In this document: piece by piece, positions 1 through 64,000 of the stretch
Position numbering within the stretch: the first letter of the stretch is position 1
How the letters are laid out: every line of letters begins with the position of its first letter
NCBI GenBank assembly: GCA_963745035.1
Contig: CAVUVW010000026.1
Span: 114,789-178,788, forward strand
Length of the DNA stretch: 64,000 nucleotides
Origin: an uncultured delta proteobacterium
GTDB lineage: Bacteria > Desulfobacterota > Binatia > UBA9968
Reading direction: 5' to 3'
The notes under the pieces: model-generated
The model's input: only the letters and a program-made list of their open reading frames with translations
Database searches by the model: none
Told to the model about the DNA's origin: nothing
Made by a program: the position numbers and the translations under genes

Positions 1-614
1 GCGGCCGCTCCCTCGATGTGACCGCCTAAGGCCGCGGTCACTCCCGGTCCAGCGCCTTTGAACGGCACCATGGTGATATCCGCGCCGGTAAGGGAGTTTA
101 TGATCTCGACGGTAAAGTGGCCGACGGATCCCGGCCCTACGGTGCCGACGCGCAAGCTGCCGGGATTTTTCTTGCCGTACTCGACCATCTCGGCGAAATT
201 TTTGAACGGTACGTTGCTATGGACCGCAAGCAGGATCGGTGTGCGCACCGCCATGCCAATCGGAGTCAGGTCCTTGAACGGATCGTAAGGAACGGCGTCA
301 GGCGTGAGAATGCGATTGAATATCAGCGACGCATTATTCGCGATCAGGATCGTATAGCCGTCCTTGGGCGCTTTCACCGCGCTGTCGGTGCCGATGGTTC
401 CGCCCGCGCCGGGTCTGTTAACCGCGACAACCGGTACTTTGAGCAGTTTGGAGAGGCCTTCGCCGATGGTACGACCAGCCACGTCCGTGGCATCGCCGGG
501 CGCCAGTGGGAATGATGAGATTGATGGGTTGTTTTGGATAAGCTTGAGCGCGGAGCGACTGAGGCGGGAAGAGAAGCACAAGCCTGTCGATAGAGCCAGT
601 AAACTACGAATCAT
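1..614 (-). CDS. Tripartite tricarboxylate transporter substrate-binding protein (Bug/TctC family); truncated by window edge, frameshifted near 5' end
   Basis: Minus strand reads AYPKQPINLII..APGDATDVAGR..NRPGAGGTIG..KAPKDGYT..YDPFKDLTPI..VPFKGAGP; ATG 614 with AAGGAG RBS; indels about 510-570. Confidence 0.85.
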   Translation of the reverse strand, partial: MIRSLLALSTGLCFSSRLSRSALKLIQNNPSISSFPLAPGDATDVAGRTIGEGLSKLLKVPVVAVNRPGAGGTIGTDSAVKAPKDGYTILIANNASLIFNRILTPDAVPYDPFKDLTPIGMAVRTPILLAVHSNVPFKNFAEMVEYGKKNPGSLRVGTVGPGSVGHFTVEIINSLTGADITMVPFKGAGPGVTAALGGHIEGAA

Positions 615-625
615 GAAGTTCTCCT

Positions 626-1654
626 TTAGCGCGAAACTTCCGCGCCCCAAATCTCTTTCAGAAAGCCACTCTTCTCTAGATCCTCAGCGAATCGGTTGTC
701 AATGATATCTCCGGGCTTGCGCCGCACGTTGGTGCCCTGCTCGCGAACAACTTCGATGGCGCCGGCCACGGTACTCTCGGGCACGAGCAATCGGCGGTTG
801 ACCAGCAATTTCGCGTAGGCGTCGTAAGCCGATTGGAGCGCATCCGCGTCGTTGAGCTTGAGCGCTTTGCTCACCGCTGCTTTGCCTTTCTCCGGATTTT
901 TCTCGACGAATTGGATCGACTCCGCCAGTGCCGCGACAAACTTTTGTGTCACGGCTGGACGCTCTTTCAACGACTTCGCGTTGGCATGAAGCGAACTGTA
1001 AAGCGCCGGCAAGCCGAGGTCGTTAAGTCGGTAAACGAGGTTGAAGCCGTCGCGCCGGCCGCGCACATCGAGCGGCGGGGTGACCAAGGCCGCTTCGGCC
1101 AGGCCCGCGCGCATGGCGTTGAACGGCTCGACCTGGCCCGTACCCCCGACAGTGAGAATCTTGACGTCGCTTTCGGTCAAGTTGAATTTCCTGAGCAACG
1201 CACGCGCAAGACGAAACGTCAGATCGCCGGCGCGCGTGACGGCAATGCTCTTTCCCTTAAGCTCTTCAGGCCTTTTGATATCCTTGCGCGCCAGCATGAC
1301 CCAGGGCAGGCCGACGAGCGGCGAAGCGATCAATTTAGCGTCGCTGCCGGAAGCCATACCCGGAATCGTCGCATCCGCCGCGCAGTAGAGATATTGAATC
1401 TCGTCGGCAGCCAAAGCCGCGAGCGCGACGCCGCTGCCGCGGATCGAGACGAATTCAACCTTGACGCCGTACTTATCGAACAGATTGGAGTCGAGAGCGG
1501 CGTAGAGGTGAATGAAGCCCCCAGTTATGGCGCAGGTCGCCGCGCGGACGGTCGCGACCGCTTCTCCCGGTTTCGACAAATATGGGTTGGCGTACACCGG
1601 CCACGACACCGTGACGGCCGCGCATGCCAACAGGGTGGAAACAAAGCGTCTCAT
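626..1654 (-). CDS. ABC transporter substrate-binding protein (NMT1/THI5/SsuA-like)
   Basis: Signal peptide; FDKYGVKVE, ELKGKSIAVTRAG motifs; 342 aa. Confidence 0.85.
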   Translation of the reverse strand: MRRFVSTLLACAAVTVSWPVYANPYLSKPGEAVATVRAATCAITGGFIHLYAALDSNLFDKYGVKVEFVSIRGSGVALAALAADEIQYLYCAADATIPGMASGSDAKLIASPLVGLPWVMLARKDIKRPEELKGKSIAVTRAGDLTFRLARALLRKFNLTESDVKILTVGGTGQVEPFNAMRAGLAEAALVTPPLDVRGRRDGFNLVYRLNDLGLPALYSSLHANAKSLKERPAVTQKFVAALAESIQFVEKNPEKGKAAVSKALKLNDADALQSAYDAYAKLLVNRRLLVPESTVAGAIEVVREQGTNVRRKPGDIIDNRFAEDLEKSGFLKEIWGAEVSR

Positions 1655-1806
1655 AATTCGTTCCCCCTTCCGCGCCTGCGATACAACCGTTGGTTCTGAG
1701 TTGTCAACCTCGGAGAGGCTGTACTAGAGTGGCGCCGTGGGAAAAACAAATAGCGGAACAATTTCGCACGCGGTGCTGCCGTCGATCTGAAAGGCGGTGT
1801 TTCGTG

Positions 1807-2784
1807 ATGGTTCCAACCTTATACAGTTTGGTATTTCTGCTGAGTGTCATCTTCTTGTCGGCGCCGCCGGCGGCGGCGCAATCGCTCAAAGTCGGCATGA
1901 CTTCGAAGACGCTCTTTTACCTGCCGTTCTACGTCGGGCTCAAGAAAGGCTTCTACGCGGCGGAAAACTTGAAGACGGAGTTGATTCTCATCGGCCGGAG
2001 CGACGTTCAGCTTCAGGCGTTGATCGCGGGCGAGATCGATTTCGGCACGCTCAACGCCGACGGTGTGATCCTGGTCAACGAGAAAGGCGCCAATCTCAAG
2101 GTCATCGCCGGCGTCGACAACGCCGCTCCGTATATTTTGGTCGGCGGCAAAGCATACAAAAAGATCGAGGATCTCAAAGGCGCGCGCTTGGGCGTGTCCG
2201 GATTGCGCGGGGGCGCGACTTCCATTTTGACGGATTATCTGAAGAGCAGGGGCCTGCACTATCCGCGGGACTATACTTTCACGGTTATTTCCGGCGGCAC
2301 TGCGGCGCGGCTGACGGCGCTCGAGAGCGGCGCGATCGCGGCAGGCATACTCGGCATTCCATATTCGGACATCGCTATCGATCAGGGCTTCAACAAGCTG
2401 GGCGACACCATGGAAGTGATCTCGACCTATCAGTTCAACGGCATCACCGTGAATCCGGCGTGGGCGGAGAAGAATCGCGCGACAGTCGTCAAGTTTCTCA
2501 AGGCGCACATCCGCTCGCTGCGCTGGATCCATGAGCAACCGCAGCAGGCCGCGGAATTTTTTACCGCGGAGATGGGCGTCAAGCCTCCCTATGCGCGCAA
2601 GGGCATCGACTACTTTACGAAGAACAAGATTTTTCCCGTCGATGGCGCGGTGACCCTCGATGGACTCAAGGTCAACATCGAAGTCCAATTTCGCGACGGT
2701 ATCCTGAAGGAACCGCTGCCGGCGCCGGAAAAATACGCCGATCAGAGTTACGTCAAGCAGGCGCAGAAGGAACTCGGATTGTAG
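1807..2784 (+). CDS. ABC transporter substrate-binding protein (NMT1/SsuA-like)
   Basis: Signal peptide (AAAQ); KKGFYAAENL, DLKGARLGVS motifs. Confidence 0.85.
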   Translation: MVPTLYSLVFLLSVIFLSAPPAAAQSLKVGMTSKTLFYLPFYVGLKKGFYAAENLKTELILIGRSDVQLQALIAGEIDFGTLNADGVILVNEKGANLKVIAGVDNAAPYILVGGKAYKKIEDLKGARLGVSGLRGGATSILTDYLKSRGLHYPRDYTFTVISGGTAARLTALESGAIAAGILGIPYSDIAIDQGFNKLGDTMEVISTYQFNGITVNPAWAEKNRATVVKFLKAHIRSLRWIHEQPQQAAEFFTAEMGVKPPYARKGIDYFTKNKIFPVDGAVTLDGLKVNIEVQFRDGILKEPLPAPEKYADQSYVKQAQKELGL

Positions 2785-2790
2785 AGATTG

Positions 2791-2830
2791 GTTCAAGCCG
2801 TTCAAATCGTTCAAAACGTTCAAGCCGTTA
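2791..2830. repeat. Intergenic tandem 9-bp repeat (GTTCAARNC) x4
   Basis: gttcaagcc gttcaaatc gttcaaaac gttcaagcc gtta. Confidence 0.8.
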
Positions 2831-2945
2831 ACGGAACAAGTCCCAGAGGTACCCAGGGGTGGAATCTGATTGACGGCAGGTGGGGTGCTTTGTTATCCGA
2901 TCAAAGGATAGAATTCTTGTCGCGCAACGGGAGCCTTCAACGAAT

Positions 2946-3959
2946 ATGAGTCACCATAGTGTGTTAGCTGTTTTCCTTTTCCTCGGCATAGCGCTTTTTT
3001 CTCTCAACGCTGAAGCTCAGCCCAGGTCAAAAATCGTTATCGGTTACGCCTCGATGAGCTCGGTGGTGACCACGCTCTGGATAGCGCAGGAGAAAGGCTT
3101 CTTTGCCAAAAACGGCCTGGACGTGCAGTCTATATTTATTCCGGGGTCGCCGACGTTGATTGCCACGCTTAACACCGGCGACGTGCATTTAGGTTACACC
3201 GGCGGCACGGCAACACTGGGAGCCGCGGTCGGCGGACTCGATCTGAAAATCGTCGCGTCCTTCGGTAATTTCGTTCAAACCGATTTGGTGGTTCGGCCGG
3301 ACATCAAAACCGCGGCGGATCTCAAAGGAAAGCGCATCGGCGTTACCAGTATCGGAGGAACTGGCTGGATGTCGGCAATGTTGGGCCTGGAGCAGATCGG
3401 TTTGAATCCGGAGCGCGACAAAATCTCGATTGCCGCTTTCGGCGATCAAAGAGTCATTAGCCAGGCTCTGGAATCGGGAACGATCCAAGGCGCTTCGATT
3501 TCCGGAATCTTCAGTCGAAAGTTGAAAAGGGCCGGCTTCAATTTCTTGGGCGATCTGGAAAAGATTCCGCTGGTCGGCACCAGCCTGGTCGTGAAGTCCG
3601 AGTATCTGGCCAGCCATCAACCCATCGTGCGCGGCGCTGTTCGAGCGCTCATGGAAGGCCACGGGTTTGTGTTGAATCCGGCGAACAAGGCGACGGTGAT
3701 CGAAGTCGTAAGCAAGAAACTCGGCATTACCGATCCGGTGGCCGCTAACGATGGTTATGACGATTACGTGCGGCGCACCGACAAGAAAGGCTTTGTCGTC
3801 GTCGACGGACTGAAAAATATTCAGCGCTTCATGAAACTGCGCAATCCAAAGATCGGCGATATCAATCTGGAACGGATGATCGACGAAAGTATTTTGCGAG
3901 AGTTGGAAAAGAGTGGATTTCTTGAACAGGCGATGAGCGGCAAAACCACCGTTCGCTGA
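2946..3959 (+). CDS. ABC transporter substrate-binding protein (NMT1/SsuA-like)
   Basis: Signal peptide; EKGFFAKNGLDV, DLKGKRIGVTSIGG. Confidence 0.85.
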   Translation: MSHHSVLAVFLFLGIALFSLNAEAQPRSKIVIGYASMSSVVTTLWIAQEKGFFAKNGLDVQSIFIPGSPTLIATLNTGDVHLGYTGGTATLGAAVGGLDLKIVASFGNFVQTDLVVRPDIKTAADLKGKRIGVTSIGGTGWMSAMLGLEQIGLNPERDKISIAAFGDQRVISQALESGTIQGASISGIFSRKLKRAGFNFLGDLEKIPLVGTSLVVKSEYLASHQPIVRGAVRALMEGHGFVLNPANKATVIEVVSKKLGITDPVAANDGYDDYVRRTDKKGFVVVDGLKNIQRFMKLRNPKIGDINLERMIDESILRELEKSGFLEQAMSGKTTVR

Positions 3960-3974
3960 AAAGGAGGAGGCGCT

Positions 3975-5066
3975 ATGGCCATCGACGGCATGAAAGTGAT
4001 CGATCTGGACAGTCATCTGGTGGGCGATTTGGAGAGTTGGCATCAAACGGTCGAAGCGAAGTACAAGGATTTTTGCCGCGCAAGCTGCCGACCAAGGATA
4101 ACGAGCGGCGCAAGACTCTGGTCGGCAATCAGATCATGGTCGGTTCCGAGCTTGGCCGGCAAAAGGCGGAAAAGAAGGAGTGGGTCACCGAAGCCGACCT
4201 CACGCCGCAGGGGCGGGTGCGCAATATGAATCTCGATGGCATCGACGTCGCGGTGCTTGTCGCCCAACTCGCCGGCGCTCGATATACTCTGGTTCGCGGA
4301 CGATGCGGAGCTCGGCGCGGCCTACGCGCGGGCGCAAAACAATTACATGAATTGGTACTCCTCGCAGCAGCCCGGCCGCCTCATGTGGGCGGGCGTGATT
4401 CCGCTGCAAGACCCAAAGGAAGCGATCAAAGAGCTGCACCGATCGCGCGAGCTCGGCAGCAAAGCGCTCAATGTGAAGGCGACGCCGATCCCGGGAAAGG
4501 AATGGTGGGACCCGCACTTCGATCCGATCTTCGATGAGCTCGAGAAAACCAAGACGCCGATCATTTTTCACGACACCAAGACCGGCTCCATGGGACATGA
4601 GCGTTTCGCCGATAATTTTTTCTTCTCGCACATGGTCGGGCGCACCATCGAGAGCATGGTTTGCCTGATGGTTTACCTTTGCGGCGGCGTGATGGAAAAG
4701 CACCCGAATTTGAAAATCATCTGCCTCGAGACCGGCGCATCGCAAATGCCCTGGTGGCTGTCGCGCATGGACGAGCACTGGGAAAAGCTGCCGCATCTGG
4801 TTCCCTGGCAGAAGCGCAAGCCATCGGATATTTTCAACGAAAGCGTGTACGTCGGCTGCGAGCCATTCGAAGACGGCCTGTTCGAATGGGCGGTGGAATA
4901 TTTGGGCGGCGACCGGCTCGTGCTGGCGACCGATTCGCCGCATTGGGATTCCTCTCAGCCGGGGCAAGTGACCGGACCGATCTCGCAGAGCACGAAAATT
5001 TCGCAGGAAAATAAGCGGAAGGTGCTCGGCGAGAACGCGATCAATCTTTTGGGCTTGGGTTTGTGA
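3975..5066 (+). CDS. Amidohydrolase_2 family protein, split by two frameshifts (about 4072 and 4258)
   Basis: IDLDSH metal motif, NLDGIDVAVL, PIIFH, LETGA, LATDSPHWD, KVLGENA across three frames; AGGAGG RBS. Confidence 0.85.
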
Positions 5067-5134
5067 GATTTCAGCGACAAGGAAAGCTTCGCTCGGAAGC
5101 GTATCGTATTTCGGCTCCAATGAGAGGAGACGTT

Positions 5135-6148
5135 ATGAGTTGGTTACTAGCGGCTGCTCTTGCGGTTGTGAGTTTGCTTGCGCACTCCAGCACTTCTCAC
5201 GCCGCCAGCGCCGGCCGCACCGTAGTCATCGCGCATGCGGCGATGAACGCCCGGGTGGCGCCGCTATGGGTGGCGCGCGACCGCGGGTTTTTTGCTAAGT
5301 ATGGAGTGAACGCTGACACGATCTTCGTGCGCGGGGCGCCGACGCTGGTCGCCGCCATGCAGTCCAATGAGATCGACGTTGGCTACACGGGCGGAACGGC
5401 CGTCGTCGGAGCAGTCGCCAACGGCGCCGATCTGAAAGTCCTCTCCGCGTTCACCAATCGCGTGACCTACGACCTGATGGTCAAGCCTGGCATTAAACGG
5501 CCGGAGGATTTGCGCGGCAAAATATTCGGCATTCAAAGCATTGGCGGCACCGTATGGATGGGCGCCATTCTTGCTCTGGAGCATCTGAAGCTCGACGCAG
5601 ATCGCGACAAGATCAATATTATCGCAGTCGGCGACCAAAACGTATTAGCTCAAGCGCTGGAAGCGGGGACCATCGATGCGACCGTGCTCGACGGCGTGCA
5701 AAGCCGCCGCTTGAGCGCGCTGGGATTTGCGACGCTTGCGGATTTGAACAAGGCAAATTTGCCGATCCTGAGCTCCGGCTTCGTCATGAGAGAGCCCAAC
5801 ATTCAAAAGAATCCGCAGCTCGCGGAGAACCTGATGAAAGCCGTTATCGAAGGTGCGGTGTTTTCGCTTTCGCAATCACAAAAACCCACAACGTTGAAGA
5901 TCTTGCAAAAATATCTTCGAGTTACCGAAAAGGACGCGGAAGAAGGTTATCGCGACCTGGTGATTGGGACGGACAAGAAGCCTTATGCCGCGGCCGCGGG
6001 CGTTACGAACGTCGTTCGCCTGATGAAGCGAGGCAATCCGAAAGTTGAAAACGTTAAACCGGAAACGCTGATCGACGATCGCATTTTGAAAAAAATCGAT
6101 CAGAGCGGTTTTATCGATGAGGTGTTGGCAAAGTACGGAGTGAAATAG
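5135..6148 (+). CDS. ABC transporter substrate-binding protein (NMT1/SsuA-like)
   Basis: Paralog of 2946-3959 (VGYTGGTA, SIGGTVWM, TDKKP); signal peptide. Confidence 0.85.
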   Translation: MSWLLAAALAVVSLLAHSSTSHAASAGRTVVIAHAAMNARVAPLWVARDRGFFAKYGVNADTIFVRGAPTLVAAMQSNEIDVGYTGGTAVVGAVANGADLKVLSAFTNRVTYDLMVKPGIKRPEDLRGKIFGIQSIGGTVWMGAILALEHLKLDADRDKINIIAVGDQNVLAQALEAGTIDATVLDGVQSRRLSALGFATLADLNKANLPILSSGFVMREPNIQKNPQLAENLMKAVIEGAVFSLSQSQKPTTLKILQKYLRVTEKDAEEGYRDLVIGTDKKPYAAAAGVTNVVRLMKRGNPKVENVKPETLIDDRILKKIDQSGFIDEVLAKYGVK

Positions 6149-6150
6149 CC

Positions 6151-6272
6151 GGGCTGGTGAAAACGTCCATATGCTTCGTTGCGCTTGATCGTCTCGCTCC
6201 AATGTACTGCAGAGTACGCCTCCGCGCGCCGATTCTGAGCGCGCCTCGCATCTGGAACGTTTTGACCAGCCC
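6151..6272. mobile_element. MITE-like 122-bp element with ~24-bp imperfect terminal inverted repeats
   Basis: GGGCTGGTGAAAACGT-CCATATGC ... GCATCTGGAACGTTTTGACCAGCCC; non-coding, just after a stop codon. Confidence 0.65.
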
Positions 6273-6321
6273 GCAATCATTTTAGCTGACGCTTAGAGAT
6301 CCGATATAAGGAGCAAAGGAA

Positions 6322-7458
6322 ATGTACATCGACGGCGATACACACTACTGGCCGCTGCGCTTCCTTGACAAGGTAAAGCACCCGGGGAAAGGGCATCTCG
6401 AAGTCGTCGAGGACAAGGGCGACATGGTGCGCTACGGGGAAGTCGTGCCGGGGAAGGTGGCCACCTATTATCGCGACGGCAAAAAGATCCATTCCTTCAA
6501 GGAAGGGCGCTGGAGTTTATCGCTGCGCGCCGAGTTCATGAAGAAAGACGGCTTCGATGTGCAGGTACTGATTCCGGATAACCGGCCATTGATCTACGAA
6601 TGCGAGCCGAGCTCGGCCGCCAGTTGGCCCGCGCGTACAACGACACGGTCGCCGAGGATATCCAGGGCGACGAGCGGTTCATCGGCGTCGCTTGGATCTA
6701 TTTGCCCGACATCAAGGAAGCCGTGAAGGAGCTTCGCCGCGCGGTGAAGGAGCTGGGATTGAAGGCGGTCAAGTTCAACGGCGGCTGGGGCGACGGCGAT
6801 CTCGACAATGAAGTGCTGTTGCCGCTTTACGAAGAGATCGCCGATCTCGATATTCCGATTCTGCTTCACCCGGCCGCGCGAGTGTTCGAACTGCAGCATA
6901 GCCATCCCTGGCTGGTCGGCGCCGAGCGCTATCAGGGCTTTCAACATTTTCCGACGGCGCTGGGATTTCCTTTGACCTACATGGTCAGCGCGGCGCGCTT
7001 GATCTTCGGCGGCGTGCTCGATCGCTTTCCCACCTTGAAGTTCGGTTTTTTCGAAGGCGGCATCGGCTGGGTGCCATGGCTCATGCACACGCTGGATGCC
7101 CATATGCCCAATGAAGCGACGGTCTCCGATCTCCGTGCAGCAGTTTTTTGAAGGCAAGAAGGGCATCAAGAAATCGCCCAGCCAGTATTTCGATCAATTC
7201 TACATCGCCGCGGTCTCGTGGGAATCCTACCTCGCTGACACGGTAAACGGCTGGCCGAACCATAACATCATCATCGGCAGCGATTTCGATCACGGCGACG
7301 CCGTCGCTACTTGGCCGCGCACCGTGGACGTTATCAAAAAGATGAAAACCCTCTCCGATGTCGACAAGGAAAAGGTCCTCGGCGGCAACGCGATGAGAAT
7401 GTTCGGGTTGCATGGCAACGGCGGCAATACAGTTGGCATATCCTCCGAGGCAAATTGA
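6322..7458 (+). CDS. Amidohydrolase_2 family protein, frameshifted (about 6608 and 7125)
   Basis: YIDGDTH, AYNDTVA, PILLHP, FFEGGIGWVP, GSDFDHGD, VLGGNA motifs over three frames. Confidence 0.85.
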
Positions 7459-7589
7459 AGCGGATGACTGCACCACAGAATCCTGACAATTCCGCAGTTT
7501 GAAGGAAACTTCCTCCGGAAAATCACTACATCGGAAAGATCCGTCAGAAAAGTGTCGGCAAAAGGGTGGAGTGTCTCTAACACGCCGTT

Positions 7590-7604
7590 TGGCACCGTGG
7601 TTGC
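7590..7604 (+). promoter_or_regulatory. Sigma-54 -24/-12 promoter upstream of universal stress protein gene
   Basis: TGGCAC-CGTGG-TTGC matches TGGCAC-N5-TTGC, 32 bp before ATG with AGGAGG RBS. Confidence 0.65.
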
Positions 7605-7636
7605 CTTATTCATAAAGGTGAAAGGAGGTGTAAATC

Positions 7637-8191
7637 ATGATTACTATAAGAACGATTCTCGTGCCTACGGATCTTTCTGCCGCCTCGGTGCCCGCTATCG
7701 CGTATGCTGCGTTCCTAGGGAAGGCTCATGACGCAGAAGTTGCCCTGCTGCACGTCGTTCCGATGGAAGCGAATAAGGGGCATTTCACTGATAGCTATGC
7801 CGAAGGGGTTGGGTTTGCGCTGGGTAATCAGCCGGCTGGTCGGCTGCAGCACGATGTGGAAGCCATCTACGCGCCCAAGAAGGAAATTCTGCTTGGTTTT
7901 CTCGATCACAATATAGGAGCCGATCTTCGCAAGACGACAAAGTTCAGGGCGCTCGTCAGACCTGGAAAGGTCGTTGAGGAGATTATTGCTGCGGCTAAAG
8001 AGGAGAAATCCGATCTCATCGTGATGACGAAACAAGCAGGGAATCTGCGACGACTGTTTGGCGGAAGCGTCACCGAGCGCATTGTTCGACATGCTCCGTG
8101 CCCGGTCCTCTCGATGCAGCCATCAGCCGAAGTCAGGACAGAAAAGAACGAACGGTTTCCGGTCAAGCTCATCGACAGGTGGGCTGCTTGA
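7637..8191 (+). CDS. Universal stress protein (Usp)
   Basis: ILVPTDLS, DLIVM, FGGSVTERIVRHAPCPVL. Confidence 0.92.
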   Translation: MITIRTILVPTDLSAASVPAIAYAAFLGKAHDAEVALLHVVPMEANKGHFTDSYAEGVGFALGNQPAGRLQHDVEAIYAPKKEILLGFLDHNIGADLRKTTKFRALVRPGKVVEEIIAAAKEEKSDLIVMTKQAGNLRRLFGGSVTERIVRHAPCPVLSMQPSAEVRTEKNERFPVKLIDRWAA

Positions 8192-8457
8192 TTACTCTTG
8201 GTTGCCGACGCGAAACCCCGGCCAGTCTATGGCCGGGTTTCGCCCGACTGATGTCCGCCCCGGCAGTAAGCTTAATCATCCTATCCTGCCCTTGATCGCC
8301 ACACGGCAGCGCTGAATCGAAAGCTATAGTCACGCCCACAGTCGACTGAAACCCGGTCGAACTTCGGGTTCATCGAGGGAGTTCGATTGACAACTTTCGG
8401 AGCATTGGATAAATCTTTTTGCATAAACTTTTTCATAACATTGTTAGGAGAGAAATC

Positions 8458-9903
8458 ATGGCTAAGGATCTCAGGACCTTTATATCGGACTGCGAGCGTC
8501 AACTGCCGGGCGAGGTGATCCACATCACCAAGGAAGTCAATCCGGCGAATTACGACGTCACGGCGATCATCAAGCATCTCGGCGCGCAGAAGAAGTTTCC
8601 CATCATCATCTTCGACAATCCTAAGAATTTGAACGGCAAAGTCGGCCCGATCAAGCTGACGATGAACTGTGAGATCTCTCAAGGGAAGACGCAGATCGCT
8701 CTAGGCATGCCGAAAAACGCGACGCGTCCGCAGATGGCGGAAAAGTGCCTTGAGATGGAAGAGCATCGGGTTCCGCCGACGATCGTCAGCAAAAAGGACG
8801 CGCCGATCAAGGAAAACACCATGGTCGGCAAGGACGTGGATCTCTATCAGATCCCCATCATGCGCCACCACGAGATGGACGGCGGCCCGTATATCGTCTT
8901 GTCGACGATCACCAAGGACCGTAAGTCGGGCATCTACAATCTCTCGTATCATCGCATGGAGGTGAAATCGAAAAATTCGACGGCGCTGTATGCCTCGCCA
9001 CGCCATCTCTGGAAGATTTTCAAGGACTACGAAGAAAACAATATGGAGATGCCGGTCGCCACGGTGCTGGGCCATCACCCGGCGTTTCATATGGGCGCTT
9101 GCTACAGCGGGCCGTTCGAAGTCAGCGAGTATGATGTCATCGGTGGATACCTCGGCGAACCGTTGCGACTGGTCGCTTCGGAAACTTTTGGCGATGATTT
9201 ACTGATCCCGGCTGATGCTGAAGTCGTCATCGAAGGCGTGCTCAAGCCGGGCGGCCGCGTCGTCGAAGGACCGTTCGGCGAAGCCCCCGGTTATCTCGGC
9301 CCGCAGCGGTATACGACCTGCGTTCACTATGAAGTGCGCGCCATCAACTATCGCAACGGCGCCATGTATCAATCGGTCATCACGCCGGAAGGCGACAAGC
9401 CGTGGATGGATCTGCCGCGCGAAGGCGCGTATCTGCGCCGCTGCCGCGAAGCGGTTCCAGGCGTAACCGCGGTCTGCAAGCAGGGCCGGCACGCGCATTA
9501 CAACGTATTTATCTCTATGAAAAAAATGTCGGAAGGCGATCCAGGCCGAGCCGCCGCTGCTGCGTTGACCTTCGATCACACCAAGAACGTTTTCGTTTTC
9601 GACGACGATATCGACGTGTTCAATCCGACGGATATTCTTTGGGCCTTTGCCACCCGCGTACAACCGCATCGCCAGGTGTCGATCTTGCAGCCGCTTTTCC
9701 GCGGCAATTTCCTGGATCCGTCGTTGGTCGACGAGATCAAAACCTCCGGCATGATCGTCGACGCCACCAAGCCGCTCGACCGGCCGTTTTCGCCGGTTTC
9801 GAAATGTCCGGATGAGGCGATGGAGCGGATCAAGTTGGAGGAGTATGTGCCCGGTGAAGTTCTGCAACATATTCCGATGGATCGCACGACATACTGGGCG
9901 TAA
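8458..9903 (+). CDS. UbiD family prFMN-dependent (de)carboxylase
   Basis: DLRTFI, HHEMDGGPY, SYHRM, EGPFGE, FDDDIDVF, IVDATKP. Confidence 0.92.
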   Translation: MAKDLRTFISDCERQLPGEVIHITKEVNPANYDVTAIIKHLGAQKKFPIIIFDNPKNLNGKVGPIKLTMNCEISQGKTQIALGMPKNATRPQMAEKCLEMEEHRVPPTIVSKKDAPIKENTMVGKDVDLYQIPIMRHHEMDGGPYIVLSTITKDRKSGIYNLSYHRMEVKSKNSTALYASPRHLWKIFKDYEENNMEMPVATVLGHHPAFHMGACYSGPFEVSEYDVIGGYLGEPLRLVASETFGDDLLIPADAEVVIEGVLKPGGRVVEGPFGEAPGYLGPQRYTTCVHYEVRAINYRNGAMYQSVITPEGDKPWMDLPREGAYLRRCREAVPGVTAVCKQGRHAHYNVFISMKKMSEGDPGRAAAAALTFDHTKNVFVFDDDIDVFNPTDILWAFATRVQPHRQVSILQPLFRGNFLDPSLVDEIKTSGMIVDATKPLDRPFSPVSKCPDEAMERIKLEEYVPGEVLQHIPMDRTTYWA

Positions 9904-9941
9904 GAGTTTAATTACCCATTTGGCTATATTCAGGAGGAACG

Positions 9942-10088
9942 ATGGGCCAGGCTGTAGAGATAACTTGTCCAAGCTGTAAAAAGGTTTTCGTGGTGAATCC
10001 GCACATGCTCGGGTCGGGCATGAACTTTCATTGTCCATTCTGCGATCTTTATTTTCCGGAAAAAGACAGCCCGAAAATCCGCAAATAG
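9942..10088 (+). CDS. 48-aa zinc-ribbon protein (CPSC...CPFC) directly after UbiD; absent from ORF track
   Basis: CAGGAGG RBS; MGQAVEITCPSCKKVFVVNPHMLGSGMNFHCPFCDLYFPEKDSPKIRK. Confidence 0.75.
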   Translation: MGQAVEITCPSCKKVFVVNPHMLGSGMNFHCPFCDLYFPEKDSPKIRK

Positions 10089-10139
10089 TTTCACGCCGGC
10101 CACGGCGATTCTTTCGCCGTGGCCTTTTCTACTTCATCC

Positions 10140-12434
10140 ATGAACGAGAAGCACAGTTATTCGATTGCGGGAACCAATGCGCCCAGGGTCGACGGCGTCG
10201 AAAAAGTAACCGGCAAAGCGATCTATACGGGCGATATCCAGCTTCCGGGGATGGCGCATGCGCGTATACTGCGCAGCCCCGTCGCTCACGCGAAAATCGT
10301 TAAAGTCGACGCGACAAAGGCGAAGGAGCTTCCGGGCGTTATCGCGACCCTGACGCGCGATGATATCCAAGTGTTCAATTACAAGTACGGCGCGACATAT
10401 AAAGATCAGTCGATCGTTGCAGTCGATAAGGTCCGCTACGTCGGCGATCCGGTGGCCGCGGTACTGGCCGATGATCCGCCACGGCGGAACAGGCTCTGGA
10501 GTTGATCGAAGTCGAGTACGAAGAACTGGCCGAAAGTAACCAACATCGAAGAGGCTACCGCGCCGGGAGCCGTTCTCGTTCACGAAGCGGGCGTGGCGCG
10601 CGCCGAGCTGCGCGGCTCGGTTTACGGCGCGCCGGAGCGATTCAACGGTACCAACATTTGCTATTACCTCACCTTCGGGCGCGAGGATGTGGAAAAAGGC
10701 TTTGCCAAGGCCGATCAGATTTTTGAAGACACGTTCCGCTTTCAAAAAGTTCAGCACTATTCGCTCGAAGCGCACAACAATATCGCCTACTACGACGGCG
10801 AGAAGCTCACAGTCTGGGCGTCCTGCCAGGACCCGTTCACTCTGCGCGATCATCTCTCCGGCATATTTCGTCTGCCGCTCAGCCGCATAAGAGTTATCGT
10901 CCCGTACGTCGGCGGCGGCTACGGCGGCAAGCTCTACGTCAAAGCGGAGCCAATTTCGGCGGCGCTGTCGTGGATGACACGCAGGCCGGTAAAGCTTCAG
11001 CTATCGATCAACGAAAGCTTCAAGACCGTCACGCGCCATCCGGCGCGCGTCACGGTGAAAACCGGGGTCACGAAGGACGGCAGGCTGATCGCGCGCGAGT
11101 GCCAGGTCTACATGGACACCGGCGCTTACGCGGACGCCGGTCCGCGCGTGACGCAGAAAGCGGCTTATCGAGCTCTAGGCCCTTATAGGATTCCGTACGC
11201 TAAAGTCGAAGCTTACGGTGTTTACAGCAACACCGTCCCGGCGGGTGCTTTTCGCGGTTTCGGCGCGCTGCAAGTCACTTGGGCTTACGAATCACAGATG
11301 GACATGATCGCCGATCGGCTCGGCATCGATCCGCTGGAATTCCGCATCAAGAATCTACTCAAGAAGGGCGACATCTACACGAAGGGTGACACCCCCGTGG
11401 ATTGCGATCTGGAAGAGGGACTGTTGAAAGTCGCCGACGCGATCAAGTGGAAGGAAAATTCCAGCAAGCCCAATCGCGCCAAAGGCATCAGCTGCTGCAT
11501 CAAGGACGCCGGCGGAACTTACAAAGTTGCGGGGGCCACGGTCAAAATGTCATCCGATGGCAGCATCGTCTTGCTCACCGGCACGGTTGAAATCGGTCAG
11601 GGACCGCGCACGGCATTGAGCCAAGTCGTTTCGGAAGAACTCACAGTAGGCATGGAGCAAATCACCGTTGCCCAACTCGATACCGACGTGACGCCCTACG
11701 ACATCTCCACCAGCGCCAGCAGTTCGATGGTGGTCATGGGGACTGCGGTGCTGCGAGCGGCGCAAGACGCGCGCAAGCAGTTGCTGCAGTGCGCCTCCAA
11801 GGTGCTGAAACAAAAAGTTGAAAACCTGAAACTTCACAACGGTCACGTCGTCTTTGGCGAGAGCGCGCCTATTTCCTTTAGCAAAGTGATCGTTGATTTC
11901 TTCGGCAGCAAGGCCGGAGAAATTATCGGTAAAGGACTTTACCAAGATAAAAAGAACCCCAAGGCCGTATTGGGGTCGACAACGACATTCTGGGAGGTGG
12001 GGTGGGGTGGTGTCGAGATCGAAGTCGATCCAGACACGGGTATGGTTCGGGTTCTGAATTACGTTTCTGCTTGCGATACCGGCAAGGCGATCAATCCGGA
12101 GCAGTGCATCGGCCAAGACGAAGGCGCCGTCTTATTCGGCATCGGCCACACTTTAATGGAAGAAATGGTTTACGAGGACGGCCAGCTTTTGAACGGCAAT
12201 CTGGTCGACTATCGCGTCCCAAGATTCGACGATGCGCCGGAACATCTCCACACGATTCTCATCGAGAACGGCAATGGTCCAGGTCCGTTCGGCTCCAAAG
12301 GCATCGGCGAGGGAGGCCTGTTGCCGGTCGCCTCCGCGGTCGCCAACGCGGTTGCGCGCGCGGTCGGCGTGCGCATTCAGGAATTGCCGCTCACCCCGCC
12401 GAAGATCTGGCAGGCGTTGCAACGAAAACAATAG
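10140..12434 (+). CDS. Xanthine dehydrogenase family molybdopterin-binding large subunit (compensating indels about 10478/10529)
   Basis: RVDGVEKVTG, YVGGGYGGK, AGAFRGFG, EIGQG, SKGIGEG. Confidence 0.9.
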
Positions 12435-12578
12435 CTCCGCTATCGCTTTTGATATCTTAAAGTTATTGTTTATATCGGATGCGCGGAGTTACGCCGATCT
12501 CGGCTCGGCTCGTCAGGGCTGTGAAAGCGGCATCGAAATTAGAATCGGGTCAAACTAGATCCTGCCTCATGCGAGAGA

Positions 12579-13082
12579 CTAAACCTCCAAAACCTGCCCG
12601 CATTTTTTGCACGTCGCCAACGCCGCATTGCTCTTCAATGCGTTGGTTGCCTCATTGACGGCGCCGCCCGGATCGTCGAAGCGAACCCGGGCTTCGTACA
12701 GATTATTGCCGCAGTTTTCGCACGGCCAGATGAAGCGATCGATTTCCTGCGGGCTGCGGCGGCGCTCGACGACGAAAGTCCATGAGCCGTCCGCTCGGCG
12801 CGGCGAATGCGGAATGCTGGCCGGCAAAAGAAATAAATCGCCGGCGCCCAGCACGGCGACATCGTGTTTGTCGTCTTTCAGATAATGAAGATTCAGCTCG
12901 CCTTCGAGCTGGTAGAAAATCTCATCGCCGGGATTGATGTGATAGTCTTTGCGCTTGTTCGGCCCGCGCGTGACAAATGCGATGAAATCGGAGTCCTGCC
13001 AGATGACCCTTCGCTGGCCCCAATTGCCGCGATTCTCGTCGATCCATTTCTGGAGACTGAAGCCTTTCAGATGTGGCAGCAT
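12579..13082 (-). CDS. nbaC: 3-hydroxyanthranilate 3,4-dioxygenase-like
   Basis: GPNKRKDYHINPGDEIFYQ, PHSP, VERRR, rubredoxin-like CENC...CKKC; GGAGG RBS. Confidence 0.8.
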   Translation of the reverse strand: MLPHLKGFSLQKWIDENRGNWGQRRVIWQDSDFIAFVTRGPNKRKDYHINPGDEIFYQLEGELNLHYLKDDKHDVAVLGAGDLFLLPASIPHSPRRADGSWTFVVERRRSPQEIDRFIWPCENCGNNLYEARVRFDDPGGAVNEATNALKSNAALATCKKCGQVLEV

Positions 13083-13148
13083 AAGACCTCCATCGGATGG
13101 AAACACTATAGAATTGCCTCCGGCGGGGAATCAAGGCTAAAACTAGCC

Positions 13149-13640
13149 ATGGTGTCGGCACGCAAACGAATGAAGTTGAAATCCGGCCGCATCGGCTTGA
13201 TTTCCGACACGCACGGCTTGGTTAGGCCCGAGGCGCTCGCCGCGTTGAAAGGGAGCGAGCTTATTATTCACGCCGGTGATATCGGCAATCCGGAAGTGCT
13301 CACTGCGCTCAAAGAAATTGCGCCGGTCATCGCGATTCGCGGCAACAACGATCGCGACTTTTGGGCAAAAGAGATTCCGGATTTTTTGGAGTTGAAGATC
13401 AACGGGATCAAGATCTATGTGATCCACAATGTCAATGAATGGAAGCCGGACTCCAGGGGCGCTTTTCACGCTGTGATCAGCGGCCATTCGCATAAACCGA
13501 ATGTGATCACCAAAGACGGCGTCCTTTTTATCAATCCGGGTAGCGCCGGTCCGAGACGCTTCAAACTGCCGATTGCGGTGGGCCGGCTTCGAATCGATGG
13601 TGGCAAAATCCGCGCAAATATATTCAATCTGGAAGTTTAA
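13149..13640 (+). CDS. Metallophosphoesterase (YfcE/MJ0936 family)
   Basis: ISDTH, HAGD, GNND, GHSH, NPGSAGP. Confidence 0.9.
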   Translation: MVSARKRMKLKSGRIGLISDTHGLVRPEALAALKGSELIIHAGDIGNPEVLTALKEIAPVIAIRGNNDRDFWAKEIPDFLELKINGIKIYVIHNVNEWKPDSRGAFHAVISGHSHKPNVITKDGVLFINPGSAGPRRFKLPIAVGRLRIDGGKIRANIFNLEV

Positions 13641-13652
13641 ATCGAAACTTTC

Positions 13653-13681
13653 TTGACATTGATTTAGCCGCGCGATACAAA
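13653..13681 (+). promoter_or_regulatory. Sigma-70 promoter of pyr operon
   Basis: TTGACA-17 bp-TACAAA. Confidence 0.7.
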
Positions 13682-13690
13682 AATAGCAGT

Positions 13691-13725
13691 AACCTTTTAA
13701 TCCGATCCTGTGAGGTCGGAAAAGG
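13691..13725 (+). promoter_or_regulatory. PyrR-binding RNA stem-loop (attenuator anti-antiterminator)
   Basis: CCTTTTAA TCCGA TCCTGTGAGG TCGGA AAAGG fits the PyrR loop consensus (UCCNGNGAGG); directly upstream of pyrR. Confidence 0.8.
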
Positions 13726-13760
13726 AGTTATGAAGCTGATTTCGGAAATTATTAGCGCTC

Positions 13761-13797
13761 AAAGACCCTCTCGGTGATTCCGGAGGGTCTTTTTTTA
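13761..13797 (+). terminator. Leader (attenuator) intrinsic terminator before pyrR
   Basis: AAAGACCCTC...GAGGGTCTTTTTTT. Confidence 0.85.
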
Positions 13798-13800
13798 TCT

Positions 13801-14358
13801 ATGGCTGACAAGCAGCAAGTCGTCCTGGAACAGGCGGATCTTGGCAAGGCTATCCGGCGGATGGCGCACGAGATCTTGGAAAAGTGCGCCGACCCGACGG
13901 AGCTGGTCTTGATCGGCATCCGTTCGCGCGGTGCCTATCTTGCTCGCCGGCTGGCGCGAACGATTGAGGAAATCGGGAAGTCTAGTCCTCTGGTCACGGC
14001 GATCGACGTGTCGGCGTTTCGCGACGATCGGGCCGTAACGCAGGAAAATTTATCTGGCGGCGTCTTCGAAACTGAACCCGTAGTCGAGGACAAGACCATC
14101 GTCCTGATCGATGACGTGATTTATCGCGGTCGCACGATTCGAGCCGCGATGGAGGCGGTCGAGCGTCTCGGCCAACCGAAACGAATTCTCGTGGCGGCCT
14201 TGATCGATCGCGGTTCACGCGAGTTGCCAATACGCGCCGATATCGTCGGAAAAAATATCGACGTCGCGGAAGGTCAACGGGTCAACGTTCGGCTGGTGGA
14301 GGCCGATGGGATCGATCAGGTGTTTTTGGTCGATTGGCGTGATCGTCGCGCTGTTTAG
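13801..14358 (+). CDS. pyrR: PyrR pyr operon attenuation regulator / uracil phosphoribosyltransferase
   Basis: IRRMAHEILE, IGIRSRG, LIDDVIYRGRTIRAA, DRGSRELPIRADIVGK. Confidence 0.9.
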   Translation: MADKQQVVLEQADLGKAIRRMAHEILEKCADPTELVLIGIRSRGAYLARRLARTIEEIGKSSPLVTAIDVSAFRDDRAVTQENLSGGVFETEPVVEDKTIVLIDDVIYRGRTIRAAMEAVERLGQPKRILVAALIDRGSRELPIRADIVGKNIDVAEGQRVNVRLVEADGIDQVFLVDWRDRRAV

Positions 14359-14374
14359 CGAAAAATAAAAAGAC

Positions 14375-16321
14375 ATGCGTAATCTGATTTCCATCGGCGA
14401 TTTGACCAACGAAGAGATCGAGGAAATCTTTTCTCTGGCCGATGGCGCCGACGAATTGCGCGCGGAGAGACGCGCGAGCGGCGAGATCATGGCGACGCTG
14501 TTTTATGAGCCGAGCACGCGGACGCGATTATCATTCGAATCGGCGATGCAACGGCTTGGGGGCTCGGTGATCAGTTGCTCGGACATGAAGTCATCATCGA
14601 CGGTCAAAGGCGAAACTGTCGCGGATACCGCGCGGGTCGTTTCGAGCTACGCGGATGTCTTGGTCGTACGCCACAACTGGGATGGGGCCGTGCAAGCGAT
14701 GGCGGAGCACGCCGACGTGCCTGTGATCAACGCCGGCGACGGCAGCCACGAGCATCCGACGCAAACGCTTTGCGATCTCTACACCTTGCGCAAGGAGAAG
14801 GGCGAAATCAAAGGATTGACCGTCGTGGTGTGCGGCGATTTGAAGAACGGCCGCACGATTCACTCCCTGGTTTACGCGCTGGCGCGGTTCGGCGCCAACG
14901 TGGTGACGTTGGCCGCCAACGGCATGGCCTTGCCGCAGTATGTGATCGACCGCTTGGAGCGCGAATACGATTATGCCCTCGCTCCGGTGGGATCGGATGA
15001 TCTAAACGCCGTCGTCACTGAAACTGATGCCTTATATCTCACGCCGAAGCAGCCGCATCAGCTGGCGCTTTACACGCAAGTCGACCAGGTCATTCAAGCG
15101 CGCCTCAACACCATGGCCACCGGGCTGCGTTACGACGCCTTCTATATGACGCGAAAACAAAAGGAGCGCATGAAGGAAGGCACCACGGACGTGAGCTATC
15201 CGACCATCGGCGCCAATTTTCTGCGCGAGCAGCGTTTTCAAGATACCGTGGTGATGCATCCGCTGCCGCGTGTCGATGAGCTTTCACCGGAGGTCGATAA
15301 GGACCGGCGCGGCATTTACTTCAAGCAAGCCGCCTACGGCGTACCGGTGCGCATGGCGTTACTCAAGTTCCTCCTCGACCGGCGCGCCGAAAAGCACAAC
15401 GCGTCAAAGGACGCTACCGTCTTATATCAAAGTCCCGAGCCGATCGCGCCGCAATGCCGTAATCCCAATTGCGTGACGGTGAGAGAGCCGATTTCGAGCA
15501 GTAGGCGCTTTGAGATTGTGTCGCCCGGAAAAGCCACAACGTTGATTTTGGCCTGCGCCTATTGCGACCATCGCTTCAAGGTACAAATTGTCGGCAATGT
15601 AAAATCCAAGAAATATTACGCATTCGATAGCTCGCTCATGTCGACGTTTCGTGCCTGGCTCAAGAAGGACGAGCTTGCGCTCTTTGATTCGATCAAAGTA
15701 GCGGAAGACTTGGGTTACGAGCCGTTCAAAAGCGGCCCCCAGAGAGTGCTCATGAGCGAAAGCGATATTCATGCTGCGCTGGTGAATATGGCCGGTCAGA
15801 TCCTGGGCGATTTCCAGGAACCGAGCCGTTTGCTGATTTTGGGCGTGCGCGGCGCAGGTTCCCAGCTCGCGCAGAGATTGGCTAACGAGATCGCACAACA
15901 AGCGAAGCTGAAGCCCGAAGTCGGCGAGATCGAAATTTATGGCTCGGGAGATGATCTGAGAAGACTTTCCGCAGACGACCCTGATGCCGGACCATTGAAC
16001 CTGAGGAACCGCGAAGTCATTCTGGTCGACGACGTCATATTCAGCGGTAGGACGGTCAAGAGCGCATTGAGCATCATCTTTCGCTCGGCCCGGCCGCAAT
16101 CGGTGCGGTTGGCGGTCTTGATCGACCGCGGGCATCGGGAAGTTCCGGTAAAACCGAATTACGTGGGTAAACATATTCCAAGCTCGGAATCGGACCGGGT
16201 GCGGGTCAAGCTTCGCGAGATCGAACCCGGAGGGCCCGATCAGGCAGTGATCTATACGATCATGAATCCAGGCGAGCAAGCGAGTAGGCCCGCGCGCAGC
16301 GTGGAAATGACAAGCAAGTAG
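14375..16321 (+). CDS. pyrB: Aspartate carbamoyltransferase fused to a PyrI-like Zn domain and a second PyrR-like PRTase domain
   Basis: [25 protein letters not shown]; then CRNPNCVT...CAYCD; then [29 protein letters not shown]; one continuous 648-aa frame. Confidence 0.88.
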
Positions 16322-16325
16322 CGAG

Positions 16326-17492
16326 ATGAAAGCGATCCTAGCACTGGCCGACGGGCGAGTTTTCGAAGGAGCGTCATTCGGCGCCGAAGGCGAGGCGATC
16401 GGCGAAGTGGTGTTCAACACCAGCATGACGGGATATCAGGAGATTCTCACCGATCCGTCCTACGAAGGGCAGCTCGTCGCGATGACTTATCCGGAGATCG
16501 GCAACGTCGGGGTCAATCCGGAAGACGTGGAATCGCGCAAACCGTTCGTCAACGGCTTCATCGTCAAGAATTACACGGCGCAGCCGAGCAATTGGCGCGC
16601 CGCCCAATCGTTGCACGAATACATGAAGGCGCACGGCATCGTCGGCATTCAAGGCATCGATACCCGCTCGCTGGTGCGCTACCTGCGCGATCAGGGTTCG
16701 CAAGAAGGCATTATCTCGACGGTCACGGAGAACGTCGATGAGCTGATTGCTAAAGCCAAGAGATCCCCCGGCATGGTTGGCAAAGATCTGGTGCAAGAAG
16801 TCACCTGCGACGAGTCGTTCGATTGGAATCAAGGGATGTGGGACATCGGCACGGGCTACAAGACTCGGGATGGCGCGAAAGCCGCGCCGAAGCGCAAGGG
16901 CAGGGGAACCTTCGGCTCGCCTAATTTTTTCGTGGTCGCGTACGACTACGGCATCAAATACAACATTTTGCGCAATCTCGCCGAAGCCGGATGCCGGGTG
17001 AAGGTCGTGCCTGCGGCGACTTCAGCAGAAGATGTTTTGGCGCTCAATTCCGACGGGATTTTTCTCTCGAACGGTCCCGGCGATCCCGACGCCGTGCCCT
17101 ATGCCAAAGAAAACGTGCGCAAGCTCATCGGCAAGAAACCGATCTTCGGGATTTGTCTCGGCCATCAGATCATGGGGCTCGCGCTCGGCGGCAAAACCTA
17201 CAAGCTCAAGTTCGGGCACCATGGCGGCAATCAGCCGGTGATGGATTTGACCACGCGCAAAGTCGAGATCACCTCGCAGAATCACGGGTTCGCGGTGGAT
17301 GCCGATTCGCTCAAGGGCGCGGCTGAAGTGACCCATTTGAACCTGAACGACAATACCGTCGAAGGTTTGGCGCATCGTGAGCTGCCGATCTTCTCCGTGC
17401 AGTATCATCCGGAGTCCTCGCCCGGACCGCATGATGCGAGCTATCTTTTCAAGCGTTTCATCGACATGATGGCGAAACATCGAGGCAAGTAG
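16326..17492 (+). CDS. carA: Carbamoyl-phosphate synthase small subunit
   Basis: [34 protein letters not shown]. Confidence 0.97.
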
Positions 17493-17498
17493 CGACCC

Positions 17499-20735
<3,237 letters not shown>

Positions 20736-20741
20736 AGCAGC

Positions 20742-22943
20742 GTGAAGCCCACCGGATCTGCTCCCGATAGCCGCAACAAAAGCCAAGATCGAGCCGCCGG
20801 CGTGAGATCGGCTCTGCGCGCGCTCGACACACCGATTCAATTCCTGAGCGGCGTCGGACCCAAACGCGCCTCTCAGCTCGCCTCCGTCGGCATCAAGACC
20901 GTCGGCGACTTGCTGCAACACTTGCCGTTTCGCTATGAAGACCGGCGACAAATCAAGAAAATCTCTGCCGCGGTCCAGGGTGAGGAGGCGAGCTTTATCG
21001 GCCGGCTGATTGGGCTGCAGAGCAAATATATTCCACGCCGGCGCAGCCAAATGCTGCTCGGCATCTTGCTGGACGACATGGGCAGCAGCATGGATCTCGT
21101 TTGGTATCGCGCGCCGAAATTCTTGATCTCAGGTCTCGCGAAAGATCAAACCTTGCTCGTTCACGGTAAACTCGAGCCGAGCATGCATGGGCGCCTGCGC
21201 CTGGTTCATCCAGATTTTGAAATCATCGAGAATCACGACGATCCCCGGCTGCAACGGATACTGCCGGTTTATGTCCACCCCGCGGGCCTGTCGCTTTCTC
21301 GATTGCGCGGCTGGATGGCGCAAGCACTGAAAGATTACGACGACTATCTGCTCGAGAGTTTGCCTCAAGAGATCATCGAACGACAAAAACTCATTACTCC
21401 CGGCGCAGCTCTCGCATATCTTCATGATCCACCGCTCGATGCATCTCTCGATGTCCTAAACAGCTCTACTTCGACCGCGCACCGGACGATTATCTTCGAT
21501 GAGCTTTTTTACTTGCAGCTCGGTCTCGGTCTGCGCAAAAAATCGCGGGCACAAAGCGCCGCGGTGGATTTCGCTACACCGCGTGTTTCCCTGTGCGAGC
21601 GCATGCGCGCGCTGTTGCCTTTCAAGCTAACCGCGGCGCAGGAGCGCGTGCTCGGCGAAATCGAAACAGACATGGCGGGCGGGCAGCCCATGCAGCGGCT
21701 CGTGCAGGGTGACGTTGGATCGGGAAAGACGATGGTCGCCTGGCTTGCCTCCCTGCGCGCCATCGAGCAGGGCCGTCAAGCGCTCTGGATGGCGCCCACG
21801 GAAATTCTCGCCGAGCAGCATTATCGCAACTTGCAAAAGTTCGCCGGCGCTCTGGGAATTTCCTCGGCCTTGCTCACCGCATCAACCCCTGCCAGAGAGA
21901 AAAGGGTGGTTCTCGAGCGAATCGCGGTTGGCGATACTTTATTCGTCGTCGGCACCCACGCGCTGATTCAGGAGGAAGTCCGCGCGCCGCTGATGGCCCT
22001 GGGCGTGATCGATGAGCAGCACCGTTTCGGCGTGATGCAGCGGCTTTCCCTCCGCCGTTTGGTCAACGGCGAGAATACTAGGTCCGCTCTAGAGCCGCAT
22101 ATGCTGCTCATGAGCGCAACGCCGATTCCGCGCAGCCTCGCAATGGTGCTCTACGGCGATATGGAAGTTTCTTTCGTCGATGAGATGCCGCCCGGACGAA
22201 TCCCGATTCAAACCAGGGTGTTTAACGAGCGGGAGCGCAATCGAGTCTACGCCCTTGTCCTCGACGAGTTGAAACGCGGTCATCAGGCTTTCGTCGTGTT
22301 GCCACTCGTGGAGCCTTCCGAACAGCTCCAGCAAGTGCGCGACGCGACACAGATGGCGGAGAAGATGCGCGAGACACTATTTAAAGATTACGGCGTGGGT
22401 CTCGTCCACGGCCGGCTCAAGGCCGAGGAACGGGACCGAATCATGCGTTCTTTTCGCGATGGTAAGCTCGGCATTCTCGTCGCCACCACCGTGATCGAAG
22501 TCGGCATCGACATTCCCAATGCCACGGTGATGGTCGTTGAGCATGCCGAGCGCTTCGGCTTGTCGCAGCTCCATCAACTGCGCGGGCGAGTCGGGCGCGG
22601 GACGGCCGGCGGATATTGCCTCTTGGTCAATCGCGGCACTGGCAGCGTCCTGGCGGCCGAGCGTCTGCGCGCCATGGAAAAGGAACATGACGGCTTCAAG
22701 ATCGCCGAGGCCGATCTCAAGATCCGTGGCCCGGGCGAGCTGCTCGGCGCGCGCCAGTCCGGCTTGATGGATTTTCGCTTTGCCAATTTAGCGCGTGATG
22801 CGCGTTTGCTGGCCGAGGCGCGCCGGGAGGCCCTGGCATGGTTGGAGCACGACCCGAAACTTCGCGGCAAAGCTTCCGCAGGCATGCGAGAGATCCTGCG
22901 GCATCGCTGGGGAACGACGTTACAGTTGGGCTTGGTGGGCTGA
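20742..22943 (+). CDS. recG: ATP-dependent DNA helicase RecG
   Basis: QGDVGSGKT, DEQHRFG, MSATPIPRS, QLHQLRGRVGRG. Confidence 0.96.
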   Translation: MKPTGSAPDSRNKSQDRAAGVRSALRALDTPIQFLSGVGPKRASQLASVGIKTVGDLLQHLPFRYEDRRQIKKISAAVQGEEASFIGRLIGLQSKYIPRRRSQMLLGILLDDMGSSMDLVWYRAPKFLISGLAKDQTLLVHGKLEPSMHGRLRLVHPDFEIIENHDDPRLQRILPVYVHPAGLSLSRLRGWMAQALKDYDDYLLESLPQEIIERQKLITPGAALAYLHDPPLDASLDVLNSSTSTAHRTIIFDELFYLQLGLGLRKKSRAQSAAVDFATPRVSLCERMRALLPFKLTAAQERVLGEIETDMAGGQPMQRLVQGDVGSGKTMVAWLASLRAIEQGRQALWMAPTEILAEQHYRNLQKFAGALGISSALLTASTPAREKRVVLERIAVGDTLFVVGTHALIQEEVRAPLMALGVIDEQHRFGVMQRLSLRRLVNGENTRSALEPHMLLMSATPIPRSLAMVLYGDMEVSFVDEMPPGRIPIQTRVFNERERNRVYALVLDELKRGHQAFVVLPLVEPSEQLQQVRDATQMAEKMRETLFKDYGVGLVHGRLKAEERDRIMRSFRDGKLGILVATTVIEVGIDIPNATVMVVEHAERFGLSQLHQLRGRVGRGTAGGYCLLVNRGTGSVLAAERLRAMEKEHDGFKIAEADLKIRGPGELLGARQSGLMDFRFANLARDARLLAEARREALAWLEHDPKLRGKASAGMREILRHRWGTTLQLGLVG

Positions 22944-23119
22944 GGCGGTCGTCACGAGCTTAGGAGACATTCTCAGTTGCTGGGAAATGACAACTGTACC
23001 GCCATATCGTCGAAGGAACTGTGTTTGAAGCCTGGATGGAGCCTTTTTCTTGCACCCAATAGGGCGATAGCTTATAAAATGAGGTTATCCGTTTTTTGGA
23101 AAGGATTTAGGTAACCAAG

Positions 23120-24298
23120 GTGGAATTCCAGCGCATCAAGCGGCTGCCGCCCTACGTCTTCAGCATCATCGACGGCATGAAGATGGAAGCCCGCCATAGG
23201 GGCGAGGACATCGTCGATTTCGGCATGGGCAATCCCGATCTGCCTACGCCGCCGCACGTGGTCGCCAAGCTGGTCGAAGCCGCCAGCAAGCCGCAGAATC
23301 ACCGCTATTCGGTATCGCGCGGCATCTACAAACTGCGCCTGGCGATCGTCGCCTGGTACAAACGCCGATACAACGTCGAGCTCGATGCCGACAGCGAAGC
23401 CATCGTCACCATCGGCGCCAAGGAGGGCATATCGCATCTCGCCTGGGCGACTATCGATCCGGGCGATGTCGTGCTCTGTCCCAGCCCCACTTATCCGATC
23501 CATCAGTTCGCCGTCGTGCTCGCCGGCGGCGATCTACGCTGCATTCCGCTGACGACGAGCGAGGCTTTCTTCGGGAACCTCGAAGAAGCGATTCGCCAGA
23601 CCTGGCCCAAGCCGAAGATGCTGATCATCAGCTTTCCGCACAATCCGACCACCGAAGTGGTCGATGTGGGGTTCTTCGAGCGAGTGGTGAAGAGCGCCAA
23701 GGAACACGGCTTCCTCGTCATTCACGATCTCGCTTATGCGGATCTGACCTTCGACGGCTACGAGGCGCCGAGCTTCCTTCAGGTGCCGGGCGCGAAGGAC
23801 GTCGGCGTCGAATTTTTCTCGCTGTCGAAAAGCTACAACATGCCCGGCTGGCGAGTCGGCTTTTGCGTCGGCAACAAGGAAGTCATCCACGCCTTGGCGC
23901 GCATCAAAAGCTATCTCGACTACGGTATTTTTCAACCGATCCAGATCGCCGCGATTCAGGCGCTGAACGGACCGCAGGACTGCGTCGAAGAAATCCGTCT
24001 CATGTACGAGAGACGGCGCGATTCTTTGATCGACGGGCTCGATCGCGCCGGCTGGAAGATTCCCAAACCCAAGGGCACGATGTTCGTCTGGGCGGAGATC
24101 CCTGAGCCGGCGAAAAAGCTGGGCTCCGTCGAGTTTTGCAAATATTTGCTTCAGGAAGCTCAAGTAGCGGTGTCGCCGGGCATCGGCTTCGGCCAGTACG
24201 GCGATGAGCACGTGCGGTTTGCGCTGATCGAAAACGAGCATCGGACGAAGCAAGCTGTTCGAAAGATCAAGCGGGCGCTGGGAAAACTGCTCGACTAG
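23120..24298 (+). CDS. alaC: PLP-dependent class I aminotransferase (AlaC-like)
   Basis: [41 protein letters not shown]. Confidence 0.85.
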
Positions 24299-24331
24299 CG
24301 CGCGTTTCCAAGCTATTTTCTCCGGACATTT

Positions 24332-25723
24332 ATGGCAGCGGCGAACAAACGACGAAAAGTCGGCATTGGCCTGCTCGGTTCAGGTGTGGTGGGCGAAGCG
24401 ATTCAGGACATTCTCTTTCAGAATCTCAAACGGCAACTTGAAGGGGATGTCGAGCTGGACGTTCGAAAAATCTACACGCGCAATCCCAAAGAAAAAAAAT
24501 GGTTTAGAAAACGGCCCGAGCTTTTTACTGCAAAAGCCGAAGAGGTCATCGACGATCCCGGCGTGGATATTCTGATCGAAGCGCTGGGTTTTCAACATCC
24601 ATCTCACCTGCCGCAGTTCAGAGATTATTTTCTGCGCGCTTTCCGCAACGGGAAGTCCGTGGTCACCTCGGACAAGGCCGTGTTGGCGCGCTACGGAAAG
24701 GAAATCTGGGCAGCAGCCAAGAAGAGCGGCCGGCAGCTCCGCTTCGAAGCCTGTGTCGGCGGCGGGATTCCGGTGATCCGTTCGCTGAGCGAAAGCTTCG
24801 CCGTCGAGCAGCCGGAAGCGGTCTTCGGAATCGTCAACGGCACCTGTAATTATATTCTGTCGCAGATGGAAAAGAGCGGTAAGCCGTACGCGGAAGCGCT
24901 CAAAGAGGCGCAGCAGAAGGGCTACGCCGAAACCAATCCGGCGGCGGATGTGAGCGGCAGCGACGCCGAAGCCAAGTTGCTGCTTCTGAGCGCGGTTGCG
25001 TTCGGTCTCCAGATTCACCCTGGCAGGATCTGGCGCAAGGGAATTGAGGAGATTCAAGCCGTCGACTTTCGCTACGCTCGGCGGATCGGCTCGAGCACGA
25101 TCAAGCAGCTCGCGGTGGCACGGCGCCGTGGTTCAGTGGTTCAGGTTTTCGTCGCGCCAGCTTTGATTTCGGGGGAAAATTTTCTTGCCAGTGTGGATGG
25201 TGCCACCAACGCGGTCTGCTTTGCGGGCAGGAGCAGCAGTGCGAGTCGCGGCGAAAGGGACTGCGATTATGTTTTGGTCGGACCAGGTGCCGGCGGCGGA
25301 CCGACCGCAGTGGCCGTGCTCGGTGATGTTTACGAGTTGGCGCGCGGCGAACGCAAGTTCAGCGGTATCCCGAGCCTAGTTCCTTTAGGAAGACTGCAAC
25401 TCCAACCGGAGGACGAGATCGATTTGCCCTTCTATATCCGATTCGTGGTTAAGGACCGCGCCGGCATCGTTGGTGATATCGGCAGGACTTTCGGCCGCAT
25501 CGGCGTCAACATTTCGGAAATCTGGCAGCTCAGGCATGTGGAAGAGGAGCTGCGTAGTCTGACCGACAGCTACCGGCTCAAGCACAGATCGAATGGCATA
25601 TTGCCGTTCGTCATCACGTTGGACCGCGCCACCCTTCGCCAAGTCCGCAGGGCTCTAGATTCCATCCGTAAACGAGATTATATCTTAGTCGATCCGGTTT
25701 GGTTCCCGATCTGGGGCACGTGA
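24332..25723 (+). CDS. hom: Homoserine dehydrogenase with C-terminal ACT domain
   Basis: GLLGSGVVG, FEACVGGGIP, GIVNGTCNYIL, GYAETNP, GPGAGGGPTA. Confidence 0.9.
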   Translation: MAAANKRRKVGIGLLGSGVVGEAIQDILFQNLKRQLEGDVELDVRKIYTRNPKEKKWFRKRPELFTAKAEEVIDDPGVDILIEALGFQHPSHLPQFRDYFLRAFRNGKSVVTSDKAVLARYGKEIWAAAKKSGRQLRFEACVGGGIPVIRSLSESFAVEQPEAVFGIVNGTCNYILSQMEKSGKPYAEALKEAQQKGYAETNPAADVSGSDAEAKLLLLSAVAFGLQIHPGRIWRKGIEEIQAVDFRYARRIGSSTIKQLAVARRRGSVVQVFVAPALISGENFLASVDGATNAVCFAGRSSSASRGERDCDYVLVGPGAGGGPTAVAVLGDVYELARGERKFSGIPSLVPLGRLQLQPEDEIDLPFYIRFVVKDRAGIVGDIGRTFGRIGVNISEIWQLRHVEEELRSLTDSYRLKHRSNGILPFVITLDRATLRQVRRALDSIRKRDYILVDPVWFPIWGT

Positions 25724-25774
25724 CACGCGCTCCCATGTTTTGAGTTTCGCGTTGTTAAACGGAGCGAAGGTTTC

Positions 25775-26995
25775 GTGAAATACATCATTCTTCAAGGCGA
25801 CGGCATGGCGGATTACCCGCTCGAGGTATTGGGCGGAAAAACACCGCTCGAAGCGGCACGCACGCCGAACATGGACTGGCTCGCCGTGCACGGCGTGTAC
25901 GGCATCGCCCACGTGATCCCCGAAGGTTTTCCTCCCGGCAGCGACGTCGGCAACATGAGCATCATGGGCTACGATCCGGCGGTTTATCACACCGGACGAT
26001 CACCGCTGGAAGCGGCAAGCATGGGCGTCGCCCTCGGCCCGAACGATATCGCGTTTCGCTGCAACCTGGTGACCCTCGGCGGCAGCGGCGATGAAACTTT
26101 CATGGAAGATTTCACGAGCGGGCATATTTCCACCGAAGAAGCGGGTGAGATCATTCGCGACCTCGCCCGGAAGCTCGTCGGCGACGGCATCGAATTTTTC
26201 CCGGGCGTGAGCTATCGCCACTTGATGGTCTGGCGCGGCGGCAAAGAAAAAATGGAAACCACGCCGCCGCACGATATCACCGATCAAAAGACCGCCGGCT
26301 ACATGCCCAAAGGCGACGGCGCGGAGCGCCTGCTCAAATTGATGAACGCCTCGCAGCCGCTGCTGGCGGCCCATCCGGTAAACAAGAAACGCCAAGCGGC
26401 AGGTCAACGGCGCGCCACGAGCATCTGGCTCTGGGGGCAGGGGAGAGCGCCGCAGCTGCCGCCGCTGACGGAGCGTTTCGGCATCAAGGGCGGCGTCATT
26501 TCCGCGGTCGATATCATCCACGGTTTAGGCGTCTACGCCGGTCTCGAGCGCATCGACGTGCCGGGCATCACCGGCTTTCTCGACACCAACTACATTGGCA
26601 AGGGCGAGTATGGGGTGCGCTCGCTGGAAAAAAATGATCTGGTCTTTATACATGTGGAAGCGACGGACGAAGCCGGACACATGGGGGATGTCGAAAAGAA
26701 AATTCAGGCTTTGGAAGACTTCGACGAGAAAGTCGTCGGCACGGTGCTCAAGGGGATGGCACATCGCAGGGATTATCGAATTCTTTTGATGCCGGATCAT
26801 CCAACCGCGATCGCGCTCAAGACCCACGTCTCCGACCCCGTTCCCTTCGTTTTGTTTTCCGCCGAGACGCCGCAAAACAACGGCACCGTCGGTTACAATG
26901 AAAAGGATGCGAGGACGACCGGCATCGTCGCCAAAAAAGCCTATCGTTTGATGGACGCGCTGATCGAAGGGAGGCCGACATGGACCGAAACTTAG
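25775..26995 (+). CDS. apgM: Cofactor-independent phosphoglycerate mutase, archaeal type (ApgM / proposed homoserine kinase family)
   Basis: GDGMAD, PGSDVGN, GRSPLEAAS, HVEATDEAGH, PDHPT. Confidence 0.85.
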   Translation: MKYIILQGDGMADYPLEVLGGKTPLEAARTPNMDWLAVHGVYGIAHVIPEGFPPGSDVGNMSIMGYDPAVYHTGRSPLEAASMGVALGPNDIAFRCNLVTLGGSGDETFMEDFTSGHISTEEAGEIIRDLARKLVGDGIEFFPGVSYRHLMVWRGGKEKMETTPPHDITDQKTAGYMPKGDGAERLLKLMNASQPLLAAHPVNKKRQAAGQRRATSIWLWGQGRAPQLPPLTERFGIKGGVISAVDIIHGLGVYAGLERIDVPGITGFLDTNYIGKGEYGVRSLEKNDLVFIHVEATDEAGHMGDVEKKIQALEDFDEKVVGTVLKGMAHRRDYRILLMPDHPTAIALKTHVSDPVPFVLFSAETPQNNGTVGYNEKDARTTGIVAKKAYRLMDALIEGRPTWTET

Positions 26996-27930
26996 CTTTG
27001 GAAGCCGTTCGTGTGACTGAAGCGGCGGCGCTCAACTGCGCCCGTTGGACCGGCCGCGGCGACGAGAAGGCAGCCGATCAGGCGGCGGTCGATGCCATGC
27101 GCAAGGCTTTCGATGCGCTAGCCATCGACGGCACGGTCGTCATCGGCGAAGGCGAGCGCGACGAGGCGCCGATGCTCTACATCGGCGAAAAAGTCGGCTC
27201 CGGCGGACCTAAGGTCGATATCGCTCTCGATCCCCTCGAAGGCACGACGATCTGTGCCACCGGCGCGCCCAACGCGCTCGCGGTCATCGCGATGGCCGAC
27301 GGCGGCAATCTGCTGCATTGCCCGGACACGTACATGGCGAAAATTGCCGCGGGCCCGGTCGGCAGGGGGGTCGTCGATCTCGACAAGTCGCCGACCGAGA
27401 ATTTGCATAGGTTGGCGGAAGCCAAGCGCTGTAAGGTCGAAGATCTGACGGTAATTATTCTTTCCCGGCCGCGTCACGAGGCAATCATCCAAGAAGTGCG
27501 CAAGGCCGGCGCGCGCATCCGTCTGATCGGCGACGGCGATGTGTCTGCGGCAATCGCCACCACCAAGCCGGAAACCGGCATCGACTTGCTGCTCGGCATC
27601 GGCGGCGCGCCGGAAGGCGTGCTCGCCGCTGCGGCGTTGCGTTGCGTCGGCGGAGAATTTCAGGGCCGCCTGGCGCCGCGCAACGACGAAGAAATCGAAC
27701 GGGCAAAAAAAATGGGCGTCACGGACATCAAGAAGAAGTTCATGATCGACGAGCTTGCGGCGGGCGACGTGATGTTCGCCGCCACGGGTGTCACGGACGG
27801 CGACTATCTCCAGGGTGTGCATTTCTTCGCCGGCGGCGCGACCACGCAGTCGGTGGTGATGCGGTCCAAGACAAAAACCGTCCGCATCATCAACGCTTCT
27901 CACTATTTCGAGCATAAGCCTTCCTATTGA
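26980..27930 (+). CDS. glpX: Class II fructose-1,6-bisphosphatase
   Basis: VIGEGERDEAPMLYIGE, DPLEGT, FAATGVTDG. Confidence 0.95.
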   Translation: MDRNLALEAVRVTEAAALNCARWTGRGDEKAADQAAVDAMRKAFDALAIDGTVVIGEGERDEAPMLYIGEKVGSGGPKVDIALDPLEGTTICATGAPNALAVIAMADGGNLLHCPDTYMAKIAAGPVGRGVVDLDKSPTENLHRLAEAKRCKVEDLTVIILSRPRHEAIIQEVRKAGARIRLIGDGDVSAAIATTKPETGIDLLLGIGGAPEGVLAAAALRCVGGEFQGRLAPRNDEEIERAKKMGVTDIKKKFMIDELAAGDVMFAATGVTDGDYLQGVHFFAGGATTQSVVMRSKTKTVRIINASHYFEHKPSY

Positions 27931-28008
27931 GCGAGTTAATTTCCAGGCAGTTTTTATCTCGCGCCATCGACCGTGCTCGCGGGAGAACGGAGGCTTCTGT
28001 GGGTGCCC

Positions 28009-28290
28009 ATGGCGCGCAAGAAGCAGCGCAAGAAAAGCTGGGTACGCATGCTCGTGCTGTTTTTCGTCATTCCTTTCGCGATTTGGTTGATGGCTTTTTT
28101 GCTTTGGTTCTACTGGCACGACCTGAGCCACATGTTTGGCCGGGACGAACCGGGTCGCATGATTCCGAAGCCCGCACCTCAGATGGAAAGAAACGAGCGG
28201 CGCGAACGCCCGGCGTCGGAACCGCCTCAAGAGAAGATCTTCGAGGAAGATCGTCAGAAACTCGAAGACATACTCAAGCGCAGAAGTTGA
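28009..28290 (+). CDS. Small membrane hypothetical protein
   Basis: Basic N-terminus, one TM helix, charged tail EKIFEEDRQKLEDILK. Confidence 0.65.
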   Translation: MARKKQRKKSWVRMLVLFFVIPFAIWLMAFLLWFYWHDLSHMFGRDEPGRMIPKPAPQMERNERRERPASEPPQEKIFEEDRQKLEDILKRRS

Positions 28291-28360
28291 GCAGCGCGAA
28301 GCAAACAGACACCCGGCTTGGATGGCATCCCAGCCGATGATAACCTGAGCATCAATCGCA

Positions 28361-29537
28361 ATGAGTTTTTGGCGTGACATTCCAGGGCCCATCATCGGTC
28401 TCTCCCCCATGGACGGGGTGACGGACGCTTCGTTCCGCTACATCACGGCAAAGTACGGCCGGCCGGATGTTACACTAACCGAGTTCGTCAACATTCAATC
28501 TGCTCTCTATTCGCCCCATACCTTGCTCAAGGATTTTACCTACTCGGAGATCGAGCGGCCGATCGTCGCACAGATTTACGGCAAGACGCCCGAGCTTTTT
28601 TACAAAGTCGCGCACGTGGTCTGCGAGTTGGGTTTCGACGGCGTCGATATCAACATGGGCTGCCCGGCAAAAAAAGTCGCCGCATCAGGTTGCGGCGCGG
28701 CGCTCATCCGGACACCCGATTTGGCGCGCGAGATCATCCAGTGCAGTACGGAGCGGCATCAGCGATTGGCAAGGCGGCCAGACGCTCCGGCAGGTGGAAT
28801 TCGACGATGACACGATCGAACAGATAGCTGCAGCGAATCGCCGGCGCAGCGGCGGAAACGCGCCGTTGGAGCGCCGGCTCATTCCCCTTTCGGTCAAGAC
28901 CCGTCTCGGCTACGACCGGGTGGTTATCGATGATTGGCTCGCAACGCTTTTGACCGAAACGCCCGCGGCTGTTTCGCTTCATGGGCGCACCCTCGAACAA
29001 GGATACAAGGGCGAAGCGGATTGGAAGGCGATCGCGCGCGCCGTCGAGATAGCCAGGGGATCGGGCACGTTGATTCTCGGCAACGGCGATGTGCGCGACT
29101 TGCCGGACGTCTGCCGCCGCGTGCGTCAAACCGGCGTCGCTGGCGTGCTGATCGGGCGAAGCGCCCAGGGAGATCCCTGGCTATTTCGTGAGAAAGACGC
29201 CGTCAAGGAAGCGCTTCAGTGCGGCTCGGAGGTGCGCTTGGTCTCAAGTCTCATCGATTTGGAAGAACGATTCCAAGTCGTCGCTGAACACAGCGAGCAT
29301 TTCGAGAGCCTGTGTGGCCCCGCGCGATTCATGGCCATGCGCAAACACTTGACCTGGTATTGCCGCAATTTCCGCGGCGCCGCTGAGATGCGCGCCAACA
29401 TGACTCGGGCCAACAGCGCCGAGGATGTACGTCGCTGCCTGGCGGCCTTCATGGCGCGTCCGCCATGCGCCGATATGACGCATGGCGCATTTATACAGCG
29501 CAATGATCGTACCGCCGAAGTTTTGCTGTCGTCGTGA
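28361..29537 (+). CDS. tRNA-dihydrouridine synthase, frameshifted about 28740
   Basis: LSPMDGVTD, DINMGCPAKKV, SVKTRLG, HGRT, GNGDV. Confidence 0.88.
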
Positions 29538-29547
29538 CAAGTATTGC

Positions 29548-30177
29548 ATGAGACTGATTTTGGCCTCGACGTCTCCGCGCCGCCGCGAAGTTTTGACGCT
29601 TCTCGGCCTACCGTTCGAGATTATTACGCCGGCATTCGAAGAGCAGGTTTCAGATCATCTGTCCATTCGCGATGAGGTACTTCAGTTCGCGGTCGGTAAA
29701 GCGAACTCGGTGGCGCGAGACCACCCGAATAGCATCGTTATCGGCAGCGACACGATGATACTTTACGATGGGCGTAAAATCGGTAAACCTGCCGATGAAG
29801 CCGACGCCCGGCACATCCTAGGGCTGCTTTCCGGAAAGAAGCATACGATTTATACAAGCGTCGCCATCGTTGACCGCAGCGGCGGACCGGGGCTCCACAC
29901 AGTCGCCACCGTAGAGGTTCAGATGCGGCGTTTCACCCCTGAGGAGATCCGAGACTATGTGACGACGGGTGAATCGCTGGACAAGGCCGCCGCCTATTCG
30001 ATTCAAGGAAAAGGCCGGAATTTGATCGAATCGATCCAGGGCGACTACCTGGCTGCGGTGGGACTTCCCCTCAAGCTGATCGCTCACTACCTTGAAGGCC
30101 GTGGCATTGGAGTGCCGTGTGACGTCGAGGAGCTGTATCGCGAGAAGCGTTTCCCCAATTGGCATGCTTTCGCATAA
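29548..30177 (+). CDS. maf: Maf family nucleoside-triphosphate pyrophosphatase
   Basis: LILASTSPRR, GSDT, GKP, DKAAAYSIQG. Confidence 0.9.
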   Translation: MRLILASTSPRRREVLTLLGLPFEIITPAFEEQVSDHLSIRDEVLQFAVGKANSVARDHPNSIVIGSDTMILYDGRKIGKPADEADARHILGLLSGKKHTIYTSVAIVDRSGGPGLHTVATVEVQMRRFTPEEIRDYVTTGESLDKAAAYSIQGKGRNLIESIQGDYLAAVGLPLKLIAHYLEGRGIGVPCDVEELYREKRFPNWHAFA

Positions 30178-30398
30178 CTCATGTCATGCAACTTGGCAGG
30201 CGTCAGTTTATTCAGCCGGGGCTGGTGCGGATCGCGGCAAATGAGCTTTGGGAGCTCTCTTTGCTGCATCCTCCAAAGAGCCGAAGAACGACGCGTGGCT
30301 CGTCACAACGGACAATTTAGGCGGCAAGCGACAGAATTTGTTCAGAAAAACGGATCGCTACTGCAAGAATAACACTGAAAAATTCAGCCGTTAAGAAA

Positions 30399-30414
30399 TG
30401 GTACGACGCTTGCT
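30399..30414 (+). promoter_or_regulatory. Sigma-54-like promoter before small ORF
   Basis: TGGTAC-GACGC-TTGCT. Confidence 0.5.
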
Positions 30415-30436
30415 GTAACAGGCAAGCGAAAACACC

Positions 30437-30631
30437 ATGAAACCCCTAAACCGCGATTTGAACCACGATCAGAACTGGACTTGGCCGGAAAAGACCTGGT
30501 TCCGCGAGCGTCTTAACGCCATCAAAGCTCGGGAAAACGAAGAGCGTCGCAAGACGCTAACAGGCTCTTCCAGAGCCGGGCAGGTTACTGTTCCGTCGGG
30601 CGCCACCAAAGACGATCTGAAAGTCGACTGA
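30437..30631 (+). CDS. Small hypothetical protein
   Basis: 64-aa ORF just downstream of a sigma-54-like motif. Confidence 0.45.
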   Translation: MKPLNRDLNHDQNWTWPEKTWFRERLNAIKARENEERRKTLTGSSRAGQVTVPSGATKDDLKVD

Positions 30632-30722
30632 GCGCCAACCGAGCGCGTCGGTCGATTTCTGCGTCTCCGCAACGCCCATCTTTTCTTTTCCAAATCTTTC
30701 GTTTGATGTCGCCGCCTTCCTT

Positions 30723-31265
30723 TTAGGGAAGCGGCTTTTTTTCACCTGGAACCGGCACATCAAAAGCGTTGAGCGTCATCGCCACCATCGCGTAGAACCC
30801 GATTGCGCTCACCAACTCGACCAGCTTCTCCTCGCCGAATAGATCAAGACCGCGACGGAACGTCGTCTCACCGATCGTCATCGTGGTGTTGAGCTCGATG
30901 GTGATGTCGTAAACAAAGCGCTCGTCTTCCCGCGTAAAAACCGGGCTGCGCCTTTCGCGAATCGCCTCGATGATCTCCGGCGTAATACCATGGTCGCGCG
31001 CATGCGGCTCGTGCACAAACCAGGCGAACTGTGCCGAAGCCTGCCGAGCGGCAATCAGAATCATCAACTGCACGAGACGGCGATCCAGTTTGACCCGCGA
31101 AGCGAACAAGTCCTGAAGCTCGAGTGTGTGCCGGGCGAGCTCGGCATTTCGCAGCCAGACTGCGAACGGGCCGCGTACCTGTCCGCGCACGCTCTTGATC
31201 CGTTCGTAGATCTCTCTTTGCTCGAGAGTAAGTCGTTCCGCATCGATCTCGGGTAGGCGAGTCAT
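30723..31265 (-). CDS. Carboxymuconolactone decarboxylase/AhpD-like protein
   Basis: RGQVRGPFAVWL, ILIAAR, W..HE..A, IGFYAMVAMTLNAF. Confidence 0.8.
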   Translation of the reverse strand: MTRLPEIDAERLTLEQREIYERIKSVRGQVRGPFAVWLRNAELARHTLELQDLFASRVKLDRRLVQLMILIAARQASAQFAWFVHEPHARDHGITPEIIEAIRERRSPVFTREDERFVYDITIELNTTMTIGETTFRRGLDLFGEEKLVELVSAIGFYAMVAMTLNAFDVPVPGEKKPLP

Positions 31266-31463
31266 GGTTTATCCTTTCTTGAGGACGTGTGTGCCATCAC
31301 ATAGCAAAGCGCCCCGATGATTCAAGAGAACAGAGGCGGCAATCGGTTCAACCTCAAGAAAAATCACGGCGTCACGACCGGCCAGCGCTCGTTCAGCTTG
31401 TATTTTTCCGGCCGCGGCTGTAATCGATTCTAGAATTCACATCCAGCAGGGAGGAGATAGCGG

Positions 31464-33200
31464 ATGGCACAAGCATCGACGAACGGTCAAAAGTGGGACT
31501 TGGAAGCGGATGTTGTCGTTATCGGATCCGGCGCGGCTGGGCTCCCGGCGGCCATCAAGGCAGCCGATGGCGGCGCGTCGGTGGTCGTTGTGGAGACCAA
31601 CTACGACATCGGCGGTCATGCCATTATCAGCGGCGGTAACGTACCCCTCGGCGGCGGCACCAGCGCGCAAAAGAAATACGGCATCAACGACTCGCCGGAT
31701 ATGGTGTTCTCGGATCTCACCGACTGGACCATCGTGCAGAACAACGGCTGGCCGGATTATCGCTACAACGATCGCGCGGTCATGCGCGCCTTCGCCGATC
31801 ACTGCGCGCCGACGTTCGAATTTCTGCTCGAAAACGGAGTCAAATTCAAAGAAATTGCGCCGGACAATCAGGGCGGGCATAACCTCGGGAATTCCGCGCC
31901 GAGAGAGAATCATGCCTTCTGGACCAAAGGCCCCGGCTATGAAAGCCCCAACAATAGAGCCGGGACCGGTGTGATCAGACCGTTGGAGAACAGCGCGCGC
32001 GCGAAAGGCGTCAAGTTTTTACTGAATTACAAAATGACTAGTCTCGTCCGGGAAAGCCCGAGCGCCGGGCGCGTCATCGGCATAACCGCCAAGCACACCC
32101 CGCGCATCATGCCCGGCCAATCAGCTCCTCTAAAGAGCTTTTGTTCCGACGGCAATATCGATCGCACGGAAGCGACGTTGAGCATTCGCGCCAAGAAAGC
32201 CGTGATCGTCGCCACCGGCGGCATGACCAGTAATTTGAACTTTCGCCGCATGTTCGATCCACGGTTAACCGACGTGCTGACGGTTGCGGGAGAGCCTTAC
32301 ACTTATCAAGACGCGAGCGGCGAGCTTGCCGCGATGGCCATTGGCGCCTCGCTTTGGGGCTTGGTCAACCAGACCTTGGAGAACGGCGACAACATCCGCA
32401 CGCAGCGGGCTCTCGCCACGAAGTGGAATTACATGACCTGGGAGCTCGAGAGTCCGATCTTCCCGCTGGTTAAATCCACCGGTCTCAACGTCAAGGACTG
32501 GCATGATTTGATTTTGGTCAACCAGGTGGGCAAGCGATTTTACGACGAGACCAAAGGCGACTACCCGCACGGCAACGTGTACAACGACTTCAACCCCTAC
32601 ACGCCCAATGACTACCGCAACAATGAAAGAATCGAATATCATCCGAACAAGTACAATTTCTTTAATGCAGCCGTCGCGATGAATGAATATTCGGAGCCGC
32701 CCGATTATTCCGCCGGGCCGATCTGGGCGATCTTCGACGCCGATGCGGTAAAGAGGGAAGGCTGGAAGGTGACGCCGCCTTACGTCGATCCTGATGGATA
32801 TTTTTTCAGTGGCAATACGCTAGCGGAACTCGCCAGCGCGATTAAGAACGAGTATCAAGCCAAGCCGATGAAAGGCGAAATCTTGCAGATGACTGTCGAT
32901 AAGTACAACTCGTTTGTCGACGCCGGCGAGGACGCCGATTTCGCTAAGCCGGCGCCAAAGTTCAAAATCCAGACACCGCCTTTCTACGCCGCATGGGCGA
33001 CGCCCAACGTGCACGACACCCGTTCGGGCTTGCGCATCAACGCCAAGTGCCAAGTGATGGACCTGAACGCCGAAGTGATTCCCGGACTTTACTGCGCCGG
33101 CGAATCCGCCGGCGGCTTCAACCAACACGGCCTCGGCCGCTGCACGACGCAAGGATTCATTGCCGGCATGAATGCGGCCGCAGAGCTGAAGCGCGATTAG
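31464..33200 (+). CDS. FAD-dependent oxidoreductase (fumarate reductase / 3-ketosteroid dehydrogenase flavoprotein family)
   Basis: VVVIGSGAAG, ISGG, VATGG, VNQVGKRF, IPGLYCAGE. Confidence 0.85.
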   Translation: MAQASTNGQKWDLEADVVVIGSGAAGLPAAIKAADGGASVVVVETNYDIGGHAIISGGNVPLGGGTSAQKKYGINDSPDMVFSDLTDWTIVQNNGWPDYRYNDRAVMRAFADHCAPTFEFLLENGVKFKEIAPDNQGGHNLGNSAPRENHAFWTKGPGYESPNNRAGTGVIRPLENSARAKGVKFLLNYKMTSLVRESPSAGRVIGITAKHTPRIMPGQSAPLKSFCSDGNIDRTEATLSIRAKKAVIVATGGMTSNLNFRRMFDPRLTDVLTVAGEPYTYQDASGELAAMAIGASLWGLVNQTLENGDNIRTQRALATKWNYMTWELESPIFPLVKSTGLNVKDWHDLILVNQVGKRFYDETKGDYPHGNVYNDFNPYTPNDYRNNERIEYHPNKYNFFNAAVAMNEYSEPPDYSAGPIWAIFDADAVKREGWKVTPPYVDPDGYFFSGNTLAELASAIKNEYQAKPMKGEILQMTVDKYNSFVDAGEDADFAKPAPKFKIQTPPFYAAWATPNVHDTRSGLRINAKCQVMDLNAEVIPGLYCAGESAGGFNQHGLGRCTTQGFIAGMNAAAELKRD

Positions 33201-33226
33201 ATAAGATGCGATTGCGGATTCGGCAG

Positions 33227-33256
33227 AAAAGGGCGCCGTCGGGACGCGCCCTTTCA
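33227..33256. terminator. Hairpin between convergent genes (probable bidirectional terminator)
   Basis: AAAAGGGCGC...GCGCCCTTT. Confidence 0.5.
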
Positions 33257-33257
33257 T

Positions 33258-34259
33258 TTAGCGATACAGCGCCTCGATAAAATCGCTGGACTGCAACTGT
33301 CGGATAAATCGGTCGTCAAAAAACTTATGCGGATCGAGATCCTTCGCTTTGGGATTTCTGTCTGACAGCTCTTCCAAGACCGAACGAACACCCTCGGCGG
33401 TCGTGAGCGGCGTCTTCATCATGTATTTGGCGATCTGCACGTCGTAGGATTCCGTAAGCAAATCGTTATCCGTGGTGCGTAGATACTTCGATAGGACTTT
33501 CATTGTGAATGCCCGGTCTTTTTTCATCAGGGCGATGCCTTCGACTTGCGCGGTGAGATAACGTCGGACCAGATCCGGGTCGTCGCGGATTAGATCGCCG
33601 CGCGTCGACACCCCTGTCGATGCATACGGAATGTTGAGCGTGGGAATGTGCAGCAGCACGCGATTGCCTAGTTTCACTGCGCGGCTCGTCGCCGGATACC
33701 CGAAAACGCCTGCTTGCACGCGATTTCCTTGCATCGCGCCGACGATCCACTCGCCGGCGCCGATCTCGACGATGTGAACGTCTTTCCCCGGTTCGAGTCC
33801 GAGATGCTTTGCTGCCAGACGTGCGCCGGTGTGAAGTGAAGTGCCGAAGCGGCTGATACCGATGCTCTTCCCGCGCAGTTGCTCGGCTTTGTCGATCTCG
33901 GGGCGAACCACGAGATTCTGCACCAAGGTTCCGACGGTGGTTGCGACGATCTTCAGATCGGCGCCGCCCACCGCCGCCCCGGTGGTCGTGCCGCCGGCGA
34001 TCTGCAGAAACGAAACTTCACCGGCAATCAGAGCGTTGGTCCCCTGAATCCCGCTCGGCGTTGCGATGACTTCGACCTGCAAACCATGTTTTTTGAAGAT
34101 CCCCGCTTCATGAGCTGCCCATGGTGGCGCCATCGTGCCGGAGATCGATGTGACCGCGACGCGAATTTTTCGCAGCGATGAAACTTCGGCGGCCTCGGTG
34201 AGCGAGCTTATGTAGAATAACCCGATAGCGAAGAATCCAACGATCAGCCATTGTTTCAT
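33258..34259 (-). CDS. ABC transporter substrate-binding protein (NMT1/SsuA-like)
   Basis: Signal peptide; GIFKKHGLQVE, LRGKSIGISRFG; GGAGG RBS. Confidence 0.85.
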   Translation of the reverse strand: MKQWLIVGFFAIGLFYISSLTEAAEVSSLRKIRVAVTSISGTMAPPWAAHEAGIFKKHGLQVEVIATPSGIQGTNALIAGEVSFLQIAGGTTTGAAVGGADLKIVATTVGTLVQNLVVRPEIDKAEQLRGKSIGISRFGTSLHTGARLAAKHLGLEPGKDVHIVEIGAGEWIVGAMQGNRVQAGVFGYPATSRAVKLGNRVLLHIPTLNIPYASTGVSTRGDLIRDDPDLVRRYLTAQVEGIALMKKDRAFTMKVLSKYLRTTDNDLLTESYDVQIAKYMMKTPLTTAEGVRSVLEELSDRNPKAKDLDPHKFFDDRFIRQLQSSDFIEALYR

Positions 34260-34521
34260 CGTTTGCCTCCTTACAAACACCGCGTATGCCACTGATAGCT
34301 GAGAGCATTGCAGCGAGTCAAATAAGATTCCGCGTAAACAGCTCCCTCTCGCGCCGACGATATAACAGAACGTAAGATCATTGCAGTTTTCCAACAACAG
34401 CGTTGCGTTTCGAATTATCGCCGTGGTAAGCGGGGAGCATGAGCTGGAGTATTTTCTGACGGGGCGCGGTAGTCACGGAAGAGAAGACCGAAACAGTTGT
34501 TGCCACAAAGGAGGTAATGCC

Positions 34522-35565
34522 ATGCGATTCAATCCATGCGGGCGTTGGCAGACAATCGGTATCTTGTCCGTTGTTTCGATTTTTTTAGCTGCAACGGTCG
34601 AGGCTCAATCCCAACCGCGCACTCTCACGGTCGCTTCCAATCCACCGGGTACTGTTTTCTACGCGCTGGCCAGCGGGCTCGCTAAATTTGCCAGCGAAGG
34701 CGCGCCGTTCCAACTGGTCGTCCAGCCCTACTCAGGCACGAGCACGTTCTTACCATTGCTCAACACCGGTGAGATCGACTTCGGCGTCAACAATGCCGTC
34801 GATATGGCGCTGTCGTATCAGGGACCCGAACGGCTCAAGATCGGCGGCCGCAATCCTTTCCAGCACACGCCGAATGTCCGCTTGATCATGCGCGGCTCAG
34901 TGCTGATGACCGCGCTCCTCGTCCGCAAAGATGCGCCGATCAAAACCATCCACGACATCCGCGGCAAGAGGTTGACCGGAGAGTACCCGGCGCAACTCGC
35001 CAATTGGTACAATCTCTTCGGATTTCTTACGGGCGCCGGCATGAAATGGGAAGACGTAAAGATCGTGCCGGTGCCCGCGGTCAACGAAGGCATCGACGCG
35101 CTGGTTCAAGGCCGCGCCGACGTAAGCTTGTCGGCAATCGATTCGGCGAAGGTGAAGGAGGCGGATGCCGCAGTCGGCGTCCGCCACATCTCCTTGGACT
35201 GTTCCGCGGAAGGGGAGAAGCGGCTTCGGAAGGCGGTGCCGGGCTATTATCCGCATTGGCTCAAGCGCGGGCATGCCACGGCGATCGTGGAGGATACCTG
35301 CGTCAACGCGTACGATATCTATCTGACGAGCCATAAAGGGGCGGCGGACCGGGTGGTGGAGACCGTTCTCAAGAACATTTGGGACAATACCGACAAGCTG
35401 CTGCCGCTTCATCCCAATTTCAAGGACTGGACCCGGCAGCGGGCGGTCGACCCCGACGTGACGATTCCCTTTCATCCGGCGGCGATCCAATTTTTCAAAG
35501 CGCGCAGCCTTTGGTCGGCCCCGATCGATGAGAATCACCGAAGGCTTCTCGCCTTGAGTTCATGA
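34522..35565 (+). CDS. TAXI family TRAP solute-binding protein
   Basis: SNPPGTVFY, DIRGKR, IPFHPAAIQFFK. Confidence 0.85.
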   Translation: MRFNPCGRWQTIGILSVVSIFLAATVEAQSQPRTLTVASNPPGTVFYALASGLAKFASEGAPFQLVVQPYSGTSTFLPLLNTGEIDFGVNNAVDMALSYQGPERLKIGGRNPFQHTPNVRLIMRGSVLMTALLVRKDAPIKTIHDIRGKRLTGEYPAQLANWYNLFGFLTGAGMKWEDVKIVPVPAVNEGIDALVQGRADVSLSAIDSAKVKEADAAVGVRHISLDCSAEGEKRLRKAVPGYYPHWLKRGHATAIVEDTCVNAYDIYLTSHKGAADRVVETVLKNIWDNTDKLLPLHPNFKDWTRQRAVDPDVTIPFHPAAIQFFKARSLWSAPIDENHRRLLALSS

Positions 35566-35583
35566 GCGCACAGATCGAGGTTC

Positions 35584-36075
35584 GTGGGAAACAAGGAAAA
35601 TAATTTCGGTGAACCGAGCACGCAAAACCGGTATCTCGCAGCACATGTGGCTCGGTTATTGAGCAGTTTTCGGCATTGGGTCGGAAAAGATCTCATCGCG
35701 CCCGGTCCGTCAGCGGAGATCTAGGCGCGGGAGTTGTTTTACGCACCTTTTGCGGTTCTGTCGCACGATACCGCGGCGGAGCCGATTTTGAATTATGCGA
35801 ATCAGACCGCCTTGCGGCTGTTCGATCTCACTTGGGATGAGCTGATCGCCATGCCGTCGCGTTTGACCGCTCAGGCTCCGGCGCAAGCCGAAAGAGCGCG
35901 ACTGCTGGCGCGGGTGTCCGAGCGGGGATTCATCGACGATTATCGCGGCGTGCGAATCACGAAGAGCGGCCGCAGGTTTTTAATCGAGCGGGCAACCGTA
36001 TGGAATGTGCTGCATGAAAACGGCACGCGGTACGGCCAGGCGGCAACCTTCAGCGAGTGGCGGTTTCTCCCGTAG
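35584..36075 (+). pseudogene. MEKHLA-domain protein with internal in-frame TAG (35722-35724)
   Basis: LLSSFRHWVGKDLI...EI*ARELFYAPFAVLSH..P.LNYAN..AL.LF..W..PSRLTA..Y.GVRI...GQAATF. Confidence 0.75.
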
Positions 36076-36541
36076 GGCGTTCGCCGCCGCGGATCGAGGA
36101 ACGCTTCTTGTACATGCGCACGGCGTGATCGCGGATCTCCGCGACAGGGATTTCCAATTCGCGGCGCAAACGCTCGCGGCTGCGATATTCGATCGTGATC
36201 GTTTCGTTAAGCGAAGGAAACGAGGAGTTGCAGACGCGCAACAATTGCCCTTCTTCTTCGTCGATGCGGCGGCCGATCGCCCGCAACGTCTCCGGCAGCC
36301 CGTCAAAGCTGACCAGAGCTAAGGAGTGGCTGGGCCGCGCCTTGAATTGATCGTTCAGCGCCTTGATCTGCGCCAGGGAATAGTTGAGCGCGACCAAGTC
36401 CAAATACGGTGGCGTGGGTCCGCCGCACAGAACGGAAATCGCGTCGTCGGACTATTGCAGGTCAAACAAGTCGAGTCGCTGCTGCTCGAGCAGTTGCCCG
36501 ACGACGCGCAATGAATTGGATAGCGGATAGCGCGCAATCAT
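36050..36541 (-). pseudogene. Hypothetical protein (paralog of 37799-38311) with in-frame TAG at 36452-36454
   Basis: MIARYPLSNSLRVVGQLLE...LQ*SDD.. continues in frame into ORF 36050-36403 (ETLRAIGRRID). Confidence 0.6.
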
Positions 36542-36775
36542 CGGCGTCTCTCTATCTCAAACCGCGCCGCGCTGGCCTTCCACTTGCGCCAAGTGGAAAA
36601 TAGCGACTTGAAGCTCCTTAAACGCCTCTCGATTGTTGCCCGGGGGGTGGGATTAGGATTAGTTTCCACGGCATGGGTCGCAGCTTTGATTCTGCGGCTA
36701 TTGAAGGGCTGATCGGCGCGCATGAACGCGCGTGGACATTTTTTGCGGCTGAGTCGCTGGCGCGGCTCGCAGAAC

Positions 36776-37657
36776 ATGAGGAATACTCTATTGTACGCGC
36801 TCATGCGCGCCGGCGCGTTTGCTCTGGAACGGTTGCCGCTGCGCGGCGTCGTTCGCCTGGTCGGCTGTTTGGCGCCGTTTATTTTTCGTCGTACAGCGCG
36901 CCGTGCCGAAGAGCATCTGGGCGAAACTTTGCCGCATCTGGATGCGCGTAAAACCACCCGGCGCATGTTCGTCCACTTCGCGGAGTCGATCTGGGAGTTA
37001 TGCCAACTGCGCCGCTGGGTGCCGGAGCTCGAGCCTGCCGCACGCCGTGTTTTGGACGAAGCGTTGGCGGAAGGCAAGGGAGCGATCGTCATTTCCGGGC
37101 ACGTCGGCAACTGGGAGATCCTTGGCCAGACGATTGCCGGCGCCGGCTATCCTCTGACAACCATCGCTACGCCCTTTTACGATCCCCGCATGACCAAATG
37201 GATGAACGAATGGCGCACCCAGCGGGGGCTAAAGATCCTCTGGCGCGAGGGCAACAGCGGCAAGGCGATCTTACGGGTCCTGCGGCAAAACCACTTGATG
37301 GCGTTTCTCATCGATCAGGACACCAAGACCGCAGGCGACTACGTGCCGTTCTTCGAGCGGCCGGCTTTTACGCCGACCACCCCGGCGGCGTTGGCGCTTC
37401 GCACCGGCGCGCCGGTGATATTTTGCTGGCACCATCGCCGCGGCAAACGCCACCAGATCACCATCGAGCGGCTCACCTACGAACGCAGCGGCGACCACCA
37501 GCGCGATGTCCTAGCGCTCACCGCAATGCTTACGGCACGCCTGGAAAACGTTATTCGCGCCGCTCCCGAACAGTGGGTTTGGATGCACCGCCGCTGGCGC
37601 ACGCGGCGGGAATCCACATTCGGTTCCCCGGCCCGAGAGCCGATCATTGGACCATAG
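36776..37657 (+). CDS. Lipid A lauroyl/lysophospholipid acyltransferase (LpxL/HtrB family)
   Basis: GHVGNWE, LIDQD, VPFF, PEQWVWMHRRW. Confidence 0.9.
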   Translation: MRNTLLYALMRAGAFALERLPLRGVVRLVGCLAPFIFRRTARRAEEHLGETLPHLDARKTTRRMFVHFAESIWELCQLRRWVPELEPAARRVLDEALAEGKGAIVISGHVGNWEILGQTIAGAGYPLTTIATPFYDPRMTKWMNEWRTQRGLKILWREGNSGKAILRVLRQNHLMAFLIDQDTKTAGDYVPFFERPAFTPTTPAALALRTGAPVIFCWHHRRGKRHQITIERLTYERSGDHQRDVLALTAMLTARLENVIRAAPEQWVWMHRRWRTRRESTFGSPAREPIIGP

Positions 37658-37798
37658 CCGTGCCGCGATTAGATGCCGCCGGTCCGCCGCTGCGTCGTCC
37701 TGTCGTTTTATCGCGGGTTGTCGAGAGCTTGGCGCGGTTGAACGGAAAGGTCTACCCGCTTACAATGAAGCCCGATTTAGCGCCGCAAAGGACATCTA

Positions 37799-38311
37799 TT
37801 GCCGCACGCCAAATCCCTACGTGCCATCGGGCAATCACTGGAATCTCTCGGCGTGATCGCGTTCGTCATGGAGAAAAGCGGGCGTACGTATATCGTCCGC
37901 AGCGACTCTCTTCCCGACGTTTCACAGCTCGACCTCAAAAAGGATCTTACCGAGAAGGTCTGGGATGCCGTTGGCGCGGGCTCCCGGCACACGCGCCTGC
38001 TCGATACGGAAGGATCGTTGCGCTACGACCCGCCTTACGTTTCTTGGCTGGACGCGCAAGGCCGAAAAAAGCGCCGGCGGCGCCTCTCAGCTCAGGCCAC
38101 CGGCACGATGAAGGTCTCCCAGCTCTTGCGCACGGTGGGAAAACATCTCGACAGATTCGAGCCCCATGCGTTCAGCATTCAGTGGACGAGTGAAAAAGTG
38201 GTGGTCGATTACGAGCTGCCGGACGGACAGATCGCGCGTGAAATTTTATCCGTGGACAAGTTGCGCGAGCTCACCGTGCGCTCGCGGTTTCGACGGGCAC
38301 GGCGCCGCTAA
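37799..38311 (+). CDS. Hypothetical protein with internally repeated LR.IG..L(E/D) motif
   Basis: SLRAIGQSLE and QLLRTVGKHLD; TTG start with AAGGA RBS. Confidence 0.7.
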   Translation: MPHAKSLRAIGQSLESLGVIAFVMEKSGRTYIVRSDSLPDVSQLDLKKDLTEKVWDAVGAGSRHTRLLDTEGSLRYDPPYVSWLDAQGRKKRRRRLSAQATGTMKVSQLLRTVGKHLDRFEPHAFSIQWTSEKVVVDYELPDGQIAREILSVDKLRELTVRSRFRRARRR

Positions 38312-38411
38312 GCGACAAGCAAAGCGCTTCTTTCCCGTCTCGATCTTCTGCGGCCCCCGCCGCAGTGCCGGCGCCTGCGCGTTGTGGCTTAAACCGGTGT
38401 GGTGATACATT

Positions 38412-38951
38412 ATGGATGTTCACGTGATTGCCCAGAGAAATTCTTATTTGATCGTGATGCTCGCCGCGACCGTGCTGCTTTCGGCCTGCGCGCACAAATT
38501 GACCATGCATGCGCGGGACGGGGAGAAGCTCGACGGCAGGTGGCGCTTTGCCCGCGAAGGGAGCGCTCTCATGCAGGTCTTTGGCTCCGACGGCGAGGTC
38601 CTGGTCGGTATGCTCACGCCGGTCGCGCGCCGCGCGTTCTTTGAAAGCTATCAATCCGTATTCGGCCGGGGAGCGATCGCGGCCGAGACTCCGGATCTAT
38701 CCGCATACGGCCACGGGTTTTGGATGTTGCCGGGAACTTCCAATGCGCTGACGGATGTGGTTTACGGTGACAGCTTCGACGCGGTGGGCGGGCAAACGGT
38801 GGTCGGCCCGCTGTTCTATTGGACGGCAAATCTGCAAGGCGACCGGCGGACTCTCATGCATTGCTTTCTCATCGGTTCGGCGCACAGCGCCCGCGGTCTC
38901 GGCAGATGCAAAGGCGCAACGGGCAAGGAATATACCGTTCAATTTTTTTAA
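38412..38951 (+). CDS. Putative lipoprotein
   Basis: Lipobox LSAC; C-terminal MHC...GLGRC....KEY. Confidence 0.7.
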   Translation: MDVHVIAQRNSYLIVMLAATVLLSACAHKLTMHARDGEKLDGRWRFAREGSALMQVFGSDGEVLVGMLTPVARRAFFESYQSVFGRGAIAAETPDLSAYGHGFWMLPGTSNALTDVVYGDSFDAVGGQTVVGPLFYWTANLQGDRRTLMHCFLIGSAHSARGLGRCKGATGKEYTVQFF

Positions 38952-38958
38952 TGTCGAC

Positions 38959-39495
38959 TCAGATGATACGCCGCCATTCCTTCGTTGTCAGCGGTAGCCG
39001 CGATATCTTTACCTTGAACGCCTCCGAGTGCAGCGCCGTTTCCCGCGGACGTCGTATCTTGAGTTTGATTTGCGCCCACGAGCGATGGCCCCGCTTGCGC
39101 AATTGCAGGAGCGCGGCATAACTCTGTTGCAACGATTGCTCGCTCTCCTTGTGCCCCGATTCTCCCATCAGCGATTTGAATTGGTCGAAGGTCAGAGTTC
39201 GCCCGGAGGGTCTCGAGGATTTGGCGAGCCGCGGAAAGCGGTCGTTCTCGCTCCCACGCGCTGAAAAGATCGGCGGCGTCTTCACCCGTTTGTCTATCCA
39301 GGCCTGCGCCGCGCTTAACGCCCATGCCACCGCCTCGGCTTCCGTGACGGCGCGTTTGGGAAATCGGACAAACGCCGACTCGCGCTCCGAGCCGGCTACC
39401 CAGGTGATGTTTGCCTGGGATGCCCATAAACCGGACGCCGTATCGAAACTGGGGAACGCCATGATCGCGTGATCGCGATAGGATCGGCACCACAT
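38959..39495 (-). CDS. Hypothetical protein
   Basis: GAGGAG RBS; TEAEA...AQAWID motif. Confidence 0.6.
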   Translation of the reverse strand: MWCRSYRDHAIMAFPSFDTASGLWASQANITWVAGSERESAFVRFPKRAVTEAEAVAWALSAAQAWIDKRVKTPPIFSARGSENDRFPRLAKSSRPSGRTLTFDQFKSLMGESGHKESEQSLQQSYAALLQLRKRGHRSWAQIKLKIRRPRETALHSEAFKVKISRLPLTTKEWRRII

Positions 39496-39706
39496 AGACT
39501 TGACTCCTCTCAGTGGAGCGGCACGCGCGAAGAGCTAAATCAGCCGTTGTGTGCGAAAACCCGAGAAATCTTCCACCTGGGGCGATTGTGATCGCTTCCA
39601 AAGGCGAAAACAAGGGGTTTGAAAAGGAGGGGAGTCCTCGCGCCAGCCAAGCCGGCGCGAGGACTTCACTGAAGATGCTTATCGGAATGCGGCTATCTTC
39701 CTGAAG

Positions 39707-40084
39707 CTAGCGCCACCATCCTCCATTCCGATCCCACCAGCCGCGCCGGTAAGAGCCCCGGTTGTAGTCGCCGTAATAGTCGTTGTTACTTCTCCGCCAG
39801 CGGTCACGGTCGTTCCAATCGCGCCGATGCTGCGCCAGCTCACGCCGCTCTCGCTGTATCGCCTCACGATCGCTGCGGAGCTCCTCACGGCTCGCGCCAT
39901 TGCGCCGATCGCGACGGTACTCTTGTCGCGCTTCACGCAAATCGCTTCGATCTTCCCGATATTCGCGATATGCGCGGCGATCATTTCGGTCCCATCGGTC
40001 CGCCAGCGCCGGGGTCGCCGGAACCAAAAGACCGAGGCCCATGAGGAGCACCGCTCCGGAAATCCATTGTTTTGTCTTCGTCAT
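39707..40084 (-). CDS. Secreted Arg/Asp-rich low-complexity protein
   Basis: Signal peptide ending ALA-D; R/D/E coiled repeats; GGAGG RBS; hairpin downstream at about 39634-39664. Confidence 0.75.
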   Translation of the reverse strand: MTKTKQWISGAVLLMGLGLLVPATPALADRWDRNDRRAYREYREDRSDLREARQEYRRDRRNGASREELRSDREAIQRERRELAQHRRDWNDRDRWRRSNNDYYGDYNRGSYRRGWWDRNGGWWR

Positions 40085-40312
40085 GAGAATCCTCCTTCCA
40101 TGTGCTTCGACGGTTAGCCAGCCAAAAGGTTACAAGAAAACTTGGCGGCTCTACCGCGACTCACTACTTGTACTTGTGCCGGAAAGGCGCGCCGATTCTC
40201 CAGTTGTATGCTTTCTCCTCGCTCGCGTCAGAAATATTCCTCCAGCGACTTCCGAAGCGCTACCGCGCTATCGTATGTCGGCGAAACAGTAAACGAAATC
40301 AAACACGCTTTC

Positions 40313-40327
40313 TGGCATAAGGCTTGC
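40313..40327 (+). promoter_or_regulatory. Sigma-54-like promoter upstream of HtrA
   Basis: TGGCAT-AAGGC-TTGC. Confidence 0.55.
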
Positions 40328-40425
40328 GCGTCTAAATAACCGATCGCGTATCCCTACCGCCGTGCGAACGCTAGAGTTTGTACTGGTGGTTTTTTACTTT
40401 CTCGCCGGAAAGGAAAAATCCTAAC

Positions 40426-41562
40426 ATGCACCAGCTCCGAGATCGACTGATTGTCAGTTGCTTTTGTATTGTCGTTTCCGCCTGCGCCCACAGCGACGCG
40501 GACGTGAGCGGCAAGGGCGCCGTGTTGTCCGGCGGTGGGTCGACAAAAGGGCCGGATTTCGTTTCGCTGGCGAAAGGATTACAGCCCGCGGTGGTCAATG
40601 TCTCAGCGATGTTGTCGCCGGCCGAGAAGGGTGCGCCGAATCCGCAGCGGCCAGGCCCTCCGGAAGAAAACCTATTCGGCCTTCCATCGCCGGAGAATCC
40701 GGCGGAGCGAAGCCAGGGCTCGGGCTTCATCATCGCCGCCGACGGCTTGATCTTAACCAACGCTCACGTGGTCGAAGGCGCAAAAAAGATCATCGTCCGC
40801 TTGGTTGATAAAAGCGAGTTTGAAGCCAACGTGGTGGGGAAAGATCCGCATATCGACGTTGCGGTGATCAAGATTGCCGCCAAAGAGCGGCTGCCGATAT
40901 TGACGTTGGGAGACTCGGATAACTTGCAAGTGGGTGAGTGGGTGATGGCGGTCGGTAATCCGTTCGGCCTTGATAGCAGCGTGAGCTCGGGGATCGTCAG
41001 CGGCAAGGGACGCCACCTCGGTCAGGCTTACGATCGTCTAATCCAAACCGACGCTAGTCTCAATCCTGGAAGCTCGGGCGGACCGTTGGTGAATCTCAAC
41101 GGGCAAGTCGTCGGCGTCAGCAAAGCGATCGTAAGTCAGGGCGGCGGCAATATCGGCATCAGCTTTGCCACCCCCATCAATTTGATCAAAGAGATTCTGC
41201 CGCAGCTTCGCGCCGACGGCAAAGTGACGCGCGGCTGGGCCGGTTTGGCGATTCAGGAAATCACGCCGGGCCTGGCCGATTCACTGGGGATGACGAAGCC
41301 CGACGGCGCGCTCGTGGCCGGCGTCGTTCACGGCGGACCCGCGGAACGCGGCGGCATAAAAGTGGGCGACGTGATCGTCGAGTTCGACGGCAAAAAAGTC
41401 GTCGACGCGATGGACTTGCCACTGTGGATCGCGCGCACGCCGATCGATAAGAGCGTCTCCATCAAAGTCCAAAGAGAGCGGCAGGAAATGCAACTGAATT
41501 TGATTGTGAGCTCGATGCCGGAAGCTCCGACGCGAGGAGCGCGCGGCAATCAGATCGGCTAA
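40426..41562 (+). CDS. HtrA/DegP-family serine protease, single PDZ, lipoprotein signal
   Basis: GSGFII, TNAHVV, IQTDASLNPGSSGGP, GDVIVEFDG; VSAC lipobox. Confidence 0.92.
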   Translation: MHQLRDRLIVSCFCIVVSACAHSDADVSGKGAVLSGGGSTKGPDFVSLAKGLQPAVVNVSAMLSPAEKGAPNPQRPGPPEENLFGLPSPENPAERSQGSGFIIAADGLILTNAHVVEGAKKIIVRLVDKSEFEANVVGKDPHIDVAVIKIAAKERLPILTLGDSDNLQVGEWVMAVGNPFGLDSSVSSGIVSGKGRHLGQAYDRLIQTDASLNPGSSGGPLVNLNGQVVGVSKAIVSQGGGNIGISFATPINLIKEILPQLRADGKVTRGWAGLAIQEITPGLADSLGMTKPDGALVAGVVHGGPAERGGIKVGDVIVEFDGKKVVDAMDLPLWIARTPIDKSVSIKVQRERQEMQLNLIVSSMPEAPTRGARGNQIG

Positions 41563-41871
41563 GCCCAAGCTGAAAGATCATCGAAGAAGCGCGTCTCAAT
41601 CCCGTGCAGGTATTTCCGGCGGCGAGTTCGTCGCGGCGAAAAAAATGCCGGATTGTGCCTGCGTATGGCTTGCTCGTCACGCTGCTGGCCCTGCGAAACT
41701 CACCATGATACACGTAAACTGAAGCAGCATGGCGCCCGGTGGCAACGCCGTTCGCGATGGTCCTGGGATTAAACCAGCGCTACGGTTGCGACCATGACTC
41801 CGGCCGTGGCCATGCTCTCGTAAGTTCTTTTTCTCCACCTAATGAATCGTCCGCCCGCTCGTTAGCCGCGC

Positions 41872-43764
41872 ATGCCGCTCCTTCGCCTGGACAATGTCTC
41901 ACTGGCCTACGGCCACGTTCCTCTGCTCGCGGGTGTTGATTTTCAAGTAGACGCCGGTGAGCGGGTCTGTCTGGTCGGCCGAAACGGCGCTGGCAAGAGC
42001 ACGCTGTTTCGGGTGATCGCGCGCGCGGCGGCGCCGGATGAAGGTGAGATCTGGCGCGCGGATACGCTCCGCATCGCGCACCTCGAGCAAGAAGTTCCGC
42101 CCGACACCGATCAGACAATATTCGAGGTCGTCGCCGGCGGCCTGGGAGAGCTTGGCGCGCTTCTCGGCCAGTACCATCAAGTCAGCCGGCAAGCCGGCGA
42201 GCGCGGCGCTTTGCAGCGGCTAGCCGAGCTACAGTCGCGCATCGAGGGCCGCGGCGGCTGGAATATCAGCCGGAAAGTCGAAGTCGTCCTCACTCGATTG
42301 AGCCTGCCCGAGGATAAGCCGCTCGCGGACTGTTCGGGCGGTACTCGGCGCCAGGTGATGCTAGCACGCTCTTTGGTTAGCGAGCCGGATCTGTTGCTGC
42401 TCGACGAGCCGACCAACCATCTCGATATCGACGCCATCACGTGGCTGGAAAAATATCTGGTCCATTTCAACGGCGCGATCATGTTTATCACCCACGATCG
42501 GACCTTGGTGCGCCGCCTGGCGACCCGCATCGTCGAGCTTGATCGAGGCAGACTCACGTCCTTTCCCGGTGACTTCGACGGCTACCTCGCAAAGAAGGAC
42601 GAGCTTTTGGAAATCGAAGAGCGGGCGAGCGCCAAATTTGACAAGAAGCTCGCCGAAGAGGAGGCGTGGATCCGCCGGGGAATCAAAGCGCGACGCACGC
42701 GCAACGAAGGGCGGGTACGCGCGCTCCAGGCGTTGCGACGGGAAAAAGCGCTGCGCCTGGAGGCCCAGGGAAAGGCCCGCTTCGCCATCGATGCGGGCGC
42801 AATGTCCGGCAAGCTGGTCGCCGACGTGCGCCGGGTGAATTTTCGCTACGGCGAAACCACGATCATTCGTGATCTCTCGACGCGCATCCTGCGCGGCGAC
42901 CGCATCGGCATTATCGGTCCCAACGGTTCGGGAAAAAGTACCTTGCTGAAGCTCATTCTCGGCGAGCTCGCGCCGTCGAGCGGCGAGGTTGTCCTGGGCA
43001 CCCGTCTTCAGGTCGCCTACTTCGATCAACACCGTCGCATGCTCGATACCGGGAAAACCGTGCGTGAGAACATGAGCGACTCCGATTACGTGACGGTTCG
43101 CGGCCGTTCGCGCCACGTCATCGGATACTTAAAAGACTTTCTGTTTCCTGCTCAACGCATCGATTCGCCGGTCAACGCTCTCTCCGGCGGCGAGCGCAAT
43201 CGCTTGCTGCTGGCCAAGATCTTTACCCAGTCGGCAAACATGATGGTGCTCGACGAGCCGACCAACGATCTGGATGTGGACACGCTGGAGCTTTTGGAGG
43301 AGCTCTTGGCGGAGTACGAGGGAACCTTGTTACTCGTAAGCCACGACCGAACCTTTCTCGACAACGTCGTCACCAGCACTTTGGTGTTCGAGGGCGACGG
43401 CAATTTCAGGGAATACGCCGGCGGTTATGACGACTGGGAAAGGTACCAGCGGCAAATTCCCGAAGCGCCGGCGACGCCGGTGAAGCGCGCCGTTCCGGCG
43501 AGCCAAACTGCACCCGACGCAAGGCGCGAGGATCGGCCGCGCAAGCTCAGCTACAAGGAGCAGCGCGAGTTGGAAACCCTTCCCGCGAAAATCGAAGCTT
43601 TGGAGGCCGAGCAGTCCGGTCTGCACGCGCGCATGGCGGAGGGCGACTTTTATCGCCAGCGCGGCGAAGCCATCAGCGCGACGATCGAGCGCTTGCAGTC
43701 GATCAAGAGCGAGCTCGAGGCGAGCTACGAGCGCTGGCAGGAGTTGGAATCGCGCGGTCCGTAA
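41872..43764 (+). CDS. uup: ABC-F ATPase Uup
   Basis: Two ABC domains (GRNGAGKST, GPNGSGKST), GIKARRTRNEGRVRAL, KLSYKEQREL. Confidence 0.92.
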   Translation: MPLLRLDNVSLAYGHVPLLAGVDFQVDAGERVCLVGRNGAGKSTLFRVIARAAAPDEGEIWRADTLRIAHLEQEVPPDTDQTIFEVVAGGLGELGALLGQYHQVSRQAGERGALQRLAELQSRIEGRGGWNISRKVEVVLTRLSLPEDKPLADCSGGTRRQVMLARSLVSEPDLLLLDEPTNHLDIDAITWLEKYLVHFNGAIMFITHDRTLVRRLATRIVELDRGRLTSFPGDFDGYLAKKDELLEIEERASAKFDKKLAEEEAWIRRGIKARRTRNEGRVRALQALRREKALRLEAQGKARFAIDAGAMSGKLVADVRRVNFRYGETTIIRDLSTRILRGDRIGIIGPNGSGKSTLLKLILGELAPSSGEVVLGTRLQVAYFDQHRRMLDTGKTVRENMSDSDYVTVRGRSRHVIGYLKDFLFPAQRIDSPVNALSGGERNRLLLAKIFTQSANMMVLDEPTNDLDVDTLELLEELLAEYEGTLLLVSHDRTFLDNVVTSTLVFEGDGNFREYAGGYDDWERYQRQIPEAPATPVKRAVPASQTAPDARREDRPRKLSYKEQRELETLPAKIEALEAEQSGLHARMAEGDFYRQRGEAISATIERLQSIKSELEASYERWQELESRGP

Positions 43765-43899
43765 ATCGCCATAGAATCACCAAGCCTCACGATCTTGCCG
43801 CCCGCTACAGAAAGAACTGACTTCAGCGCCGCCGGACTGCGCGAATTTCCAGAACGCATCACTCATCGCTGCAACCGCGCGTGAAGGGGGCGCCCCGCG

Positions 43900-44628
43900 C
43901 TAATTCCTGATCGCGGGCCAATCCGCCAGCAGTCTGCCGTAACCCAGGACGGAAAAGGAGCAGCCGAGCTTCGACAGCAGATTCCAGAGCATCGCCGAAT
44001 TGCTGGTGATCACCGGAACCGACAGGGCATTTTCCAGCCGCTGCAGGATCGGCAGCGGGTCCATCGTCGCGCCCTGAAAATAAATCGCGTCCGTCCGAGG
44101 GTTGACCCTGAAAGTTTTCTCCACGAGGCTAAACAGCTCGTCACCGCTCAAATTCACGGCGGAGCCGGCCTTGCGGTTTTCGAAAGCCGGTCCGAGATAA
44201 ACGGTAAAGTCCAGACTGTTCAGATGCGTCTTGATAACGGCATCCGAAGCCGCGTCGAACGGCGTCATAAGCAAAACAGACTTGGCTTGGAATATTTTGA
44301 GCGCGGCGACGGCGGAGGAGACCGCGCTCACTACCGGCAAGCCGACCGCGTCCGCAACTTTCCTTTCCAGTCCCGGATTGAACAAAGTCACAAACCCACC
44401 GGTGATCATCAAACCGCGGACGGAATGCCGCTCGACAAAATTCTTTGCAAGTTCAACCACACGCTCGGTCTTGCCGGCTAGATCTTGATAGGATTCCCCG
44501 AGCAAGCCAAGGCCTTCGTGCGCAATCGAGACGCCTTCGGGCAAGATATTGTCGAGCGACTTAAAGTGAGGACGATTGGGCGTTGCCGGAGACAACACGC
44601 CGATGCGAACAGATTGCGGGTGAGTCAT
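43900..44628 (-). CDS. Asp/Glu racemase / maleate isomerase / arylmalonate decarboxylase superfamily protein lacking canonical catalytic Cys
   Basis: RIGVLSP, LPVVSAV, LMTPF, DAIYFQGATM, PVITSNSAMLW. Confidence 0.75.
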   Translation of the reverse strand: MTHPQSVRIGVLSPATPNRPHFKSLDNILPEGVSIAHEGLGLLGESYQDLAGKTERVVELAKNFVERHSVRGLMITGGFVTLFNPGLERKVADAVGLPVVSAVSSAVAALKIFQAKSVLLMTPFDAASDAVIKTHLNSLDFTVYLGPAFENRKAGSAVNLSGDELFSLVEKTFRVNPRTDAIYFQGATMDPLPILQRLENALSVPVITSNSAMLWNLLSKLGCSFSVLGYGRLLADWPAIRN

Positions 44629-44697
44629 GACAAAACCTCCAAACGGGCTATAGCACGAAGCATGAATCTGCCGCCAACCGCAAGGGAAACACATCCG

Positions 44698-44784
44698 TTC
44701 ACCACAGAGACACGAAGGACACGAAGAAATTCGAATAGTCGCAACTCCGAGCTCGCGCTCTTCGTGACTTCGTGGTCAGGTGAA
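44698..44784. repeat. Imperfect intergenic inverted repeat (REP-like) built of CACGAAG units
   Basis: TTCACCACAGAGACACGAAGGACACGAAGA ... TCTTCGTGACTTCGTGGTCAGGTGAA. Confidence 0.65.
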
Positions 44785-44870
44785 ATCGTCCACCCGATCT
44801 CGCCGTGTGTTCTAGCTTGAACTGAGATATCCAATCCCGCATAGTCGGCCATATTGCACTGGAGGATCTC

Positions 44871-45797
44871 GTGAAACTTCGCATCGCAGCCGTGGATTTG
44901 GTCAGCAACACTTGCTTTCCGGCGCTGGCCGCCGACGAGCTTGGGTTTTTCAAGGCCGAAGGCCTGGATGCGCGTATCGAGCTCGCGGCCATGCTCGGCG
45001 CAACCAAGGCGCTTCGCGCCGGCGATGCGGACGCCATGATCGCTGGCTCGGTACACGACGTGCTCACCGAGTTTCCTGATTGGAAAGGCGTGAAGATCGC
45101 GGTGGCGCTGTCGCAGGGAACGCCGTGGCTCCTGACCGTGAGAGCGGATCTTCCAGCCCGGCGTGGGGAGCTCAATGCCGTACGCGGTCTCCGCCTCACC
45201 GCCGCCGATGGCCCGGACTTGGCGCTGAAAAAGATGCTCGGCGGCGCCGGCATCGATCCGTGCCGCGACGTTCAGATCGTCGAGCTTCCGGGCGCAAGAT
45301 TGCGCGACGTTTCGTTCGGCGTGTTCGCCGCGCGCGCGCTCGAAGCGGGACAAATCGACGGCTTTTGGGCCAACGCGATGGGAGCGGAGACCGCCGTCAG
45401 CCGAGGGGTAGGGAAGATCTTGATCGACGTGCGGCGCGGCGACGATCCCGCCGAAGTGCGGTTCTTTACCTTCGCCGGCATGGCGACCACCGACAGTTTT
45501 ATCGCGCGCGAGCCCGACGCGGTCGGCGCCGCTGTGCGCGCCATCGTGAAAGCGCAAAAGGCGCTGCGCGCGGACCCGTCGTTGGCGCGCGCCGTCGGGC
45601 GACGAAAATTTCCGGCCGACGCGGCCGAGCTCATCGGCAACGTCGTCGCGCGCGACGTCGAGTTTTACGATCCGGCGATCGGCGAAGCGGCGATCGAGAA
45701 AATGAACCGCTTCGCCCAATCCGTCGGCCATCTCTCGCGCCTCGTTCGCTACGAAGACGTCGTCGCAGTTCGCTACCGCGACTTGTGGACGGCTTGA
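44871..45797 (+). CDS. NMT1/THI5-like periplasmic-binding-fold protein without signal peptide
   Basis: ELGFFKAEGLD motif begins within the first 25 aa; GGAGG RBS. Confidence 0.8.
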   Translation: MKLRIAAVDLVSNTCFPALAADELGFFKAEGLDARIELAAMLGATKALRAGDADAMIAGSVHDVLTEFPDWKGVKIAVALSQGTPWLLTVRADLPARRGELNAVRGLRLTAADGPDLALKKMLGGAGIDPCRDVQIVELPGARLRDVSFGVFAARALEAGQIDGFWANAMGAETAVSRGVGKILIDVRRGDDPAEVRFFTFAGMATTDSFIAREPDAVGAAVRAIVKAQKALRADPSLARAVGRRKFPADAAELIGNVVARDVEFYDPAIGEAAIEKMNRFAQSVGHLSRLVRYEDVVAVRYRDLWTA

Positions 45798-45972
45798 ACC
45801 CGGGATTCCGCAGTCGCGCTTAGCTCAGCTCCGCAGGGCGTGATCCTGGAGTCGGAGAATGCGGCCGCGACGGAAGGATTGCGCCTCGCGGAGTTTCAAC
45901 TTTGGATTTGACCGTCACAGTCGCCTTTTCGAGTCCAAGCCGCACCTGGACGGCCTGAACGCCGGCGGATTT

Positions 45973-46680
45973 TCACCTGAATCGCCCCCTCAACTCGTTC
46001 ACGACGCTCTCGACGCTTTCAAAATCAGCCAGCGTCCGCAGCGATGCGAACGTCGGAAAAATCATCGGCAGCTCGCCGCGCCCGCAGCGCAGCATGGCGA
46101 GCTCCGGAGTAATCCAGACGCTGTGCATCACCTCTTCGGAGGTCGCGAGCGGGCTCTGTTCGCGCGGCAGAAGGGCAACGAAAAAGCGGGTATCGAAACG
46201 CACCGGATTGTCCGCCGGTGTTTGCCAGTGGGAAAAATAGCCGAGGCTCGAGAGATCGCAATAAAGATCTTCCTGCTCCAGCAGAACGCGGAAACTGCAT
46301 GATCCCGCGGCCAACGCCCGGTGGGTCCGGGCGATATTTTCCGGGGAGGGGCGCGCGCCGGACGCCGTGACCGCCAGCAGCACGCCGGTTTCCTCGAACA
46401 GCTCGCGAAGCGCGGCAATCCAAAAGCCCTGGGCTTGGCGTGGGCTAACCTGCGCGCCGAAGGTCGCGCGCGCCCGCGCAGCGTCAAGCCCGCGGCAACG
46501 TTCGATCATGCGCGGCGCGCAGTCCTCGCGGATGACCGCGCCGCCGGGAAAGCAATACATGCCGCCGAGAAAGGGCATGCCCTCGGGGCGCCGGGTGAGA
46601 AATACTTCAAACCCTTTCGGCTCGATGCGCCGGAGCAAGATCACCGTGGCGGCTTGCCGCGGTCTCGCCTGCCCGTTCAT
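45973..46680 (-). CDS. NUDIX hydrolase
   Basis: AATVILLR, FPGG, ALRELFEETG, HWQTP, RFDTRFF. Confidence 0.88.
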   Translation of the reverse strand: MNGQARPRQAATVILLRRIEPKGFEVFLTRRPEGMPFLGGMYCFPGGAVIREDCAPRMIERCRGLDAARARATFGAQVSPRQAQGFWIAALRELFEETGVLLAVTASGARPSPENIARTHRALAAGSCSFRVLLEQEDLYCDLSSLGYFSHWQTPADNPVRFDTRFFVALLPREQSPLATSEEVMHSVWITPELAMLRCGRGELPMIFPTFASLRTLADFESVESVVNELRGRFR

Positions 46681-47440
46681 TGGATTTTGAGATCGAGGCT
46701 CTCGGCGAAATCATTTTCGCAGGGCGCGCCCGAACAATGAAAAAGCTCAAAGCCTGAACCGGCCGAAGATAGAAAGACGATGCTCGAAGACACCGTGCCG
46801 GAGCTTTCCCGATGCACGCAGATGGCATCGCCGCGGTCTGCAGAGCCGACCGGCAAAGAATGATCGCCGAGCGCCGAGCGCAAGGCCGCGATGGTGTCGC
46901 GCTGGGCGCTCGGATTGCGCCGAAGGCGCTCGCGAGCGCGCCAAACAGCGAGTAGGCGCGATCGGCTTTGCTCGAGCGCAGGTCGAAATCCGCGGCGCTG
47001 CTGAAAACGTGCAGGCCCGGCTTGAGCCTTTCCGTCACGATCTTCTTCCCGGCATTGTAGGACACGCTCGCCTCACTGCGATCGGCCACCAAAGCAGTAA
47101 ACGGATTGTAAAACGCGTGATGATTGCCGAGCCAGGAATCGGCATCGGCTACGGATCGGCGCGCCAGCAGATCCATGCACAGCAGGCCGCGCGAGCGCGC
47201 GTCCGGCGCCGCCACGTGGCCGCCGCTGATTCGTCTATTGAGCATGGCGGCGAGCAGGCCGTGGCGGTTGATGCCGAGCCAGGTGCCGCCGGCGCGCAGG
47301 TCGCGCCCGGCGATGATCGTCGGCACCGTGTCGAGGCGCTGCGGCGGCGCCGACGGACGATCGTACTGTTCGTCGCGGTTGGCGGCGACCACAAGCGGAT
47401 AGTCCGGCAGCATGCGGAAGTAAATCGCCAGCGTGCACAC
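46677..47440 (-). CDS. NRDE/TANGO2 family protein, frameshifted about 46910
   Basis: MCTL, AANRDE, GRDLRAGGTWLG, SRG; C-terminal ICVH..GTVSSS. Confidence 0.85.
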
Positions 47441-47544
47441 CGCTCCAGACTTACAAAATGCTTTGCGCTTCTGCAACGTTGGCGCGCGCTTGATTGTTGT
47501 CGCAAAGCGATTATGTTAGCCTCGAAAAATTGGAAAGGGCGATC

Positions 47545-48507
47545 ATGTTTCAATCAGTGGACGACGTAATCACGGGCTTCGGGGCGCAGCGCTACCTCTG
47601 TAACAAGAGCCTGGCAACGGTGGTCTATCTCGGCGCCACGATGCAAAAGCCGATTCTGGTCGAAGGGCCGGCCGGGGTCGGCAAGACCGAATTGGGCAAA
47701 GTGCTGGCCGATGCGCTCGGCATGGAGCTCATCCGTCTGCAGTGCTACGAGGGGCTCGATGAAGCCAAAGCGCTCTACGAGTGGGAGTACGCCAAGCAGC
47801 TGCTCTACACGCAGATCTTGAAGGAAAAGATCGGCGATATTCTCCAAGGCACGCGCACGTTGCAGGAGGCCGTTGACTGCGTCGCCAATCACGACGGGGT
47901 GTTCTTTTCCGACCGTTTCTTGCTGCCGCGTCCGCTGCTGCGCGCACTGCTTTCCGAACGGCACTGCGTCCTGCTGATCGACGAGATCGACAAGGCCGAC
48001 GCGGAATTCGAAGCTTTCCTGCTGGAAATCCTGAGCGATTTCCAGATTTCCGTGCCGGAGATCGGCACGATCCAAGCGAAGCATGTGCCGCTGGTGATTT
48101 TGACCAGCAACAACAGCCGCGAAATGTCCGACGCGCTCAAGCGCCGCTGCCTGCACCTGTATATCGACTTCCCGGAGTCCGAGCGCGAGATGGAGATCAT
48201 CAAGCTCAAAGTTCCGGGGGTCGGCGGCCAGCTCGCCGAGGAAGTCGTCCGGCTGCTCCATCGCTTGCGCAAACTGGACCTCAAGAAGACGCCGAGCATC
48301 AGTGAAACCCTCGATTGGGTCCGCGCTCTCACTTTGCTCAATATCAAGCAGCTCGACCACGCGCTGGTGGAAGAAACGCTTTCCACCCTGATGAAATACG
48401 AGGCGGATATACGCAAAGCGCATAACGAGCTCAAGGCTTTTCTCGCCGAGAAACAGGCGCAGCGGCCTGGCTCCCCGAGCGGCGACGACAAAGACCACCT
48501 GCACTAG
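47545..48507 (+). CDS. MoxR-family AAA+ ATPase (CoxD-like)
   Basis: EGPAGVGKT, RLQCYEGLD, LIDEIDK, DALKRRC. Confidence 0.92.
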   Translation: MFQSVDDVITGFGAQRYLCNKSLATVVYLGATMQKPILVEGPAGVGKTELGKVLADALGMELIRLQCYEGLDEAKALYEWEYAKQLLYTQILKEKIGDILQGTRTLQEAVDCVANHDGVFFSDRFLLPRPLLRALLSERHCVLLIDEIDKADAEFEAFLLEILSDFQISVPEIGTIQAKHVPLVILTSNNSREMSDALKRRCLHLYIDFPESEREMEIIKLKVPGVGGQLAEEVVRLLHRLRKLDLKKTPSISETLDWVRALTLLNIKQLDHALVEETLSTLMKYEADIRKAHNELKAFLAEKQAQRPGSPSGDDKDHLH

Positions 48508-48516
48508 TCTTTCTCG

Positions 48517-49923
48517 ATGGAAGAACGCATCGTCGAATTTGCCACGGTCTTGCGGCGCAACGGCATCCGGGTATCGCTGGCCGAAAGCATGGACAGCTTT
48601 CGCGCCCTCGAGCTGCTCGGCGTCGGCGATCCGCTGCTTTTCCGCAACGCGCTGCGTACTACCCTGGTCAAACGCGCCGGCGATGTGAAACCGTTCGAGG
48701 AATTGTTCGATTACTTCTTTCTCGGCATCGGCCAGGCCCTCGACGCTATCGACCGGCGCATCATGAGCGAGCTCGGCCTCACTCCCGAGCAGTTTCAAGA
48801 AATGCTCGAGCAGATGCAGCGGCTGGTCCAAAAGATGGAAGGGGATTTATCCGAGCTCAGCCGCGCGCTTTTGAACAACAATCGCGGCGAGATCGAGCGC
48901 CTGCTGCGCGACGCCATGCAGCGGGAAATGGAGCAGGGGACGCGGGACGGTTTTCGCCTGACGCCGTACACGCGCATGGCCGCGCGCCTCCATCTCGACC
49001 ACGTGCAGAGCGAGATCGAGCGCTTCAAAGGCATGCTGCAAATGCTCGGCGAAAACGGCGAGGATCTGCGTAACGTCATGCGCTACCTCGACGAGCGCAT
49101 GCGCGACTTGAACCGTCTGCTGCGCGAGATCATCCAGCAGCAACAGCGCAAAGAGGGGCTGGAGCCGCGCGATTTCTCGCAGCGCGGGTCGCTCGCCGAC
49201 AAGAGTTTCGCGTTCTACACCGAAGACGACATCCGGCGCATGAACGAGGCGGTGGCGCGCCTGGCGCAGCGGCTTAAAAATCGCCTGTCGGTGCGGCGCA
49301 AGAAGGCCGCCCGCGGCCGCTTCGACGTGAAAAAGACCCTGCGCAAGAATCTCCAGTACGGCGGCGTGCCGTTTCGCATCCAGCTCGACCGGCGCAGGAA
49401 GACCAAGCCGCAGGTGATGGTGCTGTGCGACATCTCCGATTCGGTGCTCAACGCCTCGCGCTTCATGCTCCAGTTCGTCTACTCGATCCAGGATCTTTAT
49501 TCCAAGGTGCGCAGCTTTGTCTTCGTCGCGGAGATCGGCGAGGTCACCAAGCTGTTCGAAGAGCACGACATCCAGACCGCCGTGGAGGCGGCGCTCAAGG
49601 GCGACGTCGTCGACGTGTTTTCGCATTCCAACTTCGGTCGGGCCTTCGAGCAGTTTCATCGAAGCTTTTTTCCCTCGGTGACCGGCAAGACCACGGTGCT
49701 GATCATCGGCGACGGCCGCAATAACTACAACCGTCCCAACGACTGGGTGCTGCGCGAAATTCAGCGAAAAGCCAAGCAGCTCATTTGGCTCAATCCCGAA
49801 AGCCGCATCACGTGGGGCATCGGCGACAGCGAAATGCCGCGCTACGCGCCGCACTGCGACATCGCCGAGGAGTGCCGCAGCATCACCCAACTCTACAAGA
49901 TCGTCGATTTGATCGTGCCATGA
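48517..49923 (+). CDS. VWA domain protein (CoxE-like)
   Basis: LCDISDSV MIDAS, GDGRNN, WLNPE, WGIGDS. Confidence 0.9.
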   Translation: MEERIVEFATVLRRNGIRVSLAESMDSFRALELLGVGDPLLFRNALRTTLVKRAGDVKPFEELFDYFFLGIGQALDAIDRRIMSELGLTPEQFQEMLEQMQRLVQKMEGDLSELSRALLNNNRGEIERLLRDAMQREMEQGTRDGFRLTPYTRMAARLHLDHVQSEIERFKGMLQMLGENGEDLRNVMRYLDERMRDLNRLLREIIQQQQRKEGLEPRDFSQRGSLADKSFAFYTEDDIRRMNEAVARLAQRLKNRLSVRRKKAARGRFDVKKTLRKNLQYGGVPFRIQLDRRRKTKPQVMVLCDISDSVLNASRFMLQFVYSIQDLYSKVRSFVFVAEIGEVTKLFEEHDIQTAVEAALKGDVVDVFSHSNFGRAFEQFHRSFFPSVTGKTTVLIIGDGRNNYNRPNDWVLREIQRKAKQLIWLNPESRITWGIGDSEMPRYAPHCDIAEECRSITQLYKIVDLIVP

Positions 49924-51284
49924 GCAAGAAGCTGTATATCCAAACCTACGGCTGTCAGATGAATCAATACGATTCGGATCGCATCGCTCAGGTCATGGCG
50001 CGCCGGGGATACGATCAGACCGACCGCATCGATGCCGCAGACCTGATCTTGCTCAACACGTGCACCGTGCGCGATAAAGCCGAACAGAAAGTCTACAGCG
50101 CGCTCGGCGGCTGGAAAGAATTCAAAGAATTCCGGGAAGGCGTCATCATCGGCGTGGGCGGCTGCGTGGCGCAGCAGGAGGGCGAAAAACTTTTAAAGCG
50201 GGTGCCGCATCTCGACCTGGTTTTCGGCACCCACAATATTCACCGGCTGCCGGAAATGGTCGAGCAGGTGGAAGCCGCACAACTACGCCCAGTGGAAATC
50301 GCCTTCTATCGCGATCCCGCCTACATGGAAGATCCCGATGGCGCGGCGCGGGTGCGCGGCGTCAAGGCGTTTGTGACGGTCATGCAAGGCTGCAACAAGG
50401 TTTGCAGCTTCTGCATCGTGCCCCATGTCCGGGGCCGGGAGCTCAGCCGTCCGAGCGCCAAGATCATCGCGGAAGTGAAGTCGTTGGTGGAGAAAGGCGT
50501 GATCGAGATCATGCTGCTGGGCCAGAACGTCAACTCCTACGGCAAGCTCACGCCGGGGGAATCGAGCTTCGCCGAGCTGCTTGGCCGAATCGACGCGATC
50601 GACGGTCTCGAACGAATTCGCTTTACCACCTCTCATCCGCAGGATCTATCGCCGGAGCTTACCGAGGCTTTCGCCGCGCTGGGGAAGCTGTGCGAACATC
50701 TTCATCTGCCGGTGCAGTCGGGCTCCGATACCGTGCTGGCGCGCATGCGCCGCGGCTATACGCGCGCGGAATACTTCGAGCGCATTCAGCGCCTGCGCGA
50801 GCGCTGTCCGGACGTCGCGCTCAGCAGCGATATCATCGTCGGCTTTCCGGGCGAAACCGACGCGGAATTTGCGCAAACGCTAGAATTGCTGGCGGAGCTG
50901 GAGTATGATGAAGTCTTCTCATTCGCGTATTCACCGCGTCCGCAAACCGTCTCAGCGAAACTTTATGCAGACGATGTTCCCCAGCAAATAAAAAAAGCGC
51001 GTCTCGCAGAAGTGCAAACGTTGCAGAGGGAGATCTCGCTGAACAAGAATCGCAGGTGCATCGGCAATGTCGAAGAAATCCTGGTGGATGGGCCGTCGCG
51101 ACTCAAGAACGGGCAGTTGATGGGGCGCACGCGCGGCAATCGCATCGTCAACGTGGCGGGTCCGGAAAGTCTCGCCGAGCGGCTCGTTCCGGTACAAATT
51201 ACCGGCGCGACTGCAAACTCGTTGATCGGCGAAGTTTTGACGGATAAGGCTGACAGGAATTCCCAAGAAAGGGACAGGGCATGA
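49920..51284 (+). CDS. miaB: tRNA i6A37 methylthiotransferase
   Basis: TYGCQMN, NTCTVRDKAE, GCNKVCSFCIVP, TRAM domain. Confidence 0.96.
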   Translation: MSKKLYIQTYGCQMNQYDSDRIAQVMARRGYDQTDRIDAADLILLNTCTVRDKAEQKVYSALGGWKEFKEFREGVIIGVGGCVAQQEGEKLLKRVPHLDLVFGTHNIHRLPEMVEQVEAAQLRPVEIAFYRDPAYMEDPDGAARVRGVKAFVTVMQGCNKVCSFCIVPHVRGRELSRPSAKIIAEVKSLVEKGVIEIMLLGQNVNSYGKLTPGESSFAELLGRIDAIDGLERIRFTTSHPQDLSPELTEAFAALGKLCEHLHLPVQSGSDTVLARMRRGYTRAEYFERIQRLRERCPDVALSSDIIVGFPGETDAEFAQTLELLAELEYDEVFSFAYSPRPQTVSAKLYADDVPQQIKKARLAEVQTLQREISLNKNRRCIGNVEEILVDGPSRLKNGQLMGRTRGNRIVNVAGPESLAERLVPVQITGATANSLIGEVLTDKADRNSQERDRA

Positions 51285-51808
51285 ACAAGAAGGAAGATAC
51301 GATCCAAATGTCGGTAGGCGGTCTGACCTTGGACCCGGTGACCAAAACACCCATCGTGATCCTCAAGGATACCGAGAATAAGCTGAATCTGCCGATTTGG
51401 ATCGGGCTGCTCGAGGCCACCGCCATGGCCACGGAGATCGAAGGAATCAAAATGGCGCGGCCGATGACCCATGATCTTCTCAAGACGATTTTGGGTGAAG
51501 TGGGTTGTTCGGTGGAATCCGTCGAGATCACGGATCTCAAGGAAAACACCTACTACGCCTCGGTCAACTTAACGGTGGCCGGACGTCAGATGATGGTCGA
51601 TTCCCGTCCAAGCGACGCCATCGCGCTCGCGCTGCGCACCAAAAGTCCGATTTACGTCGCCAAAGCCGTGCTCGAAGCCTCCAGCATGTTGCAGCAAGGC
51701 GAGGAGAGCAACGAACGCCCGGTGGAAAACGTGTCCAACGTCTCCAAAGAAAAATGGGCCGAGATCCTCGAAAAAATGGGCCCGGACGATTTCAAGTACA
51801 AACAGTAA
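51281..51808 (+). CDS. Bifunctional nuclease family (DUF151)
   Basis: LPIWIGLLEA, RPMTHDL, DSRPSDAIALAL. Confidence 0.92.
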   Translation: MNKKEDTIQMSVGGLTLDPVTKTPIVILKDTENKLNLPIWIGLLEATAMATEIEGIKMARPMTHDLLKTILGEVGCSVESVEITDLKENTYYASVNLTVAGRQMMVDSRPSDAIALALRTKSPIYVAKAVLEASSMLQQGEESNERPVENVSNVSKEKWAEILEKMGPDDFKYKQ

Positions 51809-51887
51809 CCGAACAAATCCCTTCCGTTCATAACTTTAAAAAAAAAGCACTACCTGCCGGCTGATCCGTCGGCCGTCAGAACGATCC

Positions 51888-52577
51888 ATGGCTACGGCAT
51901 CCAGAAAAATAAGCCGAAAAGATCTGCGCCGGCCCGATTGGTTTCAGACGAGTTCCGAAAGGGCGCTGGAATACTTCGATCATCACAAGGCCCTGGTATT
52001 CGCGGCGTTGGCGGGGGTGTTGGTGATTGCCGGCATCGTCTGGGGTTGGCAGCTCTTCAAGGAACGGCAGAATATCGCGGCATCCCAGGAATTCGCCAGA
52101 GCGATGACGCTTTACCAGGCGGAAAAATATCGCGAGGCGATTCCGGTCCTGGAATCCGTCGCCGGCTATCGCTGGTCGCGCTACGCGGTCCTGGCGCACA
52201 TTTATCTCGCCAACAGTTACCTGGCGACGAATGACTTGGACAAAGCGGCGAATGAAGCGCAACGTTCTCTGGCCGGAACCCGGCCGAATAGTTTTTATCG
52301 CCAGATCGCCCTGGTCACGCTGGCGACCACCGAAGAGCAGAAGAAAGACTGCAAAACCGCCGTGCAGCGCTACACCGATGCGCAAAACATCGCCGGCGCT
52401 CTCCAAGGCCGCGCCATGCTCGGCAAAGCTCGTTGTTCGGAAGCGCTGGGCGATACCGCCGCCGCCATTACGGCTTACAAGGACTATTTGAAAGACAATC
52501 CCGGCTCACCGCTGGCGGTGAAGCTCGCGGAACTCGAGGCCAAAAGCCCAGCTGCTACGATGCCGGCCGGAAAGTAG
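51888..52577 (+). CDS. YfgM-like membrane-anchored TPR protein
   Basis: RKDLRRPDWF, one TM helix, TPR-like helices. Confidence 0.8.
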   Translation: MATASRKISRKDLRRPDWFQTSSERALEYFDHHKALVFAALAGVLVIAGIVWGWQLFKERQNIAASQEFARAMTLYQAEKYREAIPVLESVAGYRWSRYAVLAHIYLANSYLATNDLDKAANEAQRSLAGTRPNSFYRQIALVTLATTEEQKKDCKTAVQRYTDAQNIAGALQGRAMLGKARCSEALGDTAAAITAYKDYLKDNPGSPLAVKLAELEAKSPAATMPAGK

Positions 52578-52745
52578 ACTTGCTTTTTGGGTAGACGTAG
52601 AACGTCTGATAAGAAATATTATGTCAACTTCGATGGAAAGCCCGCCTGGCACGCATCTCAAGCTCTGAACTCTTCCCTTTCACGCCCCTCTTCCCTTTTT
52701 CACACACTGAGAGAGCCGCTTTGTTTTTTCTGAAGCGACCGCGCG

Positions 52746-53903
52746 CTAGAAATAGCGCCAGAGCCACCATTTTTCGAAACCGATCTTGGCCCAGTAGATG
52801 AGCCTCGACGGACCCCACGTGCGGGCTTCGGTGGCGCCGAATGGCGGCCAGCCTGATGGATAAATCGTTCGGTTTGCGGCGGCGCGTCCAGCGCCGAACG
52901 CCAGCAGTCATATCGTGTGCAGCCAGAGATCGACCGGGCGGCCTTTGCCGGTGATCTCCACGGCTAGATTGTGAGCAAGGACATCCGCTTCCTGATGCGC
53001 CACGCCGCCGGATTTTGACGCCGGCATATCGGCGCAGTCGCCGATCGCGTAGACGTTGTCCCACTTGGTTCGTAGCGTTTCGTAATCGACCCGAACGCCG
53101 GTTTCCGTCTCCGCCAGCCCGCAGTCGAAAAGCGCCTGCGCCGGTCTATGCGGCGGCACCATGACTAACAAGTCATAAGGAATCTTGTAGCCGTATAGGC
53201 CGGAAACCTCTTTTTTCTCCGGATCGATGGATCGAACGACGAACTCGTAATGCTGTTTGATGTTGCGGCGCCGGCTTTCGACGTCCATCCAGACCACCGG
53301 GCTGCGATACTCGCCGGCAGGCTCGGGATCGCGGGTAAAATATTCGATTTGCACCCGGTCGCGAATGCCGCGCTTCTTAAAGTAGCTGTCGAGCATCCAC
53401 TGCGCCTCATAAGGTGCCGGCGGGCAGCGGTACGGTCCCAGCGGCACGCCGACGACGATACGGCCTTGATGAAACGATTCAAGCTTCTCGCGCAGCCGCA
53501 CCGCGCCGTCGAGCTCCCAGGGATGCATGGATGCTTCGGCAAACCCCGGCACAAGGTCCGGTCTCACCTGCATGCCCAGGGAAACGATTAGATAGTCGTA
53601 GTCAAGCTTCTGGTTTTGCAGCTCGACTTGCTGGCGGTCGGGATCGATGCCCAAAACTTCGGATTGAATGAACTTGACGTTGCGCTTTCCCAGCAGGCCC
53701 AAGCTGCGACTGATCTCGTGGCTCTGGCGCTCGCCGACCATGACGAATAGAAACGCCGGCATGAACAAGTGGTCGGCGCGCTTGTCGACCAGGATCACGT
53801 CGTGCTCGGCACCCAACCTGCTGCCTAGATTGACCGCCGCAACCACCCCACCACTGCCGCCGCCTAAAATTACGATCCGCTTTCGCCGGCCGTTTCTCGC
53901 CAT
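52746..53903 (-). CDS. Sulfide:quinone oxidoreductase/FCSD-like flavoprotein; candidate selenoprotein (UGA at 52908-52910 read as Sec)
   Basis: ILGGGSGG, YRCPPAPYE, VYAIGD; after UGA the frame continues 53 codons: LLAFGAGRA...PSRLIYWAKIGFEKWWLWRYF-TAG. Confidence 0.85.
52866..52900 (-). promoter_or_regulatory. Putative bacterial SECIS hairpin
   Basis: 12 nt after UGA: GGCGC-UGGAC-GCGCC, G-containing apical loop; alternative pairing CGUUCGG/CCGAACG. Confidence 0.55.
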
Positions 53904-53922
53904 CGTTGATGTGTTTCGACGT

Positions 53923-54108
53923 CTACTGTTTCGTGCCGATACGCCGCTGCTCTGAACGGATCGACAAAGCTTTTAAATTTCTTAATCTCTGGTCGCGCCA
54001 TTGCTCCTGCTCGCGGCGCCCCTGGACAGTAAGCTCGTTCCCGAAACGGGAAGTTACGTGAAGAAACTTAAGGATCAATTTATCTGAGAGATCTTTGAGC
54101 CATTCCAT
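53923..54108 (-). CDS. Small hypothetical protein upstream of SQR-like gene
   Basis: 61-aa ATG ORF, 19 bp before the SQR-like start. Confidence 0.45.
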   Translation of the reverse strand: MEWLKDLSDKLILKFLHVTSRFGNELTVQGRREQEQWRDQRLRNLKALSIRSEQRRIGTKQ

Positions 54109-54291
54109 AAAAACGTAGCGTGTAAAAGAACGCGGATTCCGCTGAGATTACATCGGGGCTACAATCGGTGCGCAAGCGCACCCTACCTCATGCGCCTCGC
54201 GTCCTTTTAGTGAACTGTTTGTTTCTTCTTTGGTTGCGGCTACGCTGCTCTCGATTCTCCGTGATGAGACTCGATTTTGAGTTTTCCGCGT

Positions 54292-55260
54292 TTAGCGAAG
54301 GAAGGTATCCTCCTGGCGAAGCTTCTCGCTCGCTTGCAGCAATCCCTGCGGCGTCGGTCCGGCTTCGCCGATGAGTCCTACCTGGCGCAGGAACTGGCCG
54401 ATCTGTTCGTGATCGCGCGGGCTGACAGGAGCGTACGGCCGGCATGGATTGCCGATATCGACGCCAAAATGCTTCATCGCCGATTTCATCACCGGCGGCA
54501 ATCCGTACGCGGCCCATTTTCCGGGAAACAAGGCATAGCAGCGCGCCCAGAAACGCGCGGTCTCGAGATCGCCGGCGCGAAAGGCCCTGACGATCTGGGC
54601 GCCGATGCGCGTGCCTGGCGGCGGCATGGTCGCCCCCGAGCCGCCGAGCATGAGAGTCACCAAGAGCGGCTGCATGGTCGTGAAGTAATGTCCCCTTCCC
54701 GCCAGCTCGATCTGCTCGATCAATCGTGAAATCTTCGTGATATCTCGGGAGCTTTCCTTAAAATACCTGATGTTATCGATCTCGCTGATTTTGACGAACG
54801 CGTCCTGCGGCGGATCGGCGCCCGGTCCGGGATTGTGGTAGCAGGTGACCGGCAGCGCGCTCGCCGACGCCACTTGAGTGTAGAATTCCATCAGCTCGGC
54901 GATGGTCGGCTGTCCGCCCCAGGGGCGCAGCGGCATCAATACCTGGATAAAATCCCCACCCACTTTCGCCGCGTACTCGGCCAGCTCGATGACTTCTCGC
55001 GGCGCCGGACTGGAGCAGCCGAGAATCACCGGCACGCGCTTGTCGATCATCTCGGTGGCGACGCGCAAAAGATCTTTGCGCTCGTCGCGCGAGAGCATGG
55101 TGTATTCGGCCGCCTCGACCGCGGCCACCGTGATCGCGTCGCAGTCTGTGACCAAGAACTCGATCTCTTTTTCGAGGGCCTTGTAATCGACCCGGTCGTC
55201 GGAATCGAACGGCGTCAGACACGCGCCGATGATGCCGTTGATGTGTTTGGTGACCGTCAT
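54292..55260 (-). CDS. Dihydrodipicolinate synthase/NAL-family aldolase-like protein
   Basis: LTPFD, ERK, RVPVILG, YHNP, FKESS Schiff-base Lys; GxxGE replaced by AVEAAE. Confidence 0.85.
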   Translation of the reverse strand: MTVTKHINGIIGACLTPFDSDDRVDYKALEKEIEFLVTDCDAITVAAVEAAEYTMLSRDERKDLLRVATEMIDKRVPVILGCSSPAPREVIELAEYAAKVGGDFIQVLMPLRPWGGQPTIAELMEFYTQVASASALPVTCYHNPGPGADPPQDAFVKISEIDNIRYFKESSRDITKISRLIEQIELAGRGHYFTTMQPLLVTLMLGGSGATMPPPGTRIGAQIVRAFRAGDLETARFWARCYALFPGKWAAYGLPPVMKSAMKHFGVDIGNPCRPYAPVSPRDHEQIGQFLRQVGLIGEAGPTPQGLLQASEKLRQEDTFLR

Positions 55261-55263
55261 GGA

Positions 55264-55920
55264 TTAGTTCAAAATTTCCGCGACCACCCGGGCGTGCCCA
55301 GCGTCGCTCCCCTTCACGCGCAGCGGCAGCGCCATGATGCGCGTGCGCTTGCCGACGATGCTGCCCAAGTTGGCGACGTTCTCCGCAATCAAGACGTCGT
55401 TGCCGAGCAAAGTCCTGTGCACGGGAAAGTCGAACCCTTTGGGGCGCAGCGGCGTCGGCAAATCGACCGTGATGCAGTCGATGCCGAACATTTTGATGCC
55501 CTTTTTCACCATCCATTCGGCCGCGTCCACGCTCAAATACGGGTGCAGATTGTAGTCCGGGCTGTCGAACTTTTCGTCCCAGCCGGTATAGAGCATCAGA
55601 ATATCGCCGCGGTTCACGCCGACACCCGAAGCCTCGAGGTCCTTGGCCGTCACCTCTTCGCCGCCTTGTTTCTTGACCGCGATCACCGCGCCCGGTCCGA
55701 CGAAGGCGTCGAGCGGCAGTTGCTCGATCGATTTGCCATTGGGGACGATGTGGATCGGCGCGTCCACGTGCGTGCCGGCGTGGCACGGCAGCGACAGTTC
55801 GGTGACGTTCAGCGGGTGGCCCTTGTCGAGGCTCAAGAATTTTTGCACGTGCACGTCCGGCAGCACCGGAATCTTCGGCATGCCGTCGTAAATCAGGCGC
55901 GAGAGATCGACCATTTCCAT
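55264..55920 (-). CDS. Cyclase family metal hydrolase (KynB-like)
   Basis: HAGTHVDAPIH, YTGW, GID, VHRTLL, AENV. Confidence 0.9.
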   Translation of the reverse strand: MEMVDLSRLIYDGMPKIPVLPDVHVQKFLSLDKGHPLNVTELSLPCHAGTHVDAPIHIVPNGKSIEQLPLDAFVGPGAVIAVKKQGGEEVTAKDLEASGVGVNRGDILMLYTGWDEKFDSPDYNLHPYLSVDAAEWMVKKGIKMFGIDCITVDLPTPLRPKGFDFPVHRTLLGNDVLIAENVANLGSIVGKRTRIMALPLRVKGSDAGHARVVAEILN

Positions 55921-55924
55921 ATCT

Positions 55925-56665
55925 TCACATTCCTTTCCGCCAGCCTGCGTAGAGTGGATCTTCGTCCACAAACGCCCGCTTGATGCCGTCGAAGGCGAGC
56001 CAAAACTGATCGAGGGTTTTTTGCACCGAGCTGCGCACGAGCGCCTGCTGCGGCTCGGTCACGGCATAGCGCTCCACCGCCAGCGGCCCGACTTTCATGT
56101 GCTCCTCGTCGACGCCCATGTGCAGAGTCCAGTAGCGAATATCGTCGGAATCGCGCTGAAAGCCGTAGTGCTTCGTCAGACCGTTTACGATCCGGGTCAT
56201 GCGCTCGTTGGCGGTTCCTTCAAGACAAAAACCCTGGCAGGCATAAAGCTCAAGCCAGCTTCTCTGATACATCAAGAGCTCGCGCCAGTCGAGAAACGCT
56301 TGAGTTTCCGGCAGCGGCTGCACGCCATCCAGCTCTGTCCTGGTAAAGCCGCAGGCCTGGGCAAAACGGATGAATAATCCCTTGTGGCTATCCGTACCGG
56401 TGATCTCGCCGGTGCCTTCTTCCACCACATTTTCGATCCACATTTTTTCCAGCTCCGGATCGTCCGGACAGCGGCTGAGCATCGCGGCAATCGGTTTGGG
56501 AAACGGTTTCGGAAAAAACAGATAGAACTGGCCGACGAACCCTTTCAACTGATTCCGCGCCAGCTTTCCCTCTTCGATCAAACCGATGATCGGATGATTT
56601 TTCGAGTGCTTTGCCCGCACCATCTGCTGAATTTCTTTAACGAAGTCCTTGCTCGAAACACCCAT
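55925..56665 (-). CDS. Heme-oxygenase-like diiron enzyme (CADD/PqqC/TenA fold)
   Basis: ENVVEEG...SH, CLEG, LHMGVDEEH ligand pattern; AAGGAG RBS. Confidence 0.8.
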   Translation of the reverse strand: MGVSSKDFVKEIQQMVRAKHSKNHPIIGLIEEGKLARNQLKGFVGQFYLFFPKPFPKPIAAMLSRCPDDPELEKMWIENVVEEGTGEITGTDSHKGLFIRFAQACGFTRTELDGVQPLPETQAFLDWRELLMYQRSWLELYACQGFCLEGTANERMTRIVNGLTKHYGFQRDSDDIRYWTLHMGVDEEHMKVGPLAVERYAVTEPQQALVRSSVQKTLDQFWLAFDGIKRAFVDEDPLYAGWRKGM

Positions 56666-56985
56666 GAACCCGGCTCCTTGCCTCGCTCGCGCTTTGGCAT
56701 GATGCGACGACGCATGTGCCAAAATATTTTCGATTCTCACGGAAGAAGTTTCACCCTACATCGTAGTCCGCCGGAAAATCAAGTTTACATAGCCCAACTC
56801 TGTTCGCAACGCATGCGGAGACTTCCATATTATTAGGCCGGCGGCAACGACAACATTTTTCGCGGCGGAACGAAGGGTACTTGATTCGACCGGTTTCCGG
56901 TAGGAGGATGGCGATACAGCGCAACGTTTTCTATGAAGACAATTCTTACTCTTCCAGTGGAAGTCTACAACGACCTTCTCGGCAA

Positions 56986-57575
56986 ATGCCTATTGATGAG
57001 CCCAGTGCCTTTGACTTCTGGCGTGAGATGGTTCTTCCCGAGCACGTAGTTCACATTTACGAGAACGATGGAGCGTTCCTGGACATCCTGCAAGGATTCA
57101 TCCAAAGCGGACTTCAAGCCGGCGACGGCGTGATCGCCATCGTCACCCCCGTCCATCTCCATGCGATCGAGGTGCGGCTGGCGGAGCACGGAGTCGAGCT
57201 GGGCGCGCTCCGCTCCCAAGATCGCTACATCGCCGTGGACGCCGAAGAGCTGCTTGCGCGCTTCATGGTGAGTGGCTGGCCGGACGGAGAGCGTTTCACG
57301 CGCGCCGTCGGCGAGCTTGTCACGAGGGCCGGCGGCGGAGGGAGAACGTGCGGGCATTCGGAGAAATGGTCGCCTTACTTTGGGAGCGCGGGGATCAGGC
57401 TGCCACCGTTCGTTTGGAGCACCTGTGGAACGATTTCTGCCGCATGCAAACACTCTTGCTCCTGTGCGCATACCCGCGGCGCGGCTTCACGCGGCACGCC
57501 TCCGAATCGATCACTGAATTCTGCGCCATTTACTCCAAGGTCATCCCGTCTTATCCAAGCCGTGTCAGCCACTGA
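56986..57575 (+). CDS. MEDS domain protein, frameshifted about 57345
   Basis: HVVHIYEND, GDGVIAI, RAFGEMVALLW..G..AA.RLEHLWN, LLCAYP. Confidence 0.8.
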
Positions 57576-57971
57576 GACGCGACGTCCGTTTGAGCCGTGC
57601 GATTTTTGAGCCAACGCCGCGACTTGTAGTCGGAGAGTTACACGTTTACTGCTTTTGTCGCCCGCTGGCCAGCCGCGATCAAGTCGATGGCGTTGATTTT
57701 GATGTGGCGTCGTTTCGTAGGTTGTGCTAATGACCCTTTCTAAATGGACTTCGAGCCTCTCACGATACTCGTGATCGCCATTGCCGCCGCTGTCGTTTAC
57801 CTTCTGATGTGGCGATAACTCGCTCATATTGGAACTTTAGAATCGCCACTTCGTTGCGTACCGCCAGGGCCTGGGCTGAATGCATAGCCGTCTACTCGGC
57901 ATCGTAGCGAACGCTAGCGGCCCTGCTTGGCCCCGACCTAACTTGATCGCGCATCGCCGAGGCGACTTATT

Positions 57972-58281
57972 TCAGTGCGTTAGCGCTGTTGTCTGAACAT
58001 TGAGGGGATTAAAAAAGGAAGCCGCAGCTTTCCCATGTGATTTGGTTACGCGGTTGAGCAACGCCTTTGTCCGCTTGAGCACGTAGCCGTCCATCCGGCA
58101 GTGGTCGCAGCAATAGAGTTTGCCGCGCTGTGATTTGATCGTGATCGGTTCAGCACAGAATGGATTAGCGCACCGCTCAGGATGCTTCTGGCTAGTCGTT
58201 AACGGCTTATTCTCGCATGCTATCGGCTCAGCATGGTCAAAATGCTTCAGTTTCAGCGCTGCTAGCCGTTAACGCGGTCAT
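57972..58281 (-). CDS. Small Cys-rich (Zn-finger-like) protein A, +1 indel about 58240
   Basis: MTALTASSAETEAF/DHAEPIAC...CANPFC...YCCDHCRMDGYVLKR; paralog of 59293-59570. Confidence 0.55.
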
Positions 58282-58282
58282 T
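58262..58282 (+). repeat. Recurrent motif CTAGCCGTTAACGCRGTCATT (also 58633-58653 +, 58897-58914 -, degenerate 59292-59312 -)
   Basis: Direct sequence comparison. Confidence 0.8.
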
Positions 58283-58385
58283 CGTGTGTGCTCCAACGTG
58301 GGCTTGATTCGCCACCGGCTTTATGAGAAGGGATTGCCCCTGCGATTGCGGAGAAAGTACGAGTGGACAAAACTGGGAGGCCGAT

Positions 58386-58643
58386 ATGAAAAGTAGATGC
58401 CCGAGCAATTGTAAAGACGGAATCCAAAGGCCGCTTGAAAGCTCGGAATATTCTCGACTTTCCACCCAAACCCGAGGAGCACTCATATTTCTCCGGAAAA
58501 GAGCGCTCGTGTGTGTAACCTGCCAGGCGGTGTACGTGAGGTGCCCGAGCGGAACTATCTATTTGGACAAACTGCCAGCGATAGAGAATGCAGTAATAGT
58601 CGCTCCGCGCATTACAAAGCCCGCCATCCGCCCTAGCCGTTAA
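58386..58643 (+). CDS. Small Cys-rich protein B
   Basis: GGAGG RBS; CPSNC..CVTC..CPSGTIYL; paralog at 58907-59167. Confidence 0.65.
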   Translation: MKSRCPSNCKDGIQRPLESSEYSRLSTQTRGALIFLRKRALVCVTCQAVYVRCPSGTIYLDKLPAIENAVIVAPRITKPAIRPSR

Positions 58644-58906
58644 CGCAGTCATTGACGGGTATCGGCTTGGGGCTGCTCAGTCGCCGTTGAGAAGATCAGA
58701 GATAGTTTTTTGCTTGCGGCTCGTGTGAAGGCCCACGTTTCGCCTTGCCGTCGTGAAGCCCTTCTCTTTCACTTCCATCAAGATGGGCATGGCGCACCCG
58801 CGCGCCAGTTGAAATGTCGTCGCCGCCCGCGTCTTCTGTCGCCTCATCGAGATAGCGACAACGGCGATACCGAGCAGCCGGAAAGCGACACTCGCCAATG
58901 ACCGCG

Positions 58907-59167
58907 TTAACGGGAAAAACGCATCCGGGGCGCACTTGGGCGGGGGCTGTAAGGAACGTTTACATGTGGCAAAAGGGAGAGCTTTTCCAAGTAGATCGTC
59001 CCAGACGGGCAACTCACATATACAAGTCCGCAGGCATTGCAGATCGAGCCTTGCTTGCTGAGCAACACAAGGGCCGACCGGGCATGAGCGGAGAGTCGAG
59101 ACATTTCACTCGGTTCCAGTGGCCTCTGCCTTCCGTTTTCACATTTACTCGGGCATGCGCTTCTCAT
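58907..59167 (-). CDS. Small Cys-rich protein B' (paralog of B)
   Basis: GGAGG RBS; CPSKC..CNAC..CPSGTIYL. Confidence 0.65.
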   Translation of the reverse strand: MRSACPSKCENGRQRPLEPSEMSRLSAHARSALVLLSKQGSICNACGLVYVSCPSGTIYLEKLSLLPHVNVPYSPRPSAPRMRFSR

Positions 59168-59292
59168 TTTATGCCCTCCAGTTATGGCTGTACCCGTCGA
59201 AAGCGAGCAATCGAATGGCCGGACCATGACAGAAAGGGCATTTCTATGACAGAAGCGCAACAAGTGCAAGTCACGCGGGGAGCGCGCCGTCA

Positions 59293-59570
59293 GTGACTGC
59301 GTTATTTGCTACCAGCGAAGACACTGAGGCATCGACCCATGCCGCCCCCACCGCATGCGCCACGACTGCGTTAACGCAGTTAAACAGGCAGTTCAGAGTT
59401 GCGCGAATCCGTTCTGCAAGGCACCGTTCAACATCAAGTCGCCGCGCGGTAAGCATGAGCGCTATTGTTCGGCACCATGTCGCATGGACGGCTACGCGCT
59501 CAGGCGGGCCAAGGTGCTGCTCAACCGCGTTGGCATCATCCGGTTTCACGAACTGCTGGACGAATTATGA
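59293..59570 (+). CDS. Small Cys-rich protein A' (paralog of A), -1 indel about 59395
   Basis: MTALFATSEDTEAS...CANPFC...YCSAPCRMDGYALRR. Confidence 0.55.
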
Positions 59571-60094
59571 AAAGCCCGGTTTCTCCCAAGTCGAACTATT
59601 GTGATTACGATCGCATAAGGACACCAGATCCATTTTAACTCACTGAAAATGGCCTTGGCGCCTGTTGCAGAGAAGAAGTCTATCCAAAGCGGCGACACCT
59701 CTAGTAGTCGCCATCTAAAGAAATATCGCGCACTGTTGAACGGCGCCAAGAACGCCACACCCAACCCGCCGTTTGTCATTGAATCTAATATTCCATGCGA
59801 GGCCGTCGAAGCGAACAAGAATAGAAAAATAGGTAGTCGTTTATAATTGCGACTCCAAGGTATGAGGGTCGCGAGCAAAGCGGCAATGATAACGGCAAAC
59901 GCTATAGAATGCGTTAATCCCCTATGGCCGAACATATCGGCATATTGGATGCCAAAAGCGAAACCAACAACGTCCAAGTCTGGTGCCACGGAGCATATGG
60001 TAGCTATCAGCGCGACGGGTGAGGCTATGCTGTTTCTGGGAAGTACAGAGCGTAGGGCGATTGGCACAGCCGCATGAGTGAATATTGATGGCAT
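59546..60094 (-). CDS. Membrane metal-dependent hydrolase (YdjM/YbcI family)
   Basis: FTH, PDLD, GHRGLTHS, SHGILD, GVAFLAPF. Confidence 0.88.
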   Translation of the reverse strand: MPSIFTHAAVPIALRSVLPRNSIASPVALIATICSVAPDLDVVGFAFGIQYADMFGHRGLTHSIAFAVIIAALLATLIPWSRNYKRLPIFLFLFASTASHGILDSMTNGGLGVAFLAPFNSARYFFRWRLLEVSPLWIDFFSATGAKAIFSELKWIWCPYAIVITIVRLGRNRAFHNSSSSS

Positions 60095-61436
60095 GATGCG
60101 AACGTAAGACTATTTATGACCTCCGTGCAATATTACAAAGCGATGTAAATAAAATAAGAGGTATCAGCTATGATGAAGGTAGAAGCCAATCCACCGTAAG
60201 CGCCGTCGAGTTGATCGGCATATGAGCAAACTGATTCACCCGACCACTTCATCGACAAGAACAAGGGGGTTGACTCTGCGGTCGCACTTTCATAAACGAA
60301 CAACGGCACTAAAGCCGAGGTGAACAATGAAAACCTATATGCTGCTGCTTGTTCTCCTTCTCGTTGGCTGCAAACACTTCGAATCGAGACACTCCACGGG
60401 CAACAGTACGGGCGAGCTCTGTAAGCCCCAGTGCACCGAGCAACAAATAAACGAGCTGGCGGAGCCGATATTCTGACGCGATATTTTATTGCTGGTCCGC
60501 GCTGATCTTTGCGATCTTGGGCGCCGTCCGCAACGGCCGGCCGCCTGGTTTTGAGAGCTTTAAAAACCTGCCGCCAATAACGACCAACTCCAATTTTGGT
60601 GCGCGGCAAATGGTAATGTCAGGGACGTGGGGAGATCCGCGGCGGCGGTGATGAGCTTACAATGGAAGCGGCGGGGCATGGCGCTCAATCCTTCGTCATC
60701 CACTCCAAGAAATCGCTTGCCACATAGGAGCTACATGCTGCGGTTATCACAGCTCCAATCTGCTCGAAAAAAGAATCCGCCTCCCGAACGAGGGTGTATA
60801 CTTCCCAAGCTAAGGCGAATAATACGAGTCTAGTAAATATCATCGGACCTCCACTGCGTTGCGCCTTATTTTTATCACGGTGCGCTGCACCAGCAGAGTC
60901 CAGTTTTTAAACTTAATTACAATTTAAACTGATTTTAACGAGTTAAATTGTCCCGTCGTAAAGTGCGTGAACGGTTCCACGAGAAGACTTTGAAGCCATC
61001 AGCCTGAGAAATCGGACAATTTCGAGTATTTTTTGAGATTCAAGCCCGCGAATGCGTGTTGCTGCGAGTACGCATTCCACAACTGTGCAGAATATTCTCA
61101 TGCCGCGCTCTCCTGTTGCCCAAAACGAAAGCGCCGCTGCTATACACGGTCTTCCAATGGAAAGCAAAGCGACGGCAAGCAAGGTGAAGGCGCCTTCAGC
61201 GCGGCGAGACTTCAGGCCGTTTTGGAAGGCGCTTATGAGTACGAGCTAGAGCTTGCCAGTGACCTGGCTGTCGGCGTGATTAACGATTTTCAAACGATGA
61301 GTATTCGCCAGTCTTTATTGCTCGGCACAACCGGCTGAGGTCGCTGATCTGCTGGACAAGCTCTGCGCGTCGGGCCGGTTGATTTTTTAGCTGCCCAAGC
61401 TCCGGGTGGTGGGGTAATAGTGTGTTTTCCTGGAAA

Positions 61437-61760
61437 TCAAAACGTATGCGACAAATCCAAGTCGCCGATGTCTTTGATGAAGCGGCCAACGTTTGCTTGG
61501 AGGATAGTAAAAACTTGTGAGCAGAACCGGCGATCGTCGAAGTGCATCGAACCCATATATCGAGAGCCTTGATGTTCGACGAACAGGAAAATTTTGTTAT
61601 CAAAGAGTTCGTGCATCATCGCACGTTCAAGGAATCCGATTTCGCCGGTCGGCTTGTCGCTGTCTAAGCGCGTCGTTGTCCAGATTGGCGGCCATGTCGG
61701 GACACCGCTTTTGCGGGTCATTAGCGGGTGGTCACGGAGCTGCACAACCCGAATAGACAT
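61437..61760 (-). CDS. Hypothetical protein
   Basis: 107-aa ORF, LRDHPLM..WPPIW, IGDLDLS; protein-like composition. Confidence 0.65.
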   Translation of the reverse strand: MSIRVVQLRDHPLMTRKSGVPTWPPIWTTTRLDSDKPTGEIGFLERAMMHELFDNKIFLFVEHQGSRYMGSMHFDDRRFCSQVFTILQANVGRFIKDIGDLDLSHTF

Positions 61761-62241
61761 AGTTTGTAAGCGTAGCCCAGAAAATCTGCTAGAGGGTATA
61801 GGCCATGTCTAAAGAGCCGATCTCTTCAATTGAGAGGTTCGTATGGTGGTGCAGCGCAACGTAGAGCTGCCGACAAAACGCGGCATCATCTATGAGAGGC
61901 GGGTGATCGCGGAGTTCCACTGACTCCGAGTAGATCACAAATACTCGGGTCTAGTAAGGTGGTCATAAAAATATTTGAAGCGGCTTCCGTCCTCTGTCCT
62001 CGTCCGTCGGATAGAACGCCTCGATGACCGCGCGTGGCTGGTGCGCCGCTATCGGCGCACTCTGGAGGGCGACGGAAAACGAAAGCGCAGAAGGCTCGGC
62101 CTCATGGCGCGCAGATCGAGCGCGCCTGCGTGGAACAAATCGTCGCGGAAATGAACGAGCTCGCTGCGCGCTACCGCAAGAACAAACACAAGATCGACTG
62201 GCTCCGGCGCGTGGTTGAGAAAGTCCGGAGCAGTGCGCCGA

Positions 62242-62421
62242 TCACAAATTCTTTCGACCGAAGAGCCAGCGGCCGAAGCGAATGACGGCGTAAGAGTACA
62301 CAAGCGTGAGCGCGATCAGCAGCAGCGTTAGTGCGAAGCCGCTCATCCAGCGGTTGGCGACGACTACGGCAGGCATGTTGGCCCAAAAGAAGTAGGCGTA
62401 AAGCTTGATGGTGTAGGGCAC
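62242..62421 (-). CDS. Possible 59-aa membrane protein
   Basis: VPYTIKLYAYFFWANM...FALTLLLIALTLVYSYAVIRFGRWLFGRKNL. Confidence 0.35.
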   Translation of the reverse strand: MPYTIKLYAYFFWANMPAVVVANRWMSGFALTLLLIALTLVYSYAVIRFGRWLFGRKNL

Positions 62422-63177
62422 GCCGCGCAGATATCAGGAGGGCCGGCGGAAGGCAAACCCGTAGCTCGGCCCGTCGCCCCTAGGCAACCGGTAATAGGAA
62501 CTCGCTCAGATCCGCGGCGGTGATCCGCAGTGGGCCGCGACGCAGCAGACTACCCCCTATTCCCGTACTCATCAGCCGCACGATGGTCTCGGAGTTTTAG
62601 CGCGCGCTCACTGGGATATCGGGATTGTGGCCAGTATCGTTTGACGTTCCTACGATTTCGGCTGGGGATAACTCCAAGAACCTCCTCTGAGATCGCGACA
62701 TCGTGTATGCTGTTTGCCTGCGAGAGTGGGCAGCACTGTCCCATAAGAGGGACAATGAAGGAAGTGCGATAAAGGCCAGTTATTATTCGATTTTCATTGC
62801 TGCGTATTTAGGCGATTCGCTGGACTCCGCTTCTGAGGCGGATTTCCTCCTACAAAAGCGCAGTCATCAACAAATTTATCCACAGATAGGGTGGATAACT
62901 GGCATCCAAAGTTTGAAATCCCACTCTAAGCGCTCACGGCTTTACTCCTCGGAGGATGGCAAGCGCCCGCTCATCCGGAACGTCCTTGAGCACTCCCGCT
63001 GCTCGCTTCACTATCCACGCATTATGCGGCAACTCGGTTTGCAGAAGCGCCTCGGCTCCATCGCCAATCCGGTCTGCTCGAACTCAGCCGCGCAAACAGG
63101 GCTTTCGCATCGCCTCAATTCCTGCCGTTTGTTTGTCCCCCATTTCCCCGGCCTTGTGATAAATTACGCACATTCCA

Positions 63178-63795
63178 ATGGACACCGCGCTTTACGTTGC
63201 CGTAGCCATAGTCATCCTTGGCCTCGCGTTCTTTTTCGTTTTTCGCCAGCCGATAATCGGATTGATTGGTAGGATTCGGTCGATTAGCAGGACCGGAATC
63301 ACGACCGACCCTGCTCGGCAACAAGAAGGCGCTCCAGACCGGGACCCTCGCAGCGAAGCCGAAGCAATGATGAGGGCTCTCGATAGTACACTGATTCGGG
63401 AAATAGAAGAGCACATCACGAATCAATTCCGCGAGCGCAATTTGCTCGGAGCCGAGGGTGTTCCGGTGCTGATAAGGTATCTCGCATCCATGTCGATTAT
63501 TCTCGGCTTTGAGCAGATCTACCGTGCGATATGGGGTAGCCAACTGAGTCTCTTGACGTACCTGAACACCCAGCCGGACGGTCAGCCCGCCGAAGCAGTC
63601 AGGCCGTTTTAACACGCTGGCAGCGACTCAATATTCCGATACGTATGCTCATTACAGCTTTGAGTCGTGGTGGGATTTCTTAAAGACCAATTCCTCTTGC
63701 GCGAAGACAGTGGGCGCTTGCGAATCACCGTCAAAGGCCGCGAATTTTTGGCACACCTAACCCGGTCTGGCTTAACCCACGATAAAGCAGGATGA
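63178..63795 (+). CDS. Membrane-anchored hypothetical protein with C-terminal wHTH-like tail; indels about 63610 and 63672
   Basis: N-terminal TM; FEQIYRAIWGSQ; continues YSFESW.GFL...RITVKGREFLAHL. Confidence 0.6.
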
Positions 63796-63892
63796 GCTAG
63801 TTGGCTCACCGAGAACGCACGTATGCCCCTCGGCGTCGTGTGTGACCGCCGCCGCTTTGCTGCTACTGCTCTAGGCTCACCCGATGGGAGCC

Positions 63893-63913
63893 TGGAGACA
63901 TTTTGGAGACATT
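63893..63913. repeat. Tandem TGGAGACATT x2 beside tRNA 3' end (possible integrase arm-type sites)
   Basis: tggagacatt t tggagacatt about 50 bp from the tRNA. Confidence 0.45.
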
Positions 63914-63962
63914 GCCCTAAGGGAAGATTTAAATTCGGCGGGTAAGTGCGTGGAGAAGTAAA

Positions 63963-64000
63963 TGCCCCCGGCGAGACTCGAACTCACGGCCCCAGGATTA
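63963..64000 (-). tRNA. 3' half of a tRNA (position 36 = U, short variable loop; probably tRNA-Arg), truncated by window
   Basis: Minus strand TAA-TCCTG-GGGCC-GTGAG-TTCGAGT-CTCGC-CGGGGGC-A: T-arm and acceptor 3' strand. Confidence 0.85.

Follow-up and report, generated by a model that had tools for sequence, protein, structure and literature searches.

Does the UGA codon that closes a flavoprotein open reading frame (ORF) in this 64-kb stretch of DNA (hereafter the window) terminate translation, or is it decoded as selenocysteine (Sec), and, if so, what would the resulting protein do? The ORF lies on the minus strand and is bounded by an ATG at 53903 and a TGA at 52910–52908, which directly follows ...DLWLHTI. 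As the sequence-only reading of this DNA had claimed, the same frame stays open for 53 codons past the TGA, up to a TAG at 52748–52746, giving a coding sequence of 385 codons plus TAG (52746..53903, minus strand) and a read-through product of 385 aa. The in-frame TGA (52908..52910, minus strand), read as Sec, would be residue 332 (U332), at the second catalytic Cys position. The C-terminal tail of 53 codons (LLAFGAGRAAANR...WAKIGFEKWWLWRYF; 52749..52907, minus strand), which opens with LLAF-G-A-G-R-A, would be made only with UGA read-through.

Coding extent and family of the flavoprotein

An assembly error does not explain the TGA: three further DNA sequencing runs, belonging to three studies, yielded contigs that span the codon, and none has a differing letter at 52908–52910; one of these runs may be the source sample. 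In one RNA library (run X15), contigs match three stretches of the gene, all of them clear of the TGA, and are silent on transcription of the tail either way. The gene is held by at least 14 metagenome runs, from soil, rhizosphere, and winery.

Taken alone, a 53-codon open frame is no more than chance would provide: of 51 long ORFs in the window, 24 have 53 or more open codons past their stop, and 21% of all stop-to-stop intervals in the window reach this length. The same holds for the fold energy, taken alone, of the hairpin discussed below, and the signal lies in homology and conservation instead. That such open frames are common fits an alternative in which translation really ends at the TGA, with the gene either yielding a truncated 331-aa product or having become a pseudogene, and the frame beyond being a relic that is never translated. 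Gene callers all read the gene in this way, and 119 of its 120 best database matches are likewise cut short, at 311–344 aa, bearing out the earlier expectation that standard annotation would truncate it.

Judged by its sequence, the protein is a member of the sulfide:quinone reductase (SQR) family of flavoproteins. It contains the Pyr_redox_2 (PF07992; 2.3e-21) and FCSD_central (PF21706; 3.3e-9) pfams and an N-terminal GxGxxG FAD motif (LGGGSGG, residues 13–19), and its best PDB matches are SQRs and FCSD, with human mitochondrial SQOR (type II; PDB 6oi5, 8dhk) the best solved-structure match at E = 1.2e-34.

Two positions align with the two redox-active Cys of human SQOR, Cys201 and Cys379. 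The first is Cys160 (codon 53424..53426, minus strand, computed from the ATG at 53903), which is the Cys of the CPPAPYE motif already recognized in the sequence-only reading; its column is invariant in our homolog alignment and aligns to the Cys of PVKCAGAP in human SQOR. The second is U332, which aligns to the Cys of the human YTSC sequence (Ser378-Cys379) and whose column is invariantly Cys or Sec among the aligned homologs, so that both alignments agree with the earlier placement of the UGA at the second redox Cys. P0048, a 385-aa homolog 69% identical to the window protein, has LHTIC at this site. The column also coincides with U331 and U332 of two further homologs, P0122 and P0123.

The residues flanking the Sec, Ile331 and Leu333, are apolar; for type I SQRs, apolar residues are described at the quinone site around the conserved Cys (PMC9666304). 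The tail that follows is short (53 aa), a point against assuming membrane and quinone binding, and includes a conserved aromatic C-terminal stretch, FEKWWLWRYF. When compared to the PDB, the C-terminal 103 aa of the protein gave only weak matches (E about 0.2), which end just past the catalytic residue.

Decoding of the UGA codon

Several observations count against termination at the UGA. An ortholog of 68–90% identity is present in 53 of 61 related genomes, comprising three families of one order, and the TGA is kept in 52 of the 52 that cover the site, the remaining match ending short of it. In a named species collection, which overlaps the 61-genome set, the TGA is found in 21 of 22 loci of at least 50% identity, and the 22nd has no alignment across the site; these TGA loci include metagenome-assembled genomes (MAGs) labelled Acidobacteria, Chloroflexota, Dehalococcoidia, and Thermomicrobiaceae. 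A survey of relatives for TGA or TGY at the Sec column had been suggested as a check on the earlier reading, and besides the invariant TGA of the covering orthologs it returned TGY in 54 of 80 loci.

The tail itself behaves like the gene that precedes it. In 40 of 40 loci read, the TGA comes right after LHTI and is followed by exactly 53 codons, the pN/pS of the tail equals that of the gene body (0.173 vs 0.169 for the 53 codons preceding the TGA), and its pairwise differences by codon position are 0.116/0.084/0.416. Moreover, the tail aligns with the C-termini of Cys-type homologs. A protein ending at the UGA would be without the second catalytic residue, which every aligned homolog retains. 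With the TGA at the same codon in orthologs down to 68% identity and in clade members down to 50%, we regard a true stop as extremely improbable.

Genome-wide reassignment of TGA was considered separately and rejected, since of 38 long ORFs in the window, 14 terminate at TGA. In some relatives, TGA doubles as the second stop of the flavoprotein gene.

The sequence-only reading also described a hairpin, GGCGC-UGGAC-GCGCC, starting 12 nt after the UGA, and we find it at 52895–52881. It forms the core of a SECIS-like hairpin (52875..52906, minus strand), in which 52895–52891 pair with 52885–52881 and the apical loop UGGAC (52890–52886, minus strand) starts 17 nt past the UGA. The bSECIS rules (PMC13188914) specify a loop of 3–9 nt, an upper stem of 4–16 bp, G in the first two loop positions, a distance of 16–37 nt from the UGA, and an MFE of at most -7.5 kcal/mol; the hairpin agrees with these rules, having the loop UGGAC, a core stem of 5–6 bp, a spacing of 17 nt, and an MFE of -15.9 kcal/mol.

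All 40 sequences compared retain the hairpin core. Synonymous sites in the stem are frozen (entropy 0.17, 0, and 0.29 bits), and four-fold sites in the loop and flanks vary (0.75–1.71 bits); part of the freeze could be codon bias, because GGC, CGC, and GCC are favored in a G+C-rich genome. The only stem changes seen are C to U opposite G, with compensatory double substitutions in 0 of 7 pairs and thus no covariation. Compared to dinucleotide shuffles, the fold energy is ordinary for G+C-rich sequence (z = -0.67 and -0.16). An Rfam scan of 52500–54400 (E ≤ 1) gave no match, and no tRNA gene was found in the 64-kb window.

The Sec machinery is present in the genome: selA (592 bits), selB (347 bits), selD (385 bits), and tRNA-Sec (76.7 bits) all score above their curated cut-offs, so the search for sel genes proposed along with the earlier reading came out positive. 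The selD gene itself carries an in-frame TGA. The four Sec-machinery genes lie on one contig, separate from that of the flavoprotein gene, and the MAG has 5.8% contamination, but this is a minor worry because closed relatives carry both; selB and tRNA-Sec are found in five of five closed single-contig relatives that have the TGA gene.

These results also bear on another possibility, that a standard aminoacyl-tRNA, be it near-cognate Trp or Cys or one helped by a local recoding signal, decodes the UGA in place of Sec-tRNA(Sec). The hairpin could be a generic read-through stimulator, and its unexceptional energy and lack of covariation are compatible with such a role. However, its loop G-G and its spacing are those of bacterial SECIS elements, selB and tRNA-Sec accompany the gene in this genome and in the closed relatives, the column is Cys in homologs that lack the TGA, which is the classic signature of Sec, and the Sec of proteins that pass a curated selenoprotein model falls in this column too. 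Read-through by a standard tRNA thus seems very improbable.

Based on the Cys column, the conserved TGA and hairpin, and the presence of selA, selB, selD, and tRNA-Sec, the TGA most likely encodes Sec, a view we hold with high confidence and one that the sequence-only reading had put forward. The gene therefore probably encodes a 385-aa SQR-family FAD flavoprotein with codon 332, UGA, decoded as Sec. By the standard bacterial mechanism, SelB carrying Sec-tRNA(Sec) would bind the hairpin starting 12 nt past the UGA, which lies over the G-A-G-R-A codons, and would compete with release factor 2 in bringing Sec to the ribosome.

Relation to known Sec- and Cys-type enzymes

A Sec-type SQR is not a new kind of protein. 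NCBIfam has a curated model of one, NF049943 (type III SQR, selenoprotein subtype), in which Sec occupies the column of U332, and such a form of type III SQR was first predicted in 2025, by deep-Sep (PMC12013277); the TGA-containing homologs reported there may already include members of the clade of the window protein. The statement in the sequence-only reading that no characterized Sec form of this family is known does not hold as a claim of novelty, given this prediction; it does hold for biochemistry, as the literature searched yielded no biochemically characterized Sec form of SQR.

NF049943 is the best NCBIfam model for the window protein, which scores 258.9 bits and falls below the 525-bit cut-off, whereas P0122 and P0123 pass it with 652.5 and 664.9 bits. 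The two groups share family, Sec column, and the HxxU motif (H-T-I-U in the window protein), and in both a SECIS-like hairpin spans the G-x-G-K/R-A codons. They differ in that the window protein is only 33–35% identical to NF049943 members, has CPPAPYE in place of CPVAPLE, and has a C-terminus about 25 residues shorter.

In a tree of SQR-like proteins, the clade of the window protein is sister to the NF049943 group (SH-aLRT 99). Within this tree, Sec is present at the one catalytic column in four or more separate places, with at least six Sec/Cys switches. As the tree contains no reference type III SQR sequences, the label type III would apply to the window protein by virtue of the NCBIfam model name and the sister relation to its members. 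A search of a large protein database with the tail alone (residues 333–385) gave 18 candidates, none of them scored; this search is low in sensitivity, having failed to recover P0048, and says nothing on the number of full-length forms.

Cys-type type III SQRs (SqrC) are described for Caldivirga maquilingensis and Methylacidiphilum fumariolicum (PMC10205796 and PMC9666304). They resemble the window protein in their FAD fold, in a redox center of two residues (two Cys), and in a C-terminal region that is short and amphipathic. Cys-type homologs (33–41% identity) have Cys where the window protein has Sec in place of the second Cys. In human SQOR, the catalytic residues form a Cys201-S-S-S-Cys379 trisulfide (PMC12589024). 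The human enzyme differs from the window protein in having Cys and not Sec and in its C-terminal membrane region, and its alignment with the window protein stops soon after the catalytic residue.

A further comparison is provided by mammalian thioredoxin reductase, which belongs to the same broad superfamily of two-dinucleotide-binding flavoproteins and has a Cys-Sec redox pair. It is a precedent for a selenenylsulfide operating with a flavin and for Sec raising the reactivity of a disulfide center. However, its Sec is part of a GCUG tail at the C-terminus, distant from the flavin, its electron donor is NADPH, and it depends on a eukaryotic 3'-UTR SECIS.

Genomic neighborhood and possible function

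Upstream of the flavoprotein gene lies a conserved 61-aa ORF (MEWLKDLSDK...; 53923..54108, minus strand), which ends 19 nt before the flavoprotein ATG. By tblastn it is found in 58 of 62 clade loci and in 0 of 66 non-clade loci. Its pN/pS is 0.34 (29 sequences), and a Pfam search (E ≤ 1) gave no match. The 61-aa protein of some relatives has an N-terminal hydrophobic helix.

Farther upstream is a co-oriented cluster of three genes (54292..56740, minus strand), encoding a DHDPS-family protein (54292–55260, minus strand), a cyclase/arylformamidase-like protein (55264–55971, minus strand), and a Haem_oxygenas_2/CADD/PqqC-like protein (55925–56740, minus strand). About 183 nt separate the DHDPS-like gene from the 61-aa ORF. 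The DHDPS-like gene adjoins the flavoprotein locus in 38 of 42 clade loci (19 of 22 in one set and 19 of 20 in another), and MAGs that carry the labels of other phyla (L084, L086, and L087) likewise have it alongside, in a changed gene order. None of the three genes is found near any of the 66 non-clade homologs, whether Cys-type or NF049943-type.

Across the 61 genomes, the DHDPS-like gene and the Sec gene are both present in 53 and both absent from six, with the DHDPS-like gene alone in two and the Sec gene alone in none. We rejected this co-occurrence as independent evidence, because adjacent genes drop out together in incomplete MAGs.

No sulfur-metabolism gene was seen adjoining the flavoprotein gene, nor was a TusA, DsrE, or rhodanese-type neighbor, unlike the Methylacidiphilum type III SQR operon, for which the sulfur carriers TusA and DsrE2 are described (PMC10205796). 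The neighborhood does not look like a sulfide-detoxification locus. Together with the clade-specific 61-aa ORF, the adjacency of the DHDPS-like gene even in MAGs labelled as other phyla, the absence of these neighbors beside all 66 other homologs, and a clade score under the NF049943 cut-off, this suggests an alternative in which the protein is a genuine selenoprotein but not an SQR, its Sec/Cys-FAD center serving another thiol, persulfide, or selenium substrate in a dedicated module. This alternative concerns function only, as it shares Sec decoding with the explanation we prefer. Against it, the protein is SQR-like in its FAD fold, in both redox residues, and in having apolar residues next to the Sec, gene order among kin is partly inherited, and the gap of about 183 nt may mean that there are two transcription units. 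To our knowledge, no pathway links the DHDPS-like, cyclase-like, and CADD/PqqC-like families, which also counts against a module. We consider a role other than SQR less likely than not.

The evidence leans, by a small measure, toward true sulfide:quinone reductase function. If the protein is an SQR, Sec332 would replace the C-terminal catalytic Cys (human SQOR Cys379) and, with Cys160 (human Cys201), would form the redox center beside the flavin. By analogy with SQRs, sulfide would attack a Cys-S(-S)-Se-Sec bridge, the electrons would pass via FAD to quinone, and the sulfane sulfur would leave from the Sec side. We infer each element of this scheme, namely selenium incorporation, the selenenylsulfide or selenotrisulfide center, sulfide as substrate, and quinone as acceptor; the choice among sulfide, polysulfide, and selenide would likewise be a matter of analogy.

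More speculatively, and in our view rather doubtfully, the flavoprotein could supply the selenium-dependent redox step to a module of five genes that moves between phyla. If so, the module would consist of a CADD/PqqC-like di-iron enzyme, a cyclase/arylformamidase-like hydrolase, a DHDPS-like aldolase, the 61-aa protein, and the Sec flavoprotein, and it would convert a small organic molecule by undescribed chemistry linked to sulfur or selenium. The 61-aa protein, which we regard as a candidate partner or membrane anchor of the flavoprotein, would then be a dedicated subunit or membrane anchor of the module.

What is new here is that the conserved 61-aa ORF and the DHDPS-like/cyclase/CADD-like cluster accompany only the clade of the window protein and not the NF049943 group, so that sulfide is a tentative substrate. 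A widespread branch of predicted soil-bacterial selenoproteins stands in public databases as a 331-aa fragment without its catalytic residue, and the curated NCBI selenoprotein model misses the clade; a wider or sister model would correct many genomes. Repeated switching between Sec and Cys makes the SQR-like family a natural system for comparing the two residues in persulfide chemistry, and the clade-specific 61-aa ORF and neighboring enzymes provide a testable lead to a role other than classical sulfide oxidation.

The in-frame TGA and the codons beyond it

The flavoprotein ORF runs on the minus strand from an ATG at 53903 to a TGA at 52910-52908 (ending ...DLWLHTI), and the same frame continues for 53 further codons to a TAG at 52748-52746, yielding a full product of 385 aa, as the sequence-only reading had described. 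The CPPAPYE motif (Cys160) and the downstream hairpin that it noted are likewise found, and the residues following the TGA are LLAF-G-A-G-R-A. Taken alone, an open frame past the TGA is unremarkable, as at least 53 open codons lie past the stop in 24 of the 51 long ORFs of the window. Elsewhere TGA is an ordinary stop, ending 14/38 long ORFs in the window. Because contigs from three DNA runs of three studies, one possibly the source sample, span the TGA with no differing letter listed at the site, it is not an assembly slip.

Of 61 related genomes, drawn from the same genus, family, and order and covering three families, 53 contain an orthologue and eight do not. A single match spans the site in 48 genomes and split matches include it in four, with one TGA in each of these 52; the match in genome G028 stops short of the site and is uncounted there. 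Two of the 61 genomes (G005 and G035) are unpublished, and no conclusion depends on either. In all 40 of these loci that were read, the TGA immediately follows LHTI, and a second stop (TAG, TAA, or TGA) comes after exactly 53 codons. This tail is evidently coding sequence, with pairwise differences by codon position of 0.116/0.084/0.416, compared to 0.119/0.083/0.430 for the 53 codons that precede the TGA, and a pN/pS of 0.173 versus 0.169.

The flavoprotein matches the Pfam families Pyr_redox_2 (2.3e-21) and FCSD_central (3.3e-9), and the solved structures that it matches best are those of human SQOR (1.2e-34), the Acidianus and Aquifex SQRs, and flavocytochrome c sulfide dehydrogenases. Alignment with human SQOR places Cys160 at the cysteine of PVKC and U332 at that of YTSC, bearing out the proposal that the UGA occupies the second redox Cys of the SQR/FCSD family; the latter position corresponds to Ser378-Cys379, which together with Cys201 holds the catalytic trisulfide (PMC12589024). 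One invariant column of alignment A1 holds the window Sec, the Sec of two members of the curated selenoprotein subtype NF049943, and the Cys of Cys-type homologues. At this column, the 80 loci of the named species collection contain TGA (23), TGY (54), a two-residue offset (2; the Chloroflexus-type VMC), or are unaligned (1); these counts overlap with those of the 61 genomes, since both draw on one species set. The metagenomic protein P0048 (385 aa, 69% identity) reads ELHTIC-LLAFEPGKAAAN and has E-P-G-K at the G-A-G-R position of the Sec forms. Judging from the genetic code, the E-P-G-K codons cannot form the hairpin, and P0048 appears to have reverted from Sec to Cys, losing the codons that encode the hairpin.

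The SECIS-like hairpin and the decoding machinery

The hairpin (GGCGC-UGGAC-GCGCC) starts 12 nt past the TGA and agrees with the published bacterial SECIS constraints (PMC13188914), having a core stem of 5–7 bp, a loop of 5 nt with G at position 2 (GGA in one family), a UGA-to-loop spacing of 17 nt, and an MFE below -7.5. Its MFE of -15.9 kcal/mol is ordinary for its composition (z = -0.67 and -0.16). The core is kept in 40/40 sequences; there are no compensatory double changes among the seven stem pairs, and the stem varies only by C-to-U changes opposite G. Entropy at third positions within the stem is 0.17, 0, and 0.29 bits, with the Arg codon always CGC, compared to 0.75–1.71 bits at four-fold sites of the loop and flanks; the codon bias of this 58% G+C genome may contribute to this constancy. 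Of the two true NF049943 members, L069 (1487-1539, minus strand) resembles the window's clade in having its post-UGA hairpin, AGGCU-UCGGGA-AGCCU, at the equivalent G-x-G-K-A codons; for L068 (2506-2558, plus strand), the hairpin is predicted further downstream.

The source assembly (7.4 Mb, 28 contigs) contains the selenocysteine genes sought, all on contig C17 and each over its cut-off: selA (592 bits), selB (347), and selD (385) lie side by side (G000:C17:315264-319742), with tRNA-Sec (76.7) approximately 50 kb away (C17:371273-371363). As selD has one in-frame TGA, SelD of this genome is itself a selenoprotein. Both selB and tRNA-Sec are present in all five closed single-contig relatives having the TGA gene.

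The conserved UGA, coding tail, Sec/Cys column, conserved SECIS-like hairpin, and sel genes are the observed part of the proposed mechanism; combined with the use of TGA as a normal stop elsewhere, they make it very probable that this TGA codes for selenocysteine, and the identification of a real selenoprotein gene is well supported.

Predicted chemistry and gene neighborhood

In the proposed mechanism, SelB and Sec-tRNA(Sec) would bind the hairpin, inserting Sec at codon 332. Sec332 and Cys160 could then form a selenenylsulfide or sulfane-bridged center next to FAD, which sulfide or a related nucleophile would open, with electrons passing to FAD and then quinone and the sulfane sulfur departing from the Sec side. 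Selenium makes Sec more nucleophilic than Cys and a better leaving group. The Sec here is flanked by apolar Ile331 and Leu333, and the C-terminal helix is aromatic; these features appear to resemble the quinone-site pattern described for the surroundings of the conserved Cys in other SQRs (PMC9666304). No alignment of the tail with solved structures was obtained.

The 388-nt upstream 'gap' contains a conserved 61-aa ORF (MEWLKDLSDK...WRDQRLRNLK...; 53923-54108, minus strand), with 19 nt between its end and the flavoprotein ATG. By tblastn it occurs in 58/62 clade loci versus 0/66 non-clade loci, the clade loci lacking a match being three distant members and one that has no upstream flank. It has a pN/pS of 0.34, motifs visibly conserved in alignment A4, and no Pfam match; some relatives have an extended form of the ORF that begins with a hydrophobic stretch at the N-terminus. 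Further upstream and co-oriented are DHDPS-family, cyclase/arylformamidase-like, and Haem_oxygenas_2/CADD/PqqC-like genes (54292-56740, minus strand). The DHDPS-family gene scores below the dapA cut-off. It is adjacent in 19/22 and 19/20 clade loci and also, in a different gene order, in three MAGs whose labels name other phyla; its product, 86–96% identical among close relatives (L023-L041), is better conserved than the flavoprotein. The 66 Cys-type or NF049943-type homologues have none of the three genes nearby.

The Methylacidiphilum type III SQR operon has a sulfur-carrier gene, whereas none was seen around the flavoprotein. This absence and the clade-specific neighbors weaken the assumption of simple sulfide detoxification. 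It is possible, if rather unlikely, that the selenoprotein serves a role or substrate other than sulfide:quinone reduction; the confinement of the 61-aa ORF and three upstream genes to the Sec clade among the loci compared, and the missing sulfur carrier, both favor this alternative to the sulfide:quinone chemistry proposed here.

Relation to other Sec-type SQRs

The sequence-only reading knew of no characterized Sec form, and literature searches indeed turned up no biochemical work on a Sec-type SQR; however, the kind was already predicted in 2025, NF049943 crediting deep-Sep (Xiao & Zhang 2025, PMC12013277). Scanning 401 genomes of the window's phylum returned two TGA-containing homologues (35–36% identity), which when read through reach 652.5 and 664.9 bits against NF049943 and are thus true members. 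In a quick maximum likelihood tree (LG+G4, SH-aLRT support, 82 rows), near-duplicates were limited (18/63 clade rows kept) and L085, L091, L093, and L099 were left out as incomplete or interrupted. The window's clade (17 Sec rows with P0048 nested) forms one group (support 99), whose sister (support 99) contains both of these NF049943 members together with one Cys form and Cys forms from Chloroflexus. Given this prediction, the NF049943 scores, and the tree, the window's clade is evidently a sister clade, missed by the curated model, of a known kind.

The tree requires at least six Sec/Cys changes. Outside both groups are two SQR-like genes with TGA at the catalytic column: L109 (Methylomirabilia-labelled MAG, region 3001-4092; GNGYU-ILEMG), beside a Cys form, and L144 (Bacillota-labelled MAG, region 3001-4098; GNGAU-IMNTG), on a long branch. 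Their placement suggests repeated Cys/Sec switching in this family.

Close relatives are labelled 'uncultured delta proteobacterium', Thermodesulfobacteriota, Syntrophobacter sp., Syntrophobacteraceae/Syntrophobacterales, and Candidatus Binatia, and members with 50–64% identity come from MAGs carrying the labels Acidobacteria, Chloroflexota, Dehalococcoidia, and Thermomicrobiaceae. In at least 14 DNA runs, 50% or more of the words sampled from the gene are present, and 20 runs, from ten studies, contain any part; labelled runs are soil, rhizosphere, and winery metagenomes. The source genome (G000:C11:181215-182174, minus strand) and several relatives also encode an uninterrupted SQR/NDH-2-like paralogue (30% identity).

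Public records name clade members 'FAD-dependent oxidoreductase' or 'sulfide:quinone oxidoreductase', and 119 of the 120 best database matches are 311–344 aa, cut at the TGA, the truncation by standard annotation that had been foreseen. The clade is mis-annotated throughout public data.
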